The notes under the pieces are model-generated. The model worked only from the letters and a program-made list of their open reading frames with translations. It did no database searches and was not told the origin of the DNA. Shown one piece after another: positions 1-64,000 of a DNA stretch of 64,000 bases. The position numbers and the translations under genes are program-made. The DNA is from an uncultured Gammaproteobacteria bacterium (GTDB lineage: Bacteria; Pseudomonadota; Gammaproteobacteria; JABCZS01): assembly GCA_963848305.1 (NCBI GenBank), contig CAWKDC010000001.1, forward strand, positions 992,001 to 1,056,000, given 5' to 3'. Positions within the stretch are counted from its first letter, which is position 1. Each line of letters starts with the position of its first letter.

Positions 1-1
1 C

Positions 2-556
2 TTCTTCACGGGTTTGTCCGGCACGGGGAAATCTACGATCGCACAAGGCTTGTGGGTCAAACTCCTCGCACACGGAGGAAGGCGCGTCACCTTGCTGGAT
101 GGGGATCACATTCGGCATCATTTATCGAGTGAATTAGGGTTTTCCAAAGAACACCGCCATCTTAACGTGACACGTGTCGGTTATGTGGCCAGCGAAATTG
201 CGAAGCACGGCGGCATTGCGATGTGCGCATTGATTGCACCTTATCAAGCTTCTCGCCATAAAGTGCGTGAACTGGTCGAACAAAATGGCGGTCAGCATAT
301 TGAAATATTTGTGAACACACCGATTTCAGAATGTGAAAACCGCGATCGTAAAGGATTATATGCCAAAGCACGCCGCGGTGAAATAAAGGGTTTCACAGGG
401 ATTGATGACCCGTACGAAATTCCCCACAATCCTGATATCACTGTCGACACATTGCACCTGTCCGCCAATGAAGCGGTCGACATGATTTATCAGTGGCTTG
501 AAGAGGAAGGCTTGCTCGCGAAATCTCCGGAATATTTAACCGTGAGTGGCGCATGA
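2..556 (+). CDS. cysC: Adenylyl-sulfate kinase (5'-truncated by window; possibly C-terminal domain of a Sat/CysC fusion)
   Basis: FFTGLSGTGKST P-loop, LDGD, RDRKGLYAKARRGEIKGFTGIDDPYE motifs; frame open to window start. Confidence 0.92.
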   Translation, partial: FFTGLSGTGKSTIAQGLWVKLLAHGGRRVTLLDGDHIRHHLSSELGFSKEHRHLNVTRVGYVASEIAKHGGIAMCALIAPYQASRHKVRELVEQNGGQHIEIFVNTPISECENRDRKGLYAKARRGEIKGFTGIDDPYEIPHNPDITVDTLHLSANEAVDMIYQWLEEEGLLAKSPEYLTVSGA

Positions 557-1290
557 TCTGAAAAGCGGGTGTCTTTATAGATATCCGCTGAGACAATGTG
601 TTTTTTCAGATCAGGCGTGACGATTTGATAATCAATCCGCCACCCCACATTTTTAGCATACGCTTGCCCGCGATTTGACCACCACGTGTACTGATCTTTT
701 TCTTGATTCACGACACGGAATGCATCTACAAATCCCCATTCATCAAATACTGTGTCTAACCATGCACGTTCTTGAGGTAAAAAACCTGAATGCTTTTTAT
801 TGCCTGCGGCGTTTTTAATATCAATCACTTTGTGTGCAATGTTAAAATCCCCACAAAAAATCACGGGGGTTTTTTCATGCAAGACTTGCTGCATATAATC
901 GCCTACCACGGCCATCAGCTCATATTTCACCGCTTGACGTACTTCACCTGTCGTGCCTGAGGGCATGTAAAGAGATACCACGCTCACGTGTTCAAAATCC
1001 ATGCGCACAAAACGCCCTTCCTTATCGATCACGTCATGTCCGAAACACGTGTGAACACGGTGCGGTTTTTCCCGCGCATACATTGCCACACCACTGTAAC
1101 CTGGTTTCTCCGCATCGGAAAAAGCAAGATGATACCCTTTTGGATGAAACACAGGATCCGTTAACTCTGCATATTTGACTTTTGTTTCTTGAAGACAAAC
1201 CACATCTGGCGAATGGGCATGCATCCAGTCAAAAAAACCTTTTTTAGCCCCATTGCGGACACTGTTGATATTAAGCGTGGTCACTTTCAC
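490..1290 (-). CDS. xth: Exodeoxyribonuclease III / AP endonuclease (ExoA-like)
   Basis: VCLQETK, GDFNIAH, YTWWSNRG, GWRIDY, SDHAP motifs; GTG start at 1290 with AGGAGG RBS. Confidence 0.93.
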   Translation of the reverse strand: MKVTTLNINSVRNGAKKGFFDWMHAHSPDVVCLQETKVKYAELTDPVFHPKGYHLAFSDAEKPGYSGVAMYAREKPHRVHTCFGHDVIDKEGRFVRMDFEHVSVVSLYMPSGTTGEVRQAVKYELMAVVGDYMQQVLHEKTPVIFCGDFNIAHKVIDIKNAAGNKKHSGFLPQERAWLDTVFDEWGFVDAFRVVNQEKDQYTWWSNRGQAYAKNVGWRIDYQIVTPDLKKHIVSADIYKDTRFSDHAPLTVKYSGDFASKPSSSSH

Positions 1291-1470
1291 TGATTCGTCC
1301 TCCTGGTACAATGTAGTATATGCTGGTTTCCCAAGGAAACGATTTTTAGCGCCACTTAAAGCGTACTCATGGCAACGCCTCTCATTCACCCTTAAATCAA
1401 CATCATATCAAATAATGATTGACTTTTCTAAAGAAATATACTAAAAATAGCACGCAAGCGGGAGCATAAC

Positions 1471-2115
1471 ATGTCTACACCACAACAAACACTGCTACAA
1501 CTGGCCCTGGAATACAATGTCCTGCGCTTTGGTACATTTACCCTAAAATCGGGGCGCGAAAGCCCTTATTTTTTCAATGCGGGTCTTTTTAACACAGGGC
1601 ATGCTTTGAAAATATTGGGCGAGTGTTATGCCGACACATTACTGCAACATCAATTGCCAGCGGATATGTTATTCGGCCCCGCATATAAAGGCATTCCGTT
1701 AGTATCCAGTGCCGCCATCGCGCTCGCCGCGCGCGGCCATAATTTGCCTTATGCATTTAATCGCAAAGAAGCCAAAGATCATGGGGAGGGTGGTGTGTTT
1801 GTCGGCGCACCGATCAATGGCAATGTCGTGTTGATTGATGATGTGATCACGGCAGGCACCGCCATTCGTGAATCGGTGACATTGATTCAAGCCGCTGGCG
1901 CACGTGTGAGCGGCATCGTGGTATTGTTTGATCGACAAGAACGCATGAATGATGCTTCTTTATCTGCCACACAACAATTATCACAGCAATTACAAGTGCC
2001 TGTCTGTGCATTGGCGAGTTTTGCGGATATATTGGCGATGATTGAAGGGAAGGCTGAGTATGCTGCGCATGTAGAGAAGATGCGGGAATATTGGACAAAA
2101 TTTGGCGTACTTTAG
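1471..2115 (+). CDS. pyrE: Orotate phosphoribosyltransferase
   Basis: FTLKSGRESPYFFN, GPAYKGIP, RKEAKDHGEGG, LIDDVITAGT. Confidence 0.97.
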   Translation: MSTPQQTLLQLALEYNVLRFGTFTLKSGRESPYFFNAGLFNTGHALKILGECYADTLLQHQLPADMLFGPAYKGIPLVSSAAIALAARGHNLPYAFNRKEAKDHGEGGVFVGAPINGNVVLIDDVITAGTAIRESVTLIQAAGARVSGIVVLFDRQERMNDASLSATQQLSQQLQVPVCALASFADILAMIEGKAEYAAHVEKMREYWTKFGVL

Positions 2116-2138
2116 GGGCGGATATTTCTGCCCCTACA
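2113..2138. repeat. GTAG-type REP-like palindrome / bidirectional terminator
   Basis: taggggcgga-tatt-tctgcccctaca between convergent genes; same GTAGGGG...CCCCTAC ends as at 12646 and 48238. Confidence 0.55.
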
Positions 2139-2148
2139 AGGGGACCAA

Positions 2149-3524
2149 TCAATGCGCAGCCACATTCAACAAGACAGCGACAATCCCCAACGGCGCCACG
2201 GTGCACAACAATATCCGCCACAATAAAAATAATGCCGGGCTTTTCAATTGTAACGCATCCTGAGAGAGCTGTGGCTTTACAATATACCCCACAAAAATCG
2301 CAAACGATAACCCGCCCAACGGCAACAATATTTTGTTCGGCAACCCTGTTGCAATCTCAAAAAAGTTATTACCCAATATGGTCACATGCGACCATTCATT
2401 GAACGATAATAACACCGCAATCCCGAGCAACCATCCCACAGCACCAATCACCAGCACCGCTTGCGTGCGTGTCTGATGAAAACGTTCATGCAAAATAGCG
2501 ACTAACGGTTCGACCAATGAAATCGATGATGTCCATACTGCAAATAATAACAACACAAAAAAAGCCATGCCGACCATTTGCCCAAAAGGCATTTGCCCAA
2601 ACGCCATGGGCAATACTTCAAACACCAACCCTGGACCGACTTGCGGCGTTAATCCATAGGCAAAAACCAATGGAAAAATCGCCAAGCCTGCCAATATGGC
2701 GACAAACGTATCAATCGCGACAATTTTAAAAATATCGCCCGTCACACCTTCACCTTTTTTCAAATAAGACGCGTATGTTGCAATGCAACCTGCTCCCAAC
2801 GCCAAACTGAAAAACGCTAAACCCATTGCAGTTAATACCGTTGTGGCATTGACCTTTGAAAAATCTGGTTTAAACAAAAAGTCCACGCTACGCGCAACAT
2901 CGCCGGTCAGCAATGCATACACGACCAATAGCATTAAAATAATGATCAACCCAGGCATCATGATTTTTGAGGCGCGTTCCAATCCTTTTTCCACTCCCAG
3001 TGCCACCACACTCAATGTCATCAACATAAAAATCGTGTGATACAAGAGTAATTCAAATGGGTTCGCCATCAAACGCTCCCACACCGATTTAACGCCCACC
3101 GCATCAATCGAATGGAATGTACCGCTCAATGTTTTGAAAAAATAGGCAATGCTGTCCAACCTGACACGACACTGTAAAATGAAAGCATCAAAATCAATGC
3201 GAGCGCTCCCAACACACCGACATATCCCCAGCGTTTCGATGCCCCCGAATCTGTAGCCACACGTTCCATCGCCTCAATCACATTCGCACGACCGTGACGC
3301 CCAATGATCGTTTCTGCCATCATGATAGGCACACCCATGAATAATACGCACAACAAATAAATCACGATAAAAGCCGCACCGCCATTCACCCCCGTCATGT
3401 AGGGAAACATCCAAATATTACCCAACCCAACTGCCGCGCCACTGGTTGCCAACACAAAGCCTAATGTAGACGTCCATTGTTGCGTGCGCTCAAGCAAGGT
3501 GTGACGGCGCGATAAAAATTTCAT
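2149..3524 (-). CDS. Sodium-dependent transporter (NSS/SNF family), frameshift near 3150
   Basis: GAAVGLGNIWMFPY and GGAAF in ORF 3126..3524; GVEKGLE, AFFSLALG, GPGLVF in ORF 2149..3159. Confidence 0.9.
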
Positions 3525-3533
3525 GGTAAAACC

Positions 3534-4022
3534 TCAATGTTTCTTGAACGTAATGAATGTGTATGGGTGGGGATTGAGCGCATCTGAAGCATGCGCTTCA
3601 CGCGACACTTCTCGCCATTGCGCAGGATCCCATTCGGGAAAAAATGTATCTCCCTCTACCTCCAGATCAATGGAGGTCAGATATAATATTTCGGCCAAAG
3701 GCAATGCTTGTTCAAACAATTGTGCGCCGCCAATCACCATGATCTCAGGCACATGCTTGACGGCGAGCAAAGCACTCTCTAGGCTTGTATACACCGTCGC
3801 ACCGGGTGCATCATAATCCGCCTGGCGTGACACCACAAGATTGTCACGGCCTGGCAACGCACGACCGAGCGATTCAAATGTTTTTCGCCCCATGATAATG
3901 GGTTTACCCATCGTGATCGCTTTAAAATGTTTCAAATCCGCCGGCAAATGCCACGGCATTTGATTGTGCATGCCAATCACACGGTGATTGGCCATGGCGG
4001 CGATCAAGGCGATATGACTCAT
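3534..4022 (-). CDS. folA: Dihydrofolate reductase
   Basis: [36 protein letters not shown]. Confidence 0.97.
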
Positions 4023-4813
4023 ATCGCCACCGGCGCTGAAATATGCGGGTGAGCCACGTAATCACTCAAGGTGAAGTCTTCAAACGTGAAATCAAATATA
4101 TTTTTTACCGCAGGGTTGAGCGTCATTTTGGGCAATGCATACGGCGTACGTGATAATTGTAACTGCGCTTGCTCCATATGATTATCATATAAATGTGCAT
4201 CGCCCAATGTGTGCACAAATTCTCCCGGCTGCAACCCTGTCACTTGTGCCACCATCATCGTGAATAATGCATAAGAAGCAATATTAAAAGGAACGCCTAA
4301 AAAAATATCCGCGCTACGCTGATACAATTGACACGATAATTTTCCATCAGCGACGTAAAATTGAAAAAAACAATGACACGGCGGCAACGCCATTTTGTCA
4401 ATCTCACCCACATTCCATGCAGACACAATCAAACGACGCGAATCAGGATTGTGTTTGATTTGATCAATCACTTTCGTGATCTGATCAATCACGCGACCAT
4501 CCGCCGTTTTCCATGAGCGCCATTGCGCGCCATACACCGGCCCCAAATTGCCGTCAGCGTCAGCCCATTCATCCCAAATACTCACACGATTGTCTTTCAA
4601 ATAACGAATATTGGTATCGCCTTTCAGGAACCACAATAATTCATGGGTGATCGATCGCATGTGTGTTTTCTTGGTGGTGACCAGCGGAAACCCTTTGCTC
4701 AAATCAAACCGCATTTGATAACCAAACACACTGCGCGTGCCCGTTCCTGTGCGATCGGATTTGGAGACACCTTTGGTCATCACATGTCTCATCAACTCTA
4801 AATATTGTTCCAT
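4019..4813 (-). CDS. thyA: Thymidylate synthase
   Basis: [32 protein letters not shown]. Confidence 0.98.
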
Positions 4814-5589
4814 TGCGTAGGCTCCTTGCGCATCATTAAATATAATCCAATGAGTATCATGGGGATGGATAATAATTGCCCCATCGTCAACCCAAACATC
4901 AACAGTCCTATGTGCTGATCAGGCTCACGTAAACATTCTATCGCTGTGCGGATCACGCCATAAACGATCAAAAATAACCCGGTGACAGCGCCAGAGGCAC
5001 GCCTTTTCCGCGCATACACCCATACTATCACACCCAGCACAATGCTTTCTAATACAGCTTCATACAATGCGGACGGATGGCGCGGCAATGGCCCCGCCCC
5101 TGGAAACACCATGCCCCATGGCACTGTCGTGACACGGCCCCATAATTCCCCATTGATAAAATTCCCCAAGCGCCCCAAGCCTAACCCAACAGGTATCATG
5201 AGAGAAATCAGATCGGTTAAATCCCAAACAGACAAGGCATGAACGCGCGCATACAACCAAGCCGCGAAACCCGCACCCAACATCCCGCCGTGAAACGACA
5301 TGCCCCCTTCCCACACTTGAAACAAATAGAGCGGATGTTGGATAAAATAAGACCATTGATAAAATAACACATAACCAATACGCCCACCCAGCACCACCCC
5401 CAATACCATCCACACAAAAATAAAATCACCCAATTGCTCGACAGTGAGTGGTGCCCATTTGTGTTGAATACGATATCGCCCCAATAAATAGGCACCGATA
5501 AACCCGAATAAATACATCAAACCATACCAATGCACACGCACCGGGCCGAAGGCAAACGCCACGGGATCAATGTTTGGATACGTTATCAT
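4798..5589 (-). CDS. lgt: Prolipoprotein diacylglyceryl transferase
   Basis: [39 protein letters not shown]; adjacent to thyA. Confidence 0.97.
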
Positions 5590-6430
5590 GACTTTCCTCA
5601 ATCTGTTGATGCATCGCCCACGCGCTATAAAACATGGTGGTTGCAACGACCATTAATAATATCCCGAAGAATCGTTTCAATTTTTCATGGGGCAACCGGT
5701 GCGCCCATTTTACCCCGAGAGGCGCAAATAAAATGCCAGTGAACATCAATATGAACACAATCGGCCAGTACACATACCCCGTCGCCAAATCTGGCAAACC
5801 GGCCACACCCCAACCTCGGTAAATGTAACCGACAACGCCCACCAAACTTGCCGGCACCAAACACAACGCTGACACCGCCAACGCCTGCCGCATGGGGACG
5901 CCCAATCGCGTGAGCAAAGGCACCACAAACACACCGCCCCCCAACCCTAACATGGAAGATAACAGCCCGACAATAGGACTGAACACAAACAAAATCATGA
6001 GAGAGGATTTATGACGCTCGGTGGTCTCTTTCACTCCTATGGTATAGCGGATCCCCATCACCATCAAGAACATGCTGAAAATCCATTCTAAAACATACCC
6101 TGAAATGGCTGTGGAAATGATTGGGCCTATCATTGCGCCAATAAACATGCCGGGAGCCACGCCCCGCACCAACTTCCATTCTAAAGGTTGATGACGATGG
6201 TGTGATATCCCTGCAATCGTCGCATTGAATGGCACGGCAGCCAACGACGTCCCTACGGCCAAATGCATCACCATCTCGGGCGGTATGCCCTGCCAATCCA
6301 TCAACACGGCAATCACGGGAATGATGATGATGCCCCCACCAATCCCCAATAAGCCTGCCAAAAAATTCCCCAATGCGCCCACCGCAAAACAGGCCAACGC
6401 TAACCACAGGATGAGCATGTTATTCTCCAA
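5567..6430 (-). CDS. Sulfite exporter TauE/SafE family membrane protein
   Basis: duplicated GLLGIGGG..P / MLGLGGG..VP motifs, AVGTSLA, GYVYWP. Confidence 0.88.
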   Translation of the reverse strand: MENNMLILWLALACFAVGALGNFLAGLLGIGGGIIIIPVIAVLMDWQGIPPEMVMHLAVGTSLAAVPFNATIAGISHHRHQPLEWKLVRGVAPGMFIGAMIGPIISTAISGYVLEWIFSMFLMVMGIRYTIGVKETTERHKSSLMILFVFSPIVGLLSSMLGLGGGVFVVPLLTRLGVPMRQALAVSALCLVPASLVGVVGYIYRGWGVAGLPDLATGYVYWPIVFILMFTGILFAPLGVKWAHRLPHEKLKRFFGILLMVVATTMFYSAWAMHQQIEESHDNVSKH

Positions 6431-6473
6431 TATGTTATAAAGTATGCACCCACAGTAAGTTTACCAGAGATTC

Positions 6474-7127
6474 ATGAACCACCACGCGCCCACCTCCCTC
6501 GACGACCTCACTCACCGCATTCGTGCAGTGGAAGGCCTTACCCTGGGCGATCTTGCCCATCATTTGGGTATCACCCTGCCCGAACAACTCACCACCCATA
6601 AAGGCCTGGCAGGACAATTGTTGGAAAAAGTTCTGGGCGCCGATGCAGGAAATGAATCCAGGCCAGATTTCTCCCAGCTCGGCATTGAACTCAAAACCAT
6701 TCCCGTCAATGCGCAGCGTCGACCGCGCGAATCCACGTATGTCTGCACCGTGCCGCTACAAGCGCCTTATCCCTCATTTGAACAGTCTGTTGTTCATGCA
6801 AAATTATCCCACGTGTTATGGGTTCCTTTGATGACTGATGCGCCGCGCGTGAGTGATTGGCGCATTTTAAAAGCTGTGTTTTGGCAACCCAATGACACGC
6901 AATTCGCCCAGCTACGCCATGATTTTAATGAACTGATAGACATGATAGCACTCGGGCAACTCGATCAAATCACATCCCGATGGGGAGATGCTTTGCACAT
7001 CCGCCCCAAAGCAGCCAATGCTAAACAACTCACTCATTATGTGGGTCAAACTGGCGCCCCAGAACAAACCCTGCCGAGAGGCTTTTATTTAAGAACCGGA
7101 TTTACTACCCCACTCATCTCTGATTAA
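6474..7127 (+). CDS. mutH: DNA mismatch repair endonuclease MutH
   Basis: KGLAGQLLE, PDF..LGIELKTIP, ESTYVC, IRPKAAN, PRGFYLR. Confidence 0.95.
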   Translation: MNHHAPTSLDDLTHRIRAVEGLTLGDLAHHLGITLPEQLTTHKGLAGQLLEKVLGADAGNESRPDFSQLGIELKTIPVNAQRRPRESTYVCTVPLQAPYPSFEQSVVHAKLSHVLWVPLMTDAPRVSDWRILKAVFWQPNDTQFAQLRHDFNELIDMIALGQLDQITSRWGDALHIRPKAANAKQLTHYVGQTGAPEQTLPRGFYLRTGFTTPLISD

Positions 7128-7237
7128 ATGCTGTTTTAACGAGAAACGGTTATAATGGCGCAAGATTCTGATTGAATTTTATTCGCTTCGCTCGTATACT
7201 TGCCTTGAGTATGATGACCCATACAAGGATCCAAGCC

Positions 7238-7918
7238 ATGCCAACCTCCAATCCCTTCTTACAGCTTTTTGGCCGCTCACCGATACGCCCATTACAAGAA
7301 CACATTGATAAAGTATACAGTTGCGTACAGTTACTCATCCCCTTTTTCAACGCCGTCTTTGCACAGGATTGGGCAAAGGCCAAAGAATACCAAACCAACA
7401 TCACCCGATTAGAACATGAAGCAGACGATCTCAAGCGGCAACTGCGCATGAGCCTGCCACAAGGCCTTTTCCTCCCTGTCCCCCGCACGGATTTGCTCGA
7501 CATGCTACGCTCGCAAGATCGGATCGCCAATCGTGCGAAAGACATTGCGGGATTGATACTGGGACGTGAAATGCACATCCCCGCAGCGCTTGAAGCCGAC
7601 TTAAAACGTTACCTCGAGCGCAGCATTGCGGCCGCTGAGCAAGCGCACCGCGCCATTCATGAACTCGACAGCCTGCTCGAAACAGGTTTCTCAGGTCATG
7701 AAGTCAATGTCGTGGAAGCGATGATTCAAGAACTGGACGATATCGAACATCAAACGGATGAGATGGAAATTAAAATCCGCCACCAGCTTTTTCTCCTTGA
7801 AAAAGATCTGAACCCAGTCGACGTGATGTTTATGTATAACATCGTCGAATGGATTGGCGATTTAGCCGATCGCGCTCAACGCGTCGGTGGCCAACTACAA
7901 CTTTTGATTGCAAGGTAG
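7238..7918 (+). CDS. TIGR00153/DUF47 phosphate transport regulator
   Basis: LFGRSPIRPLQEH, EHEADDLKR, LADRAQRVG; upstream of PiT gene. Confidence 0.9.
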   Translation: MPTSNPFLQLFGRSPIRPLQEHIDKVYSCVQLLIPFFNAVFAQDWAKAKEYQTNITRLEHEADDLKRQLRMSLPQGLFLPVPRTDLLDMLRSQDRIANRAKDIAGLILGREMHIPAALEADLKRYLERSIAAAEQAHRAIHELDSLLETGFSGHEVNVVEAMIQELDDIEHQTDEMEIKIRHQLFLLEKDLNPVDVMFMYNIVEWIGDLADRAQRVGGQLQLLIAR

Positions 7919-7923
7919 ATGTT

Positions 7924-9177
7924 ATGTTACATGGCACTTTTTTCCTCATTCTGGCGTGCGCCTTTGGTTTTTTCATGGCCTGGGGTGTTGGCGCAAACGA
8001 CGTGGCCAACGCGATGGGCACTTCTGTCGGCTCCAAAGCCCTCACCATTCGCAACGCGATCATCATCGCGGCCATTTTTGAATTTGCGGGCGCCTTTTTT
8101 GCCGGCGGCGCGGTCACCAGCACAATCAGCGGCGGCATCACCGATGTCTCCTACTTCGTCGATCACCCTGAATTGCTGATTTATGGCATGCTCGCATCCC
8201 TCTTATCAGCCGGCATTTGGTTACTCATTGCCACACACTTTGGTTGGCCTGTCTCAACGACGCACTCGATTGTTGGGGCGATTGTTGGTTTCACAGCGGT
8301 TGGCATTGGGATTGATGCAGTTCAATGGAGCAAAGTGGGCTTCATTGTCATCAGCTGGATCATCTCTCCCGTGATGGGATTGATCTTGGCCTACGCCCTG
8401 TTTGCCAGTGTACAATTCCTTATTTTCAACACGCCCGATCCCTTCCGCTCCGCCAAAAAATATGTCCCTGTTTATATTTTTTTCACCGCCTTTTTATTCG
8501 CGATGATCACCTTTGTCAAAGGCTTAAAATATGTAGGGCTTGATTTATCCTTCGCTGAAAGTGCGCTCCTGTCTATTGGCTTCAGCATTGTACTCACGTT
8601 CATGAGCACATTCTTCTTGAAACGCATTCAGCCCGATCCGCGTGCAAAACGCGAATCTCAATTCGCCAATGTGGAAAAAGTATTTGCTGTATTGATGGCC
8701 TTCACCGCCTGCGCAATGTCTTTCGCCCACGGTTCCAACGATGTTGCCAATGCCGTTGGGCCACTCGCGGCAGTAGTTGGGATTGTGCAACACAATGGCG
8801 TGCTCGGCGCGACACAAGCTGTGCCCGCATGGATTTTATTTTTAGGCGCCGCAGGCATTGTATGCGGCTTGGTGATGTATGGACATAAAGTGATCATCAC
8901 CATTGGATCTGGGATCACTGAACTCACCCCCAGCCGCGGATTTGCCGCGACATTGGCCGGCGCGGTCACGATGATTTTGGCGTCAGGCACAGGTTTACCG
9001 ATTTCAAGCACACACACACTCGTGGGCGCCGTCTTGGGCGTGGGATTGGCGCGCGGGATTGGCGCCATTAACCTCACGATGCTCACGACCATTTTCACGT
9101 CGTGGATTGTGACATTGCCGGCGGGTGCGTTGTTTTCCATCATCACGTTTTATGTCTTTCGATATTCATTTGGTTAA
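7924..9177 (+). CDS. Inorganic phosphate transporter (PiT family)
   Basis: GANDVANAMGTSVGS, PVSTTHSIVG, HGSNDVANA, PISSTH. Confidence 0.95.
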   Translation: MLHGTFFLILACAFGFFMAWGVGANDVANAMGTSVGSKALTIRNAIIIAAIFEFAGAFFAGGAVTSTISGGITDVSYFVDHPELLIYGMLASLLSAGIWLLIATHFGWPVSTTHSIVGAIVGFTAVGIGIDAVQWSKVGFIVISWIISPVMGLILAYALFASVQFLIFNTPDPFRSAKKYVPVYIFFTAFLFAMITFVKGLKYVGLDLSFAESALLSIGFSIVLTFMSTFFLKRIQPDPRAKRESQFANVEKVFAVLMAFTACAMSFAHGSNDVANAVGPLAAVVGIVQHNGVLGATQAVPAWILFLGAAGIVCGLVMYGHKVIITIGSGITELTPSRGFAATLAGAVTMILASGTGLPISSTHTLVGAVLGVGLARGIGAINLTMLTTIFTSWIVTLPAGALFSIITFYVFRYSFG

Positions 9178-9190
9178 GCGGGAGCATATC

Positions 9191-9619
9191 ATGCGTCAAC
9201 TTTCATTCATCTTACTCGGCTGTTTATCCGCGTTGAATGTGATGGCGCTGCCCATTCAATGCCCAGCTCTTGCCGATATTTCCCTCACAGATGGCGAATA
9301 TGCCTGGCAAAGTAAAGATTCTTTGTGGGAAGGTTATTTTGCGTCGCCGCGCACCGGCGTGGGTGAGTCTTCCAAAATTGATGCATTTTTAGAAGCGCGT
9401 TGGATCCAACTCAACACCCTCAGCAATCCACATGGCGTGGTTGAGTGTGATTATGCTGGCAATATGCCAAATGAAGTAATCCGCTTTGTGATGCTGAATG
9501 CGCAAGGCGGCCCCACACCCACGGCGAATGGTTGGTCGTGCTCATTCAACCCCGTTTATCCGAGCCCACAATGTTCGTGCTCGGGCGATCCTGCTCTGTG
9601 CGAATTTGAAAAATCATGA
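9191..9619 (+). CDS. Secreted cysteine-rich hypothetical protein (DUF3757-like)
   Basis: signal-peptide-like N-terminus, CP near mature start, C-terminal WSC..C.C..C pattern. Confidence 0.6.
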   Translation: MRQLSFILLGCLSALNVMALPIQCPALADISLTDGEYAWQSKDSLWEGYFASPRTGVGESSKIDAFLEARWIQLNTLSNPHGVVECDYAGNMPNEVIRFVMLNAQGGPTPTANGWSCSFNPVYPSPQCSCSGDPALCEFEKS

Positions 9620-10257
9620 AGCGCCGTTATTCCTTCCTTGATCAACTCTGCATCCAAGCAGAATTATTGTTGCATGCTTCCAGCCAAACGTATGCCAGCG
9701 GTTCACGGGCCAATCCTGCGGATGATGCCATTGAGTCCCCCTTGTCCGACACCGAACGCACCCACATTGCCCGCTTAATGCGCATCAATCACAGCGGTGA
9801 AGTATGCGCGCAAGCGTTATATTTGGGCCAAGCGTTGGCCGCACGGGATCCACACACGCGGGAAGCTTTGAATCAAGCTGCGCTGGAAGAAGGCGACCAT
9901 TTATTGTGGTGCCAAGCACGTCTGAGGGATCTGTCAGGGCGTACCAGCTACTTAAATCCATTATGGTATTTTGGTTCATTGATGATAGGTGTAGTCGCTG
10001 CGAGTTTTGGCGATCCGATCAGTTTGGGCTTTATCGTTGAAACGGAAAAACAAGTGGAACGGCATTTGGCCGGGCATCTCGCCCAACTGCCACCGCACGA
10101 TGTCAAAACCCGCGCCATCCTCACGCAAATGCATCAAGACGAAATCACCCATGGAGAACATGCGCACTCGTCTGGTGCGGTGCCATTACCTGGGTGGGTT
10201 CAAACAATGATGCAGCATACCTCGCGGGTGATGGTGGAAGGAGCAAAATGGGTGTAG
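9616..10257 (+). CDS. coq7: Demethoxyubiquinone hydroxylase Coq7 (di-iron)
   Basis: LMRINHSGEVCAQALY, EEGDHL.WC, ETEKQVERHL, DEITH. Confidence 0.93.
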   Translation: MKRRYSFLDQLCIQAELLLHASSQTYASGSRANPADDAIESPLSDTERTHIARLMRINHSGEVCAQALYLGQALAARDPHTREALNQAALEEGDHLLWCQARLRDLSGRTSYLNPLWYFGSLMIGVVAASFGDPISLGFIVETEKQVERHLAGHLAQLPPHDVKTRAILTQMHQDEITHGEHAHSSGAVPLPGWVQTMMQHTSRVMVEGAKWV

Positions 10258-10261
10258 GGGT

Positions 10262-12477
10262 TTATTTGACCAGCTTGATGTCGCCATCATCCTTGCGGGC
10301 AGAAGAAGCGGGAGCTTTAGCGGTGCCCACTTTGTCCTGAAATGCCTGCAATACCGGTAACGGATTTGTTTGATCAGCGAGCACAGAGGCAGTCCGGTTT
10401 GCTCCTGCCTCTTTTTCTTTATTAATTTCCTGAAGCTGCTCCTCTTTTTCATCCGCGAACTTCAGTTTTTCATGCGATGTTTCATCTTTGTTAGCAAGAA
10501 GCACTTTCGCAATGACTCCGCCCACGGCAGCAACGCCACCCAAAACAGCCAACACTGTCAGCGCTATCTTCGCACCAGCTGACAAGCTCATAAACGTAAT
10601 CCCTGCCATCCAGGCAGCCACCATAAATCCCCATATTGCCGTCGCAACAATGCCAATGGCTGTAGCGACAGTTGCGGCAGCCGTGCCAATCCCCGTGAAC
10701 ATCGTGCCTAGCCAGGCGCCCAATAATGGAACACCTGCGCCAACCGATGCGCCGATCAGTGCCCACCCAAAAATCACGGCGATGAGCAGTGCTGTCAAGA
10801 CATACAATCCTATCCGAAACGCTTCCCAAAAAGCATCGGCACTTTTGCCCTCAGAAACACCGAAGGGTTTTAGTATGCTGCGCAGTGTACTCGTGACAGC
10901 GCGAGAGAGCACGGTCGGAATGGTATCGAATACGCCGCGCAATATTTTGGTGGCGACGATGGCAGTCACGGTTCCCGAATGGTTTTCCCAGTTGATCGCT
11001 TGGCCATCCAGCAACCATTTCTCTGTTTTATTATCTTGGGTATAAGGACTCTGCTTGCCACCTCTTTCATTGAAACGATGATACAACTCAATCACAGAAT
11101 CTTCATCCACAGGCGAGGTGAGTTGATCCCACACATCTTCCAGGGCTGCCAATGTGTGATTGGCCAGAATGGCTGGGAATGAAAACACATTGACCAAAAA
11201 CGCTTCAAGTCCGTCAATGCCACGCTTGAGGCTGCCAATGAATCCTTCATCCGACCATTTATGGTGTTGGATCAGGAATTTGAACAAACCCACGGGCATC
11301 TTGACCAAAAGTTCCGCGGCATTGGCCCATAACCATGAGGCAGTTTTAATCAATTTGACTATGAACTGCCCTGGCCAGTAGCGCACTTTATCGCTCCAGT
11401 CACCCCAATTGAGCGGCTTGAGGCCCGCCTGTGCAAAATAACGATTAGCCGCGGTAGGCGCCATGGGCGTCTCGCCCATCACACGATCATACAGTGCTTT
11501 TCCTCCCACGACGAGCACGAGGTACTGTAAAAAAGGAATGGCCAGCAATAACCCTGCGGCACTGAGCAGAAAGTCCGCCCATCCAAACTCTTTAGCGCGA
11601 TGACTCTTATAAATACCCGTGCCATACAGCCCCGTGCCAAGCGGCCCCGACCATATCCCGTTTTCGCCACTTCGGCATTGTGGACGTCATGAATGAATTT
11701 GAGGGCTTTTTTCTCATTCGCTTGATCTTTCTCTGCCACCACGCTTTCCATGGGCGCGAAACCGCCATTTTCTTTAAATACCCTGAAGGTCTCAACGATA
11801 TCGTCCGAATAAGCATCAAGTTCGCGGGCGAGAACTTTTTCTCTGGCTTCAAGCTTTTTGATTTTATCTTGATCTCGTGTTGATTTTGCTTTTTCTGTGC
11901 CTAAATCATCCTTCACTTTTTTCAATTCAGTTGCTAACCACAAGGGCCATTGATCTGCATAATGTGAGCTCTTCTTTAAAGTATCCAGCGCTGCGGCTAC
12001 TGAAGTACCTGCGATACAAGCTGCGATGTAGGCTTCAGCATGAGCTGCAATGGCACTAACGTTGACTGAAGAAGACGCGACGGCGGTATGATTGGCTACG
12101 TCCAGCACAAAATTCATTGCGTTTTGAAAATAGATTAAGGGCGGGGCGTTGAAGTCGAGGGGTTTATTGCCATTTTCTTTTTTATACTCTTCCAACTCGC
12201 TACTACTTCCAGTCCCAGAAGTTGTTTTGAAAAATTCTGCGTTGGGCAGATCTGGAAAATCCGTTGCATCTTTTAAATTGCGTTCATAGTAAACATTTTC
12301 TTCTTTATTATCAACTCTTACCTTATCCCTCACATTCAAATCGGCAATAGGCACCGCGCGCAATGCGTTTTTACCATATCGGTAGGATCTTTCATACATG
12401 AGCGGATTATTATTATATTCTTTCATCCACTTGACGAGTTTATTGATTTTTTGTATCTGTTCTAAGGTAAACGCCAT
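10262..12477 (-). CDS. Large orphan membrane-anchored protein (effector-like), split by a frameshift near 11643
   Basis: ORFs 11479..12477 and 10262..11548 join in frame as YGRG(P)LGTGLYGTGIY..; hydrophilic N-half, multi-TM C-half. Confidence 0.65.
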
Positions 12478-12629
12478 CGCTGCCTCACTGCTATTCGTAC
12501 TTCACTTGATATACACCTTGATTAGAGCAGTATTGTAAAATGACCCACAACCAACCTGGTTTCTGGGGCACTTAATTGAGTCACATACTAAGTTAATAGT
12601 ATACCCAATTGCCTGATTCCGCAAATGCG

Positions 12630-12675
12630 GTAGGGGCGGCAACCTGTAAGGGGCAGCAGCATGCTGGACCCCTAC
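12630..12675. repeat. Degenerate GTAG-type REP-like palindromes
   Basis: gtaggggcggc fragment plus gtaaggggcagcagcatgctggacccctac, resembling the perfect palindrome at 48238. Confidence 0.55.
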
Positions 12676-12724
12676 AATGTAGACCCGCTTTGGGGTACAA
12701 TACCCTCCTGCCCAGGAGTACACC

Positions 12725-13960
12725 ATGCTGACAACCCCTTCCTATTCTCGCCGCCAGAGCCTGGCTGTGCACGTAGGCTCGGTCGAAGTCGGCGGGGGCG
12801 CGCCTATCGTCGTTCAATCCATGACGAACACCGATACGGCTGACATTCCCTCCACTGTCTCACAAATCAAGGCCTTGGCAGAAGCTGGATCTGAACTGAT
12901 CCGCATGACCGTCAACAATGACGCCGCAGCCAAAGCCGTGCCCCACATCCGTGAAGCGCTGGATAAAGCCGGTATTACCGTCCCCCTGATTGGCGATTTC
13001 CATTATAACGGTCACACGCTCCTCAAAGACAACCCGGATTGTGCAAAAGTGCTTGATAAATATCGCATTAATCCCGGCAATGTGGGGTTTGGACAAAAGC
13101 GGGATAAGCAATTTGCTGACATGATTGAAGTCGCCCTCCAACATGGAAAACCCGTCCGAATTGGGGTGAATTGGGGTAGCCTCGATCAAGACTTATTGGC
13201 CAAACTATTAGACGATAATGCAAGGCTCGCCACCCCACGCCCTTTAGGGGAAATCACCCAACAAGCGCTGATCACCTCTGCTTTGCAAAGTGCTAAATAC
13301 GCGGTGTCGCTTGGTATGCCGCGTGATCGCATTATTTTGGCCTGCAAGGTCAGCGTGGTGTCCGATTTGGTCTCTCTGTATCAAGCACTGGGTGCTGCCT
13401 GTGATTATCCCCTCCACCTTGGCTTAACCGAGGCCGGGATGGGCGATAAAGGGGTCGTGGCCACGACAGCAGCCCTATCGATTTTATTGCAGCAAGGCAT
13501 TGGCGATACCATTCGCGCCTCTCTTACGCCAAAACCCGGTGATTCACGCATTCGTGAAGTACAAGTCTGCCAAGAAATTTTACAATCCTTAGGCTTGCGT
13601 GCATTTGCGCCCAGCATCACCGCCTGCCCCGGTTGCGGCCGCACCACCAGCACTTATTTCCAACAACTGGCCGAAGACATTCAAACGTACACGCGTGAAC
13701 GCATGCCTCAATGGGCACTAACATACAAAGGCGTTGAAACACTGAAAGTCGCTGTGATGGGTTGCATTGTGAATGGACCCGGGGAAAGCAAACATGCCGA
13801 CATTGGGATCAGCTTGCCCGGCACGGGTGAATCCCCCGTCGCCCCCGTGTTTATCAACGGTGAAAAGGCGATGACATTGCGCGGCGAACATATCACGGCG
13901 GAGTTCAAAGAGATTTTGGAAAGGTATGTTGAAAGCACGTATGGATGTAGAAGCATGTGA
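12725..13960 (+). CDS. ispG: (E)-4-hydroxy-3-methylbut-2-enyl-diphosphate synthase
   Basis: [41 protein letters not shown]. Confidence 0.97.
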
Positions 13961-14021
13961 AATGGTGCCTAATTAACACAAATTTGTTGATTTTTGAACC
14001 AAAAAGAGCTATTCTGAGAGC

Positions 14022-14342
14022 ATGGATGTAGAATTCGACTACAGCACCGAAAAAAGTGCAATACTCCTCAAAGAGCGTGGCATTGGATTTGATACAATCA
14101 TTCACTATATTAATAATGGTCATTTGATTGATACGATTCAACATCATCATAAAGAGAAATACGGACATCAATACTTTTATGCAGTAGATGTAGAGGGTTA
14201 CATTTATTTGGTACCGTTTGTGGTTAAAGATGAAAATAAGGTTTTTTTAAAGACTATTTTTCCGAGCAGAAAACATACAAAGCAATATGTTAAAAATTTT
14301 GAGAAACATAGAGGCAAAGATCATGGCGAAAAAACAAATTGA
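14022..14342 (+). CDS. BrnT-like (DUF497) type II toxin
   Basis: F.Y..EK...L.KERGIGF, YLVPFV, FLKTIFPSRK; AT-rich. Confidence 0.82.
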   Translation: MDVEFDYSTEKSAILLKERGIGFDTIIHYINNGHLIDTIQHHHKEKYGHQYFYAVDVEGYIYLVPFVVKDENKVFLKTIFPSRKHTKQYVKNFEKHRGKDHGEKTN

Positions 14343-14634
14343 AATTGATGATATCGATCAATATGAAGACGACATTTTGAAAGATTTTGAAGCAGGAAAA
14401 TTTGTTTCGGTCACAAATCTTGATGAGGAAATGCACCGCGCGCGCGAAGCGGCAAGCCGCTTTGTGAAACGAGACAATCGAGTGAATCTCAGAATTTCAT
14501 CAGCCGATCTCAACATGGTTCGAAAGCTGGCAGTCGAAGAGGGTATCCCTTATCAGACATTGATGGCCAGTGTTATCCACAAATTCGTTTCAGGACGTCT
14601 CATCGAGGCTCCAAAAACGAAGAGAAAAGAATGA
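14323..14634 (+). CDS. CopG/RHH-type antitoxin (BrnA-like)
   Basis: acidic N-terminus, RVNLRIS..DL...A.EEGIPYQTLMASVIHKF; overlaps toxin. Confidence 0.82.
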   Translation: MAKKQIEIDDIDQYEDDILKDFEAGKFVSVTNLDEEMHRAREAASRFVKRDNRVNLRISSADLNMVRKLAVEEGIPYQTLMASVIHKFVSGRLIEAPKTKRKE

Positions 14635-15263
14635 TACAAGGAAAGTTCATGCCACTCACCATCATCCTCGCCACTGGCAACCATGGGAAACTCCGCGAAT
14701 TCTCGGAAATATTTTCGCCTTTGCCGATCCAAATCAAACCACAATCCGACTGGAATGTTTCACCTGTTGAAGAAACCGGGCTGACATTTGTCGAAAATGC
14801 CTTGATCAAAGCGCGACATGCCAGTATTGAAACCGGCTTGCCCACCCTCGCCGATGATTCCGGATTGGTTGTCGACGCGCTCGGCGGCCGCCCTGGTATT
14901 TATTCCTCACGTTATGCGGGTGAAAATGCAGGCGAACATGCCTACACCGCGAAATTGTTGCACGAGATGCAAGACATTCCACCTGCAGAACGCACAGCAC
15001 GTTTTGTATGTGTGTTGGCGTTTTTGCAACACCCTGAAGATCCCATGCCTATCATTACCCAAGCCACATGGGAAGGCACGATTTTAACGGAGCGTCGCGG
15101 ACATGGCGGTTTCGGGTATGATCCTGTTTTTTTTGTACCACATGAAAATTGTTCTGCTGCCGAATTAGACAGCCGCCGCAAACATGAACTCTCCCACCGC
15201 GGCCGCGCGACACAGTTAATGTTAAAAGCGCTAGAAAAGTATTTGCATGCACACCCACTTTAA
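14631..15263 (+). CDS. rdgB: Non-canonical purine NTP pyrophosphatase (HAM1)
   Basis: LATGNHGKLRE, ADDSGL, GFGYDPVF, SHRGRA; start may be 14649. Confidence 0.96.
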   Translation: MIQGKFMPLTIILATGNHGKLREFSEIFSPLPIQIKPQSDWNVSPVEETGLTFVENALIKARHASIETGLPTLADDSGLVVDALGGRPGIYSSRYAGENAGEHAYTAKLLHEMQDIPPAERTARFVCVLAFLQHPEDPMPIITQATWEGTILTERRGHGGFGYDPVFFVPHENCSAAELDSRRKHELSHRGRATQLMLKALEKYLHAHPL

Positions 15264-16397
15264 TACTATTCCGCTATCACTGTACATTCACCTCCCGTGG
15301 TGCATTCAGAAATGTCCCTATTGTGATTTTAATTCATATGGCATCACGCAACACCCGATGAATGAAGCAGCATATGTGAAAGCGTTGTTATCAGATTTCA
15401 CTGAAACATTGCCACTGATATGGGCCGTCGTTTCGTGAGTATTTTTTTTGGCGGCGGCACACCGAGTTTATTTTCTGCCGAATCGATCGATGAGATTTTA
15501 ACGGGTATTGAAACGTTACTACCGTTCAGTCGCGAACATATTGAAATCACGCTGGAAGCAAACCCTGGCACATTTGAATATGAAAAATTCTCTGATTTTA
15601 AGTCGGCAGGAATCAATCGCATTTCATTGGGCGTGCAAAGTTTTGATGATCAGCAATTGAAAACATTAGGCCGCATCCATTCTGGTAGCAATGCAAAGGA
15701 AGCCGCACAGGCTTTGCGCAGGTTGAATTTGAATTTCAACATCGATTTAATGTATGGATTGCCTCGCCAAACAGTGGATGCTGCTTTACTTGATTTGGAA
15801 ACAGCCATTGCCTTTTCCCCCAATCATTTATCTTGGTACCATTTAACAATGGAACCGAATACCGTTTTTTACCGAAAACCCCCTGAAGGATTACCGACTG
15901 ATGATCATGTTGCAGATATCGAGGAAGCTGGGCGCGCGTATTTGCGTTCGAAGCAATTTTTTCAATATGAAGTCTCTGCGTATGCATTGAATGGTTTTGA
16001 ATCTGTGCACAATCTGAATTATTGGACATTCGGTGATTACGTCGGCATTGGTGCCGGTGCACATGGCAAAATAACGGATTTATCAACTTGCACGATCACA
16101 CGTTACACCAAACAGAAAATTCCCGCAAATTATTTAAACCCCGATGTACCCTTTACGAGTAGCACGCGTGTTTTAACACGAGATGAGTTGCCGGTTGAAT
16201 TCATGATGAATGCTTTACGCTTGAAAAATGGATTTGATTTAATCGATTTTGAATCACGCACAGGGTTGAGCCGTTCTGCCGTATTGCCTGTCTTGCAGCG
16301 TGCCGCGGACTCAGGCTTATTGATCATCACTGATCAACATGTACAGCCCAGTGAAAAGGGGTTTTTGTTTTTGAATGATTTGTTGGGGTTGTTTTAA
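15247..16397 (+). CDS. hemW: Radical SAM heme chaperone HemW, frameshift near 15422
   Basis: YIHLPWCIQKCPYCDFN, FFGGGTPS, EANP, HNLNYWTFGDY; follows rdgB. Confidence 0.93.
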
Positions 16398-16457
16398 TGA
16401 AAAGGGCAGCCCCTACACCTAATGACGCAACAAAGCCCTTTAGAAAAGGGCGCAGCT

Positions 16458-17393
16458 TCATTTTAACAGCATCGCCAACACAGCCATTCTCACGGCCAAT
16501 CCGTAGGTGACTTGTTTTAAAATCAAGGATTGGGCGCTGTCGGCGACTTCGCTGGCAATTTCCACTTCGCGGTTGATCGGGCCGGGATGCATCACTATCG
16601 CGTCTTTATTCGCGTGGCGCAAACGATCGAGTGTGATCCCAAATTGTTTAAAATATTCGGCTGGATCTATATTCAAACGATCCATGCGTTCGTGTTGAAC
16701 ACGCAGCGTGATGATCACATCAGTGCCGGTGATCCCGGTTTGTAAATCAGTAAAACAACGTGCATGCTTTGACAGCGGTTGCTCGGGCATCAATTCAGCG
16801 GGGGCAACCAAATGAAGTGCTTTCACGCCCATGGCTTCTAATCCCGCGACTTGTGAGCGTGCGACGCGTGAATGTAAAATATCCCCGACAATCGCGACGG
16901 TTAATTGCGACACATCGCCTTTGTGTCGACGGATCGTCAGTAAGTCTAATAAAGCTTGCGTGGGATGCGCATGCGCACCATCTCCCGCATTCAATACCAC
17001 TCGGGTATCATCGAGTGAGGCCAAATACTCGGCAGTCCCTTCTTTGGGATGACGCACGACAATTGCATCACATTGCATGGCGAGCATGGTTAAGTAGGTG
17101 TCTTTGATGGATTCACCCTTTTGTGTGGAGGACTGCTCAATGTCCAAATTGATCACCCAAGCGCCCAATTTTTTCGCGGCCAACTCGAAGGTACTGCGCG
17201 TACGAGTGCTCGGTTCAAAAAATAAATTCGCGACCGTTTTGCCTTCCAATAATTTGGGGCCACTGACGCGCCCATCGGGACCAATGAAAGATTCGGCTTT
17301 GTCTAAAATCCGGTTGATCAGCGCTTTGTCCAACCCATCCATGCTCAATAAATGTTTGAGATTGCCTTGTTGATCGAATTGTGAAGATTTCAT
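16458..17393 (-). CDS. pyrB: Aspartate carbamoyltransferase catalytic subunit
   Basis: FFEPSTRTR, NAGDG.H.HPTQALLD, MHPGPINR. Confidence 0.97.
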   Translation of the reverse strand: MKSSQFDQQGNLKHLLSMDGLDKALINRILDKAESFIGPDGRVSGPKLLEGKTVANLFFEPSTRTRSTFELAAKKLGAWVINLDIEQSSTQKGESIKDTYLTMLAMQCDAIVVRHPKEGTAEYLASLDDTRVVLNAGDGAHAHPTQALLDLLTIRRHKGDVSQLTVAIVGDILHSRVARSQVAGLEAMGVKALHLVAPAELMPEQPLSKHARCFTDLQTGITGTDVIITLRVQHERMDRLNIDPAEYFKQFGITLDRLRHANKDAIVMHPGPINREVEIASEVADSAQSLILKQVTYGLAVRMAVLAMLLK

Positions 17394-17827
17394 CAGTAAA
17401 ATTCCTCCAGCCATGCTTCCAATAAAATTTTCGCTGCAACAGCATCAATCGATGTTTTTTTCAACGCCTTATATCCACCAGATTCAAATATTCGCGCGCG
17501 CGCTTCCACCGTGGTTAACCGCTCATCCACTCCAAACACCGGCAAACCGCATTTGTCCTTCAGCTTGTCGATGAAAGCACGCGCATTCAGCGTCATTTTT
17601 TGCTCAGTGCCATCCATATTCAGAGGCACACCAACGACCAATGCCTTCGGACGCCACTTCTTGATCATTGATTCCAACAAATCCCAGCGCGGCTCGCCAT
17701 TCTCCGCGGGGATCATGCCTTCAGGATGCGCCGTTTTCGTGACCGTTTGACCGACAGCCACGCCGATGCGCTTCAACCCGAAGTCGAAGGACATGATGAT
17801 ACCTTGTGGTTTAAGCGTGTCCGACAT
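17393..17827 (-). CDS. ruvX: Holliday junction resolvase-like RuvX/YqgF
   Basis: FDFGLKRIGVAVGQ, VGVPLNMDG, DERLTT, IDAVAA. Confidence 0.95.
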   Translation of the reverse strand: MSDTLKPQGIIMSFDFGLKRIGVAVGQTVTKTAHPEGMIPAENGEPRWDLLESMIKKWRPKALVVGVPLNMDGTEQKMTLNARAFIDKLKDKCGLPVFGVDERLTTVEARARIFESGGYKALKKTSIDAVAAKILLEAWLEEFY

Positions 17828-18382
17828 CGTATGATAAATAATTGAAATCAATACCCATAAGGGCAGCGGCCATCGTCCAGCGATCAAACGAGGGGCAATC
17901 AAATAAAATGCTGGGGGAAGCAGGCATGGTCAGCCAAACATTGTCAGCAATTTCTTGCTCCAACTGACCCGGCTGCCATTTGGCACAACCAAAGCACACC
18001 AGCGATTCTTCCAGGGGCCATGGCCATTGGCTAAATCGTGCAGCATGTCTTGCGAGGTGGTAAATGCCAGAGATTCACCAATTGAGCGCGTATTTGCCCA
18101 ATGACCAATGGAGCGATGCACCACAAACCCTTTCTCACGTTCACAAGGCCCACCCCATAAAATGGGTGAGTTCAAGGTGCGATTGTCGCTGGATTTGGAG
18201 AGATGCCCCATGAAGCTGAGGATATCTGCTAACGATATTTGCATGTGCTTATTGATCACCAAACCCATTGCGCCAGCGCGATTGTGTTCACAGATCAGTA
18301 CGACTGAATGTTCAAAACGTGGATCATCCATAGTGGGCATGGCGACCAATAAATGATTGCTCAAATACATTGCGTGTGACAT
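17811..18382 (-). CDS. yqgE: YqgE/AlgH family protein, frameshift near 18012
   Basis: LLVAMP..DPRF..SVVLICEH, GGP, W.PGQLEQEI..NVWL; yqgE-ruvX-pyrB synteny. Confidence 0.92.
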
Positions 18383-18394
18383 TTTCGAGATCTC

Positions 18395-19660
18395 CTATTC
18401 TATTGCAGACAACACCCGCCCAAGCACTCCCTGCTCGGACTGCAAATACGCCGTGGCGGCGCTGATGCGCGCCATGCGTAACGATTGGTCGCTCCATAAC
18501 TGCAGCACAGCTTGGGCCAATGCCTCAGGTGTTTCCACCACGGCCATGGCACCCCTAGCCTGCAATGCATCCGTCACTGTTTTAAAATTGTGCAAATAAG
18601 GACCCGTTAAGATCGCACAATCCATTTGAGCGGCCTCCAACACATTATGCCCACCTACCGGCACCAAACTACCACCAATCATGGCAACAAACACCGCACC
18701 ATAATACGCTAACACTTCGCCCATGGTATCACCTAAATAAACCTGTGTCTGCAAGCCAATGCCCTCGCCGAGGCTACGCCTTTGTACCTGAAACCCTTCA
18801 GACATACACAGATCATACACGGTATCAAAACGCTCAGGGTGTCGAGGAACTAAAATCAAAACGGCTTTGGGAAATTTTTTCAAAATGATTTGAAAAGCAG
18901 ATAACACAATATCTTCCTCGCCTTCATGCGTACTCGTGGCAGCAAATGCAGGCCTATCACCCAACATATGACGCAACACTTCCGCGGTTTCTTTGAGGGA
19001 TTGCGGCACATCTGCATCGCATTTTAAATTACCTGTCACCGTGATGTTGGCTAAAGGAACACCCAGCGCAATGAGCCGATCAGCATCACTCTGCCCCTGC
19101 GCACAAATATGCGTGACGCAATCTAGCACGGGCTTAAAAAACCATCGCCATTGCTGATACCCTTTAAAGGATTTTTCAGACAGACGCGTATTGACCATGT
19201 ATAAGGGGATCCCTCGAGCATGAATGGCGTGGAATAAATTCGGCCACCACTCGGTTTCCATGATGATCACTTTGCTCGGCTTCAACACATCGAGAAAACG
19301 TTCGACAGCAAATGGATAATCGTAGGGCAAATACAAATGTGTCACCCGCTGATCGAATAAACGTTGCCCACACTCAAGACCTGTCGGCGTCATGTGGGTG
19401 AGAATGATGGAGTGCCCCTGTTTTAATAAGGCTTCAATCAGAGGTGCGGCTGCCATGGTTTCACCGACAGACACCGCGTGAATAATGATGGCACCGGTTG
19501 GGAATGATTCATCCCCAAAAATGGCCAAACGTTGTGATATGCCAGAATAATAACCGCTGCAACGGTGGCCGCGCCATAATAAACGCAAAAAGACAAATGG
19601 CAGTAATAGCCACAATAAGCCTCGGTATATCCATATTCCCCAGTGGGATTTTTTATCCAT
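18395..19660 (-). CDS. waaA: 3-deoxy-D-manno-octulosonic acid transferase
   Basis: HAVSVGE, YLPYD, METE.WPN, PRHPERF, GDTMGE, GGHN.LEAA. Confidence 0.96.
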
Positions 19661-20591
19661 GACGCATGCTTTCAAGATATGATGTGACACCCTCTTCCAC
19701 TGTTGCGAATGGTGCTTGATACCCTGCCGCACGCAATGCGGTGATATCGGCTTCGGTAAAACTTTGGTAACGACCCTTCAAGTGTTCAGGAAAACGAATG
19801 TATTCGATGCTGCCCTTACCATGAAACGCAATCACGCTGCGCGCGATGTCGTTGAAGGTTTGACTACGCCCTGTACCACAATTAAAAATGCCTGATGTCT
19901 TGGGATGAGCCCAAAACCATAAATTGACTTTCACGACATCGTCGACATAAATAAAATCCCGGCGCTGTTCGCCATTCCCGTATCCATCACACCCTTCAAA
20001 TAATTTGACAGTGCCGGTTTCAAGGATTTGTTGGTGGTGATGAAACGCCACACTCGACATCGTGCCTTTATGCTGTTCATGTGGCCCATACACATTGAAA
20101 TAACGCAGCCCAACAATTTGGCTTTTCGCCGTCGGCAATAGTGTGCGGACATATTGATCGAATAAAAATTTGGAATAACCATATACATTTAATGGTTTTT
20201 CATATTCGAGTGATTCTTTGAACACGCTGCCACCGCCATAAACCGCTGCGCTGGATGCGTAAATAAAGGGGATGTTTGAATCTAAACAAAAATGCAACAA
20301 TACTTTCGAAAATTCATAATTGTTTTCCATCATGAATTTGCCATTCCATTCTGTTGTGTCAGAACAAGCTCCTTCATGAAAAATCACATCGATTTTTTCT
20401 TCATTGAATTCGAGGTAATCAAAAAAGTCGTCTTTGTCGATATAATCGGCAATCTTCAGATCAACAAGGTTCACAAATTTTTTGCCATCCGTTAAATCAT
20501 CGACGACAACAATATCTGTTCGTCCCATCCCGTTCAAACCTTTCACGATTTGACTGCCAATAAACCCTGCGCCACCGGTGACAATGATCAT
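19653..20591 (-). CDS. hldD: ADP-glyceromanno-heptose 6-epimerase
   Basis: [38 protein letters not shown]. Confidence 0.97.
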
Positions 20592-22009
20592 TCTGCAGCC
20601 TCTCTTTGCGTGATAATTCTTTCGACCAAACCAGTCGTGGAACAACCGGGTTTGAAGGGTAATATGATCACTTCGCCCCCGGCTTTCAATACAGCTTCAT
20701 GGCCTGCAATGTCTTCAACAGCATAATCGCCGCCTTTGACCAAAACATCCGGCAACACGGCTTCAATCAGTGCAGCTGGCGTGTCTTCCGTAAAAGACAC
20801 AACCCAAGAAACCGCGCTCATCGCAGCCAAAATGCTCATGCGATCAGCCACTGTATTCAGGGGACGGGTGCTGCCCTTTAAACGACGAACTGAATTATCG
20901 TCATTCACAGCGATGATCAATTCATCACCCAAGTTTTTTGCCTGCGTTAAATATTGCACATGCCCCGCATGCAGGATATCGAAACAACCATTCGTCATCA
21001 CAACGCGTTTGCCCGCTGCTTTTGCGCGAGACACCGCTTGCAAGAGTTGTTCCTTCATCACAATCTTATCGATGCTGGCATAAGACAAGGCGTGATTGAG
21101 TTCTTCATGAGAAACTGTGGCGGTACCTAATTTTGCCACCACTAACCCGGCTGCAATATTGGCCCATTGCGCAGCTTGAGCCATTGTCACACCGCCCGCC
21201 ACCGCAGTGGCAAATACTGCCAATACGGTATCCCCCGCGCCTGTCACATCATACACTTCACGTGCAGTGGCTTTGAAGAACAACATGCTTTCGCGTGTGA
21301 TCAACACCATGCCTGCTTCACCACGCGTGATCAGCAGGGCTTCCAATGCGTGAGCATTGATCAGGCCGCGGGCTTTCTCAAGCATGTCATCGTCAGATGA
21401 GACTGGCCCAACCGCTTGCTCAAATTCTTTCCAATTGGGCGTGATCACATGCGCGCCATGATAATGCGCATAATTTGATATTTTAGGATCGACAAAAACA
21501 AATTTCTGATGTTCTTTTGCCACAGCAATCAGCTGAGCGGCATTCGCCAAAACCCCTTTACCGTAATCAGAAAATACCACCAAATCAACGTCGAGATGAG
21601 ATTCAAACACAGACAACAAGGCACCATCCAACACCTGCGCGGGTTGTTGTTCTTCAAAATCCAAGCGGATCAGTTGTTGATGGTGGCTTAATACACGCCA
21701 TTTTAAGGTGGTCGGTGCATCAGTGGTGATGGGAAAAAATTGAATGCCCTTCTCTTCGAGTTGTTGTTGAAGGGTGATGGCAGCTTCGTCGCGGCCGACG
21801 GCGCCAATCAAGGTCACCTTGGCGCCCAATGCTGCAATGTTCATGGCCACGTTGGCGGCTCCGCCCGGAACCTTCCGCTGCCCTTTCACCTTCACCACTG
21901 GCACAGGTGCTTCAGGAGAAATGCGGGTTGCCTGCCCATCCCAATAACAATCGAGCATCACGTCGCCCACAACGAGAACGTGTTTATCAGAAAAATCAAT
22001 CAGTTGCAT
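20588..22009 (-). CDS. hldE: Bifunctional heptose-7-phosphate kinase / heptose-1-phosphate adenylyltransferase
   Basis: [35 protein letters not shown]. Confidence 0.97.
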
Positions 22010-22182
22010 GAGGTTTCCTGTCTGTAGGCCTGGTTCAATTCAGCGGCTGCTTATGATAGCACACCTCCTGCCCAGAATGGAATGAGCCAGTCGCCCATAT
22101 CTTGTAATGAATCGCCCACAATATCTGTACCAAAGCCACAGAAATACAAATGGTTACCCATGGGTCGCCGTCTGACAACGCA

Positions 22183-22530
22183 TTATCCCACGGACCGAAA
22201 AGTGAGCGTCAGCATGAGCGGTGGAACAACCAATAATGGAAACCGTGTGATCAGCATGGCTGTTTTTTGGCTGATGCTCTCGGTGTCTTTCCAAACTGTC
22301 CAATAGCCTTTGATCACAGCACTGTTGGGAGAAGATTGAAACTGACGCCGCATGGCTTCTTTTTTGAGCAATGCTGCATAAGACAACATCGCAACAGCCA
22401 TCGTCATGGGGATGGCTGAGCCCTCTCCGTCCATCCATACCCATGTGGAAAATGACCATAAAACGCTCGAGCTAACGATGATGAAATGATGGGCGCCATC
22501 GCGCGCCCAATCGGGGACGGATTGAAACAT
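22183..22530 (-). CDS. Small hypothetical membrane protein
   Basis: 115-aa ORF with 2-3 hydrophobic segments directly downstream of the HTH gene. Confidence 0.45.
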   Translation of the reverse strand: MFQSVPDWARDGAHHFIIVSSSVLWSFSTWVWMDGEGSAIPMTMAVAMLSYAALLKKEAMRRQFQSSPNSAVIKGYWTVWKDTESISQKTAMLITRFPLLVVPPLMLTLTFRSVG

Positions 22531-22556
22531 AAAGACCTGCCTATTTATTATTTTTG

Positions 22557-22910
22557 TTATGAATGCTTGAGTACAAGCATATCGAGCGGAATATTAAGCC
22601 CTTCCGCAATATTTTTCAAGACATTTTTGCTGCCCGAACGAATATGATGCTCGAGTTGAGATAAATAAGGCACACTGATCTGCGCCACCTTTGCTAAGGC
22701 CGCTTGAGATAACCCTCGATACTCACGCCAAACCCGAATAGGACTTTCCCCTTGTGCAATCCGAGCAGCAAATCGCTCGGGCAACAGTGCAACCGGTGTG
22801 GCTTGCGGCTGTTTGGCCAAGAAGATCAGTTTTAAATATTCACCATAAGGCAGTACAGCCCACTGGGGTTCGCCTGAGGAGGGAATAAATTGCACGTCAT
22901 TTAACGCCAT
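22557..22910 (-). CDS. XRE-family HTH regulator, HigA-like antitoxin fold
   Basis: VQFI...GEPQWAVLPYGEYLKL N-terminus and SPIRVWREYRGLSQ..LA....IS.PYLSQLE HTH_3 domain. Confidence 0.88.
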   Translation of the reverse strand: MALNDVQFIPSSGEPQWAVLPYGEYLKLIFLAKQPQATPVALLPERFAARIAQGESPIRVWREYRGLSQAALAKVAQISVPYLSQLEHHIRSGSKNVLKNIAEGLNIPLDMLVLKHS

Positions 22911-22935
22911 ACCATTCCCGTAGGGAGATTTTCAG

Positions 22936-22966
22936 AAAAAGACCCCCCGCCTTGTGGGAGGGGGGT
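22936..22966 (-). terminator. Intrinsic terminator
   Basis: minus strand acccccc-tcccacaaggc-ggggggt followed by cttttt. Confidence 0.75.
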
Positions 22967-23085
22967 AAGCATGTCAATCTCCACTTGACATTCGTATCGG
23001 CACCAACCGACTTCAGACATGCTGAACCTCAACCATTGCAATAAGTACACTACCAGCCCAAGGTGTGTGGCTTCACTGCTTCACA
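22936..23085 (-). ncRNA. Candidate structured small RNA (about 150 nt, serial hairpins)
   Basis: TTGACA-16-TAATAT promoter, four to five consecutive stem-loops, ends in a GC hairpin plus U-tract. Confidence 0.6.
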
Positions 23086-23089
23086 CATT

Positions 23090-23141
23090 AATATTAGCAT
23101 ACAGCTAATATTTGTCAAGAGGTATTAGCATATTGCTAATA
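23090..23141 (-). promoter_or_regulatory. Sigma70 promoter with two palindromic operators TATTAGC-N5-GCTAATA
   Basis: aatattagc-ataca-gctaatatt (23090-23112) and tattagc-atatt-gctaata (23123-23141) flank TTGACA (23118-23113). Confidence 0.75.
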
Positions 23142-23200
23142 TACACAAATTGCGGGAAATGCGGTATTGTGGGGGCGATTCAACATGGACGAGGACTGAC

Positions 23201-24688
23201 ATGACCTACCTACCGCTTTTCGACAAAGACTGTCGGTTTTTTCTTGCGATCACCAGCTTCATCCTCACGGTGCTATTAGGGTGGGATGCGGTCATCAATA
23301 AGGACGCGGTGTTGTACCTCACGCAAGCGTGGTTGATCGGCGAAGGTGACTGGGTTCGTGCCGCAAGTGTGTACCCATGGCCGGGTTACTCTGCCCTGAT
23401 TGCCTGTATTCAAGCACTGGGTCCCTCGCTCGAGCATGCAGCTGTTTTGATCAATGCCAGTTTTTATGCCCTGCTCGTGGCTGGATTTGTCAGCGTGATC
23501 AAACAAATGGGCGGAAACAATGCCATTCAATGGTTAGCCGGCATTACAGTGCTGATTTATCCGATCATCAATGGATACCGAGAGAGTATTATTCGGGATG
23601 TGGGCCTGTGGGGCATGATGTTCTGGGGCATTTATGCATTGGTGCGTTTTCATGAGAAACGCCAATGGCGTGATGTATGTTTGTGGGCCCTCACCATGGG
23701 CATTGCGTTTATGTTTCGCGTCGAAGCAATCGTCTTGATTGGTCTCGCTCCTTTTGGATTATTGCTGATCAAACCACGACGCTCTGTTTGGGACATGCTC
23801 CATTTTCAATCTGTATTTCTAGTCGCGATGTTTTCAGCGCTGATCTTCATCATGATAACAGGCAAGGTAGCTTGGTTGAGCCGTCTGCATGAATTGCCGC
23901 AATATCTCGTCATGCTGAGGGATGTCGGCGATGATTATATGAATCGCGCACATCAAATAACCACGGTATTTTCGTCGGAACTCGAACGTAAATATGGTGC
24001 CATCGCATTATTCGGCGCAAGCTTGGCGATCATCGTTTTTATTTGGGTTAAAGTGGTGACACCTTTTTATCTAGCGCTAGCAGGCTTGGCCGTTTCTCAA
24101 CACCTGATGGGTGATTCACTGGCAAAACGCTATATCCTGATGTTCATTGGCATCAGCGCAACCATTGTCATCATGTTCTTCCTAAAACGTTATTTTTTGA
24201 CCAGCCGTTACCTCGTCATGCTGAGCTTATTATGCATCACGCCTGTTCCCTTTGCCATTCATGCAATTGCCAATGCCCGCGGCAACGGCACATGGATGGG
24301 AAAACAATTTGTCTTCCCACTGATGGTACTGATACTCGTTGGCATGGCCATATCTGGTGTGATCCAACTCGGTGATAAAAAAATATATTTGCGTGATGCA
24401 GGAGAATGGGTGCATCAGCATGTCAGACCGGATACACAAATCTATATCAGCGATACACGGGTCGCTTATTATGCAAAGCGTTTTGATGTGCTGTTGAAAA
24501 AGCCTAAAATTTCCCTAGACGAGGCGATAAAAGGGGGATTCACAACGGAAAAGATTGTGGTTGTGTATCATGATGATCGCACGTCGAATGTGAATGCTTA
24601 TCTCGCTCAATTGGATGATCGGTATGAACAAATCCCATTTAATGATTCAACAGGCCGGGGCGTGATGGTGGTGATCAAGAAGCAATGA
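23201..24688 (+). CDS. Polytopic membrane protein, possible GT-C glycosyltransferase (LPS modification)
   Basis: about 12 TM segments, IN.D..LYL motif in first loop, RD motif, LPS gene context; GAGGA RBS. Confidence 0.6.
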   Translation: MTYLPLFDKDCRFFLAITSFILTVLLGWDAVINKDAVLYLTQAWLIGEGDWVRAASVYPWPGYSALIACIQALGPSLEHAAVLINASFYALLVAGFVSVIKQMGGNNAIQWLAGITVLIYPIINGYRESIIRDVGLWGMMFWGIYALVRFHEKRQWRDVCLWALTMGIAFMFRVEAIVLIGLAPFGLLLIKPRRSVWDMLHFQSVFLVAMFSALIFIMITGKVAWLSRLHELPQYLVMLRDVGDDYMNRAHQITTVFSSELERKYGAIALFGASLAIIVFIWVKVVTPFYLALAGLAVSQHLMGDSLAKRYILMFIGISATIVIMFFLKRYFLTSRYLVMLSLLCITPVPFAIHAIANARGNGTWMGKQFVFPLMVLILVGMAISGVIQLGDKKIYLRDAGEWVHQHVRPDTQIYISDTRVAYYAKRFDVLLKKPKISLDEAIKGGFTTEKIVVVYHDDRTSNVNAYLAQLDDRYEQIPFNDSTGRGVMVVIKKQ

Positions 24689-25604
24689 CTTTCTGCAAGC
24701 CCTCACGCAACATCATCATCGGCTCATACCCACACAGCATTTTGGCACGTTCAATATTGGCACAGGAATGCATGATATCTTCCGGGCGCCAGGGTTGATA
24801 ATGTGGTTCCTGTTTGATGTTCAAGGTGTCACAAAGTGCATGAAATAACGTATTCAGTGATACAGGTTTGCCTGTGCCAATATTCAATACATGATCGCCC
24901 TCTGGCAAATGTTGCAATACATCCATCGCGTGTAATACATTGTCTATATGGCAAAAATCACGGGTCGCCGAACCATCGCCGTAAATGATGGGTTGTTTGC
25001 CGGCACGCAAGGCATCAATCCACAACGGAATCACGGCCGCGTAACTGCTTTGAGCATTTTTGCTGGTGCCAAACAAATTAAAAAAACGCAAGCCAATGCA
25101 AGTCATGCCAGGATGCTTGATTTCCTGAACCGCATTTTCATTATCCAGCTTTGTTTTACCATAGACACTGATCGGTTTTGCGGGATCTGTTTCTGAGATA
25201 AAATTCTTTTGTGTATTGCCATAAACAGCGCTAGATGATGCATAAATAAATTGTTTCACCCCTGATTGATGTGACAGTTTTAGCAACATATTGAAACCCT
25301 CGACATTCACGCGTCGTGCCAAATCAGGGTTGCTTTCACACAAAGGAACTGACACCACAGCCGCCAAATGGACGACATGTGAAGGGCGATAGATTTCAAA
25401 CACGTCTTTCATGCACGTATCACCAATATCCTGTTCAACCCAATGAAACCGATCATGTTGTAATAAATCGTCAACATTATTGAGGGTGCCCACAAATAAA
25501 TTGTCAACACCACACACCACATAACCCCGTTTCAACAAATCACGACAAACATGTGCACCGACGAAACCTGCTGCACCTGTCACCAGCCATGTCATGGGAT
25601 TCAT
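24675..25604 (-). CDS. NAD-dependent nucleotide-sugar epimerase/dehydratase
   Basis: TGAAGFVG, ASSSAVYG, YGKTK, LRFFN, GDGSATRDF. Confidence 0.9.
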   Translation of the reverse strand: MNPMTWLVTGAAGFVGAHVCRDLLKRGYVVCGVDNLFVGTLNNVDDLLQHDRFHWVEQDIGDTCMKDVFEIYRPSHVVHLAAVVSVPLCESNPDLARRVNVEGFNMLLKLSHQSGVKQFIYASSSAVYGNTQKNFISETDPAKPISVYGKTKLDNENAVQEIKHPGMTCIGLRFFNLFGTSKNAQSSYAAVIPLWIDALRAGKQPIIYGDGSATRDFCHIDNVLHAMDVLQHLPEGDHVLNIGTGKPVSLNTLFHALCDTLNIKQEPHYQPWRPEDIMHSCANIERAKMLCGYEPMMMLREGLQKVIAS

Positions 25605-27475
25605 ATCACCCCCTTGAAGTTGATCAAATATATATTGTCACCATCCCACAACCAATCGGAGGAACTGAATTGCGTCGCGTCAACATGTGATAGTGTTAAC
25701 AGCATGTTGCAGCGCTCCATTTGTAACGTTACCTTTTCATGAATATTTTCTGGCAATGATTTTAAATCAATTTTATCAAGCGTTTGGCCCGCGACATATT
25801 GCATAACCATATAAGATGTTAACGGAATATAGAAAAAACGTTTTTCAATCATCGCAAGCGGTTCAGGTGTTTTAATCCCGATACAATTCAAAAAAGCAAT
25901 ATTTTTCCATGCACGTCGTGCTTCCGAACTTTGTACAATATTTTTCAACAGTTGCAAGATTGATTCGCATGGATAACGCTTGATGACTACATCAGTCTTA
26001 CCGATGTTGGCTCTGGCTACGGTAGTGTTATTGAAAAAACTCTCAGGGAAACGCATCAAAGTTTGCGCATAAACATTTGCAAACTCACGCTTCGCAAAAA
26101 TGCACACATAATGACGTATTTTTGCATAATATCGTGTTGATCCTCGGCATGCTTTCGACAGGCACTTCCTCAAACGATATTCACGTGCATTTTCCAAGCG
26201 CTTTAAAAAATCTTTCTTAAAAGCATCTGACCAAACTTGGCCGCGGGTTTCGACATACAGGGGCAGCAATGCGAGATGTGTCTCATCGAGATCACGGTTC
26301 CATTGGGCATAAATAAGCGCAAGATTATCTAGAGCCTCATTTTCTGTGTGAAAGCTTCGAATAGAGCCGGGATCCAATACATGAATAGTCTGCTCTGTAT
26401 CCACCATAAAATTACCTAAATGTGCATCGGCTTGAAGCAAACCCTGATTGTGCATGTGTGCGATGGTTTTTATAAAACTTGGAGTTAAATCCTGTAGGGT
26501 GTGTCCATTGATGAAAGGTGTGATATAGCAACGATGCCTATCACTCCGAGCGATCACATTGCCCTTCATCTCTCGTTGATATTCTTTTTGCCGTACAAAC
26601 TGTTTATAAATCACTCGCTTTCCACGAAACATACCTGACAATACAATGCGCCGCCCCGTTAAAATGCGTAGACAAGCATCACTCTCGAAAATGTCGCCAT
26701 TGATATCAAATCGCTGATGAAAAACACCCACTTTATCGGGCCACTTTGGCTGATGCATTAACCATGGAATGTGACTCGGTGAGTTAAGATATGCTTTTTG
26801 ATAGAGGTTAATCGCCTTTTTTTGACAAGCATTTAATAAAGGAGATTCGATTTTCAAAGTATCTCGAAGTGGCTTATTAAAATACCGTTTCAAAAAACGA
26901 AAAATATCTCGCTGAGTCAAGCCCAGATCGAGCGATGAGAAAAGTAACGCTGACAAATCTTTTTCGATATAATGTTGCTTCAACAAAAGCGGCTTGAATA
27001 AGCGATGCAAATCAATCAGGGTGACTTTTTGGGAAGATGGATCCCAAAAAAAATGACAAATGTAGAAATCTCTGTGAAAATAGCCTTTAGTATGCAATGT
27101 TCTTGCAATATCAGCAATTTGATGAATGATGGATATTTTCTCAGCGCCTTTGGGTATCTTGAGTTCTAAGCTTTCCGCGCCCTCCAATGCTTCCATGAGC
27201 ACAAAGGATTGCATACCGCTTGCGCCGAACCCTTTCAGCGCAGGCGCGGGCACACCCAAAGTCTCACACATACGAAGCGCTTCCCACTCGGCTTTAGCCC
27301 CAGGGGAGAATATATCCCTGCGATAGCGTTTAATAAAATAGTGTGTTTTATCTAATAAAATGCGGACTGTCTCACGATCGCCCTGATGTCGATATACATC
27401 CCCTTGAATGTTCATCAGGGTTTCAAAAGGTTTCCCCCCTAAAATGTCACTGATCTCAGGGGAAAGTTTAAGCAT
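25601..27475 (-). CDS. waaP: LPS core heptose kinase WaaP fused to additional Kdo/WaaP-family kinase domains
   Basis: GAKAEW, HRDFYICHF, LIDLHR, KDLSALLFS; second domain Q.DAHLGNF..LDPG; third degenerate domain TPEPLAMIE. Confidence 0.78.
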   Translation of the reverse strand: MLKLSPEISDILGGKPFETLMNIQGDVYRHQGDRETVRILLDKTHYFIKRYRRDIFSPGAKAEWEALRMCETLGVPAPALKGFGASGMQSFVLMEALEGAESLELKIPKGAEKISIIHQIADIARTLHTKGYFHRDFYICHFFWDPSSQKVTLIDLHRLFKPLLLKQHYIEKDLSALLFSSLDLGLTQRDIFRFLKRYFNKPLRDTLKIESPLLNACQKKAINLYQKAYLNSPSHIPWLMHQPKWPDKVGVFHQRFDINGDIFESDACLRILTGRRIVLSGMFRGKRVIYKQFVRQKEYQREMKGNVIARSDRHRCYITPFINGHTLQDLTPSFIKTIAHMHNQGLLQADAHLGNFMVDTEQTIHVLDPGSIRSFHTENEALDNLALIYAQWNRDLDETHLALLPLYVETRGQVWSDAFKKDFLKRLENAREYRLRKCLSKACRGSTRYYAKIRHYVCIFAKREFANVYAQTLMRFPESFFNNTTVARANIGKTDVVIKRYPCESILQLLKNIVQSSEARRAWKNIAFLNCIGIKTPEPLAMIEKRFFYIPLTSYMVMQYVAGQTLDKIDLKSLPENIHEKVTLQMERCNMLLTLSHVDATQFSSSDWLWDGDNIYLINFKGVI

Positions 27476-28589
27476 GCTTTTTCCGCACAATCATTTCGAT
27501 TAAATTTTGTGCTGCTTCAACCATACTATACAAATCTTTTTTCAATCCAAACGCAATCCCTTGTGAACGCCAAGGCTCGGGTTCATTCAATAATTTTTCC
27601 AATGCCATTGTACATTCTTGAAGATCAAATGGGGAAGCCAACACGATACCCGCCTGCGATTCTTGAACATAATGCGCATACCCGCACGTATCGGTTGTTA
27701 ATACCGGCAACCCTGCTACTACCGCTTCAAGCAACACCATCCCTGCATTTTCGGCATAAGCGGGGTGAAGCAAGACGTCAGCTGTCCACAATAATTCAGG
27801 AATATCATTTCGTCCACCCAGGAAAAAGACTTTATCATCCAATTTCAATGCATTGAGCGTTTTCTGATAAGGTTTAGGATCGTCTTCACCAATAATCCAC
27901 ATTTGTGTATGTGTGAGTCGCTCTGGTGACAAATGAGACATCGCTTGGATCGCACGATCCAATCCTTTCGTTTTAAAACCTGATCCAATGAATAGGATTA
28001 ATTTTTCGTCGTCCTTCAATGAAAACCCTTCGCGCAAGAGTGCACGTTTTTCAACATAATCGATAGGCGCGCAACGATTCGGCTCAATCCCTGGGGGCAG
28101 CATATGAAAACGGGAATCAGGTGTGTGATAATGTGTTTGAAAATCCGTTTTTGATCTTTCATTGATCATGAGTACTTCTGTTTGCGCCTCAGCGCCAAAA
28201 ACGGCTTTTTCAAAAGCAGCATAGGTTCGATAGTGTGGTGTGCAACGATACAAAAATGAATGCTTTTGCGCTTTTTCCACAAAGCAAGGATCAGCGGCAT
28301 AATATACATCTAATCCAGGCATTTTGCTGAAACCAACCACCCCATCAAATGATTCTTTCGCGATGGCGGCCTGAAAATTGTCGACAAAACGTTTCACTTT
28401 TCCTGCATTTGTCATGCCCGAGGTGGGTAGTACAACAACATGAATGCCCTCGAGGTGTGGCCCAACCCATTCGCGTGTGAAAATCGTGACATCCATTCCA
28501 CCTTCGACACACGCTCTAGCAATGCGCACGCAATCTCGTTGCATACCACCGAAGGGGAAATATTCAAATAAACAAAAGGCAAGTTTCAT
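27468..28589 (-). CDS. waaG: LPS core glycosyltransferase (GT4)
   Basis: YFPFGGMQRD, KMPGLDVYYAAD, GSGFKTKGLDR, HPAYAENAG.VLLEA. Confidence 0.92.
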   Translation of the reverse strand: MKLAFCLFEYFPFGGMQRDCVRIARACVEGGMDVTIFTREWVGPHLEGIHVVVLPTSGMTNAGKVKRFVDNFQAAIAKESFDGVVGFSKMPGLDVYYAADPCFVEKAQKHSFLYRCTPHYRTYAAFEKAVFGAEAQTEVLMINERSKTDFQTHYHTPDSRFHMLPPGIEPNRCAPIDYVEKRALLREGFSLKDDEKLILFIGSGFKTKGLDRAIQAMSHLSPERLTHTQMWIIGEDDPKPYQKTLNALKLDDKVFFLGGRNDIPELLWTADVLLHPAYAENAGMVLLEAVVAGLPVLTTDTCGYAHYVQESQAGIVLASPFDLQECTMALEKLLNEPEPWRSQGIAFGLKKDLYSMVEAAQNLIEMIVRKKHA

Positions 28590-29597
28590 TGTTCATGTTC
28601 CGATAACAAGGATTGAATTTGGGAGTATACGTGTGACGGTAGCATATCATTCATACATTTAAAATGTTGCAACGGGCAAACACGCTCAAAACAGGGACTG
28701 CAGGATAAGTGTAGATTCAATATACGCACTTTGTCTGACAAAGGCGGTGTAAACGTTGCACTGGAGGAACCGTATAATGCGACCATGGGTTTATCTAGCG
28801 CTGCACTCACGTGCATCAACCCTGAATCGTTGGTGACAACACCTGACGCACAAGACAATAAATCGATTGCATCAGCCAATTGCGTTTGACCGATTAAATT
28901 ACGCGCTCGCCCACCGCATCGCGCTTGAATCACTTCACCGAGAAAAGCTTCTTTGGCGGAACCAAATAGCCACACATCGTTTCCCTCATTGATTAAAATC
29001 TCTGCAAGATCACCAAAATATTCTGCTGGCCACCGTTTGGCAGAACCATATTCGGCGCCGGGACAAAATGCCCATACAGGACGGGTGGCAGATGTGGCGC
29101 CCGATCGATCAACACTCAATTGAGGACGAGGACATTCCAGTTTTGCAGGGACTTGATGACGTGGATACGCCAATGCCACGAAACGCTCGACCATTAATGG
29201 ATATTGTGCCGGATCCAAGCGGCGAATATCATTCAATAATCCAAAGCGACATTCGCCTATCCAACCAGTACGCACTGGGATGCCCGCAAGGAATGGGATG
29301 AGCGCAGATTTAAATGAATTCGGCAATACAATGGCTTGATCATATTTTGTCGACCGCAAGCGTTGTGCGATGGCAAACCGAGTTTTAAATTTCAATTCAC
29401 CGTGGCCAATCGGCAATTCAATGAATTCACGGATCTCGGGCATGCGCGCAGCCAATGGGCCACTGTGTTTCGGCGCCAACATGTCGATCTGAACAGCAGG
29501 GTACATCGTTTTAAGGACGCGAAAAAGGGACTGCGACATCACCAAATCGCCAACCCAAGCCAGCCACGATCAGTATTTGTGCAGGCTGTTGTGTCAT
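28586..29597 (-). CDS. waaF: LPS heptosyltransferase II, frameshift near 29562
   Basis: ILIV..AWVGDLVMSQSL, PNSFKSAL, CPGAEYG.AKRWP, NDSGLMH, FTPPL. Confidence 0.93.
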
Positions 29598-29794
29598 TTT
29601 TTATCTTCAACCATCTGAAAATCAGCGCTGCAGTACGGGCATTTCGCGCGACCTTGCTCGTCTAACGTCAAATAAACACGTGGATGACTATTCCATAGTG
29701 TCATATTCGGCATGGGGCAACAGAGCGGTAAATCTTTTGGCTTGATTTGGTACACTTTACTGGCATTCGCCAGGATTTTTGGTTCTGCAGTCAT
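29594..29794 (-). CDS. zf-CHCC zinc-finger protein
   Basis: LPLCCPMP...WNSHPRVYL....CPYC. Confidence 0.88.
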   Translation of the reverse strand: MTAEPKILANASKVYQIKPKDLPLCCPMPNMTLWNSHPRVYLTLDEQGRAKCPYCSADFQMVEDKK

Positions 29795-30221
29795 GGATGC
29801 CCCGTTAGTATTGCAACGCGGATCATTATATACCTCTCCTGGCTGAAGATGCAAACGCCTGTACTGCGTTGTGTGATTGTTGCCATTAAAAACATATTCA
29901 GCCTCATTTTTCATGTTTGAAGGGGATGGGCGACGCCTCTGTGCAACAAACCTCACGCCAAACGAAACTCTGTATCATACTGATTTTAAATTCCTTATTG
30001 GTCGCGCAATATCAGTTTCGCTGGCCGAAGATGGCCGAAGCTGCCATTTTCTGGACGCAGTTTCCCAAATAAGCTTAACTTGGTTTCTTACTTTTCATAT
30101 GGCAGAATATCGTCCCTCAAGCAGTCAATCCTCGCGTGGACGGTATATTCGTTTTTGGAGAGAAGTCATGTTTGAGATAGCCAGGCATAGCCTTGTTGCA
30201 TCCAATGCCCAGATCCTGTAT

Positions 30222-30291
30222 TCTTATCAGAGGTTATCAGAGATGAAGCCCGCTCGTCTCAATATTTTATTAAATAACAAGGAGTTATATC
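30222..30291 (+). repeat. 70-bp direct repeat, copy 1 (tandem decamer plus IHF-like box)
   Basis: tcttatcagaggttatcagagat...aacaaggagttatatc; aligns without gaps to 31742-31811. Confidence 0.8.
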
Positions 30292-31728
30292 TTGAAAGCT
30301 GATTTGGACTTCTGGGAAAGCCTGATTCGCGATGCACTCCTTCACAAGGCAGAATACAATTTTTTGGACTTTAAAAAGCAGTTGTCAGAAGACAATGATC
30401 GCCTTAAGGAACACATCAATGCTTTTGGAAACTTAGAACGTGGCGGATGCTTTGTCCTCGGTGTAGACAAATATGTGCCAGTAGGCATCCCAGACGATTG
30501 GGATGAAGCCATTAAAAAAATAACCCATCTCGCCAAAAATGCACAGGAGCCAAGCCTTCATGTCAACAGTTTTCCATTAACAATGGATGGTAAAAAATTG
30601 CTCTGCTTGCATGTGCTTTCCGCAGAACCAAAACCTGTGTTTATTAAAGACCGCGCGCCGCTCGGCGGGCATGCTTGCTTCAAGCGCACTGGCTCTTCGA
30701 CTGTGCCAATGTCTATTCATGAAATTAAAGACTTGCTCAGCAACGCACAATCATTTTATTATGATGAGTCACCCCTCAATAATGCTGAATTTTCAGAGTT
30801 AGATCTGCAAAAAATTTCTAGTGTTATTCCTCGACTTGATGCCAAAGCAAGCTTTTCGGAAAAAAATATTTCTGTTTTATTGGATAATCGTATTTTAACA
30901 GGATCGAAAAAATTTCCAGAAATCACCCTCGCAGGATGGTTGTGTTTTGCAAAAGCGCCGCAAGAAATTCGCCAGCTGCGCAATGCATACATTGAGTTTC
31001 AAGTGTTTAGTGGCATCACTCGCGATATCCCCGTAAAAAAATATGAAATCAAAGGGACATTGTCTGAACAAATAGAACAATCTATTCTTATTTTGAAACA
31101 GTATATTTGGACCGTGCCTAAAATTCAGGGTATCAAGCGAGAAGATATCCCTGCTTACACGGATCTTGTCTTACGGGAAGTGATCACCAATAGCCTCGTT
31201 CACCGCGATTATAAAAAAATGCATCAACCGGTTAAAATTGCCCTGTTTAATAACCGAATTGAAATTGAAAATCCGGGTGGTTTGATGCCAGGGCTGACTG
31301 TGTTGAATCTCATTCACAAACGAGATTGGCGGAATCCTTTGCTCGCCGAACTCATGAAAAAATTTGGATTTGGAGAAATGGATGGGCAAGGCATTGATCG
31401 TCTTTATGCGCAAACGCTCGCGATTAAAGTACCACCCCCAGAACTGATTAATTTTGAAAATTCATTTAAGGTCATATTGTCTGCGCCCAAAGCGTATGAG
31501 CATTTTACACCCAAAGAAAAGCATTCGATGATGATTATTTTAGCGATTATGCAAGAATTCATCGACAATGAAAATGTTCGTCATTGTTTTGGCATTTCAA
31601 GTGAAAAGGCAAGCACCCTTATCAAGGCAATGGTCGCCGAGGGTATTTTAGAACCGAGCAATAGCAGCAGGAAATATGCCCAATACCGGCTGACTGCAAT
31701 TTACCGCGAAAAAGTGTTTGGGGCTTGA
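30292..31728 (+). CDS. AlbA_2 (Schlafen-like) / RecG-C (HATPase_c_4) / wHTH protein
   Basis: E...LDFK, INAFGN.ERGG.FVLGV, KRTGSST, REVITNSLVHRDY, RIEIENPGGL, RNPLLA, GQGI; TTG start with AAGGAG RBS. Confidence 0.88.
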   Translation: MKADLDFWESLIRDALLHKAEYNFLDFKKQLSEDNDRLKEHINAFGNLERGGCFVLGVDKYVPVGIPDDWDEAIKKITHLAKNAQEPSLHVNSFPLTMDGKKLLCLHVLSAEPKPVFIKDRAPLGGHACFKRTGSSTVPMSIHEIKDLLSNAQSFYYDESPLNNAEFSELDLQKISSVIPRLDAKASFSEKNISVLLDNRILTGSKKFPEITLAGWLCFAKAPQEIRQLRNAYIEFQVFSGITRDIPVKKYEIKGTLSEQIEQSILILKQYIWTVPKIQGIKREDIPAYTDLVLREVITNSLVHRDYKKMHQPVKIALFNNRIEIENPGGLMPGLTVLNLIHKRDWRNPLLAELMKKFGFGEMDGQGIDRLYAQTLAIKVPPPELINFENSFKVILSAPKAYEHFTPKEKHSMMIILAIMQEFIDNENVRHCFGISSEKASTLIKAMVAEGILEPSNSSRKYAQYRLTAIYREKVFGA

Positions 31729-31741
31729 GGAATGGCAACAC

Positions 31742-31811
31742 TCTTATCAGAGGTTATCAGAGATAGAGGCAGCAACCCCCTGCATTTTTTTATAAAACAA
31801 TAGGTTATATC
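31742..31811 (+). repeat. 70-bp direct repeat, copy 2
   Basis: tcttatcagaggttatcagagat...aacaataggttatatc, offset 1520 bp from copy 1. Confidence 0.8.
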
Positions 31812-31888
31812 ATTTTTCGTACATTTGCTTTTCATGATTTATAACGGTTATAATGCTGGATTGACATATCCAATGGGGGAAGCCAGCG

Positions 31889-32815
31889 ATGATGAGTACA
31901 GATGCAGTTAAAAACCAGGGCACAGGCGAAACACTATTTCAACGTCATGCAGAGGCGATTGCGGGTGTACTCGAGAAAAATCAAGACGGTGGTGCCGCAG
32001 TTCTCATAGATACAGGTACAGACAAACACCCTTTCCCCACAGCAACTGAAGCATTAGAAACTTATCGCAAGAGCAAAAAAGATTTTGACGCCTGCAGGGT
32101 CTTTATCACAGCCCTTGCGATCTGCGACAAGAAAGCCATCATAACCCCGACTTTGTTTAAAACATCAGGCACTGGCACGATGATGGACTTCAGTAAGCAG
32201 CAAATGTTCAAACTGTCCGGTGCCTATGGTGATTATTTATATCTTATGCGACGATACAGTGGCTTAGACAGTGGCATTTTTGAGCAGGCTCTTGCAGCGA
32301 GCTTTAGCAAAAAATTGAGTTACCGAGTCAGGTTAGATGGTGATTCATTCGACTCTTCTGTTGTCAATATAGTACCACTTCAAACCGCGCTCAATGATTT
32401 TTATAAGGCATTACACACATATCGTTGCAATCCACCTCAAGGCGACCCACAAAAAGGCGATGTCCTTCAATGGATAACCGAACACGGTGTTCCAGACCCT
32501 GACAAAGAGACGACTCGAAAACCATTCGAACGTAAAACAGATAACAATCTGTTCAAATTTATCCTGTTATGTGCAGCAATAGGAGCCATCTCAACAGCTC
32601 TCTGGGTTCATCAAGAAGGACCGGGCGTTAAGACTGCTGGCGATACAGAAGAGATGACTGTCATGTGTGGTATCTTCGGTTTAATAACGGGTCTGGTCAT
32701 TGGCATGATTGCGGGATCTTATGTCCGGAGTAAATGCCTTGCACAGTATGACCAAAAGTTTGATGAAGATCGTGGCCCGACTGCTGGTGCAGCGACAGAA
32801 CCTTTGCTCTGCTAG
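31889..32815 (+). CDS. Orphan protein with two C-terminal TM helices (effector-like)
   Basis: 308-aa ORF, soluble N-terminus, two hydrophobic helices, no recognised motif. Confidence 0.7.
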   Translation: MMSTDAVKNQGTGETLFQRHAEAIAGVLEKNQDGGAAVLIDTGTDKHPFPTATEALETYRKSKKDFDACRVFITALAICDKKAIITPTLFKTSGTGTMMDFSKQQMFKLSGAYGDYLYLMRRYSGLDSGIFEQALAASFSKKLSYRVRLDGDSFDSSVVNIVPLQTALNDFYKALHTYRCNPPQGDPQKGDVLQWITEHGVPDPDKETTRKPFERKTDNNLFKFILLCAAIGAISTALWVHQEGPGVKTAGDTEEMTVMCGIFGLITGLVIGMIAGSYVRSKCLAQYDQKFDEDRGPTAGAATEPLLC

Positions 32816-32824
32816 TTAATGAGC

Positions 32825-32862
32825 GCGCAGCAGCATTGCTGGAAACAACAACGCTGCTGCGC
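32825..32862. terminator. Hairpin between convergent genes
   Basis: gcgcagcagc...gctgctgcgc inverted repeat. Confidence 0.55.
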
Positions 32863-32870
32863 AGGCCTCC

Positions 32871-34515
32871 CTACATCATGCCGCCCATTCCTCCCATGCC
32901 GCCCATGCCACCTTCGCCGCCAGCATTGCTGCTCTCCGGCTTAGGCAGATCGGCAATCATGGCTTCCGTGGTGATCATCAAACCGGCAATCGATGCGGCA
33001 TTTTGTAATGCACTGCGCACGACTTTGGTCGGATCCAGAATACCCATTTCTAACATGTCGCCATATTCGCTGGTTGCTGCATTGTATCCAAAGTTGCCCT
33101 TTTCACTGGAGACTTTGTTCAATACAACAGAAGGTTCATCCCCTGCATTCAGCACAATGCGACGCAAAGGCGCTTCCATGGCGCGACGCACAATTTTAAT
33201 ACCCACATCTTGATCGTCGTTATGCCCTTTGAGGGTTTTCAACGCGCTCAATGCACGCACCAATGCCACGCCGCCGCCAGGCACAATGCCTTCTTCAACA
33301 GCCGCACGTGTTGCAGCCAAGGCATCGTCAACGCGCGCACGTTTTTCTTTCATTTCGATTTCAGTGGCCGCACCAATCTTGATCACTGCAACACCGCCAG
33401 CCAATTTGGCCACACGTTCTTGCAATTTTTCACGATCGTAATCGGAGGTTGCTGCTTCCATTTGTTGACGGATTTGCGCGACGCGATCTTGGATCGCTTT
33501 TTTATCGCCTGAACCATCAACAATCGTTGTGTTTTCTTTCGTGACAACAACGCGTTTCGCGGTTCCCAAATGCTGCATGGTGGCCGCATCGAGTGTCAAG
33601 CCGACTTCTTCAGCAATCACTTCTGCACCAGTCAAAATACCAATGTCACGCAACATCTCTTTGCGACGATCACCAAAGCCAGGCGCTTTCACCGCACAAA
33701 TACGTACAGCACCACGGATCGCATTCACCACCAACGTCGTGAGCGCTTCGCCCTCAAGGTCTTCTGCGATGAGCAGTAAAGGTTTGCCAGATTTGGCAAC
33801 CGCTTCCAGCACAGGCAACATGTCGCGAATATTCGAGACTTTTTTATCAACAATTAAAATGTAAGGCGATTCTAATTCGGCCGTCATTGTTTGTTGATTC
33901 GTCACGAAATAAGGTGACACATAACCGCGATCAAATTGCATTCCTTCTACCGTGGTCAACTCATTGTCGAAGCTAGTACCATCTTCAACAGTGATCACGC
34001 CTTCATTGCCCACTTTCGCCATGGCATCTGCAATGATTTTGCCGATATCGCTGTCGGAGTTTGCCGAAATGGTACCCACTTGTTGAATGGATTTATTGTC
34101 AGTGCAAGGACGTGACATGCTTTTCAATTCATCCACAGCGACTTTAACCGCTTTGTCAATACCGCGTTTCACATCCATGGGATTGAAACCTGCAGCAACT
34201 GCTTTTTGCCCTTCAGCAAATAATTCACGCGCCAATACCGTTGCGGTTGTCGTGCCATCGCCTGCATCTTCTGCAGTTTTTGATGCGACACCTTTCACCA
34301 TGCGTGCGCCCATGCTTTCGAAGACATCAGGCAACGCGTCAAAGGCTTCTGCCACAGACACACCATCTTTGGTGATCACGGGTGAACCAAATGATTTATC
34401 AATTACCACGTTACGGCCTTTGGCGCAACGTTGCAGCGACTGCATCAGCCAAGAGATCGACACCTTTCAATAAACGAAGGCGCGCGTCTGGCCCAAAAGC
34501 AACTTGTTTTGCCAT
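32871..34515 (-). CDS. groL: Chaperonin GroEL, frameshift near 34424
   Basis: MAKQVAFG N-terminus in another frame; [20 protein letters not shown]-repeat tail. Confidence 0.97.
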
Positions 34516-34530
34516 GTTATACTCTCCTCT

Positions 34531-34824
34531 TTATTCAACAACACACATGATTTCATCTTCGCGGATCACGACGTACTCTTTGTCATCATATTTGACTTCA
34601 GTACCCGCATATTTCGCGAAAAATACTTCTTGACCGACCTTAACCACCAAGGGGCGAATTTGACCAGACTCTAACGATTTGCCTGGTCCCACTGCGACGA
34701 CCTTGCCACGGGCAGGTTTTTCTTTGTCCGCATTGGGCAAATAAATGCCACCGGCAGTTTTGGTTTCTTCTTCATGACGAACCACGATAACGCGGTCGTG
34801 TAAAGGATGGATTTTCAATGACAT
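34531..34824 (-). CDS. groS: Co-chaperonin GroES
   Basis: [31 protein letters not shown]. Confidence 0.97.
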
Positions 34825-34877
34825 TGTGACTTCTCCCATTTGACTAAATAAAGGGGTATCGTTACCCTGCCTTCCAC

Positions 34878-34903
34878 ATGGGGGTATGATTTGAAAATTC
34901 AAG
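34878..34903 (-). promoter_or_regulatory. Sigma32 (RpoH) heat-shock promoter of groESL
   Basis: minus strand CTTGAA-N14-CCCCAT. Confidence 0.85.
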
Positions 34904-34946
34904 GCCTATAGCGTATGATAGCCAGGCTGTATGAGTGGAGAAAATC

Positions 34947-36101
34947 ATGAGTCGTTCCTACCTGTTTACATCTGAATCCGTGTCTGAAGGGCACCCTGAC
35001 AAGATTGCTGACCAAATTTCTGATGCCGTCTTAGACGCCATCATTGCCCAAGACCCCAAAGCCCGGGTCGCCTGTGAAGTCATGGTTAAAACGGGAATGG
35101 TGCTGATTGGCGGAGAAATCACCACAGAAGCCTGGGTAGACATGGACGCGCTGGCGCGCGAGGTCGTGAATGGCGTGGGCTACACGGATCCCACCTATGG
35201 CTTTGATGGCGCCGCTTGCGCCGTTTTGACGGCCATTGGCCGCCAATCCCCCGATATCGCCCAAGGCGTGAATGAAACGCCTACCCACGCCATGGGTGCC
35301 GGCGATCAAGGCATGATGTTCGGCTATGCCTGTGACGAAACTGACGTCCTCATGCCCGCCCCCATCACTTACGCCCACCGCCTCATGCGTCGTCAGGCCC
35401 ATTTGCGCCACAGCGGCATCTTGCCCTGGTTGCGCCCCGATGCCAAATCCCAAGTCACTTTCATGTATGAAGGGCATAAACCCGTCGGCATTCATACCGT
35501 GGTATTGTCCACGCAGCATGATCCAGGCATTGAATACGCTGATCTCGTCGAGGCCGTCCGTGAAGAAATCATCAAACCCGTTTTGCCTGCTGAATGGCTG
35601 ACGAAAGACACCCGCTATTTTATCAACCCTACCGGTCGCTTTGTGATTGGCGGACCCATGGGCGATTGCGGCTTGACGGGTCGAAAGATCATTGTCGATA
35701 CCTACGGCGGCATGGCCCGTCACGGCGGCGGTTGTTTTTCGGGGAAAGATCCCACAAAAGTCGATCGTTCCGCAGCGTATGCGGCGCGTTATGTGGCGAA
35801 AAATATTGTGGCCGCAGGATTGGCGAAACGGTGTGAAGTACAATTATCCTATGCAATTGGTGTCGCAAAACCAATTTCGATTTATGTGGAAACATTCGGC
35901 ACGGGAAAACTGCCTGATGATGCATGGCTCCCCTTGATTGAAGCCCATTTCGATTTAAGTCCTCATGGCATCATCGATATGCTTGATTTGTGGCGTCCGA
36001 TTTATCGCCCCATTGCCGCTTATGGGCATTTTGGGCGCGAGGATTTGGATCTCACATGGGAGCGGGTGGATAAGGCGGAAGCTCTGGGCAAGTCTGATTA
36101 G
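34947..36101 (+). CDS. metK: S-adenosylmethionine synthase
   Basis: [34 protein letters not shown]. Confidence 0.98.
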
Positions 36102-36173
36102 GGGATTGGCACCATACACGATATCCGCCGCTCACAGGCGCGAGGATTTGGATCTCACTTGGGAGCGCGTGGA
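36034..36173 (+). repeat. 37-bp duplication of the metK 3' end (36034-36070 and 36137-36173)
   Basis: ggcgcgaggatttggatctcac(a/t)tgggagcg(g/c)gtgga, two mismatches. Confidence 0.85.
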
Positions 36174-36182
36174 ATTGAAATT

Positions 36183-36574
36183 TTATTCAGCTAAAGCCAC
36201 TGTATTGATCCCGAGCGCAACCGCCTTCTTAATCATTTTTTTGTCAAAACTCACATATTTTTTGGCTGATTTTCCAGCAAGAAGATGCATTGCATCACCA
36301 AAATCCATACCCAATTTATACAGCATGATTGCTTTGGTCATATCATTCAATTCGTCCATCGTAATATGTGGCACACCTAATAGCCCCTCAAAAGCAAGTG
36401 CAATCTGCCCAACAGGAATATCATAACAGGCACGTAACACCCATTCTGCCTCTAGCATCACTGTTTTCGAAATAAATACCTGATTTCTGTCTATCAAGGA
36501 AGCGGCAATAGCCCCTTTTTTTTATCATCATTAACCAAAAAACGAACCAAAACATTGGTATCAATGGCAACCAT
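36183..36574 (-). CDS. vapC: VapC PIN-domain toxin, frameshift in A8G4 tract near 36518
   Basis: MVAIDTNVLVRFLVNDD, VMLEAEWVL, MDFGDAMHL, SFDKK. Confidence 0.88.
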
Positions 36575-36825
36575 CATTTTTTACCGGCCTCTTTCAAAAT
36601 AGCAGCTTCCATGTCTTTTAAAGATTTTTTGGGGCCATGATAATCAAGACAACCCAACAAATCACGAACAGATGTTTTAGCACATGAACGAATTGGGGTT
36701 AATAGGATACCATTTTCCACCTCGCGAACCTCGAACCGTTCGCCCGCTTCCCAATGGTGAGCATCCCGAATAGGTTGCGGGATAACGATTTGTCCTTTGC
36801 TTGATAACCGCGTTGTTTCCATCAT
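36574..36825 (-). CDS. AbrB/MazE/SpoVT-family antitoxin
   Basis: TRLSSKGQIVIPQPIR...W.AG; translationally coupled to vapC. Confidence 0.9.
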   Translation of the reverse strand: MMETTRLSSKGQIVIPQPIRDAHHWEAGERFEVREVENGILLTPIRSCAKTSVRDLLGCLDYHGPKKSLKDMEAAILKEAGKK

Positions 36826-36886
36826 AACCCCTAAATAAGACGATGGTAAGATTATAGCGGAAAAATCCTGAACCCCCCCCCTCCCC

Positions 36887-37348
36887 CTAGAATACAATAT
36901 CCGCATCCACAATCCCGGCACTTTTCTTGGTTGCAGACAAGGATAGCGGTTCAATACCGTTTTTCGTGTCCAAATCTTCCAAACATTGCGCAAACGAGGC
37001 AAAAGGCACATCTTGCATGTGTACGACAATTTCCTTATTTTCATTTTGGGATAAGTGCTTCACAAAAGGGCTTAACCCTGCATTCGAAAATGCTTTTTCA
37101 ATGGTACTCAGTCTTGGGGTTTTTTTCGTTGATTTGGTTTGACCCGCGCTCTTTTTTAACATCGCGACGGTGGGATGCATCCACTCAACCAATGCGCGCT
37201 CGTTTTCAATATCAGCCTTCAAGATATCGATGCGAGAATATAATGGCCACCAGATAAATCGAACAACGATCAACAACCCCAATGCAATGGCGCCCCACTT
37301 TACTGTGCGTTGTTCTTGTGAGGATAGATTGTCCCAATGCTGCCTCAT
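36887..37348 (-). CDS. gspM: Type II secretion protein M
   Basis: W..LS.QEQR then TM and WWPL; last gene of gsp cluster. Confidence 0.85.
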   Translation of the reverse strand: MRQHWDNLSSQEQRTVKWGAIALGLLIVVRFIWWPLYSRIDILKADIENERALVEWMHPTVAMLKKSAGQTKSTKKTPRLSTIEKAFSNAGLSPFVKHLSQNENKEIVVHMQDVPFASFAQCLEDLDTKNGIEPLSLSATKKSAGIVDADIVF

Positions 37349-38457
37349 GATTTCACCTCCAACTGAATACGTGCGACAACATGATCATCTTCCCGCTCTG
37401 CACTTTCTTGCTTGAACGAAACATTACTTTGCGAAAATAGTGACGACAACGCTTCCAGCGAGGCAAAATCCTTGGCAGTGATGGATGCCGTGAGGCGATC
37501 ACCCGTGAATTGCAAATGGGTTAATTGAACATCCTTCGCTGATGATAACCCTTGATTCAATGTGGATAAAAGCAAGAAAAAGCGCTGTTGACTTTTTCCA
37601 TTTTTTTGCAGTTCTCTGCTTAATACGACGCGAGGACTTGTCGCTTGCGTGGCACCAGGGAAAACCTGTTGATACAATGATAATGTTTCAGATTGCAAAC
37701 CTTGCAAACGATGCGACAAAATGGCGCCCGTCAGAATCAAATACATAAAATAAATAGCGAATGAAGCACCCAATGCATAGATCGATTTCTTGAGCAAACT
37801 GCTATTTGTTTTAGGTGCAGCTGGTGAAAAATCCCCTTGTAATAAATTGATCGGGGGAGGCGTATCGAATAATGCTTCCACCCAACCATCAATAGCATCC
37901 GTATGTTGATACACCATATGCTCTGGCTGATGCATTTCACGCAACCACGATTCACTTTCAGATTCACGCAATGCAAAGCCGCGGTATTTATCTTGTCTTA
38001 CACACAATCGATCGTCATTTTTCCAGCAAGACCAGCCATCTTCAACAATTGGGAGCAAATAAATATCAGGATAAATGGCTTCCAAGTAAATACCCGCCGC
38101 GCGATACGTATTAATCATGTTTTCCATGTGTGAACGTTGTACCACAGCAACGACTATCTGCGCAGACTCGCGTACAAGCGGCATCGCACAATGCACTTGC
38201 TCAATCGGCTCGGCTAACTGTTCTTCAACCAAATTCGGCACAACCACGCGCAACAAGGCAGGCTTGACCACAGGAAGTTCCACCTCAATAAAAGAAACCC
38301 ATTCGGTTTGACATAATAATATTGCGGCACCATCGCCCAACAATGTTTTGAGTGCTTCCAGTGAAACATTCGCGTGAAATTCAATCCCTTCCTGGGATTG
38401 AAGATAGGCATCGACATGTGTCGCATCTTGCTTGGATATCAACAATGCCCGATTCAT
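37345..38457 (-). CDS. gspL: Type II secretion protein L
   Basis: VEEQLAEPIEQVH, PDIYLLP, INLLQGDF, Y..VFP. Confidence 0.88.
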   Translation of the reverse strand: MNRALLISKQDATHVDAYLQSQEGIEFHANVSLEALKTLLGDGAAILLCQTEWVSFIEVELPVVKPALLRVVVPNLVEEQLAEPIEQVHCAMPLVRESAQIVVAVVQRSHMENMINTYRAAGIYLEAIYPDIYLLPIVEDGWSCWKNDDRLCVRQDKYRGFALRESESESWLREMHQPEHMVYQHTDAIDGWVEALFDTPPPINLLQGDFSPAAPKTNSSLLKKSIYALGASFAIYFMYLILTGAILSHRLQGLQSETLSLYQQVFPGATQATSPRVVLSRELQKNGKSQQRFFLLLSTLNQGLSSAKDVQLTHLQFTGDRLTASITAKDFASLEALSSLFSQSNVSFKQESAEREDDHVVARIQLEVKS

Positions 38458-38903
38458 AGCTTCTCCTCCACCATTCCCTGATCCACCACCTGCCAACCTT
38501 GATCAGGAGAATGGTTCAATAAAGTATATATCCGTAATGTTCGCTTTGCCTCTATTTCTGCCTTCACGCGATATGTTTGTTTTTCCTCCTCTTCGGCCGC
38601 CTCCTCAGCTTCGCTAGGCTGTTCAAGCGTGACTTGGAGCTTCGCCCCATTTAGCAAGACCGAAAAGGTTTGTTCAGTTTTATTCTCAATCTGATCATCT
38701 GTTAAAATAGACAGTGCCCATGCCGTCGCACTGCGGATCGCTAATTGTTCAATCACGATTTCATGCATTTTGTTGTAACGGCGCATATCGAGGTGCAATG
38801 ATAATATCATGCTCGTGGCCAATATCACGACGAGTGTACATAACCCCATCGCAAACACGAGCGCGCTCCCTTTCTGTTTATTTATGGGGCGATGAAAATC
38901 CAT
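38454..38903 (-). CDS. gspK: Short GspK/PilX-like minor pseudopilin
   Basis: KQKGSALVFAM prepilin-like start lacking E5; located between gspJ and gspL; only 149 aa. Confidence 0.65.
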   Translation of the reverse strand: MDFHRPINKQKGSALVFAMGLCTLVVILATSMILSLHLDMRRYNKMHEIVIEQLAIRSATAWALSILTDDQIENKTEQTFSVLLNGAKLQVTLEQPSEAEEAAEEEEKQTYRVKAEIEAKRTLRIYTLLNHSPDQGWQVVDQGMVEEKL

Positions 38904-39376
38904 GAAACCTCCCCGAATGTGGAATCTGTGAAAGACAATTGAAACGCACGGGGCCTCGTGTGATTAATATTGGGCACAGATACATCTTGCCATGTCTCTT
39001 CTGATAGCCATTCCCATTTCACTGATTGAGCCGCTTTAATCAATGTTTGTTCAGGTGACGCATCGTCATTTTTCAGTGTGCGCACCAACGTACCTTTATC
39101 CCACGTGTATAGCACTTCTCCAGCAGCACCCGCTAGCGTTAATTCATATGCTTGAAATGACAGTTCAGAACCCTGCTTCATCTGTTTTGCAAAATCATTG
39201 AGCAAGGTGGTGTATGCAAAAGATAAACTATTTAAGATGGATTCATGTGATTTCTGCACTTCCCTTGCATGGATCATTTGTTGAAAACTCGAAAGCGCCG
39301 CAACCGACATGATGCTCAGAATAAACATGGATACGATCAGTTCAATCAGTGTAAAAGCCCTATTTTTTTCGATCAT
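38882..39376 (-). CDS. gspJ: Minor pseudopilin GspJ
   Basis: AFTLIELIVS N-methylation motif, PRA..L.....FG C-terminus. Confidence 0.8.
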   Translation of the reverse strand: MIEKNRAFTLIELIVSMFILSIMSVAALSSFQQMIHAREVQKSHESILNSLSFAYTTLLNDFAKQMKQGSELSFQAYELTLAGAAGEVLYTWDKGTLVRTLKNDDASPEQTLIKAAQSVKWEWLSEETWQDVSVPNINHTRPRAFQLSFTDSTFGEVSWIFIAP

Positions 39377-39761
39377 TGTTATCCTCCAAAACAGGAGGGA
39401 GATTAAAGTACAAAAAATCGAAGGTTGCCAACGCTTTTCCACCACGATGATCTGAAACAGTGACAGTGACGCGCTCTGTCTTCTCTTCAGACACTGATGT
39501 GGCGGTCCAAAACCATGTTTTACCAAGCATGCGCATATCTCCATGCTTGTTCACATCTTGCGTCATACCACCCGACAAATCTAATATGATCTCAGCCACC
39601 GCATTTTGCGCAACCCACAACCCAACCGTTTTTTCTTCTAGCAGTGTCACCGTACGTGACACATGACTCGACGTGCCCATGACACCGATAAACGCGAGGG
39701 CCAACACGAAGAGTGCAATCATGACTTCAATGAGTGTGAACGCGCGCGATCGTGCTGTCAT
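39360..39761 (-). CDS. gspI: Minor pseudopilin GspI
   Basis: AFTLIEVMIAL, LEEKT...WVAQN, W.W motif. Confidence 0.85.
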   Translation of the reverse strand: MTARSRAFTLIEVMIALFVLALAFIGVMGTSSHVSRTVTLLEEKTVGLWVAQNAVAEIILDLSGGMTQDVNKHGDMRMLGKTWFWTATSVSEEKTERVTVTVSDHRGGKALATFDFLYFNLPPVLEDNNDRKK

Positions 39762-39766
39762 GGTGA

Positions 39767-40192
39767 CTAACTCGATTGCCAGTTGCCAATGTCGGAGTCA
39801 ACGCCCTCGCCACCTTCACGGCCATCTGCACCCAATGAAAAAACATCGACATCGCTGTAAATCCCAGGATTACGATATTGGTATTCGTGACCCCAAGGAT
39901 CTTTCGGCAAACGTTTCAAATATGCACTCGCATTATAATGGGATGGGATAGGTGATACAGTGGGTTTTTGCACCAGCGCAGCAAGACCCTGTGCTTGCGT
40001 GGGATAGTCTCCATTATCGAGCCTATATAAATCGAGCGCGCTTTCAATGCGAATCACATCTTGTTGTGCTTTCACCATTTTCGCTTCATCAGGGCGAGAC
40101 ATGATTTGCGGCACGACAAATGCAGCCAAAATACTTAAAATGACCACGACTACCATCACTTCGATCAACGTAAAACCGCGTGTCTTTTTCAT
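39767..40192 (-). CDS. gspG: Major pseudopilin GspG
   Basis: GFTLIEVMVVVVI, LDLYRLDNG.YPT, LPKDPWG, SLGADG. Confidence 0.96.
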   Translation of the reverse strand: MKKTRGFTLIEVMVVVVILSILAAFVVPQIMSRPDEAKMVKAQQDVIRIESALDLYRLDNGDYPTQAQGLAALVQKPTVSPIPSHYNASAYLKRLPKDPWGHEYQYRNPGIYSDVDVFSLGADGREGGEGVDSDIGNWQSS

Positions 40193-40213
40193 GATAACTC
40201 CTATGCTAACATT

Positions 40214-41410
40214 TTAAAATTGTGTTGCCGAAAAAATCGGTAACAATACCGCCAGAACGATGAATAATACCACACCGCCCATCACCAAAATCATCACGGG
40301 TTCGAATAATGCAAGTCCTTTTTGAAGTAAACTTTCCAATTCATTTTCTTGTTGCTTTGCAGCCCGTTCAATCATTTGCTCCAATTTTCCTGCGCGCTCG
40401 CCAGAAGCAATCATGTGCAAGCTCATCGGGCTAAAATAGTGTGAGTGCGTCAATGCTTGATGTAAACTGGTGCCTTCTTGCACTTGCTTCATGACTTCAG
40501 TCATAGAAGATGCGATTGGCCGTGAAGTGACCACCTGTTGTGCAGCGCGCAATGCATCTAATAACGGGACTCCCGCGGATAACAATAATGATAACGTTCT
40601 CATGAGTCGCGCTGTTTCTGATTGTTGAATAATCCTGCCCAATAATGGCAAACGTAACACCCATGCATCAAATCGATAGGCAAAAGATGCCTTCTTCAAT
40701 GCAAATTTTAAACCAATGAATCCACCCATGATCAACAACAATATCGGAAGCCCTAATATTTTAACAGTGGAACTGATCACCAAGAGAATACGTGTTGGCA
40801 ATGGCAATACTTGGCCGTTACCCGTAAAGACATCGAGCAATTGCGGCACGACACTCACCATCAAAAACGCAGTGAATGCGAATGAAATGATCATGACAAA
40901 ACTGGGATAAATCAATGCTTGTGTGACTTTCGCACGTAAACGTTCTGTTTCTTCCATATGATCAGCGAGACTAACCAATACTTTCGATAAATCACCAGAC
41001 GCTTCAGCTGCCGCAATACTCGCACAATATAAATTTGAAAAAACGCGAGGATGCTCTTGCATCGCTTGACTTAACGCATATCCTTCAGCCACCTTGTTTT
41101 TGACAGCCATTAAAATATGTTTTGCAGACTTGGATTCTGTTTGTGCAATGACGCCTTCTAATGATTGAGTCAAGGGTAATTCTGCTTCAAGCAAAGTAGC
41201 GAGTTGGCGTGTGAACAACGTTACTTCTCGAAAAGACACTCGCTTTTGTCTCTTACCCAATGTTTTTCCAGCCACCACCTCTGTCACGGTTACAGGCACT
41301 AGACCGCGCTCACGCAATGATTGACGCACCATTTTTGGACTGTCCGCATCCAGCACGCCTTTTTCTTTTTTGCCTTGCGCATTGAGCGCGGTGTATTCAT
41401 ACGTGTTCAT
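40214..41410 (-). CDS. gspF: Type II secretion inner membrane protein F
   Basis: FTRQLATLL, ALIYP, GE.AGKL, EP.MILVMG. Confidence 0.95.
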   Translation of the reverse strand: MNTYEYTALNAQGKKEKGVLDADSPKMVRQSLRERGLVPVTVTEVVAGKTLGKRQKRVSFREVTLFTRQLATLLEAELPLTQSLEGVIAQTESKSAKHILMAVKNKVAEGYALSQAMQEHPRVFSNLYCASIAAAEASGDLSKVLVSLADHMEETERLRAKVTQALIYPSFVMIISFAFTAFLMVSVVPQLLDVFTGNGQVLPLPTRILLVISSTVKILGLPILLLIMGGFIGLKFALKKASFAYRFDAWVLRLPLLGRIIQQSETARLMRTLSLLLSAGVPLLDALRAAQQVVTSRPIASSMTEVMKQVQEGTSLHQALTHSHYFSPMSLHMIASGERAGKLEQMIERAAKQQENELESLLQKGLALFEPVMILVMGGVVLFIVLAVLLPIFSATQF

Positions 41411-42867
41411 GATGATAAATCCGTGACACGGATCACTTCATCAAGGGTTGTTTCACCTTCTATCACGCGCGCAATACCTGCCTCTTTAATAGAAGGATAT
41501 ATTTTATTGGCATACGCCTTAATATGATTTTCCGTTTCATCCTCATGAATCATTTGCTTGAGCGTATCATCAATGAGCACAATTTCATAAATCGCCATGC
41601 GACCCTTATACCCCGTGTGATCACATGCATTGCATCCTTGCGCAGTGTAAACATGCAACGGTTTTGATTCAGGATAGTTTAAACATTTTTTTAATGCCGT
41701 ATCTGCTTCAATTTCTTTTTTGCAGGCTGGACATAAACGACGCACCAAACGTTGCGCAATCACTGCCTCTAATGTTGATGCGATCAAATACGATGCCACA
41801 CCCATATCGCGTAAACGCGTGATAGCACCCACTGCTGTATTGGTGTGCAACGTGGACAGCATTAAATGTCCGGTGAGTGAGGCTTGAATCGCAATATCCG
41901 CTGTTTCCAAATCACGGATTTCGCCAACCATCACGATGTCAGGATCTTGCCGCAAAATCGCTCGCAAACCGCGCGCAAATGTCATGCCAATTTTTGCATT
42001 GACTTGTGACTGGCCAACACCTTGCAATTCATATTCAACAGGATCTTCGACCGTTAAAATATTGCGTGTATGATCATTCAATTCATTCAAGAAAGCATAT
42101 AAGGTTGTTGTTTTACCGGCACCTGTCGGCCCTGTAACCAAAATAATCCCGTGCGGTTTTTGCTTTAAATGTTTCATCAAATTCAAATCATGTTCAGTCA
42201 ACCCTAAACTGCTCAATGTGAGGGCAACACTTTCTTTGTCCAATAATCGCAATACAATTCTCTCACCATGACTTGATGGCAGTGTTGAAACACGAACATC
42301 CACATGACGCCCGCCCACTTGCAGTGTAATGCGCCCATCTTGTGGCAATCTTTTCTCAGCGATATTGAGTTTTGCCATGATTTTAATGCGTGAAATCACC
42401 AGAGGTGCAAGCTTCACAGGTAATTTCATTTTCATCTTGAGCACGCCATCTAGACGCATCCTGAATACCAAATCATTTTTGTAGGTTTCAACGTGAATAT
42501 CAGAGGCTTTTTCTTTAAGGGCTTGTGCGATCAATGCATTGATCAGACGTATGATGGGCGCTTCTTGTTCGGTGTCCAATAAATCTTCAACGGTTTGTAA
42601 TTCATACGCAACAACATCGAGATCCATGGCTTGTTCAGCTTGTGCATCCAGCCCGCCTTCAGAATGTTTATGGTAAAACTGTTCTAATAACCGATCGAAT
42701 GCATTGTTTTCCATGCGATGAATCTGGCATGGGGATGATAATGTGCGGCGTACTTCCATCAAAATAGGCATGGCTGTGTCTGCACGACATGTCAAAACCA
42801 CTTCACCCGCCTCTTCTTGCAACAATACGCCAAACCGTTTTGAAAAGGCATATGGGAGCACATGCAT
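41407..42867 (-). CDS. gspE: Type II secretion ATPase E
   Basis: ASDIH, EKRLPQDGR, GPTGAGKT, LRQDPD, CxxC motifs. Confidence 0.96.
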   Translation of the reverse strand: MHVLPYAFSKRFGVLLQEEAGEVVLTCRADTAMPILMEVRRTLSSPCQIHRMENNAFDRLLEQFYHKHSEGGLDAQAEQAMDLDVVAYELQTVEDLLDTEQEAPIIRLINALIAQALKEKASDIHVETYKNDLVFRMRLDGVLKMKMKLPVKLAPLVISRIKIMAKLNIAEKRLPQDGRITLQVGGRHVDVRVSTLPSSHGERIVLRLLDKESVALTLSSLGLTEHDLNLMKHLKQKPHGIILVTGPTGAGKTTTLYAFLNELNDHTRNILTVEDPVEYELQGVGQSQVNAKIGMTFARGLRAILRQDPDIVMVGEIRDLETADIAIQASLTGHLMLSTLHTNTAVGAITRLRDMGVASYLIASTLEAVIAQRLVRRLCPACKKEIEADTALKKCLNYPESKPLHVYTAQGCNACDHTGYKGRMAIYEIVLIDDTLKQMIHEDETENHIKAYANKIYPSIKEAGIARVIEGETTLDEVIRVTDLSS

Positions 42868-42870
42868 GGG

Positions 42871-44883
42871 CTAATCCTCATCCGTTGCAAATGGCTTAGG
42901 TAATTCAGCATCGCTATATTGCCAAGGCGGCAACAGATTGCTGCCGAAATTATTTGGCTCGTGGCTCAATATTTGTAAATTGCGGATGGTATTGTATTTG
43001 TCTTGTGACACCACATTGTTTTGTTCACCATCACGCATGATCACAGGGCGCATGAAAATCATTAAATTGGTTTTTTCACTGCTCTTCTTATCACTCTGAA
43101 ATAATTTGCCCAATAAAGGAATATCACCCAATACTGGTACTTTATCAAGCGACGTTCTTTCTTCAGTGGAGATCAACCCCCCCAGCACCAAAATATCACC
43201 ATCATCCACCAAGACTTGTGTATTGATTTCACGTAACGCAGTGGTGGGTTTATTATTCATTGAAGGCCCTAGGTTATCCACTTTTTGCATGATCTGCATT
43301 TGAATTGCATCGCCACTTGTGATTTGCGGCAAAATATTGAGCTCAAGGCCAACATCACGGTATTCCACTGTGATAAATGGTGTGACAGTATTTTCGCCCC
43401 CCGTCGTTGCATACTGCCCAATTTCAAATGGGATACTGGCGCCCACTTTGATCTGTGCAGACGCATTGTCCATCGCCACCAATGACGGTGTTGAAAGCAC
43501 GTTCACACTCGTATCTGATTCAAGCGCATGCAATAGAAAACGCAAATCGCCGTTGCGAATAAATCCCACCGTTAAGCCTGAGCCAGGCAATGCATCTGAA
43601 CCATTATCGATATTCTGCTGATAGGCATTGATCATACCCGCAATATTGCCATCATCTCCTGGGAAACTCGTGCCCCCAGCCAGATCGCCTGCGCCACGCC
43701 ATTCGGCCGCCCATTCATCCGCTCTTTTGCCGCGCACTTCCACAATGATGGCTTCCACCAACACTTGTGCACGACGCACATCCAACCGGTGAATCACATT
43801 TTTCATGCTTAACATCAAACTTGGTGGAGCAGTGATGATCAATGCATTGGTATTCGGTTCTGCTTGTACGCCATAAGGGCCGATCACAACCCCGGCTGCT
43901 TGACGTTCATTTTCCAATGTATCGTCGCCTTTCTTTTGATTCAATTGGGCTTTGGTCGTATCAAATACGGTAGGTTGCGTCATTTGTGAGCGGGCTGCGG
44001 TTTTGCTTCCATTTGCTGAACGCGCTTCCATTTGTGCAGCGTAGCTGTCTAATATGTTGCCCAGCACAGGAACCAGTAGTTCTGCTTTTTGATATTTTAA
44101 ATAGATGACCTGTGTATTACCTTGTTCAGGTACTTTCACATCCAGTTTTGTAATCAATGCTCGGATGTTGTCTCGCGTGGCTTTATCACCACTGAAAATC
44201 ACACTGTTGGTTCTATCATCCGAACCCACGGTCACATTGCTTGCCTCGGGGCCACGACGTTGTGCTTGCAACACTTGCGTCAAACCGGTCACCACATCTC
44301 CCGCAGAAGCATGCTCTAATTGCATCACTTCCATGCCTTCTGCATCTTCGACATCGAGACGTTTGATCAAATCCAGAATGCGTTCCACATTAGACGCCCT
44401 ATCAGCGATGATCAAACTATTAGAAGGGCCATATGCAGCCAAGTGACCAGAAGGTGAAACAAGATTACGCAACGTCGGTACCATTTGAGCTGCAGACACA
44501 TGATTCAACACGATCACTTCCGCCACCACAGAAGCCCCTTTCGACGAACCCCCTGTCGCGCCGCCTGTATGTCGCACTTGCGCATCAGGCACAATTTTAA
44601 TCACGTTGCCTTCCGGAATGGCGGCATAACCTAATACTTGCAAGGCAGATAAATACACTTCATAGGTTGCATCGCTGTCCAGATCGGTTGATGAAATCAT
44701 GGTGATTTTGCCGGACACGCTAGGATCCAGTAAGAAATTTTTGCCGGTCACACGGGATACTTCTTCCGTCACAATTTTAATGTCAACGTCTTGAATATTC
44801 CAACGGCGTTTTTCAGCAGCAAAAACAGAGCAGGTAAGCAAGACACCGAGAAAAAGACAGGCTATTGTTCGATAAAGCTTCAT
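42871..44883 (-). CDS. gspD: Type II secretion secretin D
   Basis: N0 domain TGKNFLLDP, LDVRRAQVLVEAIIVE, VPVLGDIPLLG.LF. Confidence 0.96.
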   Translation of the reverse strand: MKLYRTIACLFLGVLLTCSVFAAEKRRWNIQDVDIKIVTEEVSRVTGKNFLLDPSVSGKITMISSTDLDSDATYEVYLSALQVLGYAAIPEGNVIKIVPDAQVRHTGGATGGSSKGASVVAEVIVLNHVSAAQMVPTLRNLVSPSGHLAAYGPSNSLIIADRASNVERILDLIKRLDVEDAEGMEVMQLEHASAGDVVTGLTQVLQAQRRGPEASNVTVGSDDRTNSVIFSGDKATRDNIRALITKLDVKVPEQGNTQVIYLKYQKAELLVPVLGNILDSYAAQMEARSANGSKTAARSQMTQPTVFDTTKAQLNQKKGDDTLENERQAAGVVIGPYGVQAEPNTNALIITAPPSLMLSMKNVIHRLDVRRAQVLVEAIIVEVRGKRADEWAAEWRGAGDLAGGTSFPGDDGNIAGMINAYQQNIDNGSDALPGSGLTVGFIRNGDLRFLLHALESDTSVNVLSTPSLVAMDNASAQIKVGASIPFEIGQYATTGGENTVTPFITVEYRDVGLELNILPQITSGDAIQMQIMQKVDNLGPSMNNKPTTALREINTQVLVDDGDILVLGGLISTEERTSLDKVPVLGDIPLLGKLFQSDKKSSEKTNLMIFMRPVIMRDGEQNNVVSQDKYNTIRNLQILSHEPNNFGSNLLPPWQYSDAELPKPFATDED

Positions 44884-44902
44884 TCATACCATCCTTGTGC
44901 GA

Positions 44903-45337
44903 TCACAGACGCGAAGTAGGCAATGGTAACATACTTTGCTCCCCGGCTTTTTCCAATACAACCTGCGCATCGTGAACAGCAATCAAGGTGCTGCCATTGG
45001 GTAAACGATCACCCACGATATACAGCTTGGGCTGCTTACCCTGAGCAGCGATGATCGCGGATCCTTTTTCGGGTACTTCACCCGTGAAAATCCCACGCAA
45101 TAATAACCCTCCCTCCGCCATTTTCAGCAGGGAGGGCGATTGACCAAAAATACCTTCAATGTCGACAGACTGATCGGCGCGGGGGGCGTGCGAAGTGGCA
45201 GTGACCTTGGGGCGATGGGATTCATCAGAGAACACTTGCCAAAAGCCCACGAGAGAATTCACTATAATGATACCGGCCAAGCCAAGAAGCCAAGGTATGA
45301 AAGGCATAACGCGCTTGACGTAAGTAGGTAACAGCAT
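44903..45337 (-). CDS. gspC: Type II secretion protein C (HR domain only)
   Basis: TM then L.LRGI....GSAII....Y.VGD.LP; first gene of cluster. Confidence 0.8.
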   Translation of the reverse strand: MLLPTYVKRVMPFIPWLLGLAGIIIVNSLVGFWQVFSDESHRPKVTATSHAPRADQSVDIEGIFGQSPSLLKMAEGGLLLRGIFTGEVPEKGSAIIAAQGKQPKLYIVGDRLPNGSTLIAVHDAQVVLEKAGEQSMLPLPTSRL

Positions 45338-45456
45338 GATTTCCCCTTAGTTTAGTTTGATGATTTTCTATTGGGCACACTCTACTCTGTTTGCCCTATT
45401 AAGTCAAGGGCATGATACTATACTGGGATAACTTTTTTGCAAGGTGGGCACAATCC

Positions 45457-46338
45457 ATGTCATTGATAGAGCAAGATATTATTCAGGGCTTTCTTTTCCA
45501 AGGCATGCCCATTCGAGGCATCCTCGTTCGGCTTCATGGCAGCTACCAAACTGCCATCAGCAAACACAACTATCCCACGGTCGTTCAAGGCTTGCTCGGC
45601 GATGCTTTATGCGTCGCTGCCCTGCTCGCCCACACCACCAAAATCCAGGGAACGATTTCACTCCAAGCCCAGGGCACCTATCCTGTTAACCTACTCTTGG
45701 CTGAATGCACGAACAAATACCACCTGCGAGGGCTCGCCAAACACGCCGAGCAGGTTTTGCCCGGCAGTTTGGCAGAGCTGTTTGGCGCAGGTCAAATGGC
45801 CGTCACCATGAAACTGGAAGGCCAAAACCAACAATATCAAGGTGTTATTCCTTTAGTCGGTGAAAACCTCGCTCAAGCCATCGAAAGTTATTTTATTCAA
45901 TCCGAACAAATTCCCACGAAAATTTACCTCGCGCATGATGGCAACACTGCCGCAGGGTTGCTGTTGCAAATTCTCCCCAGCGATTTGCCTTCTGCCCCTG
46001 ACGATTGGCAACATATCACGACACTCAGCAACACCCTCACCCCCGAAGAATTATTAGGGCTGTCAAACACGGATATTTTACGCCGTTTATACCATCAAGA
46101 ATCTATTCATTTATTTGAAACGCAGCCGCTGACATTCCGTTGCTCCTGCTCTCGCACGCGGATTGAAGCGATGCTATTGTCTCTCGGTGAGGCGGCCCTC
46201 AAAACCGTTTTGGATGAAAAAGGAATGATTGATACGCATTGCGAATTCTGCAACCACCACTATATTTTTGATACGGTGGATGTGCATCAATTATTAGCCG
46301 ATCCCACCAGCCATACTTTTTCAACCAAGGAACACTGA
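45457..46338 (+). CDS. hslO: Hsp33 redox-regulated chaperone
   Basis: YF.QSEQIPT, FRCSCS, CEFC. Confidence 0.96.
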   Translation: MSLIEQDIIQGFLFQGMPIRGILVRLHGSYQTAISKHNYPTVVQGLLGDALCVAALLAHTTKIQGTISLQAQGTYPVNLLLAECTNKYHLRGLAKHAEQVLPGSLAELFGAGQMAVTMKLEGQNQQYQGVIPLVGENLAQAIESYFIQSEQIPTKIYLAHDGNTAAGLLLQILPSDLPSAPDDWQHITTLSNTLTPEELLGLSNTDILRRLYHQESIHLFETQPLTFRCSCSRTRIEAMLLSLGEAALKTVLDEKGMIDTHCEFCNHHYIFDTVDVHQLLADPTSHTFSTKEH

Positions 46339-46839
46339 ATGATACTCAAACGTCCGCTCCCTTTTGTGATCATGTTGATTTGCCTGGGCTCATTGTGCTT
46401 CGGCTATTATTTGCAATATGTTGAACATCTCCAGCCCTGTTTGTTATGCATCGCGCAGCGTATCGCATTATATGTCATCGGGATATCTGCCGCCTTGTTG
46501 TGGCTTTACCCATTTCAAACCTTTGGCCGATGGCTTGGGAACGGCTTGATATTGCTGTCCGCCTCTGCTGGCATTTTTTTTGCGGGCAAACAATTGTATT
46601 TGGAATCGTTGCCCCCTGAATTGCGTCCTGCCTGCACCATTCCGTTTGAAATGCTGATTCAAAACCATGAATGGGGCGATGCTTTTATGCAACTGATGAG
46701 TGGCACCAGCGATTGCGGCGTACGTCAGTGGGCGTTTTTGAATATGTCGCTTCCGTTTTGGAGCGGATTGGTTTTTGTGGTGGTGATTGTTTTGTTTGTG
46801 GTGGCTAAATGCCAAAAAAAGCGGCTTGTTCTATCCTAA
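46339..46839 (+). CDS. dsbB: Disulfide bond formation protein B
   Basis: PCLLCIAQR, second Cys pair, four TM segments. Confidence 0.92.
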   Translation: MILKRPLPFVIMLICLGSLCFGYYLQYVEHLQPCLLCIAQRIALYVIGISAALLWLYPFQTFGRWLGNGLILLSASAGIFFAGKQLYLESLPPELRPACTIPFEMLIQNHEWGDAFMQLMSGTSDCGVRQWAFLNMSLPFWSGLVFVVVIVLFVVAKCQKKRLVLS

Positions 46840-46848
46840 ACAAGCCGC
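46814..46848 (-). terminator. Intrinsic terminator of the sRNA (overlaps dsbB stop)
   Basis: gcggcttgtt-taggatag-aacaagccgc followed by T7 on the minus strand. Confidence 0.85.
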
Positions 46849-46974
46849 AGGGTTGTAATCGTTCACGTCATCCTTGATGTGCGAAGCACACCAATTTTTA
46901 CCCCCTGAACGATCACGCACAGTGAATATTGACATCCCTGTCAAAAACTTACTTCTCTGCCCATCCATGAGCGT
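46814..46974 (-). ncRNA. CsrA/RsmA-sequestering sRNA (RsmY/RsmZ-like)
   Basis: GGA in hairpin loops (gctcATGGATgggc, ttgacAGGGATgtcaa, catcAAGGATgac, terminator loop TAGGATAG); TTGCGC-17-GATACT promoter; U7 terminator. Confidence 0.75.
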
Positions 46975-47128
46975 GGAGACAGTATCTTCGATCGCCCCCG
47001 AGGGCGCAACCCAAAAAATGATCGGTTTTTTGGGAGCCATAGACACATAATCTTATTTAAAAACAGATAGATAGCGTGCTCATGCAGATATTGACGGTTG
47101 GTTGATCAGCCAACCGCTCGCAAATGCT

Positions 47129-47142
47129 TAAGCAATTTCTCA
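47129..47142. promoter_or_regulatory. LetA/GacA-box-like site
   Basis: TAAGCAATTTCTCA, one mismatch to the Legionella consensus TNAGAAATTTCTNA, about 160 bp upstream of the sRNA. Confidence 0.55.
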
Positions 47143-47164
47143 CAAAATAGAATGATAATATTCC

Positions 47165-47488
47165 TTAATCTTCCAGATACTGGCGCTTATTAGGCACGCC
47201 TTCCCAAGATTTTGCATCCGCAGGGGCAGGTTTCATGTTCGTGATCGTTGGCCAGGTCGCTGCATGATCAGCGTTCCACTGAATAAACATTTTCTGATCT
47301 TCAGGCACATCATCTTCCGCATAAATAGCATTCACGGGACACTCTGGTTCACACAGCGCACAATCGATACATTCCTCAGGATCGATGATCAACATATTGG
47401 GACCTTCCCTAAAACAATCCACAGGGCATACTTCGACACAATCCATATATTTACAACGCACACAATTTTCAGTGACGATAAAAGCCAT
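47165..47488 (-). CDS. fdxA: 7Fe ferredoxin
   Basis: [30 protein letters not shown]. Confidence 0.96.
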
Positions 47489-47599
47489 GATTTGCTCCTT
47501 GAGTAGAAAAAATATAATGCGAAAAAATTTATTTCGCAATTTTTTTCAAATGATGTATAATTTGCCAAATCCGTTTTACAATTCATTGGAGAGAATATC

Positions 47600-48169
47600 A
47601 TGGCAAAGAAATCAAAGCAACCTAAACCTGGCAAACCCAAAGCTGCTAAAGCTTCAAAAAGCCTGGGCGCAACCATCATTGCAACCTTAAAGTCCAGCAA
47701 AACCGAATTAACTCAACAAGTCAAAGGCGCTAAAAAAGCTTTAGCCGTTGCTAAAGTCGCGCACAAAAAAGAATCCGCAAAAGTAAAAGCTTCTCTCGCT
47801 CAAGCAAAAGCCACTGTTAAAGGCCCACGTGGCGCACAAGCCAAAGCAAAAACAGCATTGGCAAAAGCTCAAGCTGCTGCTGCAGCCGCGGCAAAAAAAT
47901 TAGCTGCCGCCACTGACACAGTGAATGCCTCTTTGTTGGCCTTGAAAGAAGTCACACTCCTGCAAAAAGCTGTTGCTCAATTTGAAAAATCTTGGAAGAA
48001 AGAAGCCAAGTCTGCAGCTGTTGCCAAAAAACGTGGTCGCAAAGCCAAGACAGTTGCTGTCACCGCAGCATCTACGAATGCAACCGGTAAAAAACGTGGA
48101 CGTAAGCCAAAGTCACAAGTCGTTGCAACTGAGATTGTTGAGACAGCGCCGGTTGTTGAAGTGGCCTGA
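47600..48169 (+). CDS. Histone H1-like Lys/Ala-rich DNA-binding protein
   Basis: very K/A-rich, two KKRGRK motifs. Confidence 0.75.
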   Translation: MAKKSKQPKPGKPKAAKASKSLGATIIATLKSSKTELTQQVKGAKKALAVAKVAHKKESAKVKASLAQAKATVKGPRGAQAKAKTALAKAQAAAAAAAKKLAAATDTVNASLLALKEVTLLQKAVAQFEKSWKKEAKSAAVAKKRGRKAKTVAVTAASTNATGKKRGRKPKSQVVATEIVETAPVVEVA

Positions 48170-48233
48170 TCCCGGATAAACGCTAACGCGTTTTCCGGGA
48201 TGACATGGGATAAACGCTAACGCGTTTTCCGGA
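48168..48233. repeat. Dispersed copies of the GATCCCGGA...TCCGGGATGAC palindrome (one full, one partial)
   Basis: gatcccggataaacgctaacgcgttttccgggatgac shares ends with the arrays at 57674-58377. Confidence 0.85.
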
Positions 48234-48237
48234 TTGC

Positions 48238-48263
48238 AGGGGTGCAGCATGCTGCACCCCTAC
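48238..48263. repeat. GTAG-type REP-like perfect palindrome
   Basis: aggggtgcagcatgctgcacccct (24-bp perfect palindrome) plus ac. Confidence 0.75.
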
Positions 48264-48279
48264 TACAATGGGTTCCCAT

Positions 48280-49041
48280 TTACAACACATCCATCACCAC
48301 AATCGTGTGGTCACTCGGCCGCTCAAACCCCCTCACTGATTTATCAATCACACAACTCTTCACACGTTGAGACAGTGCGTTACTCGCCAAAATTAAATCA
48401 ATCCGCAACCCTCTGTCACGCTCAAACGCTCGGGTGCGATAATCCCACCATGAATAACGCCCTTCACGTGTTTCAAACATCCTGAAGGTATCGACAAAGC
48501 CCAGCGCTAAAATCTCTTTCAACGCATCGCGCTCTTTATCTGTGCACAATACTTGCCCTGCCCATGCAATGGGATCGTAAACATCCGCATCTGTGGGCGC
48601 AATATTAAAATCCCCGAGCACGATTAATTCAGGATACGTCTGCAATTCGTTTTTTAAATAATCCCGCAAACGCGCCAACCATTTTAATTTATACACATAT
48701 TTATCACTGTCAGGGGACTGCCCATTAGGCACATACACATTCACCACGCGAATACCATCGACGGTGGAAGCCAATAAACGGCGCTCAGGATCATCCGGTG
48801 ATAAGTCACATACCACCTCTGCTTGCGGCAAACGCGACAAGGTCGCCACACCATTGTAAGATTTCTGCCCTGCAAAAGTCGCTTGATAACCCAACGCTGC
48901 AATGGCTTCCAGGGGAAACAATGCATCTTCCACTTTGATTTCTTGCAAACAAATCACATCCGGCGCATGCTCGGCAATCATTTCAGCCAAATGAGGCAAC
49001 CTCACCCGTAAAGAATTCACATTCCACGTGACAATCTTCAT
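48280..49041 (-). CDS. xth: Exodeoxyribonuclease III (second paralogue)
   Basis: TWNVNSLR, LQEIK, YVPNG, GDFNIAP, SWWDYR, PSDH. Confidence 0.95.
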   Translation of the reverse strand: MKIVTWNVNSLRVRLPHLAEMIAEHAPDVICLQEIKVEDALFPLEAIAALGYQATFAGQKSYNGVATLSRLPQAEVVCDLSPDDPERRLLASTVDGIRVVNVYVPNGQSPDSDKYVYKLKWLARLRDYLKNELQTYPELIVLGDFNIAPTDADVYDPIAWAGQVLCTDKERDALKEILALGFVDTFRMFETREGRYSWWDYRTRAFERDRGLRIDLILASNALSQRVKSCVIDKSVRGFERPSDHTIVVMDVL

Positions 49042-49072
49042 CAAACCTCTCCCTCTCTGATAAACTAACGAG

Positions 49073-51057
49073 ATGAACCCAACACCCTTGATCATTCAAG
49101 TCGCGGTGCCCACACCGCTGCGCAAAACTTTTGACTACCTTCCCCCGATTGGGGAAACAACTCCTATCGTACCTGGTTTGCGCGTCAAAATCTCGTTTGG
49201 TAAACGAGAATGTATTGGGATTGTGATGGGGACATCCACGGAAAGCACCTTTCCCCTCGATAAACTCAAACCTATCGAAACAGTGTTGGATGAAACACCC
49301 CTGCTAGACAGCCACCTACTCTCCCTTGCGCGCTTTGCCGCACAATATTATCACCATCCCATTGGCGATGTGTTGAGTCACTTTCTACCCGGCCCATTAC
49401 GTCAGGGCAAAATGCCGCGCGCCAAAAAAACAGCTGCACCCATCGCCATCACCTCTTTTCCACCCACATTGACGGATGAACAAGACATTGCCCTCAAGCA
49501 TATCTTAAATCACCGCAATACTTTCCACGTGTCCTTATTACAAGGCGTCACGGGCAGTGGGAAAACAGAAATTTATTTGCGCGCCATGGAACCTGTTTTG
49601 GCTGCGGGCCAACAAGTGTTGATCCTTGTCCCTGAAATTGGCTTAACCCCCCAAATTGTCGCACGCGTGGAAGCACGCTTTGGCTTGCCTGTTGCACTCT
49701 TGCATTCCGGGCTGGCGGATGGCGCACGTGCGCAAGCCTGGCTGGCCGCACAGCGCAATGAAGCGCACATCATCATTGCGACCCGTTCCGGTGTGTTTGT
49801 GCCGTTGCCCAAGCTAGGCTTGATGGTGATTGATGAAGAACACGATTTATCATTCAAACAACAAGAAGGCTTCCGTTATCATGCACGCGATTTAGCGATA
49901 TGGCGCGCCAAAGCAATGCATATTCCCATTATTTTGGGTTCCGCCACTCCTTCATTTGAAAGCTTGAAACAAGCTGAACTCGGTCGTTATACCACACTCA
50001 CGTTAAATGAACGCGCTCAAGGATTGAAAACCCCTTTAAGGGTGATTGATTTGCGCAATCAAAAAATGGACGCCCATCTCTCCCCCATATTATTAGAAGC
50101 AATTGCGCGCCGATTAGAACGCAAAGAACAGGTTTTGATTTTTTTAAACCGCCGCGGCTTTGCGCCCACCTGGATGTGTCATGCCTGCGGATGGGTCGCC
50201 ACCTGCACACGCTGTGATGCGCACCTCACCTATCATCAAGACAAACGTCTGATTTGCCATCATTGTGATCATCAAATCAAACACCTCGATCGCTGTAAAC
50301 AATGCGGCAGCCCTAGTTTTTTATTATTGGGCCAAGGCACACAACGCGTCGAAGAAACCTTGGCCAAATGTTTTCCAAACGCGCGCATTGCACGCGTCGA
50401 TCGCGATTCCACCCGTAAAAAAGATGCGTTATCCGATGTGCTCACACAGGTGCAACAAGGTGATATCGACATTTTACTCGGCACACAAATGCTTGCCAAA
50501 GGCCATCATTTTCCACGTGTCACATTGGTGGCGATATTGGACGCCGATTCGGGATTATTATCAAGCGATTTCCGCGCACCCGAACGCCTCGCACAATTGC
50601 TGACACAAGTCTCAGGCCGTGCAGGCCGCGAACATTTACCGGGTGAAGTATTTTTACAAACACACCATCCCGATCATCCCCTATTGATGGAATGGTTGCA
50701 AGGCGGCTACCCGCATTTCGCACAAAAAGCGATGCGTGATCGCGCCGCGTTAAACTTACCCCCGTTCGGCCACATGACATTGTTGCGCGCAGAGTCATCC
50801 AAACAAGAAGCACCGATGGCTTTTTTAAACGACATTAAACAATGGTTAAACCAGCATACAAAAGGTTTGCAGGTGTTGGCACCATCCCCGCTTTGATGGA
50901 AAAAAGGCAAGGCAAATTTCGCGCCCAATTATTATTGCACGCCCCTGATCGCAGCGCTTTGCATGAATGTTTACATCAATTGATGCATTTGATTGAACAG
51001 CATGTCCACCTTCGAGCCGTGCGCTTCAGCTGGGATGTTGATCCGCAAGAAATGTGA
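49073..51057 (+). CDS. priA: Primosomal protein N', frameshift near 50880
   Basis: GVTGSGKTE, DEEHD, LGSATPS, NRRGFAP, CxxC zinc region, GTQMLAKGHHF, C-terminal WDVDP. Confidence 0.96.
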
Positions 51058-51258
51058 AAATTGAGTGTCGTGGACTCAATTTTCATGCCATGATTGGGCT
51101 ATCGAGGTGATTGTATGTTGTCTACCCAGGCGATCGACCATACAAACTGGCAGAAAACATACTTGTCATAAATTTAGAGGCTTTGCTATCAAATTTTTTC
51201 TAAAAAATACTTTTTTAAGGATTGCCTTGCCAAGGTACCTGTTTTATTGTATTTTCGT

Positions 51259-52248
51259 TTAAGCTACCCTGACTTTGTTTTTGAGCGCCATCAATTGCTG
51301 TTCAAAAAAGAGGGGGATACGATCTTCCAACCAGTATTTGGGTTTCAGCGGGTTCCATCCGGAAACAAATCCGACATGCCCACCATGTTGATACACTTCC
51401 AATTCCACTTGTTCTGACACTTCATGCGGATGCGGAATAGTTCCTTTCCCCATGAAAGGATCATCTTCTGATTGAATCAACAATGTTGGTACACGCACAT
51501 GTTGTACAAACATGCGTGAGCTGCATTGACGATAATAATCCAATGCATCTTTAAAACCATACATCGGCGCAGTGATCCGTTCATCATATTCGCGGATTGA
51601 TAAAATCGCTTTCACTGTCGCTGCATCAAAAGGATATTCATGCATTTCTGCTTTCTTCAATAATTTTGCTTTTAATGGTTTTAAAAAATATTGTTGATAC
51701 GCCCAGGCCATGCGTTTACCGAGCACGGACGTTGCGCGTTCCAAATCAAATGGCACAGACACCGCGACTGCAGCCAATAAAGGATTTTGATGACCTGTTT
51801 CACCTAACCATTTTAACAACACATTTCCACCCAATGAATAACCCACACCCATCAACGGGGTTTGAGGCTCACGGGCACGCAATGATTTCACGAATTCTGC
51901 AATATCACTCGTTTCACCGGAATGATAATTTTTGGCCGAACGATTCAACCGTTCACCACACGAACGGAAATGCACCAGCACCGCGCGCCATCCCAATTTA
52001 TCGACGGCCTGCATCATCCCTTTCACATAATGCGATTCCACGCTGCCTTCCAATCCGTGCAAAATGATCACAATCGGACCGGTGCTGCCACCTGCCCAAC
52101 GACAATCCAAGAAGTCGCCATCCGCCAATTCAAAAATCTCTTGCCGAGACGGTACCAGGCGATTCCGCCCAATAAAGCGCGCATAAACCGTTTGAAGGTG
52201 CGGGTTCTTAAGCCACCAGGCTGGTTTGAAGCGATGATCTCTGTGCAT
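51259..52248 (-). CDS. YheT-family alpha/beta hydrolase
   Basis: NPHLQT, HGLEGS, GYSLGG, DDPF, GGHVGF. Confidence 0.92.
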   Translation of the reverse strand: MHRDHRFKPAWWLKNPHLQTVYARFIGRNRLVPSRQEIFELADGDFLDCRWAGGSTGPIVIILHGLEGSVESHYVKGMMQAVDKLGWRAVLVHFRSCGERLNRSAKNYHSGETSDIAEFVKSLRAREPQTPLMGVGYSLGGNVLLKWLGETGHQNPLLAAVAVSVPFDLERATSVLGKRMAWAYQQYFLKPLKAKLLKKAEMHEYPFDAATVKAILSIREYDERITAPMYGFKDALDYYRQCSSRMFVQHVRVPTLLIQSEDDPFMGKGTIPHPHEVSEQVELEVYQHGGHVGFVSGWNPLKPKYWLEDRIPLFFEQQLMALKNKVRVA

Positions 52249-52490
52249 AGTAGTTGTCTCTCTCAGTGCTTATCTGGGATATCGGAGATTTTTGCTTTTT
52301 CTTGAAGGACGACCTACCACCAACTCTTTTAACGAATTGTTTTATATGAACATTGTTTTATGGTTGGCTATTGATCATTGCTCAGGGAGCTAGTATTTAG
52401 ACTTAATATTTATTATACTTTTGGTTGTAGGTGTCGATATAAGCGATATACGATATAAAAGTAACTATATAAATTAAGTAAGAGGTTTGC

Positions 52491-55400
52491 ATGTCAAGTT
52501 CTCTCAACACATTAGAACAAATCATCGCTGCTTTGGCTGCCCTCGAGAAATATCGGCAGCGGCTAGCAGCCCCAGCTATTCCGCAGACTACTGCTGCTGG
52601 CAGGCTCACGTTGTACACACATCCTTCTGCCTGCCCCAGCCCAATCCTCGATAAATCTACGCCCCCCGACTCGACCGCTCCTAAACCAGTGGTGCCCGCA
52701 GATTCAGCGTTTCTGGAAGGCGTGTTGAGTAAATTTAAGAATACAAGAGGCAGTTTTGGAGCACTTTATTGGAACGAACAAAATGCCCAAAAAGATAATA
52801 AAGCTTATGAGTTACCTGAGCTAGATATTGATTATTTTCATAAAGATAATGACTCCCGAGAACCAATTCCCCCCAAAGTGCTGATCGATGTCGCCTATGC
52901 TGGCACCCACAAAGAATTCGTGGATATCAACATATTGGCACCCACAAGTGGAACTTTCCTACTACCTGATCACAATAGATGGTTTAACCTCTGCACAGAA
53001 CAAAAAAAATGGTTGACTAATTTTCTCGTTATAGCGAGCCCAGGCTCCACCCTTGACATTAAATCCAACGCAACAGATGGCACCATTGATTTTTGGGTGA
53101 TTCCACCCGGAGGATCTTCTAGACCACCCAATATAGATGAAGTTAAAGCGTTAACACCCGCCGTGGCTCGTTTAACACAGTGGGAATTGAATGGTCGTCC
53201 AGATAGTGGAAATCCAGAGATGCCCAATGCATGGATTTATACACACAAAAAAAGTGATGACCCCCTTGCCACTCTGACTCAGACTGAATTGACGAAAGTG
53301 ACCGAAACGCTAAGCGCTGCTGAAAACAATGTAGCCCCTATCCCATTCATAGTATCGACAAGCAGTGCTACACCTGCGTCTTCAACTTCCTCAAGCAGCA
53401 GTTTTGCATCGTCCGGATCGAGTGCTTCGCAACAACAGCAAAGGACTCCTGATCAGATACTTCTTGACAGCCTAGCAGTGACATCTTCCTCTGCTGATAC
53501 GAGCGCTTCATCCTTGATGTCAAGCAGTTCATCTGGGTCTGCGCCGACAAGCACCACAATGACGGGAACCAATACGGGAACGGATGAACAGCAGAAAAAA
53601 CGCCAACTATTGGTGGAGCTAGAAAAGCGGCAAGAAGAAGCTCGCCTTCAAAAGGTGCAGCAGCAACAAGAACAACTGCGTCAACAACAGACAAGTGCGA
53701 CAAATGCCGGGTCTTTAGCCTCATCTTCCTCAAGCAGCAGTTTTGCATCGTCCGCATCGTCGGGCTCGAGCAGTTCTTCCTCTGATCTGGGCACTTTATC
53801 AAGCTCGAGCGCTTCGCTACAAACTGACACAACAAGCCAGACTACCAATGACCCGCTCAATGAGCTGCGCGATACTCTACTGGCACTTCAAATAATATGC
53901 GCAGCACATGAAGAAGCCAACAAAGCAATAATACTTAGCATCCCGAAGCCCCCTGAGCCAAATGCAGAAACCGATGGAGAGGCCGAGGATGAACCTCAAG
54001 CAGACTATGCAAGAGAACAGGCAGCATATGAAGAAGCAAAGAAAAAATATCAACAAGAACTACCGTCGCTAGAAGCAAAAAAGCAAGCGGAAGGAGAAAG
54101 ATATACACAGCAAATTAAACGGATCAAAGATGGTGAAACTGTCATTCCACCAACGGCCCAAAAAAACAAACCCATTGCCCTGATCTGCGCAAGGATTATC
54201 CTGGATATCCACGCTCTCAATGCCTCTATTGACGATGAGATAGGTGCTGTCAATAAACTTTTACGCATTGCAAATATGCAAAGCCCAGGATTCACTGCAT
54301 CAAACCTTAACGACGACAACCAGGTATTCAAGTCCATGGTAGCCGTGAAAGCGGATTTAGAAAGAGTGATAGCAGTCACAACGATAAAAAAAGTTCCTGA
54401 TGAGTCTGACAAGGATGACGAAGTAAATGAGGAGGTCGCACCAGCTTTACAAAAGATTGTAGAGATACTCAAGTCAATCAAAAGCAATGCTAGTATTGCT
54501 ACTGGGGAACAGATCAATACCCTCAAACAGAATTACAATACCGTTAAAAAGCGTGCAGCCACCCCCCAGCTACTAGCACTCAACTGCCTTCTCATCTATT
54601 TACGTTTAATAGATATTTCAGGCTCTAATCAAAAGACACCAAAGAGATTTTTCAATCATGTCTATGAAGAGATGTGTCGCATTTCTGAAGATAGTGCGAC
54701 AACAAGCAGCGCCGACTCAAGAAATTCCATAGGTTCAAATCCGCTTTTGAGTTTCATTCTTAATGCAAGCCGTGTTAAATATAACATTTTAACAAGTGAA
54801 AGCGAGGCAGGCAAAGGCAAAAGTCCCGAACAAATAGCAAAAGAGAATAAGCGAATCCAGGCAGAATACGAAGCGGCAATAAACACATGTATGGATGAAT
54901 ACGAGGAAATCACGCCCACATCCACAGCAGAAATCGCCCCGTCCTGGACCACATGGGTTAGAAAAGGCGCTACAGCGGCAGGCACGGCAATTTTAGACGG
55001 TGTGAATGCTGTAGGAGCAGGAATTGCAACATTAGGCAAATCGTTCGTGAACCTGTTTGGTGCTAAAGAAAAAGCCAGCGGAACCAGCGCACCAACTGCA
55101 TCATCTTCTCCAACAACATCAAAAAAACCTGCAATGTCAGAAGGGATCGGTGAAACCCTCAGAAATGCTGGCACGACCATTGTTGTGGGATTTGAAGCTG
55201 TTGGTGCTGCGATTGGACGGTTTTGGAAGAAAATGTTCAAAACAAAGAAAGATAATAGAAGAGACACTCAGGCGATACTTGATGATTTCCGCAAAAAGGA
55301 TGAGGAAAGGCAGGAAGACGATGAGATGTTTGCAGAATGGGGCGCACAACTTCGTGACGAGCATGGCAATATCATATCGCCGAAAAGGGAACGAAACTCA

Positions 55401-57644
55401 AGCCGCTTATCCTTGGGCACTGCAATATCAAATGCAAGTAGCTCTTCCTCAAGCAGCGCAGCAACGGACACAAGCAGCAGCTCATCCAGTAGCTCCACAA
55501 CAGCATCATCGAGCAGCATGCCGCCTGCCACAACGACCACAGGAGCTGCATCCGGCGCCTCGTCGGGCAGCTTCGCAGCAGCTACAGAAGACTTGACCGC
55601 TGCAAGCAGCGTAGCCCCCCCTTCAAACCTAGCATTGAGACTTTGGGGCGCAGCAGCCAATGGGTTCATGGGCATGATGCGAGCAGCAAGTGCCTCGAAC
55701 AGCGTATCGCAAGCTGAGCTAGGCTCAGCCGCCGTCAATGGAGTCATTCAAGGTAAAAATAACATTGAACTTGACGAGATAACCAATGAAACCGCTCAGA
55801 AAATAATGACCCTCGGGGCTCGAAAAGATGAAGAAGAAGTCAAGAAAAATCCAAATGTAGCACAAGCAGCATCAAAATACACTGCGCTCAAATATCAGAT
55901 CCTTGCTTTTGAGGGTCAGGAACCCACCTCATTTAAACCTATCAAAGCTGAACTCGCAAGAATTGAGAATATGCCATTTGATGACACGACAAATACAATC
56001 ACCATCATTCCAATATTGGATGTGCAGGGCAGCTCCCTCGTCCAAGCATTTGCTGAAATGCAGGTTCAAAATAAAATCACTGAAATGATCAGTATTTTAA
56101 ATGCTATCCAATCTAGCAGTAGATTATCGACATTGGAGAGTGACAGACTCAAGATGTTGATTAAAACAAATATTCAAAGCCCGACACAAGGAAGTGTTGA
56201 AGATCTCTATCTCAATGTTATCATTCCTGTCGTCAGCACTTTATTACGGATTGCAGAAAACATTGCTGATGGCAATAGAATATCTATCGATTATTTAAAA
56301 CAAGTCAAAAATATTGTGCCAGGATTATTTCATGAAAACTTCAATGCTGCAGCACCTCAAATTATCAATGCTTATGAAAACAGCACGATTTCATCTTTAC
56401 CTGAACCAAAGAGTCTCCCTCTCACATCCGAAAACATTGAAACAGAGATCACAGTTACGCCAATACCAGCATCTCAACCCACTAAAAGAGTGGAACAGCA
56501 AACTCTACACGCCACTGGAAATTACGCCGACACTGTCAAAAAATATCTTTCTATGTTGCAAATGTGCGAAGAGATGTTGAACATTTTTGAAGAGATCGGA
56601 ACAAGAGAACCGGGTATCGCAGTCAAAACATCTAAAACCACGGAAAGGCTTTCTACACTATGTGGGGATTATACAACTAGTAACTTGCTCGCTAAACCAC
56701 GAGAAAAAGTTGTTTATCGTCAGGCAAACACTGCCGTGCAGATAAACAACCTGTATCAATCACCAAACAACCCTCCTAGTCACGAGCAGGCTAAAGCACT
56801 GCGAGATACCTATGTGGTATTGTGCAATTGCGTGAGGAAGCTTGAACAGGCGAACCCTCCTGTCAATTGCGCAGACTTGAAACTCGAGCTTCAAAAATTG
56901 GAATCTCTTTCGCCGATGACTAAAGACAATGTTCTCACTACCTTGCAGCGAGCTGTGAATAAACTCAAAATCATCAATAGAGAACATGCTGAACTCAGCA
57001 AGCTTGAACAAAATCTTGGTATTGCTGGGACAGCCGCACCTGTCAAAACTTCTTTCTTTCCCCTTTTCAACCTGCGCAAACCTAAGCCACAGGAATCTCC
57101 TGTAGTTATCCCACCCCTTACTTTAGAGATAAAGTTAAAAATCAACATCGCTTTTCTTAAGTGGAGAATGAATGATAAGAATGACACATTAAAGGCTGAA
57201 TATCTTGCTAAGTTGCAAGTACTACATCCTGAAATAAAGTCTATTAAATCACTGGGACTGCCGGACGCCTACAATAGTCAGCTCACCGGAGATGACAGAG
57301 CTCTGCTTCTTGACCTCGTTCTTGATGAAGTGCCTGAAAAAGTAAATTCAGAATATCAGCAGTATGTGGATATGCTGGGTAACGGGAAAGTTCTAAGCGA
57401 AGAACAGACATATCGAATGAAAATGATTTGTGTAAGGCTTGGGGAACCACCTGCCCTGAGCGCTGCAGCAGCATCTGATACCGCGAGCAGTAGTAGCTCC
57501 GCTTCGAGCAGTGCCCCACCCTCGCCAACGGCTTCGCCCCATTTACTTGCTGCCGAGGAATTGCACAGTACATTAACAAGTAGTGTGAAAGAAAAAAAAG
57601 AGGAAGAGGAAGTGGAAAAGGGAAACAAGAAGAAGAACGAATAA
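52491..57644 (+). CDS. 1717-aa orphan Ser-rich/coiled-coil protein, effector-like
   Basis: long uninterrupted ORF, poly-Ser and Gln tracts, C-terminal EEEEVE block. Confidence 0.8.
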   Translation: MSSSLNTLEQIIAALAALEKYRQRLAAPAIPQTTAAGRLTLYTHPSACPSPILDKSTPPDSTAPKPVVPADSAFLEGVLSKFKNTRGSFGALYWNEQNAQKDNKAYELPELDIDYFHKDNDSREPIPPKVLIDVAYAGTHKEFVDINILAPTSGTFLLPDHNRWFNLCTEQKKWLTNFLVIASPGSTLDIKSNATDGTIDFWVIPPGGSSRPPNIDEVKALTPAVARLTQWELNGRPDSGNPEMPNAWIYTHKKSDDPLATLTQTELTKVTETLSAAENNVAPIPFIVSTSSATPASSTSSSSSFASSGSSASQQQQRTPDQILLDSLAVTSSSADTSASSLMSSSSSGSAPTSTTMTGTNTGTDEQQKKRQLLVELEKRQEEARLQKVQQQQEQLRQQQTSATNAGSLASSSSSSSFASSASSGSSSSSSDLGTLSSSSASLQTDTTSQTTNDPLNELRDTLLALQIICAAHEEANKAIILSIPKPPEPNAETDGEAEDEPQADYAREQAAYEEAKKKYQQELPSLEAKKQAEGERYTQQIKRIKDGETVIPPTAQKNKPIALICARIILDIHALNASIDDEIGAVNKLLRIANMQSPGFTASNLNDDNQVFKSMVAVKADLERVIAVTTIKKVPDESDKDDEVNEEVAPALQKIVEILKSIKSNASIATGEQINTLKQNYNTVKKRAATPQLLALNCLLIYLRLIDISGSNQKTPKRFFNHVYEEMCRISEDSATTSSADSRNSIGSNPLLSFILNASRVKYNILTSESEAGKGKSPEQIAKENKRIQAEYEAAINTCMDEYEEITPTSTAEIAPSWTTWVRKGATAAGTAILDGVNAVGAGIATLGKSFVNLFGAKEKASGTSAPTASSSPTTSKKPAMSEGIGETLRNAGTTIVVGFEAVGAAIGRFWKKMFKTKKDNRRDTQAILDDFRKKDEERQEDDEMFAEWGAQLRDEHGNIISPKRERNSSRLSLGTAISNASSSSSSSAATDTSSSSSSSSTTASSSSMPPATTTTGAASGASSGSFAAATEDLTAASSVAPPSNLALRLWGAAANGFMGMMRAASASNSVSQAELGSAAVNGVIQGKNNIELDEITNETAQKIMTLGARKDEEEVKKNPNVAQAASKYTALKYQILAFEGQEPTSFKPIKAELARIENMPFDDTTNTITIIPILDVQGSSLVQAFAEMQVQNKITEMISILNAIQSSSRLSTLESDRLKMLIKTNIQSPTQGSVEDLYLNVIIPVVSTLLRIAENIADGNRISIDYLKQVKNIVPGLFHENFNAAAPQIINAYENSTISSLPEPKSLPLTSENIETEITVTPIPASQPTKRVEQQTLHATGNYADTVKKYLSMLQMCEEMLNIFEEIGTREPGIAVKTSKTTERLSTLCGDYTTSNLLAKPREKVVYRQANTAVQINNLYQSPNNPPSHEQAKALRDTYVVLCNCVRKLEQANPPVNCADLKLELQKLESLSPMTKDNVLTTLQRAVNKLKIINREHAELSKLEQNLGIAGTAAPVKTSFFPLFNLRKPKPQESPVVIPPLTLEIKLKINIAFLKWRMNDKNDTLKAEYLAKLQVLHPEIKSIKSLGLPDAYNSQLTGDDRALLLDLVLDEVPEKVNSEYQQYVDMLGNGKVLSEEQTYRMKMICVRLGEPPALSAAAASDTASSSSSASSSAPPSPTASPHLLAAEELHSTLTSSVKEKKEEEEVEKGNKKKNE

Positions 57645-57673
57645 ACTTGTCCTAAACAACCCCCTAGAAAAAT

Positions 57674-57822
57674 CCCTGGCCTCGTCATCCCGGAAATTTT
57701 GCGTAGCAGACACGAAGCGCCCCCTGGCCTCGTCATCCCGGAAATTTTGCGTAGCAAGCGCGAAGCGTCCCCCTGACCTCGTCATCCCGGAAATTTTGCG
57801 TAGCAAAATTATCCGGGATCCA
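57674..57822 (+). repeat. Left array: three tandem 48-49-bp REP-like units
   Basis: cgtcatcccggaaattttgcgtagca starts at 57683, 57731 and 57780; innermost unit is a full palindrome. Confidence 0.95.
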
Positions 57823-57833
57823 CTCATACCTCA

Positions 57834-57862
57834 TTGCAATTAATTTAAACATTAGATATCAT
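57834..57862 (+). promoter_or_regulatory. Sigma70-like promoter of the GIY-YIG gene
   Basis: TTGCAA-N17-TATCAT. Confidence 0.6.
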
Positions 57863-57897
57863 TCACACACTATCAATCAAAATAAGAAGAGCAAAAA

Positions 57898-58209
57898 ATG
57901 AGAACATTCTATGTTTATATTTTAGCAAGTAGAAGAAATGGTACGTTGTATGTAGGAGTCACCGCGCATCTTAGTCATCGCATACAAGAACATAAACAAA
58001 AAATGTTGCCCGGATTTACTTCAAAATACGGAGTGAATCGCTTGGTGTATTACGAAAAGCATAAAATGATTATTGAGGCAATTAAGCGGGAAAAACAAAT
58101 CAAAAGGTGGCGCAGGGCATGGAAAATTGCATTAATAGAAAAAATAAATCCAGAGTGGGAAGATCTTTGTAGAGGTGATTATATTGCATATCCTCGCCCG
58201 AAAACATAG
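57898..58209 (+). CDS. Stand-alone GIY-YIG nuclease family protein
   Basis: FYVYILAS.RNGTLYVGVT..L..RI.EHK, FTSKY.V.RLVYYE, AIKREKQIKRW.R.WK..LIE..NP.W.DL. Confidence 0.93.
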   Translation: MRTFYVYILASRRNGTLYVGVTAHLSHRIQEHKQKMLPGFTSKYGVNRLVYYEKHKMIIEAIKREKQIKRWRRAWKIALIEKINPEWEDLCRGDYIAYPRPKT

Positions 58210-58235
58210 TTTCACTTGGTCTGAGATCGTTTCCC

Positions 58236-58377
58236 TGGATCCCGGATAATTTTGCTACGCAAAATTTCCGGGATGACGAGGCCAGGGGGACGCTTCGCGT
58301 CTGCTACGCAAAATTTCCGGGATGACGAGGCCAGGGGGGCGCTTCGCGTTTGCTACGCAACATTTCCGGGATGACGA
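58236..58377 (-). repeat. Right array: three tandem REP-like units, inverted relative to the left array
   Basis: tgctacgcaaaatttccgggatgacg three times (third copy with one substitution); innermost unit a full palindrome. Confidence 0.95.
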
Positions 58378-58410
58378 AGTATGTGTGGGCAGCCCGCTGC
58401 GTGGGGGTTG

Positions 58411-59467
58411 TCACGCATGACGCTCATGCACCGCATCCACCAAGGCAGCCACGTGCTCAGGTGGAATACCGGGATGAATGCCGTGGCCGAGGTTAAACAC
58501 ATGGCCGGGATGTGAGCCGAAATCACGTAATATTTTCGCGACTTCAGATTGAATCACTGCAGGAGATGAGTACAGCACAGCGGGATCAAGATTACCTTGC
58601 AACGCCACTTTATCGCCCACACGTATGCGCGCATCGCCGATGTTGATCATCCAATCCAAGCCCAATGCATCACAACCAGTATCACTCATCCATTCTAACC
58701 ATTGACCGCCGCCTTTGGTGAATAAAATATTCGGGATGCGCGAGGCGCCACGCGATTTCGTTAAACATTCGACAATGCGTTGCATGGGTTCGAGTGAAAA
58801 GCGTTTGTATTGCTCAGGCGCTAAGATGCCGCCCCAAGTATCAAAAATCATCACCGCATCTACGCCAGCATCGATTTGTGCGTTTAAATATTCAGCCACG
58901 CTGTCGCTTAACACCGCCAATAATTGATCCATCAACGCAGGCGATTCGTACATCATTGCTTTGACTTTCGCAAATTCTCGCGTGCTGCTGCCTTCGACCA
59001 TGTAAGTGGCCAATGTCCAAGGACTGCCGGCAAAGCCAATCAAGGGGACGCGCTGATTCAATCCTTGCTTGATCAGACGAATGGTTTCATAAACATATGG
59101 CATGGTATCGAGCGGATCGGGGACAGCCAATCGTGCAATGTCAGCGGCTTGTTTGATGGGACGCGCAAATTGCTCAGTCGCCTTCCACGAAATGTAACCC
59201 TAACCCCATGGCGTTCGGGATGGTGAGAATATCAGAAAACAAAATCGCTGCGTCTAAATCGAAGCGGGCCAAGGGTTGCAACGTGACCTCACACGCCCAT
59301 TCGGGCGTTTGCATCAAGTTCATAAAGCTACCCGCCTGTGCCCGCAGCGCACGGTATTCGGGCAAATAACGTCCCGCCTGACGCATGATCCACACGGGTG
59401 TTTTATCGACGGGTTGACGCAGTAACGCTTTGATCAAACGATCATTGTGCAAAGGCCGATCACTCAT
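58411..59467 (-). CDS. hemE: Uroporphyrinogen decarboxylase, frameshift near 59175
   Basis: [42 protein letters not shown]. Confidence 0.96.
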
Positions 59468-60035
59468 CTGGCAAAGACTCCCCACCATCAAAACTAATAC
59501 CTGAATCATCTAATGTCATACCCAAATGATTGGCAATGGCCTCAACCACTTGTGCGGGCGTGCGCCTGTCAACATCGACCGTGAATTGCGCCAAGGTTTG
59601 ATACACCGGTTCGCGCTGGGCCAAGGTCGCTGCCAGCTGCTCTTCCAAGCTGCCTTGTCCTTTCAGCAACGGGCGTTCGGCATTGCCTGCCAGCCGTTGT
59701 GCCAAGGTTGCCGGTTGCGCACGTAAATAAACCACACGGTGTGTGGCAAACAGGGGGCGAATATTGATGTCCATCACTGCCCCGCCGCCTGTGGCTAACA
59801 CGCCATGAAAAGGGCGCAATAAACGCTGTGTGACAACGGCTTCTTTGTGGCGGAAATAGGGCTCACCTTTGGTTTGAATCAAATCGGCAATGGAGTGGTT
59901 CAATGCCTCGACAATCATGGCGTCGGTGTCGAAAAAGGGGATGTCCGCCCGTTCGGCCAATTGCTGACCCACCGTGGTTTTACCAGAGCCGGGCATGCCG
60001 ATCAGGACGATTTTTTGAGCTGTGGATTGTGTCAT
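59460..60035 (-). CDS. aroK: Shikimate kinase
   Basis: [32 protein letters not shown]. Confidence 0.94.
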
Positions 60036-60105
60036 AGGGGAAGTATATCTGTTTAGCCCTCAATCGTCCATATCAAAGATGACGCTGCTGATGTAGTGCC
60101 TATAT

Positions 60106-60172
60106 GCAGCGCAATCTCACAAATATATTGACAGATTGCGCTACTTATAGAATACTTATTCGCAGCGCAATC
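60106..60172. promoter_or_regulatory. Three 11-bp operator-like repeats over a TTGACA promoter
   Basis: gcagcgcaatc at 60106 and 60162, inverted gattgcgctac at 60134; TTGACA at 60128. Confidence 0.7.
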
Positions 60173-60194
60173 GTGCTTGTCTTGAGGAGGGCTT

Positions 60195-61670
60195 ATGGCA
60201 AGTCTAGTCGGAAGAGTTGAAGAATATCAGATACTTGAATCAATGTATCAGTCTGATCAAGCTGAATTTTTAGCCCTTTATGGTCGCCGTCGGATAGGAA
60301 AAACCTTTCTCATTCATTCCTTTTTTAGTCAAAAGAAAAGCATTTTTTTTCGTGTGACAGGGCAAAGAAATGGCACACTGAAGGAGCAAATTCGAGCCTT
60401 CACCTCCATGATTGGCGAAACATTTTATGGTGGCGCAGAGATCAAAGTAAAAGATAACTGGTTTGAGACTCTGGAGATGCTCAGACAAGCCATTTTGAGT
60501 ACTGCCGGTAAAAAAGAGCGTGTCGTTCTTTTTCTTGATGAGTTTCCGTGGATGGTCAATCGTAAATCTCGTTTATTAGAGGGGTTAGAATACTTTTGGA
60601 ATCAATATTGGTCTCATGATCCACGCATTAAACTGATTATCTGTGGCTCTTCTGCTGAGTGGATTGTGCGCAAAATCATTAATCAGAAGGGAGGTCTTCA
60701 CAATCGCATCACGCGTAAAATACAACTCAAACCTTTCAAACTCAATGAACTCAAAGCTTTTTTCTTGAGCAAGGGAGTCAAACTCAACCATAAACAAATC
60801 ACTGACATTTACATGGTCACGGGCGGTGTCCCTTATTATTTATCCAGTGTCTCAAAAGGGCAGAGTGCAACACAAATTATTGAGCAATTGGCCTTCAGTG
60901 AAAATGGCATATTGTTTAAAGAGTTTGACAATTTATTCAATTCGTTATTTGAAAATGCTGATGCATATATTGAATTGTTGCGCATTCTGGCTAAAACAAA
61001 AACAGGGGTTGAACAAACGGACATCATTGCTCAATCAACCCATTTTTCAAATGGAGGAATGGCCATTCAAAAATTAAACGACTTGGTAGAAACAGGCTTC
61101 ATTATGAAATTGAAACCCCACTTTAATAAGAAGAAAGGTATTTATTATCGTCTCATCGATGAATACACACTTTTTTATCTACATTGGATTGAACCCATCA
61201 AAGATACTTTGCAAAGAACATCTTTAGAGATGGGCTATTGGGAGCATCTTCATGAATCACCCTCATGGAGAGCGTGGGCAGGCTATGCGTTTGAATCAGT
61301 CTGCTATCAACATATTTCCGAAATCAGGAAAGCGCTTCATCTGAAGCCTACCGCAATCGCAGATACCTGGCGTTATATTCCCACAAAAGGCTCAGATGAT
61401 CATGGCGCACAAATTGATCTCCTGTTTGACAGAAGAGATGATGCTATCACGTTATGTGAAATAAAATATACAGACTCTCCTTATGTACTAGACAAAGCTG
61501 AAGCCATTGCCTTGAAAAGTCGCATTGACATATTTGTCAAGAAAACGGGTACCCGAAAACAAATTTTTCCTGTGATGATTTGCTCCAGTGGCATGAAATC
61601 AACCCTTTATGCAGACGATATGATCACCTCGGTCGTCACATTAGATGATTTATTTGTCACTCCTCGATGA
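60195..61670 (+). CDS. AAA (archaeal-type) ATPase with C-terminal PD-(D/E)XK-like domain
   Basis: GRRRIGKT, FLDEFPW, CGS, TGGVPYYL, QIDLL......LCEIKY. Confidence 0.88.
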   Translation: MASLVGRVEEYQILESMYQSDQAEFLALYGRRRIGKTFLIHSFFSQKKSIFFRVTGQRNGTLKEQIRAFTSMIGETFYGGAEIKVKDNWFETLEMLRQAILSTAGKKERVVLFLDEFPWMVNRKSRLLEGLEYFWNQYWSHDPRIKLIICGSSAEWIVRKIINQKGGLHNRITRKIQLKPFKLNELKAFFLSKGVKLNHKQITDIYMVTGGVPYYLSSVSKGQSATQIIEQLAFSENGILFKEFDNLFNSLFENADAYIELLRILAKTKTGVEQTDIIAQSTHFSNGGMAIQKLNDLVETGFIMKLKPHFNKKKGIYYRLIDEYTLFYLHWIEPIKDTLQRTSLEMGYWEHLHESPSWRAWAGYAFESVCYQHISEIRKALHLKPTAIADTWRYIPTKGSDDHGAQIDLLFDRRDDAITLCEIKYTDSPYVLDKAEAIALKSRIDIFVKKTGTRKQIFPVMICSSGMKSTLYADDMITSVVTLDDLFVTPR

Positions 61671-62865
61671 TTGTCGGCGTCACGAACACCAGTAATTCGT
61701 TTTTATCGTCCTCCCGGTAACGGTCTTTGAAGAGATGACCAAGCAAGGGAATTTTGCTGAGCACGGGAACATCTTGACGTTGGTTTAAATGTCGATTGGA
61801 ATAAATGCCGCCGAGAACAATGGTTTCACCATCATGCAGCCGCACTTGAGTGTGGATCGCCTGTGTGTCAATCGTGGGTTGCCCGTTCTCAGCGAGCTTG
61901 CCGATGACATCATGCTTCACGTGTAAATCTAAAATGATGTCGTGATTGGGCGTGATGTGTGGCGTGACACTCAATTCCAACACGGCTTCTTTGAAACGCA
62001 CACTGGTGGCGCCACTCGTTGCAGTTTCTTCATACGCCAATTCTTTCCCTTGTTTGATCGTCGCATTTTGTTGATCCGCGGTCAATATTTTGGGCATGGC
62101 CAACACTTCTGTTTGATTATTTTTTTCAGCCGCAGAAATATGTGAATCCAGAGAAATGCCCCCGCCGATTTTGGCGAGCGTGATCTGAAATTGCCCAAAA
62201 TCACCTGCCGGATTTCTTCCTTGAAATGCGATCTCATCTTTATCATGTTTTGCCGAAAAACTGACACCCAGTGATTTTGAAAAACCTTTCGATGCATTTA
62301 AAATTCTCGCTTGAATAAATATTTGCTTCACGGGAATGTCCAAGGTTTTGAGCAGCTCAGTTGCTTTTAATAAATGCGCGTCATCATCTGTGATCACCAG
62401 CGCATTGGTGCGCTCATCGACACGCACACTGCCCACATCCGACAACACCCCTTGTTTATCAAATATTTTTTGCAATGATATGGCACGACTGTATTTGAGT
62501 GAAAATACGTGCGTGGCGAGGCCTGCATGATCTGTCGATGCTTTCCCGACCCATAAATACCCATTTCGTTTTACCGCGCTCAACTGAAATGTATCACACA
62601 ATGCAAGCAATATCTGATTGGCAGATACACGGTTGAGGTGCAACGTCACTGGTTCCGTGAATTCTCCTTGCACAATGATATTTTCCCCCACTGCTTTCGC
62701 AACACGTTCCAATACCACTGCCATGGGCGCATCTTGCGCATGCAATGTTAAATAAGGTTTATCATAAGAAACCACCACTTGATTGTCTTCGAAGGGATCT
62801 GGCCCTGTGTCTGCGAAACACAACCATGTCAACCCCCATAATATCATGCACAAAATATATTTCAT
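61657..62865 (-). CDS. pilQ: Type IV pilus/competence secretin (short PilQ/HofQ/ComE type)
   Basis: VDERTNAL, LDIPVKQI.IQARI, ATSVRFKEAVL.L.VTP.ITP, GETIVLGGI, VPVLSKIP. Confidence 0.9.
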   Translation of the reverse strand: MKYILCMILWGLTWLCFADTGPDPFEDNQVVVSYDKPYLTLHAQDAPMAVVLERVAKAVGENIIVQGEFTEPVTLHLNRVSANQILLALCDTFQLSAVKRNGYLWVGKASTDHAGLATHVFSLKYSRAISLQKIFDKQGVLSDVGSVRVDERTNALVITDDDAHLLKATELLKTLDIPVKQIFIQARILNASKGFSKSLGVSFSAKHDKDEIAFQGRNPAGDFGQFQITLAKIGGGISLDSHISAAEKNNQTEVLAMPKILTADQQNATIKQGKELAYEETATSGATSVRFKEAVLELSVTPHITPNHDIILDLHVKHDVIGKLAENGQPTIDTQAIHTQVRLHDGETIVLGGIYSNRHLNQRQDVPVLSKIPLLGHLFKDRYREDDKNELLVFVTPTIIEE

Positions 62866-63251
62866 TGTTCATTCTCTGGATGAAAACGGATCGTGGCAGA
62901 TATGCCCAACACATGTTTTTTAAGCTGCACTGAGTTGAGCTGTTGCTGGTTAGGCACGCTGTGCAACAGACAATCATACACGTACGCAAACGATCCAGAT
63001 AACACCCATATTGGCTGCGTTTTTTCCCACGCACATGCTATGTTGTTCTTTTGTATTGTCGTTTGATCAGGCATTGTTTGTGCCCTTAATGTGCCGAGCG
63101 AATGGGTTAATGCGCTGATTTCCTGCTGTCTCGGGTTAATGATCAGATGATATTGCAAGCTGATCAGCACCACCGCGAATAACACCCCATATGCACACAA
63201 ACGCAGTGGATTGTCTCGCCACAACGCATCAAACCTTTCATGGTTTTTCAT
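62862..63251 (-). CDS. Hypothetical protein, PilO-like by position
   Basis: single N-terminal TM plus coiled coil, upstream of pilQ. Confidence 0.5.
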   Translation of the reverse strand: MKNHERFDALWRDNPLRLCAYGVLFAVVLISLQYHLIINPRQQEISALTHSLGTLRAQTMPDQTTIQKNNIACAWEKTQPIWVLSGSFAYVYDCLLHSVPNQQQLNSVQLKKHVLGISATIRFHPENEQ

Positions 63252-63699
63252 GCAATAATACCTCGAAATTTAATTCACGACCTGATCGTGTTTCTGATGT
63301 ATGCATCTCCACTGAAAACGCTTCTGAAACATGTGACAACCATTTATCCAATGATGCTGCCGTGCGTGCTCGTCCACGCACATGCATTCCTGTTTCATCC
63401 AATGATAAAACGCTGAATGAAATGCCTGGCAATGGCACGGAAAATAAATGCGTGAGCTGATTTTTAACAGTTTCCATGGTTTGATTATCCTTTTTGTTGA
63501 TGTTGTTGTGACTCGCTAATGAGCCTGTTTTTAATTGCTGAATTTGATGGTTCAACAATAAAGCTTGTGCATCGAGCGTGTTTTTGAATACCACACCCCA
63601 TACGGTACATACGGCAACCACGCTGATATACAAGATGAACGCGATATGCTGATGCCGACGAAAAACACGTGCGTGATCAACCCGTAAATTCATGCTCAC
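63238..63699 (-). CDS. PilN-like protein
   Basis: MNL start, TM, LPGISF..L....GRA pattern, operon position. Confidence 0.55.
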   Translation of the reverse strand: MSMNLRVDHARVFRRHQHIAFILYISVVAVCTVWGVVFKNTLDAQALLLNHQIQQLKTGSLASHNNINKKDNQTMETVKNQLTHLFSVPLPGISFSVLSLDETGMHVRGRARTAASLDKWLSHVSEAFSVEMHTSETRSGRELNFEVLLHEKP

Positions 63700-64000
63700 C
63701 TTCCCGCATCCGCTTAAAAATTCGCCCTACCACATGGTTTGCCGATGGCAATGTGATGCAATGGCCATGATGCGGCTGAAACAAGGCGGTGATAGAACCC
63801 TCCAGGCTATATAAAGGTGCCGCGGCCAAAACGGGCATGGTTTGTACCACACGAGACCACAATGCCCGGGCACTGTCTGAGGTTGGGAGCCCACTGTCTG
63901 CATGGCGTAGCAACCCATACTGGTAGGCACACAATTCAAGGCGCCCGAGCCATCGATAAGCGAGTAAGGAAAATGGCAGGGTTTGTTTGGGTAAAAAACG
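63677..64000 (-). CDS. 3' part of a gene, PilM-like by position only
   Basis: frame open to window end, overlaps start of the PilN-like gene. Confidence 0.35.
   Translation of the reverse strand, partial: RFLPKQTLPFSLLAYRWLGRLELCAYQYGLLRHADSGLPTSDSARALWSRVVQTMPVLAAAPLYSLEGSITALFQPHHGHCITLPSANHVVGRIFKRMREGEHEFTG

Follow-up and report, generated by a model that had tools for sequence, protein, structure and literature searches.

The best explanation of the locus described here is that the toxin gene of a toxin-antitoxin operon has been replaced, in two genera, by a selected noncoding RNA unit. The locus lies on the minus strand at positions 22557..23141 of a 64,000-nt stretch of DNA from an uncultured Gammaproteobacteria bacterium (GCA_963848305.1 CAWKDC010000001.1:992001-1056000), which in its whole length is designated below as the window, and it consists, in minus-strand order, of operator 1, a TTGACA box, operator 2 placed over TAATAT, about 150 nt of noncoding DNA, a terminator, and an XRE/HTH gene. 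The predicted noncoding RNA covers about 152 nt (22933..23084, minus strand) from the presumed +1 to the end of the U tract, both ends being predicted, and is predicted to exist as an independent sRNA, as a terminated leader at the 5' end of the HTH mRNA, or as both. At the moment six sequences from two genera are known to carry this module. The RNA unit would define a family absent from Rfam, and the module may show how a new regulatory RNA arises.

Promoter and Operators

The sigma-70-type promoter is located at 23091..23118 of the minus strand and is composed of TTGACA (23118-23113), a 16-nt spacer, and TAATAT (23096-23091) with a TG before the -10 box. Both hexamers were named in the original prediction and are present in the sequence at this spacing; both are also invariant in 5/5 orthologous loci. 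The promoter scores 10 of 12 matches, and the region holds 5 promoter-like sites against 2.5 +/- 1.6 in shuffled sequences. The twin operators anticipated around this promoter are found as two ATTAGC-N5-GCTAAT palindromes on the minus strand. Operator 1, ATTAGCAATATGCTAAT, as read from the sequence, is situated 5' of the -35 box at 23124..23140, and its TTAGCA..GCTAAT is unchanged in all five orthologous loci; operator 2, ATTAGCTGTATGCTAAT, is situated at 23093..23109 and overlaps the -10 box. The palindromes are conserved among orthologues, and the arrangement is common to toxin-bearing relatives. Since the 17-bp motif has exactly two occurrences in the 1.89-Mb assembly, both of them at this locus, the HTH protein would have no further exact site, and the module appears to be self-contained.

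On the plus strand operator 1 ends as TGCTAATAT, a possible extended -10 box for the divergent glycosyltransferase gene; the HTH protein would probably bind operator 1, and a divergent promoter may lie there as well. A second upstream promoter with TAATAC within operator 1 was considered and rejected, the final T being not conserved in other genomes.

Survey of the Toxin Slot

The XRE/HTH gene (22557..22910, minus strand) encodes 117 aa with a C-terminal HTH (Pfam HTH_3, E 2e-8) and, judged from its sequence, is an orphan antitoxin homologue. A protein search yielded 105 HTH relatives, among them several of 47-84% identity, and an alignment of the 21 closest was used for scanning metagenome contigs, where 308 coding stretches were matched and the best 80 of the 308 were surveyed. 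A toxin profile was built from 49 distinct ORFs upstream of the metagenome HTH loci. Among the loci of this best-80 survey with at least 270 nt of upstream sequence, 68 of 69 have a match to the profile directly upstream of the HTH gene, the exception (L165) carrying a different upstream ORF, and the same is true for 12 of 13 HTH loci in 401 genomes sampled evenly from the class, or for 11 of 12 if the locus of one genome flagged as unpublished (G050) is set aside. The toxin gene of these relatives encodes about 85 aa and belongs to RelE/ParE; example upstream ORFs match Pfam ParE_toxin (E 2e-12 to 4e-9) and NCBIfam RelE/StbE, and a paralogue in the same family of genomes (G004, L011) is also preceded by a ParE_toxin ORF. 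These counts confirm the earlier statement that a RelE/HigB-type toxin gene usually precedes members of this HTH family.

In the toxin-bearing relatives L154, L158, and L167 the sequence ATTAGC-N5-GCTAATAT is followed within a few bases by the toxin start codon, which is the same operator/-10 arrangement as in the window. Since the toxin of the relatives lies directly upstream of the HTH gene and behind the same operator and -10 box, the noncoding stretch occupies the exact toxin slot. The absence of a toxin gene, at first noticed for the locus, extends to the whole genome: searches of the 92% complete assembly with Pfam PF05016, the L011 toxin, and the family profile found none (best E 1.3), and the toxin profiles gave nothing significant on the noncoding stretch. 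Among the loci compared, a boundary is seen in HTH identity, with toxin-bearing loci at about 52% and the RNA-bearing second genus at 55-59%.

Several comparisons concern the origin of the RNA. Positions 158-176 of the toxin-gene DNA profile, covering the ..RLRVGDW.. codons, are matched by nhmmer to nucleotides 159-177 of one and 152-170 of the other long RNA of the second genus (19 nt; E 0.016 and 0.02, with 1,068 nt searched); the match lies at the same distance from the promoter and lands on the invariant TGGAGATTGA block, with TGG reading TGA. A frameshift-tolerant alignment of the toxin profile was not significant (7/60 and 5/60 shuffles score as high), and neither was a protein-profile search for a toxin remnant in the noncoding stretch. 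These data give a hint that the RNA may be derived from the toxin gene, which is a reasonable inference from the sequence and not a result.

Distribution and Gene Neighbourhood

The 240-nt region upstream of the HTH gene has matches in 5 of 61 related genomes, namely, the three genomes of the window's genus and the two of the second genus. Within the order an HTH orthologue is present in five of 12 genomes, the same five that carry the upstream region, and the seven HTH-lacking genomes have no match to that region either. The sixth copy is found on a metagenome contig (L132) and is cut by the contig end, while in the 401-genome class sample close HTH relatives are confined to the window's genus. 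When the upstream regions of the HTH orthologues were aligned, as had been proposed, the stretch, the twin operators, and the terminator were found to be kept together in the two genera. Common to all copies are the two palindromes, the promoter hexamers, a conserved 5' block, the invariant UGGAGAUUGACA, and a GC hairpin followed by a U tract. In the second genus the stretch is about 70 nt longer in its middle part, and the predicted RNA has a length of about 225 nt.

The hldE gene adjoins the module in four genomes and on the metagenome contig, and the divergent neighbour is a PMT_2-type glycosyltransferase gene in 4/5 genomes, near the heptose genes hldE and rfaD. In the remaining genome (G006) both neighbours differ, an ATPase gene replacing the glycosyltransferase gene, and the module is intact, which argues that the constant partner is the RNA and not a neighbouring gene. 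A third genus of the family was considered for an empty-site comparison and set aside as uninformative, the glycosyltransferase homologue there having different neighbours.

Sequence Conservation and Coding Potential

Within the genus the noncoding stretch is 85-87% identical, as compared with 68-74% for the HTH gene and 38-45% for its four-fold degenerate sites. Between the genera the four-fold sites are 17-32% identical, which is the random level; the conserved blocks nonetheless persist, and stretches of 10-16 nt are invariant or changed purine for purine in spite of HTH proteins that are 53-59% identical. The 5' conserved block GUGAAGCAGUGAAGC..CCUUGGGCUGGUAGUG (23048..23086, minus strand) is shared by both genera, its GCArTGAAGC and CCTTGGrCTrGTAGTG being invariant or purine-for-purine in both, and the invariant block UGGAGAUUGACA (22972..22983, minus strand) is identical in 6/6 sequences. 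Since the noncoding stretch is better conserved than the HTH gene and the four-fold sites, it is a selected element and no neutrally decaying pseudogene, and the alignments indicate that selection acts on the nucleotide sequence of the stretch itself. The reading frames are broken differently in each orthologue, with single-base indels shifting them; thus the region is noncoding. One candidate leader peptide in the window's genus (GGAG, 7 nt, then AUG-CUU-AAC-CCC-CCU-CCG-stop running into the terminator arm) was discarded, the second genus having no AUG there.

The suggested Rfam scan found no known family for the region: cmscan with Rfam 15 at E up to 10 gave just two chance-level eukaryotic matches, and ARAGORN detected 0 tRNA or tmRNA genes in 22400-23400. 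With the RNA alignment as a query, nhmmer finds a single copy in the genome and, across all loci compared, the six module loci only. The 16-mer CCTTGGNCTNGTAGTG matches at least 120 loci across the genome contigs; among the matches listed none has the neighbouring motifs, and these matches were rejected as chance occurrences.

RNA Structure, Terminator, and Transcription

The back-to-back stem-loops and the GC terminator with a U tract of the original prediction are all found in the sequence. The stem-loops were drawn as gtgtg..cacac, CCUUGG..UUGAGG, ttcag-catgt-ctgaa, gtcggt-tggt-gccgat (23011-22996), and atgtcaa-gtggaga-ttgacat (22991-22971), and in the window's genus UGGAGAUUGACA forms the loop and the 3' arm of the last of these (AUGUCAA-GUGGAGA-UUGACAU). 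The intrinsic terminator, CCCCCCUCC-CACAA-GGCGGGGGG followed by UCUUUUUCU, occupies 22933..22962 of the minus strand, with the stem at 22962-22943 and the U tract running to about 22933; a GC-rich hairpin with a U tract is found at this position in 6/6 sequences. Accordingly the arrangement by which an sRNA is recognised, an own promoter and an intrinsic terminator around a short noncoding unit, is present at the sequence level. Behind the terminator lies a spacer (22911..22932, minus strand) that would be carried by read-through transcripts and contains AAUCUCC and the likely ribosome-binding site GGGAA; the HTH gene starts with ATG at 22910, 23 nt after the terminator.

By folding energy the window copy is modestly unusual (MFE -54.4 kcal/mol, z = -2.0, 7 of 200 shuffles folding as well), while the two longer orthologues of the second genus reach z = -5.3 and -3.7, with 0/200 shuffles each. 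The central hairpin GUCGGU-UGGU-GCCGAU (22996..23011, minus strand) shows compensatory changes: in four sequences, 2 of 6 pairs are changed on both sides, the paired cells amount to 95.7%, and the score is reached by 19 of 500 shuffles. The GUCGGU/GCCGAU of the window is replaced elsewhere by GUCGGA/UCCGAC, GCCGGC/GCCGGC, and UCGGG/CCCGA, and in a related strain the closing G.U pair at 23011 has become A-U. The pairing is thus kept through changes on both sides, which speaks for RNA-level selection on the central hairpin; for a structured RNA as a whole the evidence is thin.

The full structure of seven helices behaves differently. In the same number of sequences (four) 87.3% of cells are paired as against 86.7% in shuffled alignments, 175 of 500 shuffles reach this value, and a both-side change is seen at just 1 pair; the pairing is no better than in shuffles because most pairs never vary. 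The proposed covariation check is therefore answered in favour of one of the seven helices and not of the whole, and a conserved multi-hairpin fold is not supported by these four sequences. The two genera have folds that can be superimposed only at the shared blocks and the terminator.

Contigs from four of the 22 sequencing runs found were compared with the region. In one metatranscriptome-labelled run a single 205-nt contig (depth about 10, 10 differences) lies on 22929-23107; it begins 23 nt upstream of the predicted +1, and its loose end runs on as far as the start codon of the HTH gene. The HTH body and the glycosyltransferase start are without cover in this RNA-library run, which is not interpretable, and a DNA contig of another run covers all 751 nt with about 94% identity. 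Such contigs reveal neither ends nor strand nor level, and DNA may be present in RNA libraries; the 205-nt contig is thus a weak hint that the unit is transcribed, some read-through included. As to the discrete species of about 150 nt expected originally, this contig covers the unit and by its nature cannot display discrete ends.

Proposed Mechanism and Alternative Explanations

The reading preferred here, with a probability of about 0.45, is that the HTH-repressed, terminator-ended RNA is the output of the module and acts in trans, while the HTH protein is obtained from read-through. The HTH protein, as the former antitoxin, would shut the promoter by binding the palindromes, which lie on either side of the -35 box and reach into the -10 box. 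When the promoter fires, most transcripts would stop at the terminator as an RNA about 150 nt long (in the second genus about 225 nt), and the rare read-through transcripts would serve as the HTH message, closing a negative feedback loop. In the window's genus neither room nor a signal for a separate HTH promoter is seen, so that read-through is the simplest reading of HTH expression. The output would then be an RNA and not a protein, most likely a trans-acting regulatory RNA with the 5' block and the invariant UGGAGAUUGACA as functional sites and with Hfq available as a helper; this RNA would probably have formed in situ, out of the toxin gene or the transcript made from it.

The trans-acting reading is favoured by the conserved blocks of primary sequence, a feature typical of seeds, as well as by the lack of a further exact operator in the genome, the intactness of the module beside changed neighbours, and the presence of Hfq. 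Among chaperone and regulator genes, Hfq (E 3e-30) and CsrA are present in the genome and ProQ was not found there. Block-wise duplexes of the three conserved blocks with 1,771 start regions were no better than those of shuffled blocks, the start regions and the gene calls behind them being crude. Full-length duplex folding for target prediction gave meaningless output and was abandoned, and the two longest genome matches (18 nt and 17 nt) were dismissed as targets, being sense-strand coding DNA and promoter DNA. Of the HTH-plus-sRNA module that had been suggested, the noncoding character, the toxin slot, and the co-conservation with the HTH gene are upheld, and the part that concerns trans targets does not rise above the shuffled controls.

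The main rival, which is clearly less probable and on balance unlikely, is a purely cis-acting leader of attenuator type. The stretch would set the HTH level via regulated termination and/or masking of the ribosome-binding site, and the real output of the HTH protein would be repression of the divergent PMT_2-type glycosyltransferase gene. Cis-acting leaders classically have a terminator immediately in front of the gene that they regulate, and this layout counts against an independent sRNA gene; here the terminator ends 23 nt before the HTH start, and in the window's genus no space for an additional promoter is seen. The possible glycosyltransferase -10 box in TGCTAATAT on the other strand of operator 1 and the presence of that divergent gene in 4/5 genomes can also be read in this way, but in G006 the divergent neighbour is a different gene and the module is intact.

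The base-pairing possibilities are divided in the same manner. In the window's genus the GGAGAUU of the invariant block is complementary to the AAUCUCC behind the terminator, beside the likely ribosome-binding site, and the corresponding AUCU(C/U)C is found in each of the four sequences of this genus as well as in the related strain's loose end; furthermore, helices that exclude one another can be drawn from AGCAUGUC, AUGUCAA, and UUGACAUGCU. In the second genus AAAGGGG has two alternative partners, the 5' arm of the terminator and the UCCCCUUU that follows the terminator. However, the AUCU(C/U)C is absent from the second genus, and of the competing helices that exist inside each genus none is common to both and none clearly disrupts the terminator in the window's genus. 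No antiterminator pairing is evident by eye and no known aptamer matches in Rfam, so that the riboswitch-like ligand switch of the original prediction is not borne out; there is no nameable signal or ligand, and invariant blocks of 10-16 nt exceed the needs of a simple terminator leader. A CsrA site at the GGA of the hairpin loop was also considered and rejected, the second genus being without a second GGA at the ribosome-binding site.

Improbable, and far behind the leader, is the proposal that the RNA is the new partner of the antitoxin, either as a co-regulator or decoy acting on the N-terminal segment of the HTH protein or as a harmful RNA held in check by it. The protein is built of a conserved N-terminal segment (DVQFIPSSGEPQWAVLPYGEY), a variable linker, and the C-terminal HTH, with identities between genera of 16-18 of 24-25 residues, 7-9 of 27, and 34-40 of 56, respectively. 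The N-terminal segment is therefore as conserved as the HTH domain although the toxin is absent, which means that something still constrains the former toxin-binding end, and RNA and HTH always co-occur. In the AlphaFold monomer residues 1-20 have pLDDT values of 50-63 and no secondary structure, as might be expected of a segment that folds on a partner. On the other side, the segment may instead serve dimerisation or DNA binding, the solved structures match the HTH part only and leave the segment outside, and XRE/HTH_3 antitoxins are not known as RNA binders. A homodimer prediction for the HTH protein scored 0.15 against a mark of 0.42 and counts neither way. In classical systems repression depends on the toxin-to-antitoxin ratio, and an equally improbable hybrid cassette can be imagined in which the RNA would be both the effector and the ligand of the N-terminal toxin-binding segment, repression being set by the RNA-to-protein ratio.

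Slightly less probable still is an element acting at the DNA level, where the blocks downstream of the promoter would be protein-binding sites or promoter-proximal signals and not a functional RNA. Most conserved positions never vary and are hence silent on RNA pairing, and the invariant block contains a perfect TTGACA, both of which suit such an element; but this internal TTGACA has no -10 box at 16-18 nt, the blocks are unlike the operator half-sites and reach to about +110 from the predicted start, the unit is closed by a terminator in 6/6 copies, and the compensatory changes of the central hairpin make sense only in RNA. Finally, a decaying toxin pseudogene or a small protein gene devoid of RNA function is very improbable, for the toxin slot, an LRVGD followed by a stop that is readable at the colinear place in the second genus, and a 49-aa frame overlapping the stretch in the window are outweighed by conservation above that of the adjacent protein gene and far above that of four-fold sites, by frames broken differently in each orthologue, by the absence of the C-terminal half of the toxin, and by the lack of any Pfam match to the 49-aa frame. 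The small ORF or decayed toxin gene named at the outset as the refuting case is thus contradicted by the frames and by conservation that excludes neutral decay, although a toxin gene may be where the RNA came from.

If the trans-acting reading is true, the module would be a clear case from nature of a regulatory RNA that originated within a toxin-antitoxin operon and inherited the old control circuit, with the toxin gone and the antitoxin turned into an ordinary repressor. This would bear on the origin and wiring of new bacterial sRNAs and on the role of many "orphan antitoxins." The module is simple and self-contained, being composed of two operators, a promoter, an RNA, a terminator, and a repressor gene, and is thus movable into a laboratory host.

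Comparison with Known Systems

The toxin-antitoxin types in which RNA takes part include types I and III with RNA antitoxins and type VIII with RNA toxins. The present module resembles them as a two-part cassette of which one part would be RNA, and it differs in that there is no toxin protein to counter and no antisense partner, the protein being a probable DNA-binding repressor; a repeat array of type III style was not noted when the sequence was read by eye. The likeness to type II RelE/ParE operons with an XRE-HTH antitoxin in HigBA order is closer, as the antitoxin is homologous, the effector comes first and the HTH second, and the same operator overlaps the -10 box, whereas the toxin ORF is absent both here and genome-wide, a second operator is present, and an intrinsic terminator stands between the first unit and the HTH gene. 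The term "HigA-like" used for the HTH originally is a label only; no solved HigA matched it by sequence.

Orphan antitoxins are described, in the general terms of the part of PMC12654330 consulted, as common, and a role as regulators is suggested for them. The HTH studied here is likewise an antitoxin homologue kept without its cognate toxin, but a conserved RNA stands in its toxin slot, and none is described in that part of the source. The titles and opening lines of abstracts in the literature surveyed describe no antitoxin operon with an RNA in its toxin slot.

Leaders that give rise to separate RNAs form another related group, to which the riboswitch-derived trans-acting RNAs SreA/SreB of Listeria belong. 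According to the portion of PMC7815308 consulted, 3'-end mapping in E. coli revealed 5'-UTR RNAs that are generated by premature termination and also act in trans. The same succession of promoter, structured leader, intrinsic terminator, and gene is seen in the module, and the terminated product may have a function of its own here too; unlike these RNAs, the leader is inherited from, or replaces, a gene and has no known ligand, aptamer, or target.

The nearest precedent is OxyS, which, as reported in the part of PMC8825220 consulted, originated in Enterobacteriaceae from a fragment of peroxidase mRNA, replaced that gene, and stayed under OxyR. In both cases, as far as that part of the source goes, a noncoding unit appears to stand in the place of a former protein gene with the parental operator, promoter, and regulator kept. 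In contrast to OxyS, derivation from the parental gene is here just hinted at, the parental gene would have been the toxin of a toxin-antitoxin pair, and the gene of the regulator is not divergent but follows on the same transcript after a terminator.

Divergent Glycosyltransferase Gene and Upstream Repeats

The gene divergent from the module encodes a PMT_2-type membrane glycosyltransferase (window positions 23150–24688, plus strand) and in the ORF listing starts with a TTG at 23150, which would put the ORF over operator 1, the palindrome upstream of the −35 box. When orthologues (MTHLTFF.., MGMTHLPMF..) are compared, the ATG at 23201 appears to be the true start. Read on the plus strand, operator 1 ends in TGCTAATAT, a possible −10 element of the glycosyltransferase gene, and because of this the gene may also be repressed by the HTH protein.

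In the related genome G002 the operators and the glycosyltransferase gene are about 300 bp apart (locus L002, 1632–1935), and this stretch contains two copies of a repeat of about 40 nt (..CTTAGGCCCCCTTTGG.AAAAG.GGCAGCCGAGTA..) resembling a small repetitive extragenic element. In another relative, G006, short repeats (GTAGCGCAAT..) flank the module upstream (locus L004, 1620–1720) and the glycosyltransferase gene is replaced by an ATPase gene as the divergent neighbour; these flanking repeats and the ATPase gene suggest that in this genome the cassette relocated or its locus was rearranged.

Genes Downstream of the HTH Gene

The HTH gene is followed on the minus strand by two ORFs (22035–22530), of 115 aa (22183–22530), without Pfam family, and of 47 aa (22035–22178), the latter similar to the C-terminal end of a membrane protein of 213 aa (35% identity, E 2e-6) whose gene stands after the HTH gene in the related genome G001. 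In the window's genome the membrane protein gene may have been split or have suffered a frameshift; it does not follow the HTH gene in G002, in the metagenome contig L132, or in the second genus.

Matches to the RNA Elsewhere in the Genome

Two perfect matches to the predicted RNA were found elsewhere in the window's own genome, and both are probably due to chance: 18 nt (E 0.003; C1:831344–831361) in sense-strand coding DNA of a 179-aa ORF, and 17 nt (E 0.014; C1:1274682–1274698) in the promoter region preceding rpmE, the latter being the complement of the 5′ arm of the terminator.

Toxin Slot in Metagenome Relatives

Directly upstream of the HTH gene, where relatives usually carry a RelE/ParE toxin gene, the metagenome contig L162 has a truncated toxin gene cut to its last ~15 codons (around 590–660), and in the contig L165 this place is occupied by a 150-aa ORF of another kind (1017–1469), PIN-like by eye. 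The truncated toxin and the different ORF therefore indicate that toxin loss or exchange has occurred more than once in this HTH family.

Follow-up and report, generated by a model that had tools for sequence, protein, structure and literature searches.

Single-domain GIY-YIG enzymes of about 94 amino acids make up the Ssn family (CDD cd10448), whose pairing with a hairpin repeat was described by Chenal et al. (2025; PMC11893778), the only paper on the family that our literature search found. According to that paper, the four members tested, from three Neisseria species and Wolbachia, bind the hairpin repeat as single-stranded DNA (ssDNA) only and cut it a few nucleotides upstream. The Neisseria repeat, NTS, starts with CGTCAT and is palindromic from the AT onward; cutting is governed mostly by the 3 nt preceding the palindrome, and binding mostly by the C directly after it. 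The reverse NTS strand is uncut, a longer stem is tolerated, and a half site is cut once the other half has been annealed to it. With homology defined by tblastn (E < 1e-10 versus N. meningitidis SsnA), an SRM was reported near 71% of Ssn homologues and on both sides in 42%. In N. meningitidis, Ssn cuts hairpin-bearing DNA that enters by transformation or conjugation and modulates recombination near marked loci, and this restriction of ssDNA uptake is the sole in vivo role that the paper reports for the family. Its Discussion compares the NTS-gene-NTS arrangement to insertion sequences, to IS200/IS605, and to REP/BIME and their transposases, and it raises the idea of a mobile cassette; whether the enzyme spreads the repeats is left open there.

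We analysed a 64,000-nt window of gammaproteobacterial DNA (the whole stretch, to which coordinates given without a contig refer), in which an initial annotation had described a small GIY-YIG gene with its own flanking hairpins as a RAYT/REP-like system. RAYT genes encode HUH Y1 transposases and are flanked by REP/BIME palindromes; Nunvar (2010) and Ton-Hoang (2012) are cited on such systems in PMC11893778. The core of the annotation's idea, a GIY-YIG enzyme paired with the hairpins beside its gene in analogy to RAYT/REP, is supported; it had already been published as Ssn, and the accompanying remark that such palindromes have no established mechanism is out of date since the 2025 report (PMC11893778). 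We consider it highly probable that the locus is an Ssn-type system, in which cognate SRM-type hairpins stand on both sides of a gene for a one-domain GIY-YIG endonuclease.

Organization of the locus

The ssn-type gene, an open reading frame (ORF) for a 103-aa single-domain GIY-YIG nuclease with a PF01541 match (57898..58209, plus strand), is enclosed by a pair of inverted three-unit arrays, each about 145 bp long, as initially described. The left array (57674..57822, plus strand) consists of two half units followed by one complete hairpin unit, and the right array (58236..58380, minus strand) of one complete unit and two half units; in both arrays the heads point away from the gene. The left complete SRM-type hairpin (57780..57822, plus strand) has a CGTC head, a 16-bp two-tier stem with one bulged A, a GTA loop and a CCA tail, and the right one (58236..58278, minus strand) is identical to it on the other strand. 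The tail of the left hairpin ends 75 nt before the start codon, and that of the right hairpin begins 26 nt past the stop codon. Successive units are spaced by 48 and 49 nt in the left array (direct) and by 49 nt in the right array (on the other strand), and the best inverted pair across the two arrays covers 103 nt at 97% complementarity. The 26-mer that had been proposed as common to all six units is exact in five; the outermost right unit carries one mismatch.

Each half unit is made up of a 5' flank, the CGTCAT head, the left arm, the loop and a spacer. Folding bore out the observation that complete palindromes are confined to the innermost units: as ssDNA, one of the two gave a dG of -14.6 kcal/mol (z -6.1) and the other of -19.7 kcal/mol (z -7.5), and for a half unit there was no folding beyond that of shuffled sequence (z +0.9). 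Three of the four half units contain the small CGCGAAGCG-type hairpin that had been ascribed to the spacers, and in the first left spacer it is imperfect. The left and right arrays have one spacer type in common, which shows them to be mutual copies and not products of independent growth.

The site TTGCAA-17-TATCAT (57834..57862, plus strand), which had been taken as the gene's own promoter, is present and matches the consensus at 9 of 12 positions. Such a match is at chance level, with two promoter-like sites found in the stretch and 1.2 expected, and the promoter claim does not go beyond this. No public RNA run was found that holds the locus. As had also been noted, there is no transposase or integrase near the gene: its neighbours are a 1717-aa ORF, hemE, aroK and an AAA ATPase gene, and the arrays and the gene together fill the spacer between the 1717-aa ORF and hemE save for about 30 nt per side.

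The 1717-aa ORF (52491-57644), in which serine runs and coiled stretches abound, has no DNA match in two same-genus and two same-family genomes; it is lineage-specific and adjoins the cassette. On the other side, hemE is split over two frames in the window (59130-59177). Contigs from two public runs differ from the window at 59174-59177 by two extra bases and three substitutions, and the frame split reflects an error of assembly or else a difference between strains.

The nuclease

The 103-aa protein matched a single family, PF01541 (GIY-YIG), over residues 4-76 with an E value of 7.5e-15. In an alignment of 23 homologues, Y7, Y18, G20, R28, H32, E65 and N84 are invariant; we take these to be the GIY and YIG tyrosines and the metal-site residues, following the roles assigned in the GIY-YIG literature. 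The AlphaFold2 model is one compact GIY-YIG fold (pLDDT 89.3), and its best Foldseek matches were 1zg2, Slx1 and the UvrC N-terminal domain, all of which are GIY-YIG folds. The protein is an intact single-domain GIY-YIG enzyme.

No Ssn structure was found among the solved structures searched, where the matches were UPF0213 proteins. These UPF0213/YhbQ-type proteins (1zg2, 1ywl) share size and fold with the nuclease and are the closest solved structures, although sequence similarity to them is weak (E 0.0086); we know of no hairpin association for them. GIY-YIG homing endonucleases of the I-TevI type combine the nuclease domain with a linker and a DNA-binding domain and are as a rule carried by introns or inteins. 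This type was rejected on three grounds: the TIGR01453 score of 19.7 bits is below the cut-off of 56, the protein consists of a single domain, and its gene is free-standing and intergenic. Membership of the RAYT/REPtron group was rejected as well, there being no HUH Y1 transposase and GIY-YIG being the sole Pfam match.

The closest homologue found anywhere is 73% identical (P0002), and the metagenome scan reached a maximum of 69%. Homologues of 54-69% identity span Caulobacter (Alphaproteobacteria), CPR groups, Chlorobi, Dehalococcoidia and others.

Comparison with Ssn and related systems

The connection to the canonical motif is made by a protein from a same-family genome that is 59% identical (E 7.8e-32) and whose gene has the exact published NTS consensus on both sides, with the heads outward. 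The putative assignment to the family of SsnA (cd10448) is in this respect indirect, going through the sequence of this homologue with its canonical NTS. Both complete units of the present locus carry CGTC, a palindrome starting from AT and then CC, and thus the critical determinants are kept on both sides of the gene. The locus resembles published Ssn systems in its one-domain GIY-YIG enzyme of about 100 aa, in the CGTCAT head, in the palindrome running from AT and in the trailing C. It resembles them as well in the bracketing of the gene by hairpins with outward heads, in the presence of gene-less hairpins elsewhere and in the variation of the hairpin with the protein.

Several features differ. 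The stem is 16 bp long and two-tiered, with a conserved outer 7 bp and a variable inner part, whereas published Ssn hairpins have stems of about 8 bp. Tandem half copies stand outside the full hairpin, unlike in the published Ssn layout, and three inner-stem sub-families accompany a single gene, which also is unlike published Ssn. The genome holds about a dozen copies, compared with hundreds in SRM-rich genomes. The word "tandem" is absent from the main text of PMC11893778, whose supplements may list long-stem variants or half copies.

The published degenerate SRM string gave seven chance-like matches in the whole genome, none of them at the hairpin family or the locus, because the inner stem here is longer than the 0-5 nt gap that the string allows. 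Since the string misses long two-tier hairpins, surveys based on it undercount the association. The canonical NTS pattern, searched across the class, occurs in 45 of 401 genomes with a maximum of 62 copies, and it has no match in this genome. The failure of the published string to match these hairpins counts against the assignment to Ssn, as do the indirectness of the link, a copy number far below that of the SRM-rich genomes stressed in PMC11893778, the chance-level promoter match, the lack of an RNA run with the locus, and half-copy arrays that the mechanism published there does not explain.

Like RAYT/REP systems, the locus has a lone nuclease gene between inverted copies of the genome's own extragenic palindromes, would have its hairpins recognized in single strands, and is accompanied by gene-less doublets elsewhere. 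GIY-YIG hydrolysis here would stand in place of the HUH tyrosine covalent intermediate there, and the analogy is one of presumed working mode, not of membership. The subterminal hairpins read on ssDNA and the cut at a distance from the hairpin are shared with IS200/IS605; these elements, however, are cut at both ends on the same strand and rejoined, whereas the hairpins here lie on opposite strands. Intergenic arrays of repeat units bounded by the same kind of hairpin are found in the Neisseria dRS3/intergenic mosaic arrays too, but the units here are truncated hairpin copies, all on one strand.

Hairpins at homologue loci

Homologue loci were drawn from relatives, from 80 named genomes of many phyla and from 80 metagenome contigs, and a GTC[AG]Y head directly followed by a hairpin was searched for in 400 nt on each side of the gene. 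The genome sample comprised 84 loci, counting that of the window, and a locus was used if its flanks reached 300 nt or more. In this test, which the initial annotation had proposed, close homologues from many phyla usually had CGTCAT-headed hairpins in their flanks: hairpins were found on either side at 56 of the 84 loci and on both sides at 39. The heads pointed outward at 31 loci and inward at 14. In control regions 1200-1600 nt away, hairpins on both sides were seen in 3 of 59 cases. Among the 52 metagenome loci with usable flanks, 26 had a hairpin on either side and 12 on both, with outward heads at 9 and inward heads at 2. The 28 of 84 genome loci at which no hairpin was detected weigh against the Ssn reading.

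The annotation had also proposed to test whether hairpin and protein co-vary, and they do: the more the proteins differ, the more the hairpin arms differ (Mantel r of 0.30, a value reached in 0 of 2000 permutations), a level of support that is overstated because related sequences are not independent. In the 84-locus survey, the median distance between hairpin tail and gene was 17 nt, as against 75 and 26 nt here, and the stretch from GTC to the end of the stem most often measured 23-24 nt, as against 39 nt here. Other homologues, too, have two-tier stems in which the outer part is conserved and the inner part varies with compensating changes. Among 89 homologue loci, 12 had half copies on the 5' side of a full hairpin and 6 had them on the 3' side, and one homologue locus has seven 23-nt units.

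The hairpin family in this genome

We searched the assembly (1.89 Mb) for further members of the family. The 26-mer, with up to 3 mismatches, occurred at nine sites, six of which belong to the ssn locus. Complete family hairpins numbered 12 by a strict pattern (head, 12-28 nt, tail) and 14 by a fold-based scan in which hits accepted as family members were counted. The initial annotation had pointed out that a highly abundant repeat would be expected to bracket an intergenic gene by chance; with 12-14 complete hairpins in 1.89 Mb, the repeat is scarce. About 0.006 complete hairpins are expected by chance within the two 400-nt flanks of any one gene, and with so few copies in the genome, the likelihood that two complete and four half units would surround a gene by accident is negligible.

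The family has several inner-stem versions, three of them recurrent, and the head and the outer 7-bp stem are common to all. One solitary hairpin of sub-family B, which has a different inner stem, lies in the window at 48168..48206 (minus strand), directly 3' of the stop codon of an ORF and with a head-less partial copy adjoining. Other family hairpins likewise were found just 3' of stop codons. The genome has one ssn-type gene, and it contains gene-less tail-to-tail hairpin doublets whose geometry is that of the cassette ends.

An unrelated small GIY-YIG gene that happens to stand among REP-like or terminator hairpins would account for the positions just after stop codons, for one hairpin that stands where a same-genus genome has a plain terminator-like hairpin, and for the lack of a match to the published SRM string. 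We regard such a coincidence as extremely improbable, given the two complete and four half units seen in flanks where about 0.006 hairpins are expected, the 97% complementarity of the arrays, the excess of the family-level association over controls (both sides in 39/84 versus 3/59), and the co-variation of hairpin with protein and co-occurrence of gene with hairpin.

Half-copy arrays recur at five other places in the genome, and the spacer of half units often contains GCGAAGC, a very stable DNA mini-hairpin. At C4:29853-30019, three half units and one complete hairpin form an array with no nuclease gene adjoining; it has the same 5' flank as the arrays of the ssn locus and a different spacer. 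Rfam returned nothing relevant for the ssn locus.

Predicted action of the enzyme

By analogy with the Neisseria and Wolbachia enzymes, the innermost unit on each side would fold when the DNA becomes single-stranded during replication, repair, conjugation or transformation. The protein would then bind at the stem base, where it would recognize the GTC that immediately precedes the palindrome and the C that immediately follows it, and would hydrolyse the head strand within the CCCTGRCCT flank, a few nucleotides 5' of CGTCAT, if it acts as those enzymes do. With outward-pointing heads, either strand would offer a single site for cutting, and the two would lie at opposite outer edges of the gene. 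The outer half units, which lack the 3' arm and the critical C, should not be bound in cis; we take them to be local duplications, perhaps made by cut and repair. Since head and outer 7-bp stem are common to the three sub-families, a single enzyme probably acts on them all.

Distribution and mobility

The gene is present in 4 of 40 relatives and in neither of the two same-genus genomes, G001 and G002 (99% and 95% complete). The hairpin pattern has 12 matches in this genome and none in the 40 relatives. At 36.5%, the G+C content of the ORF is below that of the window (46.5%). In the aroK-hemE neighbourhood, the two same-genus genomes carry other genes, only hemE and aroK matching; compared with G001, the cassette and the large ORF fall within a variable stretch of 6-7 kb with collinear flanks. 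The patchy spread, the composition and the variable site point to a horizontal arrival of gene and hairpin, followed by hairpin spread in the lineage. The AT-rich gene most likely came by horizontal transfer together with its hairpin, which would since have spread to about nine other sites. This pattern of arrival and spread is circumstantial support for an enzyme that spreads its repeat.

We did not find the precise empty site in relatives that the initial annotation had proposed to look for: there is none in G001 or G002, because the left neighbour differs in both same-genus genomes. In one, the left neighbour is a 177-aa hypothetical gene; in the other it is a HicA/HicB toxin-antitoxin pair, which in G002 (L012 2733-3307) takes the cassette's spot next to hemE. 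For the cassette of a relative (L004), the search for an empty site in five same-genus genomes matched one flank in each. No direct repeat that could be a target duplication was found at the outer edges of the arrays, and no second copy of the cassette was found in the genome. Contigs of three studies contain pieces of the gene with 0 differences to the window, and they break at the arrays; no contig that skips or flips the cassette was found in four public runs, whose depth is low. A transposon or MITE bounded by terminal inverted repeats was rejected: the arrays are inverted, but no target duplication lies at their outer edges, the genome has one copy, and the same-genus genomes show no precise empty site.

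The hairpin-gene-hairpin unit might also move as a whole, either because Ssn cuts hairpins elsewhere and host repair copies the cassette in, in a homing-like manner, or because the inverted arrays serve as its ends. Such autonomous mobility is compatible with an Ssn-type system and would add mobility to it. The patchy distribution (4/40 relatives, 0/2 same-genus genomes), a protein that is 54-69% identical across many phyla, the AT-rich interior, the variable spot next to the conserved aroK-hemE pair and the gene-less tail-to-tail doublets with the geometry of the cassette ends all speak for it, and the idea is raised in PMC11893778 itself. We nevertheless hold it to be possible but somewhat unlikely, in view of the missing target duplication, the missing empty site in G001 and G002, the single copy in the genome and the lack of skipping or flipping contigs in the four low-depth runs. 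GIY-YIG enzymes hydrolyse DNA, and we know of no strand transfer or joining activity among them. Moreover, excision of the IS200/IS605 kind, with both cuts on the same strand, cannot happen where each strand offers a single site to cut.

A service to the host, in which the enzyme restricts incoming hairpin-bearing ssDNA and modulates recombination near marked loci, would agree with the sole in vivo role that PMC11893778 reports for the family. For this locus we judge it distinctly unlikely: 12-14 hairpins are too few to mark much of a genome, and the absence of the gene from the same-genus genomes searched argues that it is not a conserved host function.

The Ssn-type system that we favour could have a more eventful history, in which gene and hairpin made a joint and recent entry into the lineage, the hairpins are spread and remodelled by the nuclease, the same-strand half-copy arrays are scars of repeated cuts 5' of the head with faulty repair, and hairpin clusters promote flips of neighbouring genes. 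We put this forward tentatively, as an unlikely course of events.

Three of the six hairpin clusters examined (C1:408976-409100, C1:1408761-1408837 and C1:1516907-1516976) abut a gene-sized segment of 0.45-1.3 kb that is inverted in place relative to G001; one of the flipped segments is ruvC. There were five flips in the approximately 100 kb compared, two of them without hairpins, and no inverted repeat was found at the far edge of the flipped segments. The overlap between hairpin clusters and inversions is a lead with small numbers. At two spacers, L195 (~1400-1470) and L202, the place of this genome's Ssn-type hairpins is taken in G001 by another palindrome, GCACATTGCGGC...GCCGCAATGTGC, which in one case precedes a T-run. 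It seems that corresponding intergenic places are occupied by different hairpin families in sister species.

Implications

The locus is a fresh example of the published Ssn system with local oddities, not a new kind of system. It adds one further Ssn/hairpin pair, from an uncultured soil and wetland gammaproteobacterium, and it offers a clean natural case, in which a single gene accompanies about a dozen hairpins with three versions of the inner stem and the sister species have neither gene nor hairpins. This makes the genome a simple place to ask whether the head and outer stem suffice for recognition and whether the enzyme causes the repeat to spread. Enzymes that accept long stems would widen the set of site-specific ssDNA cutters. 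If the half-copy arrays are scars, their junctions would record the cut sites of the enzyme, and they would be the first genomic evidence of repeat expansion and local rearrangement driven by Ssn.

Other observations in the assembly

From position 1 to about 135000, contig C1 has a G+C content of 57-59%, compared with about 46% for the rest, and the contig may be a chimeric join. A second, distant GIY-YIG ORF (~85 aa, 34% identical to the protein of the ssn locus) occurs at C1:630951-631202 and C1:958405-958656, both within copies of the 23S rRNA gene, and this pair comprises the sole other GIY-YIG ORFs in the genome. The ORF lies about 560 nt from the 5' end of the rRNA gene with a perfect 17-nt inverted repeat around it, and the whole resembles an rRNA intervening sequence with a gene for a nuclease inside.
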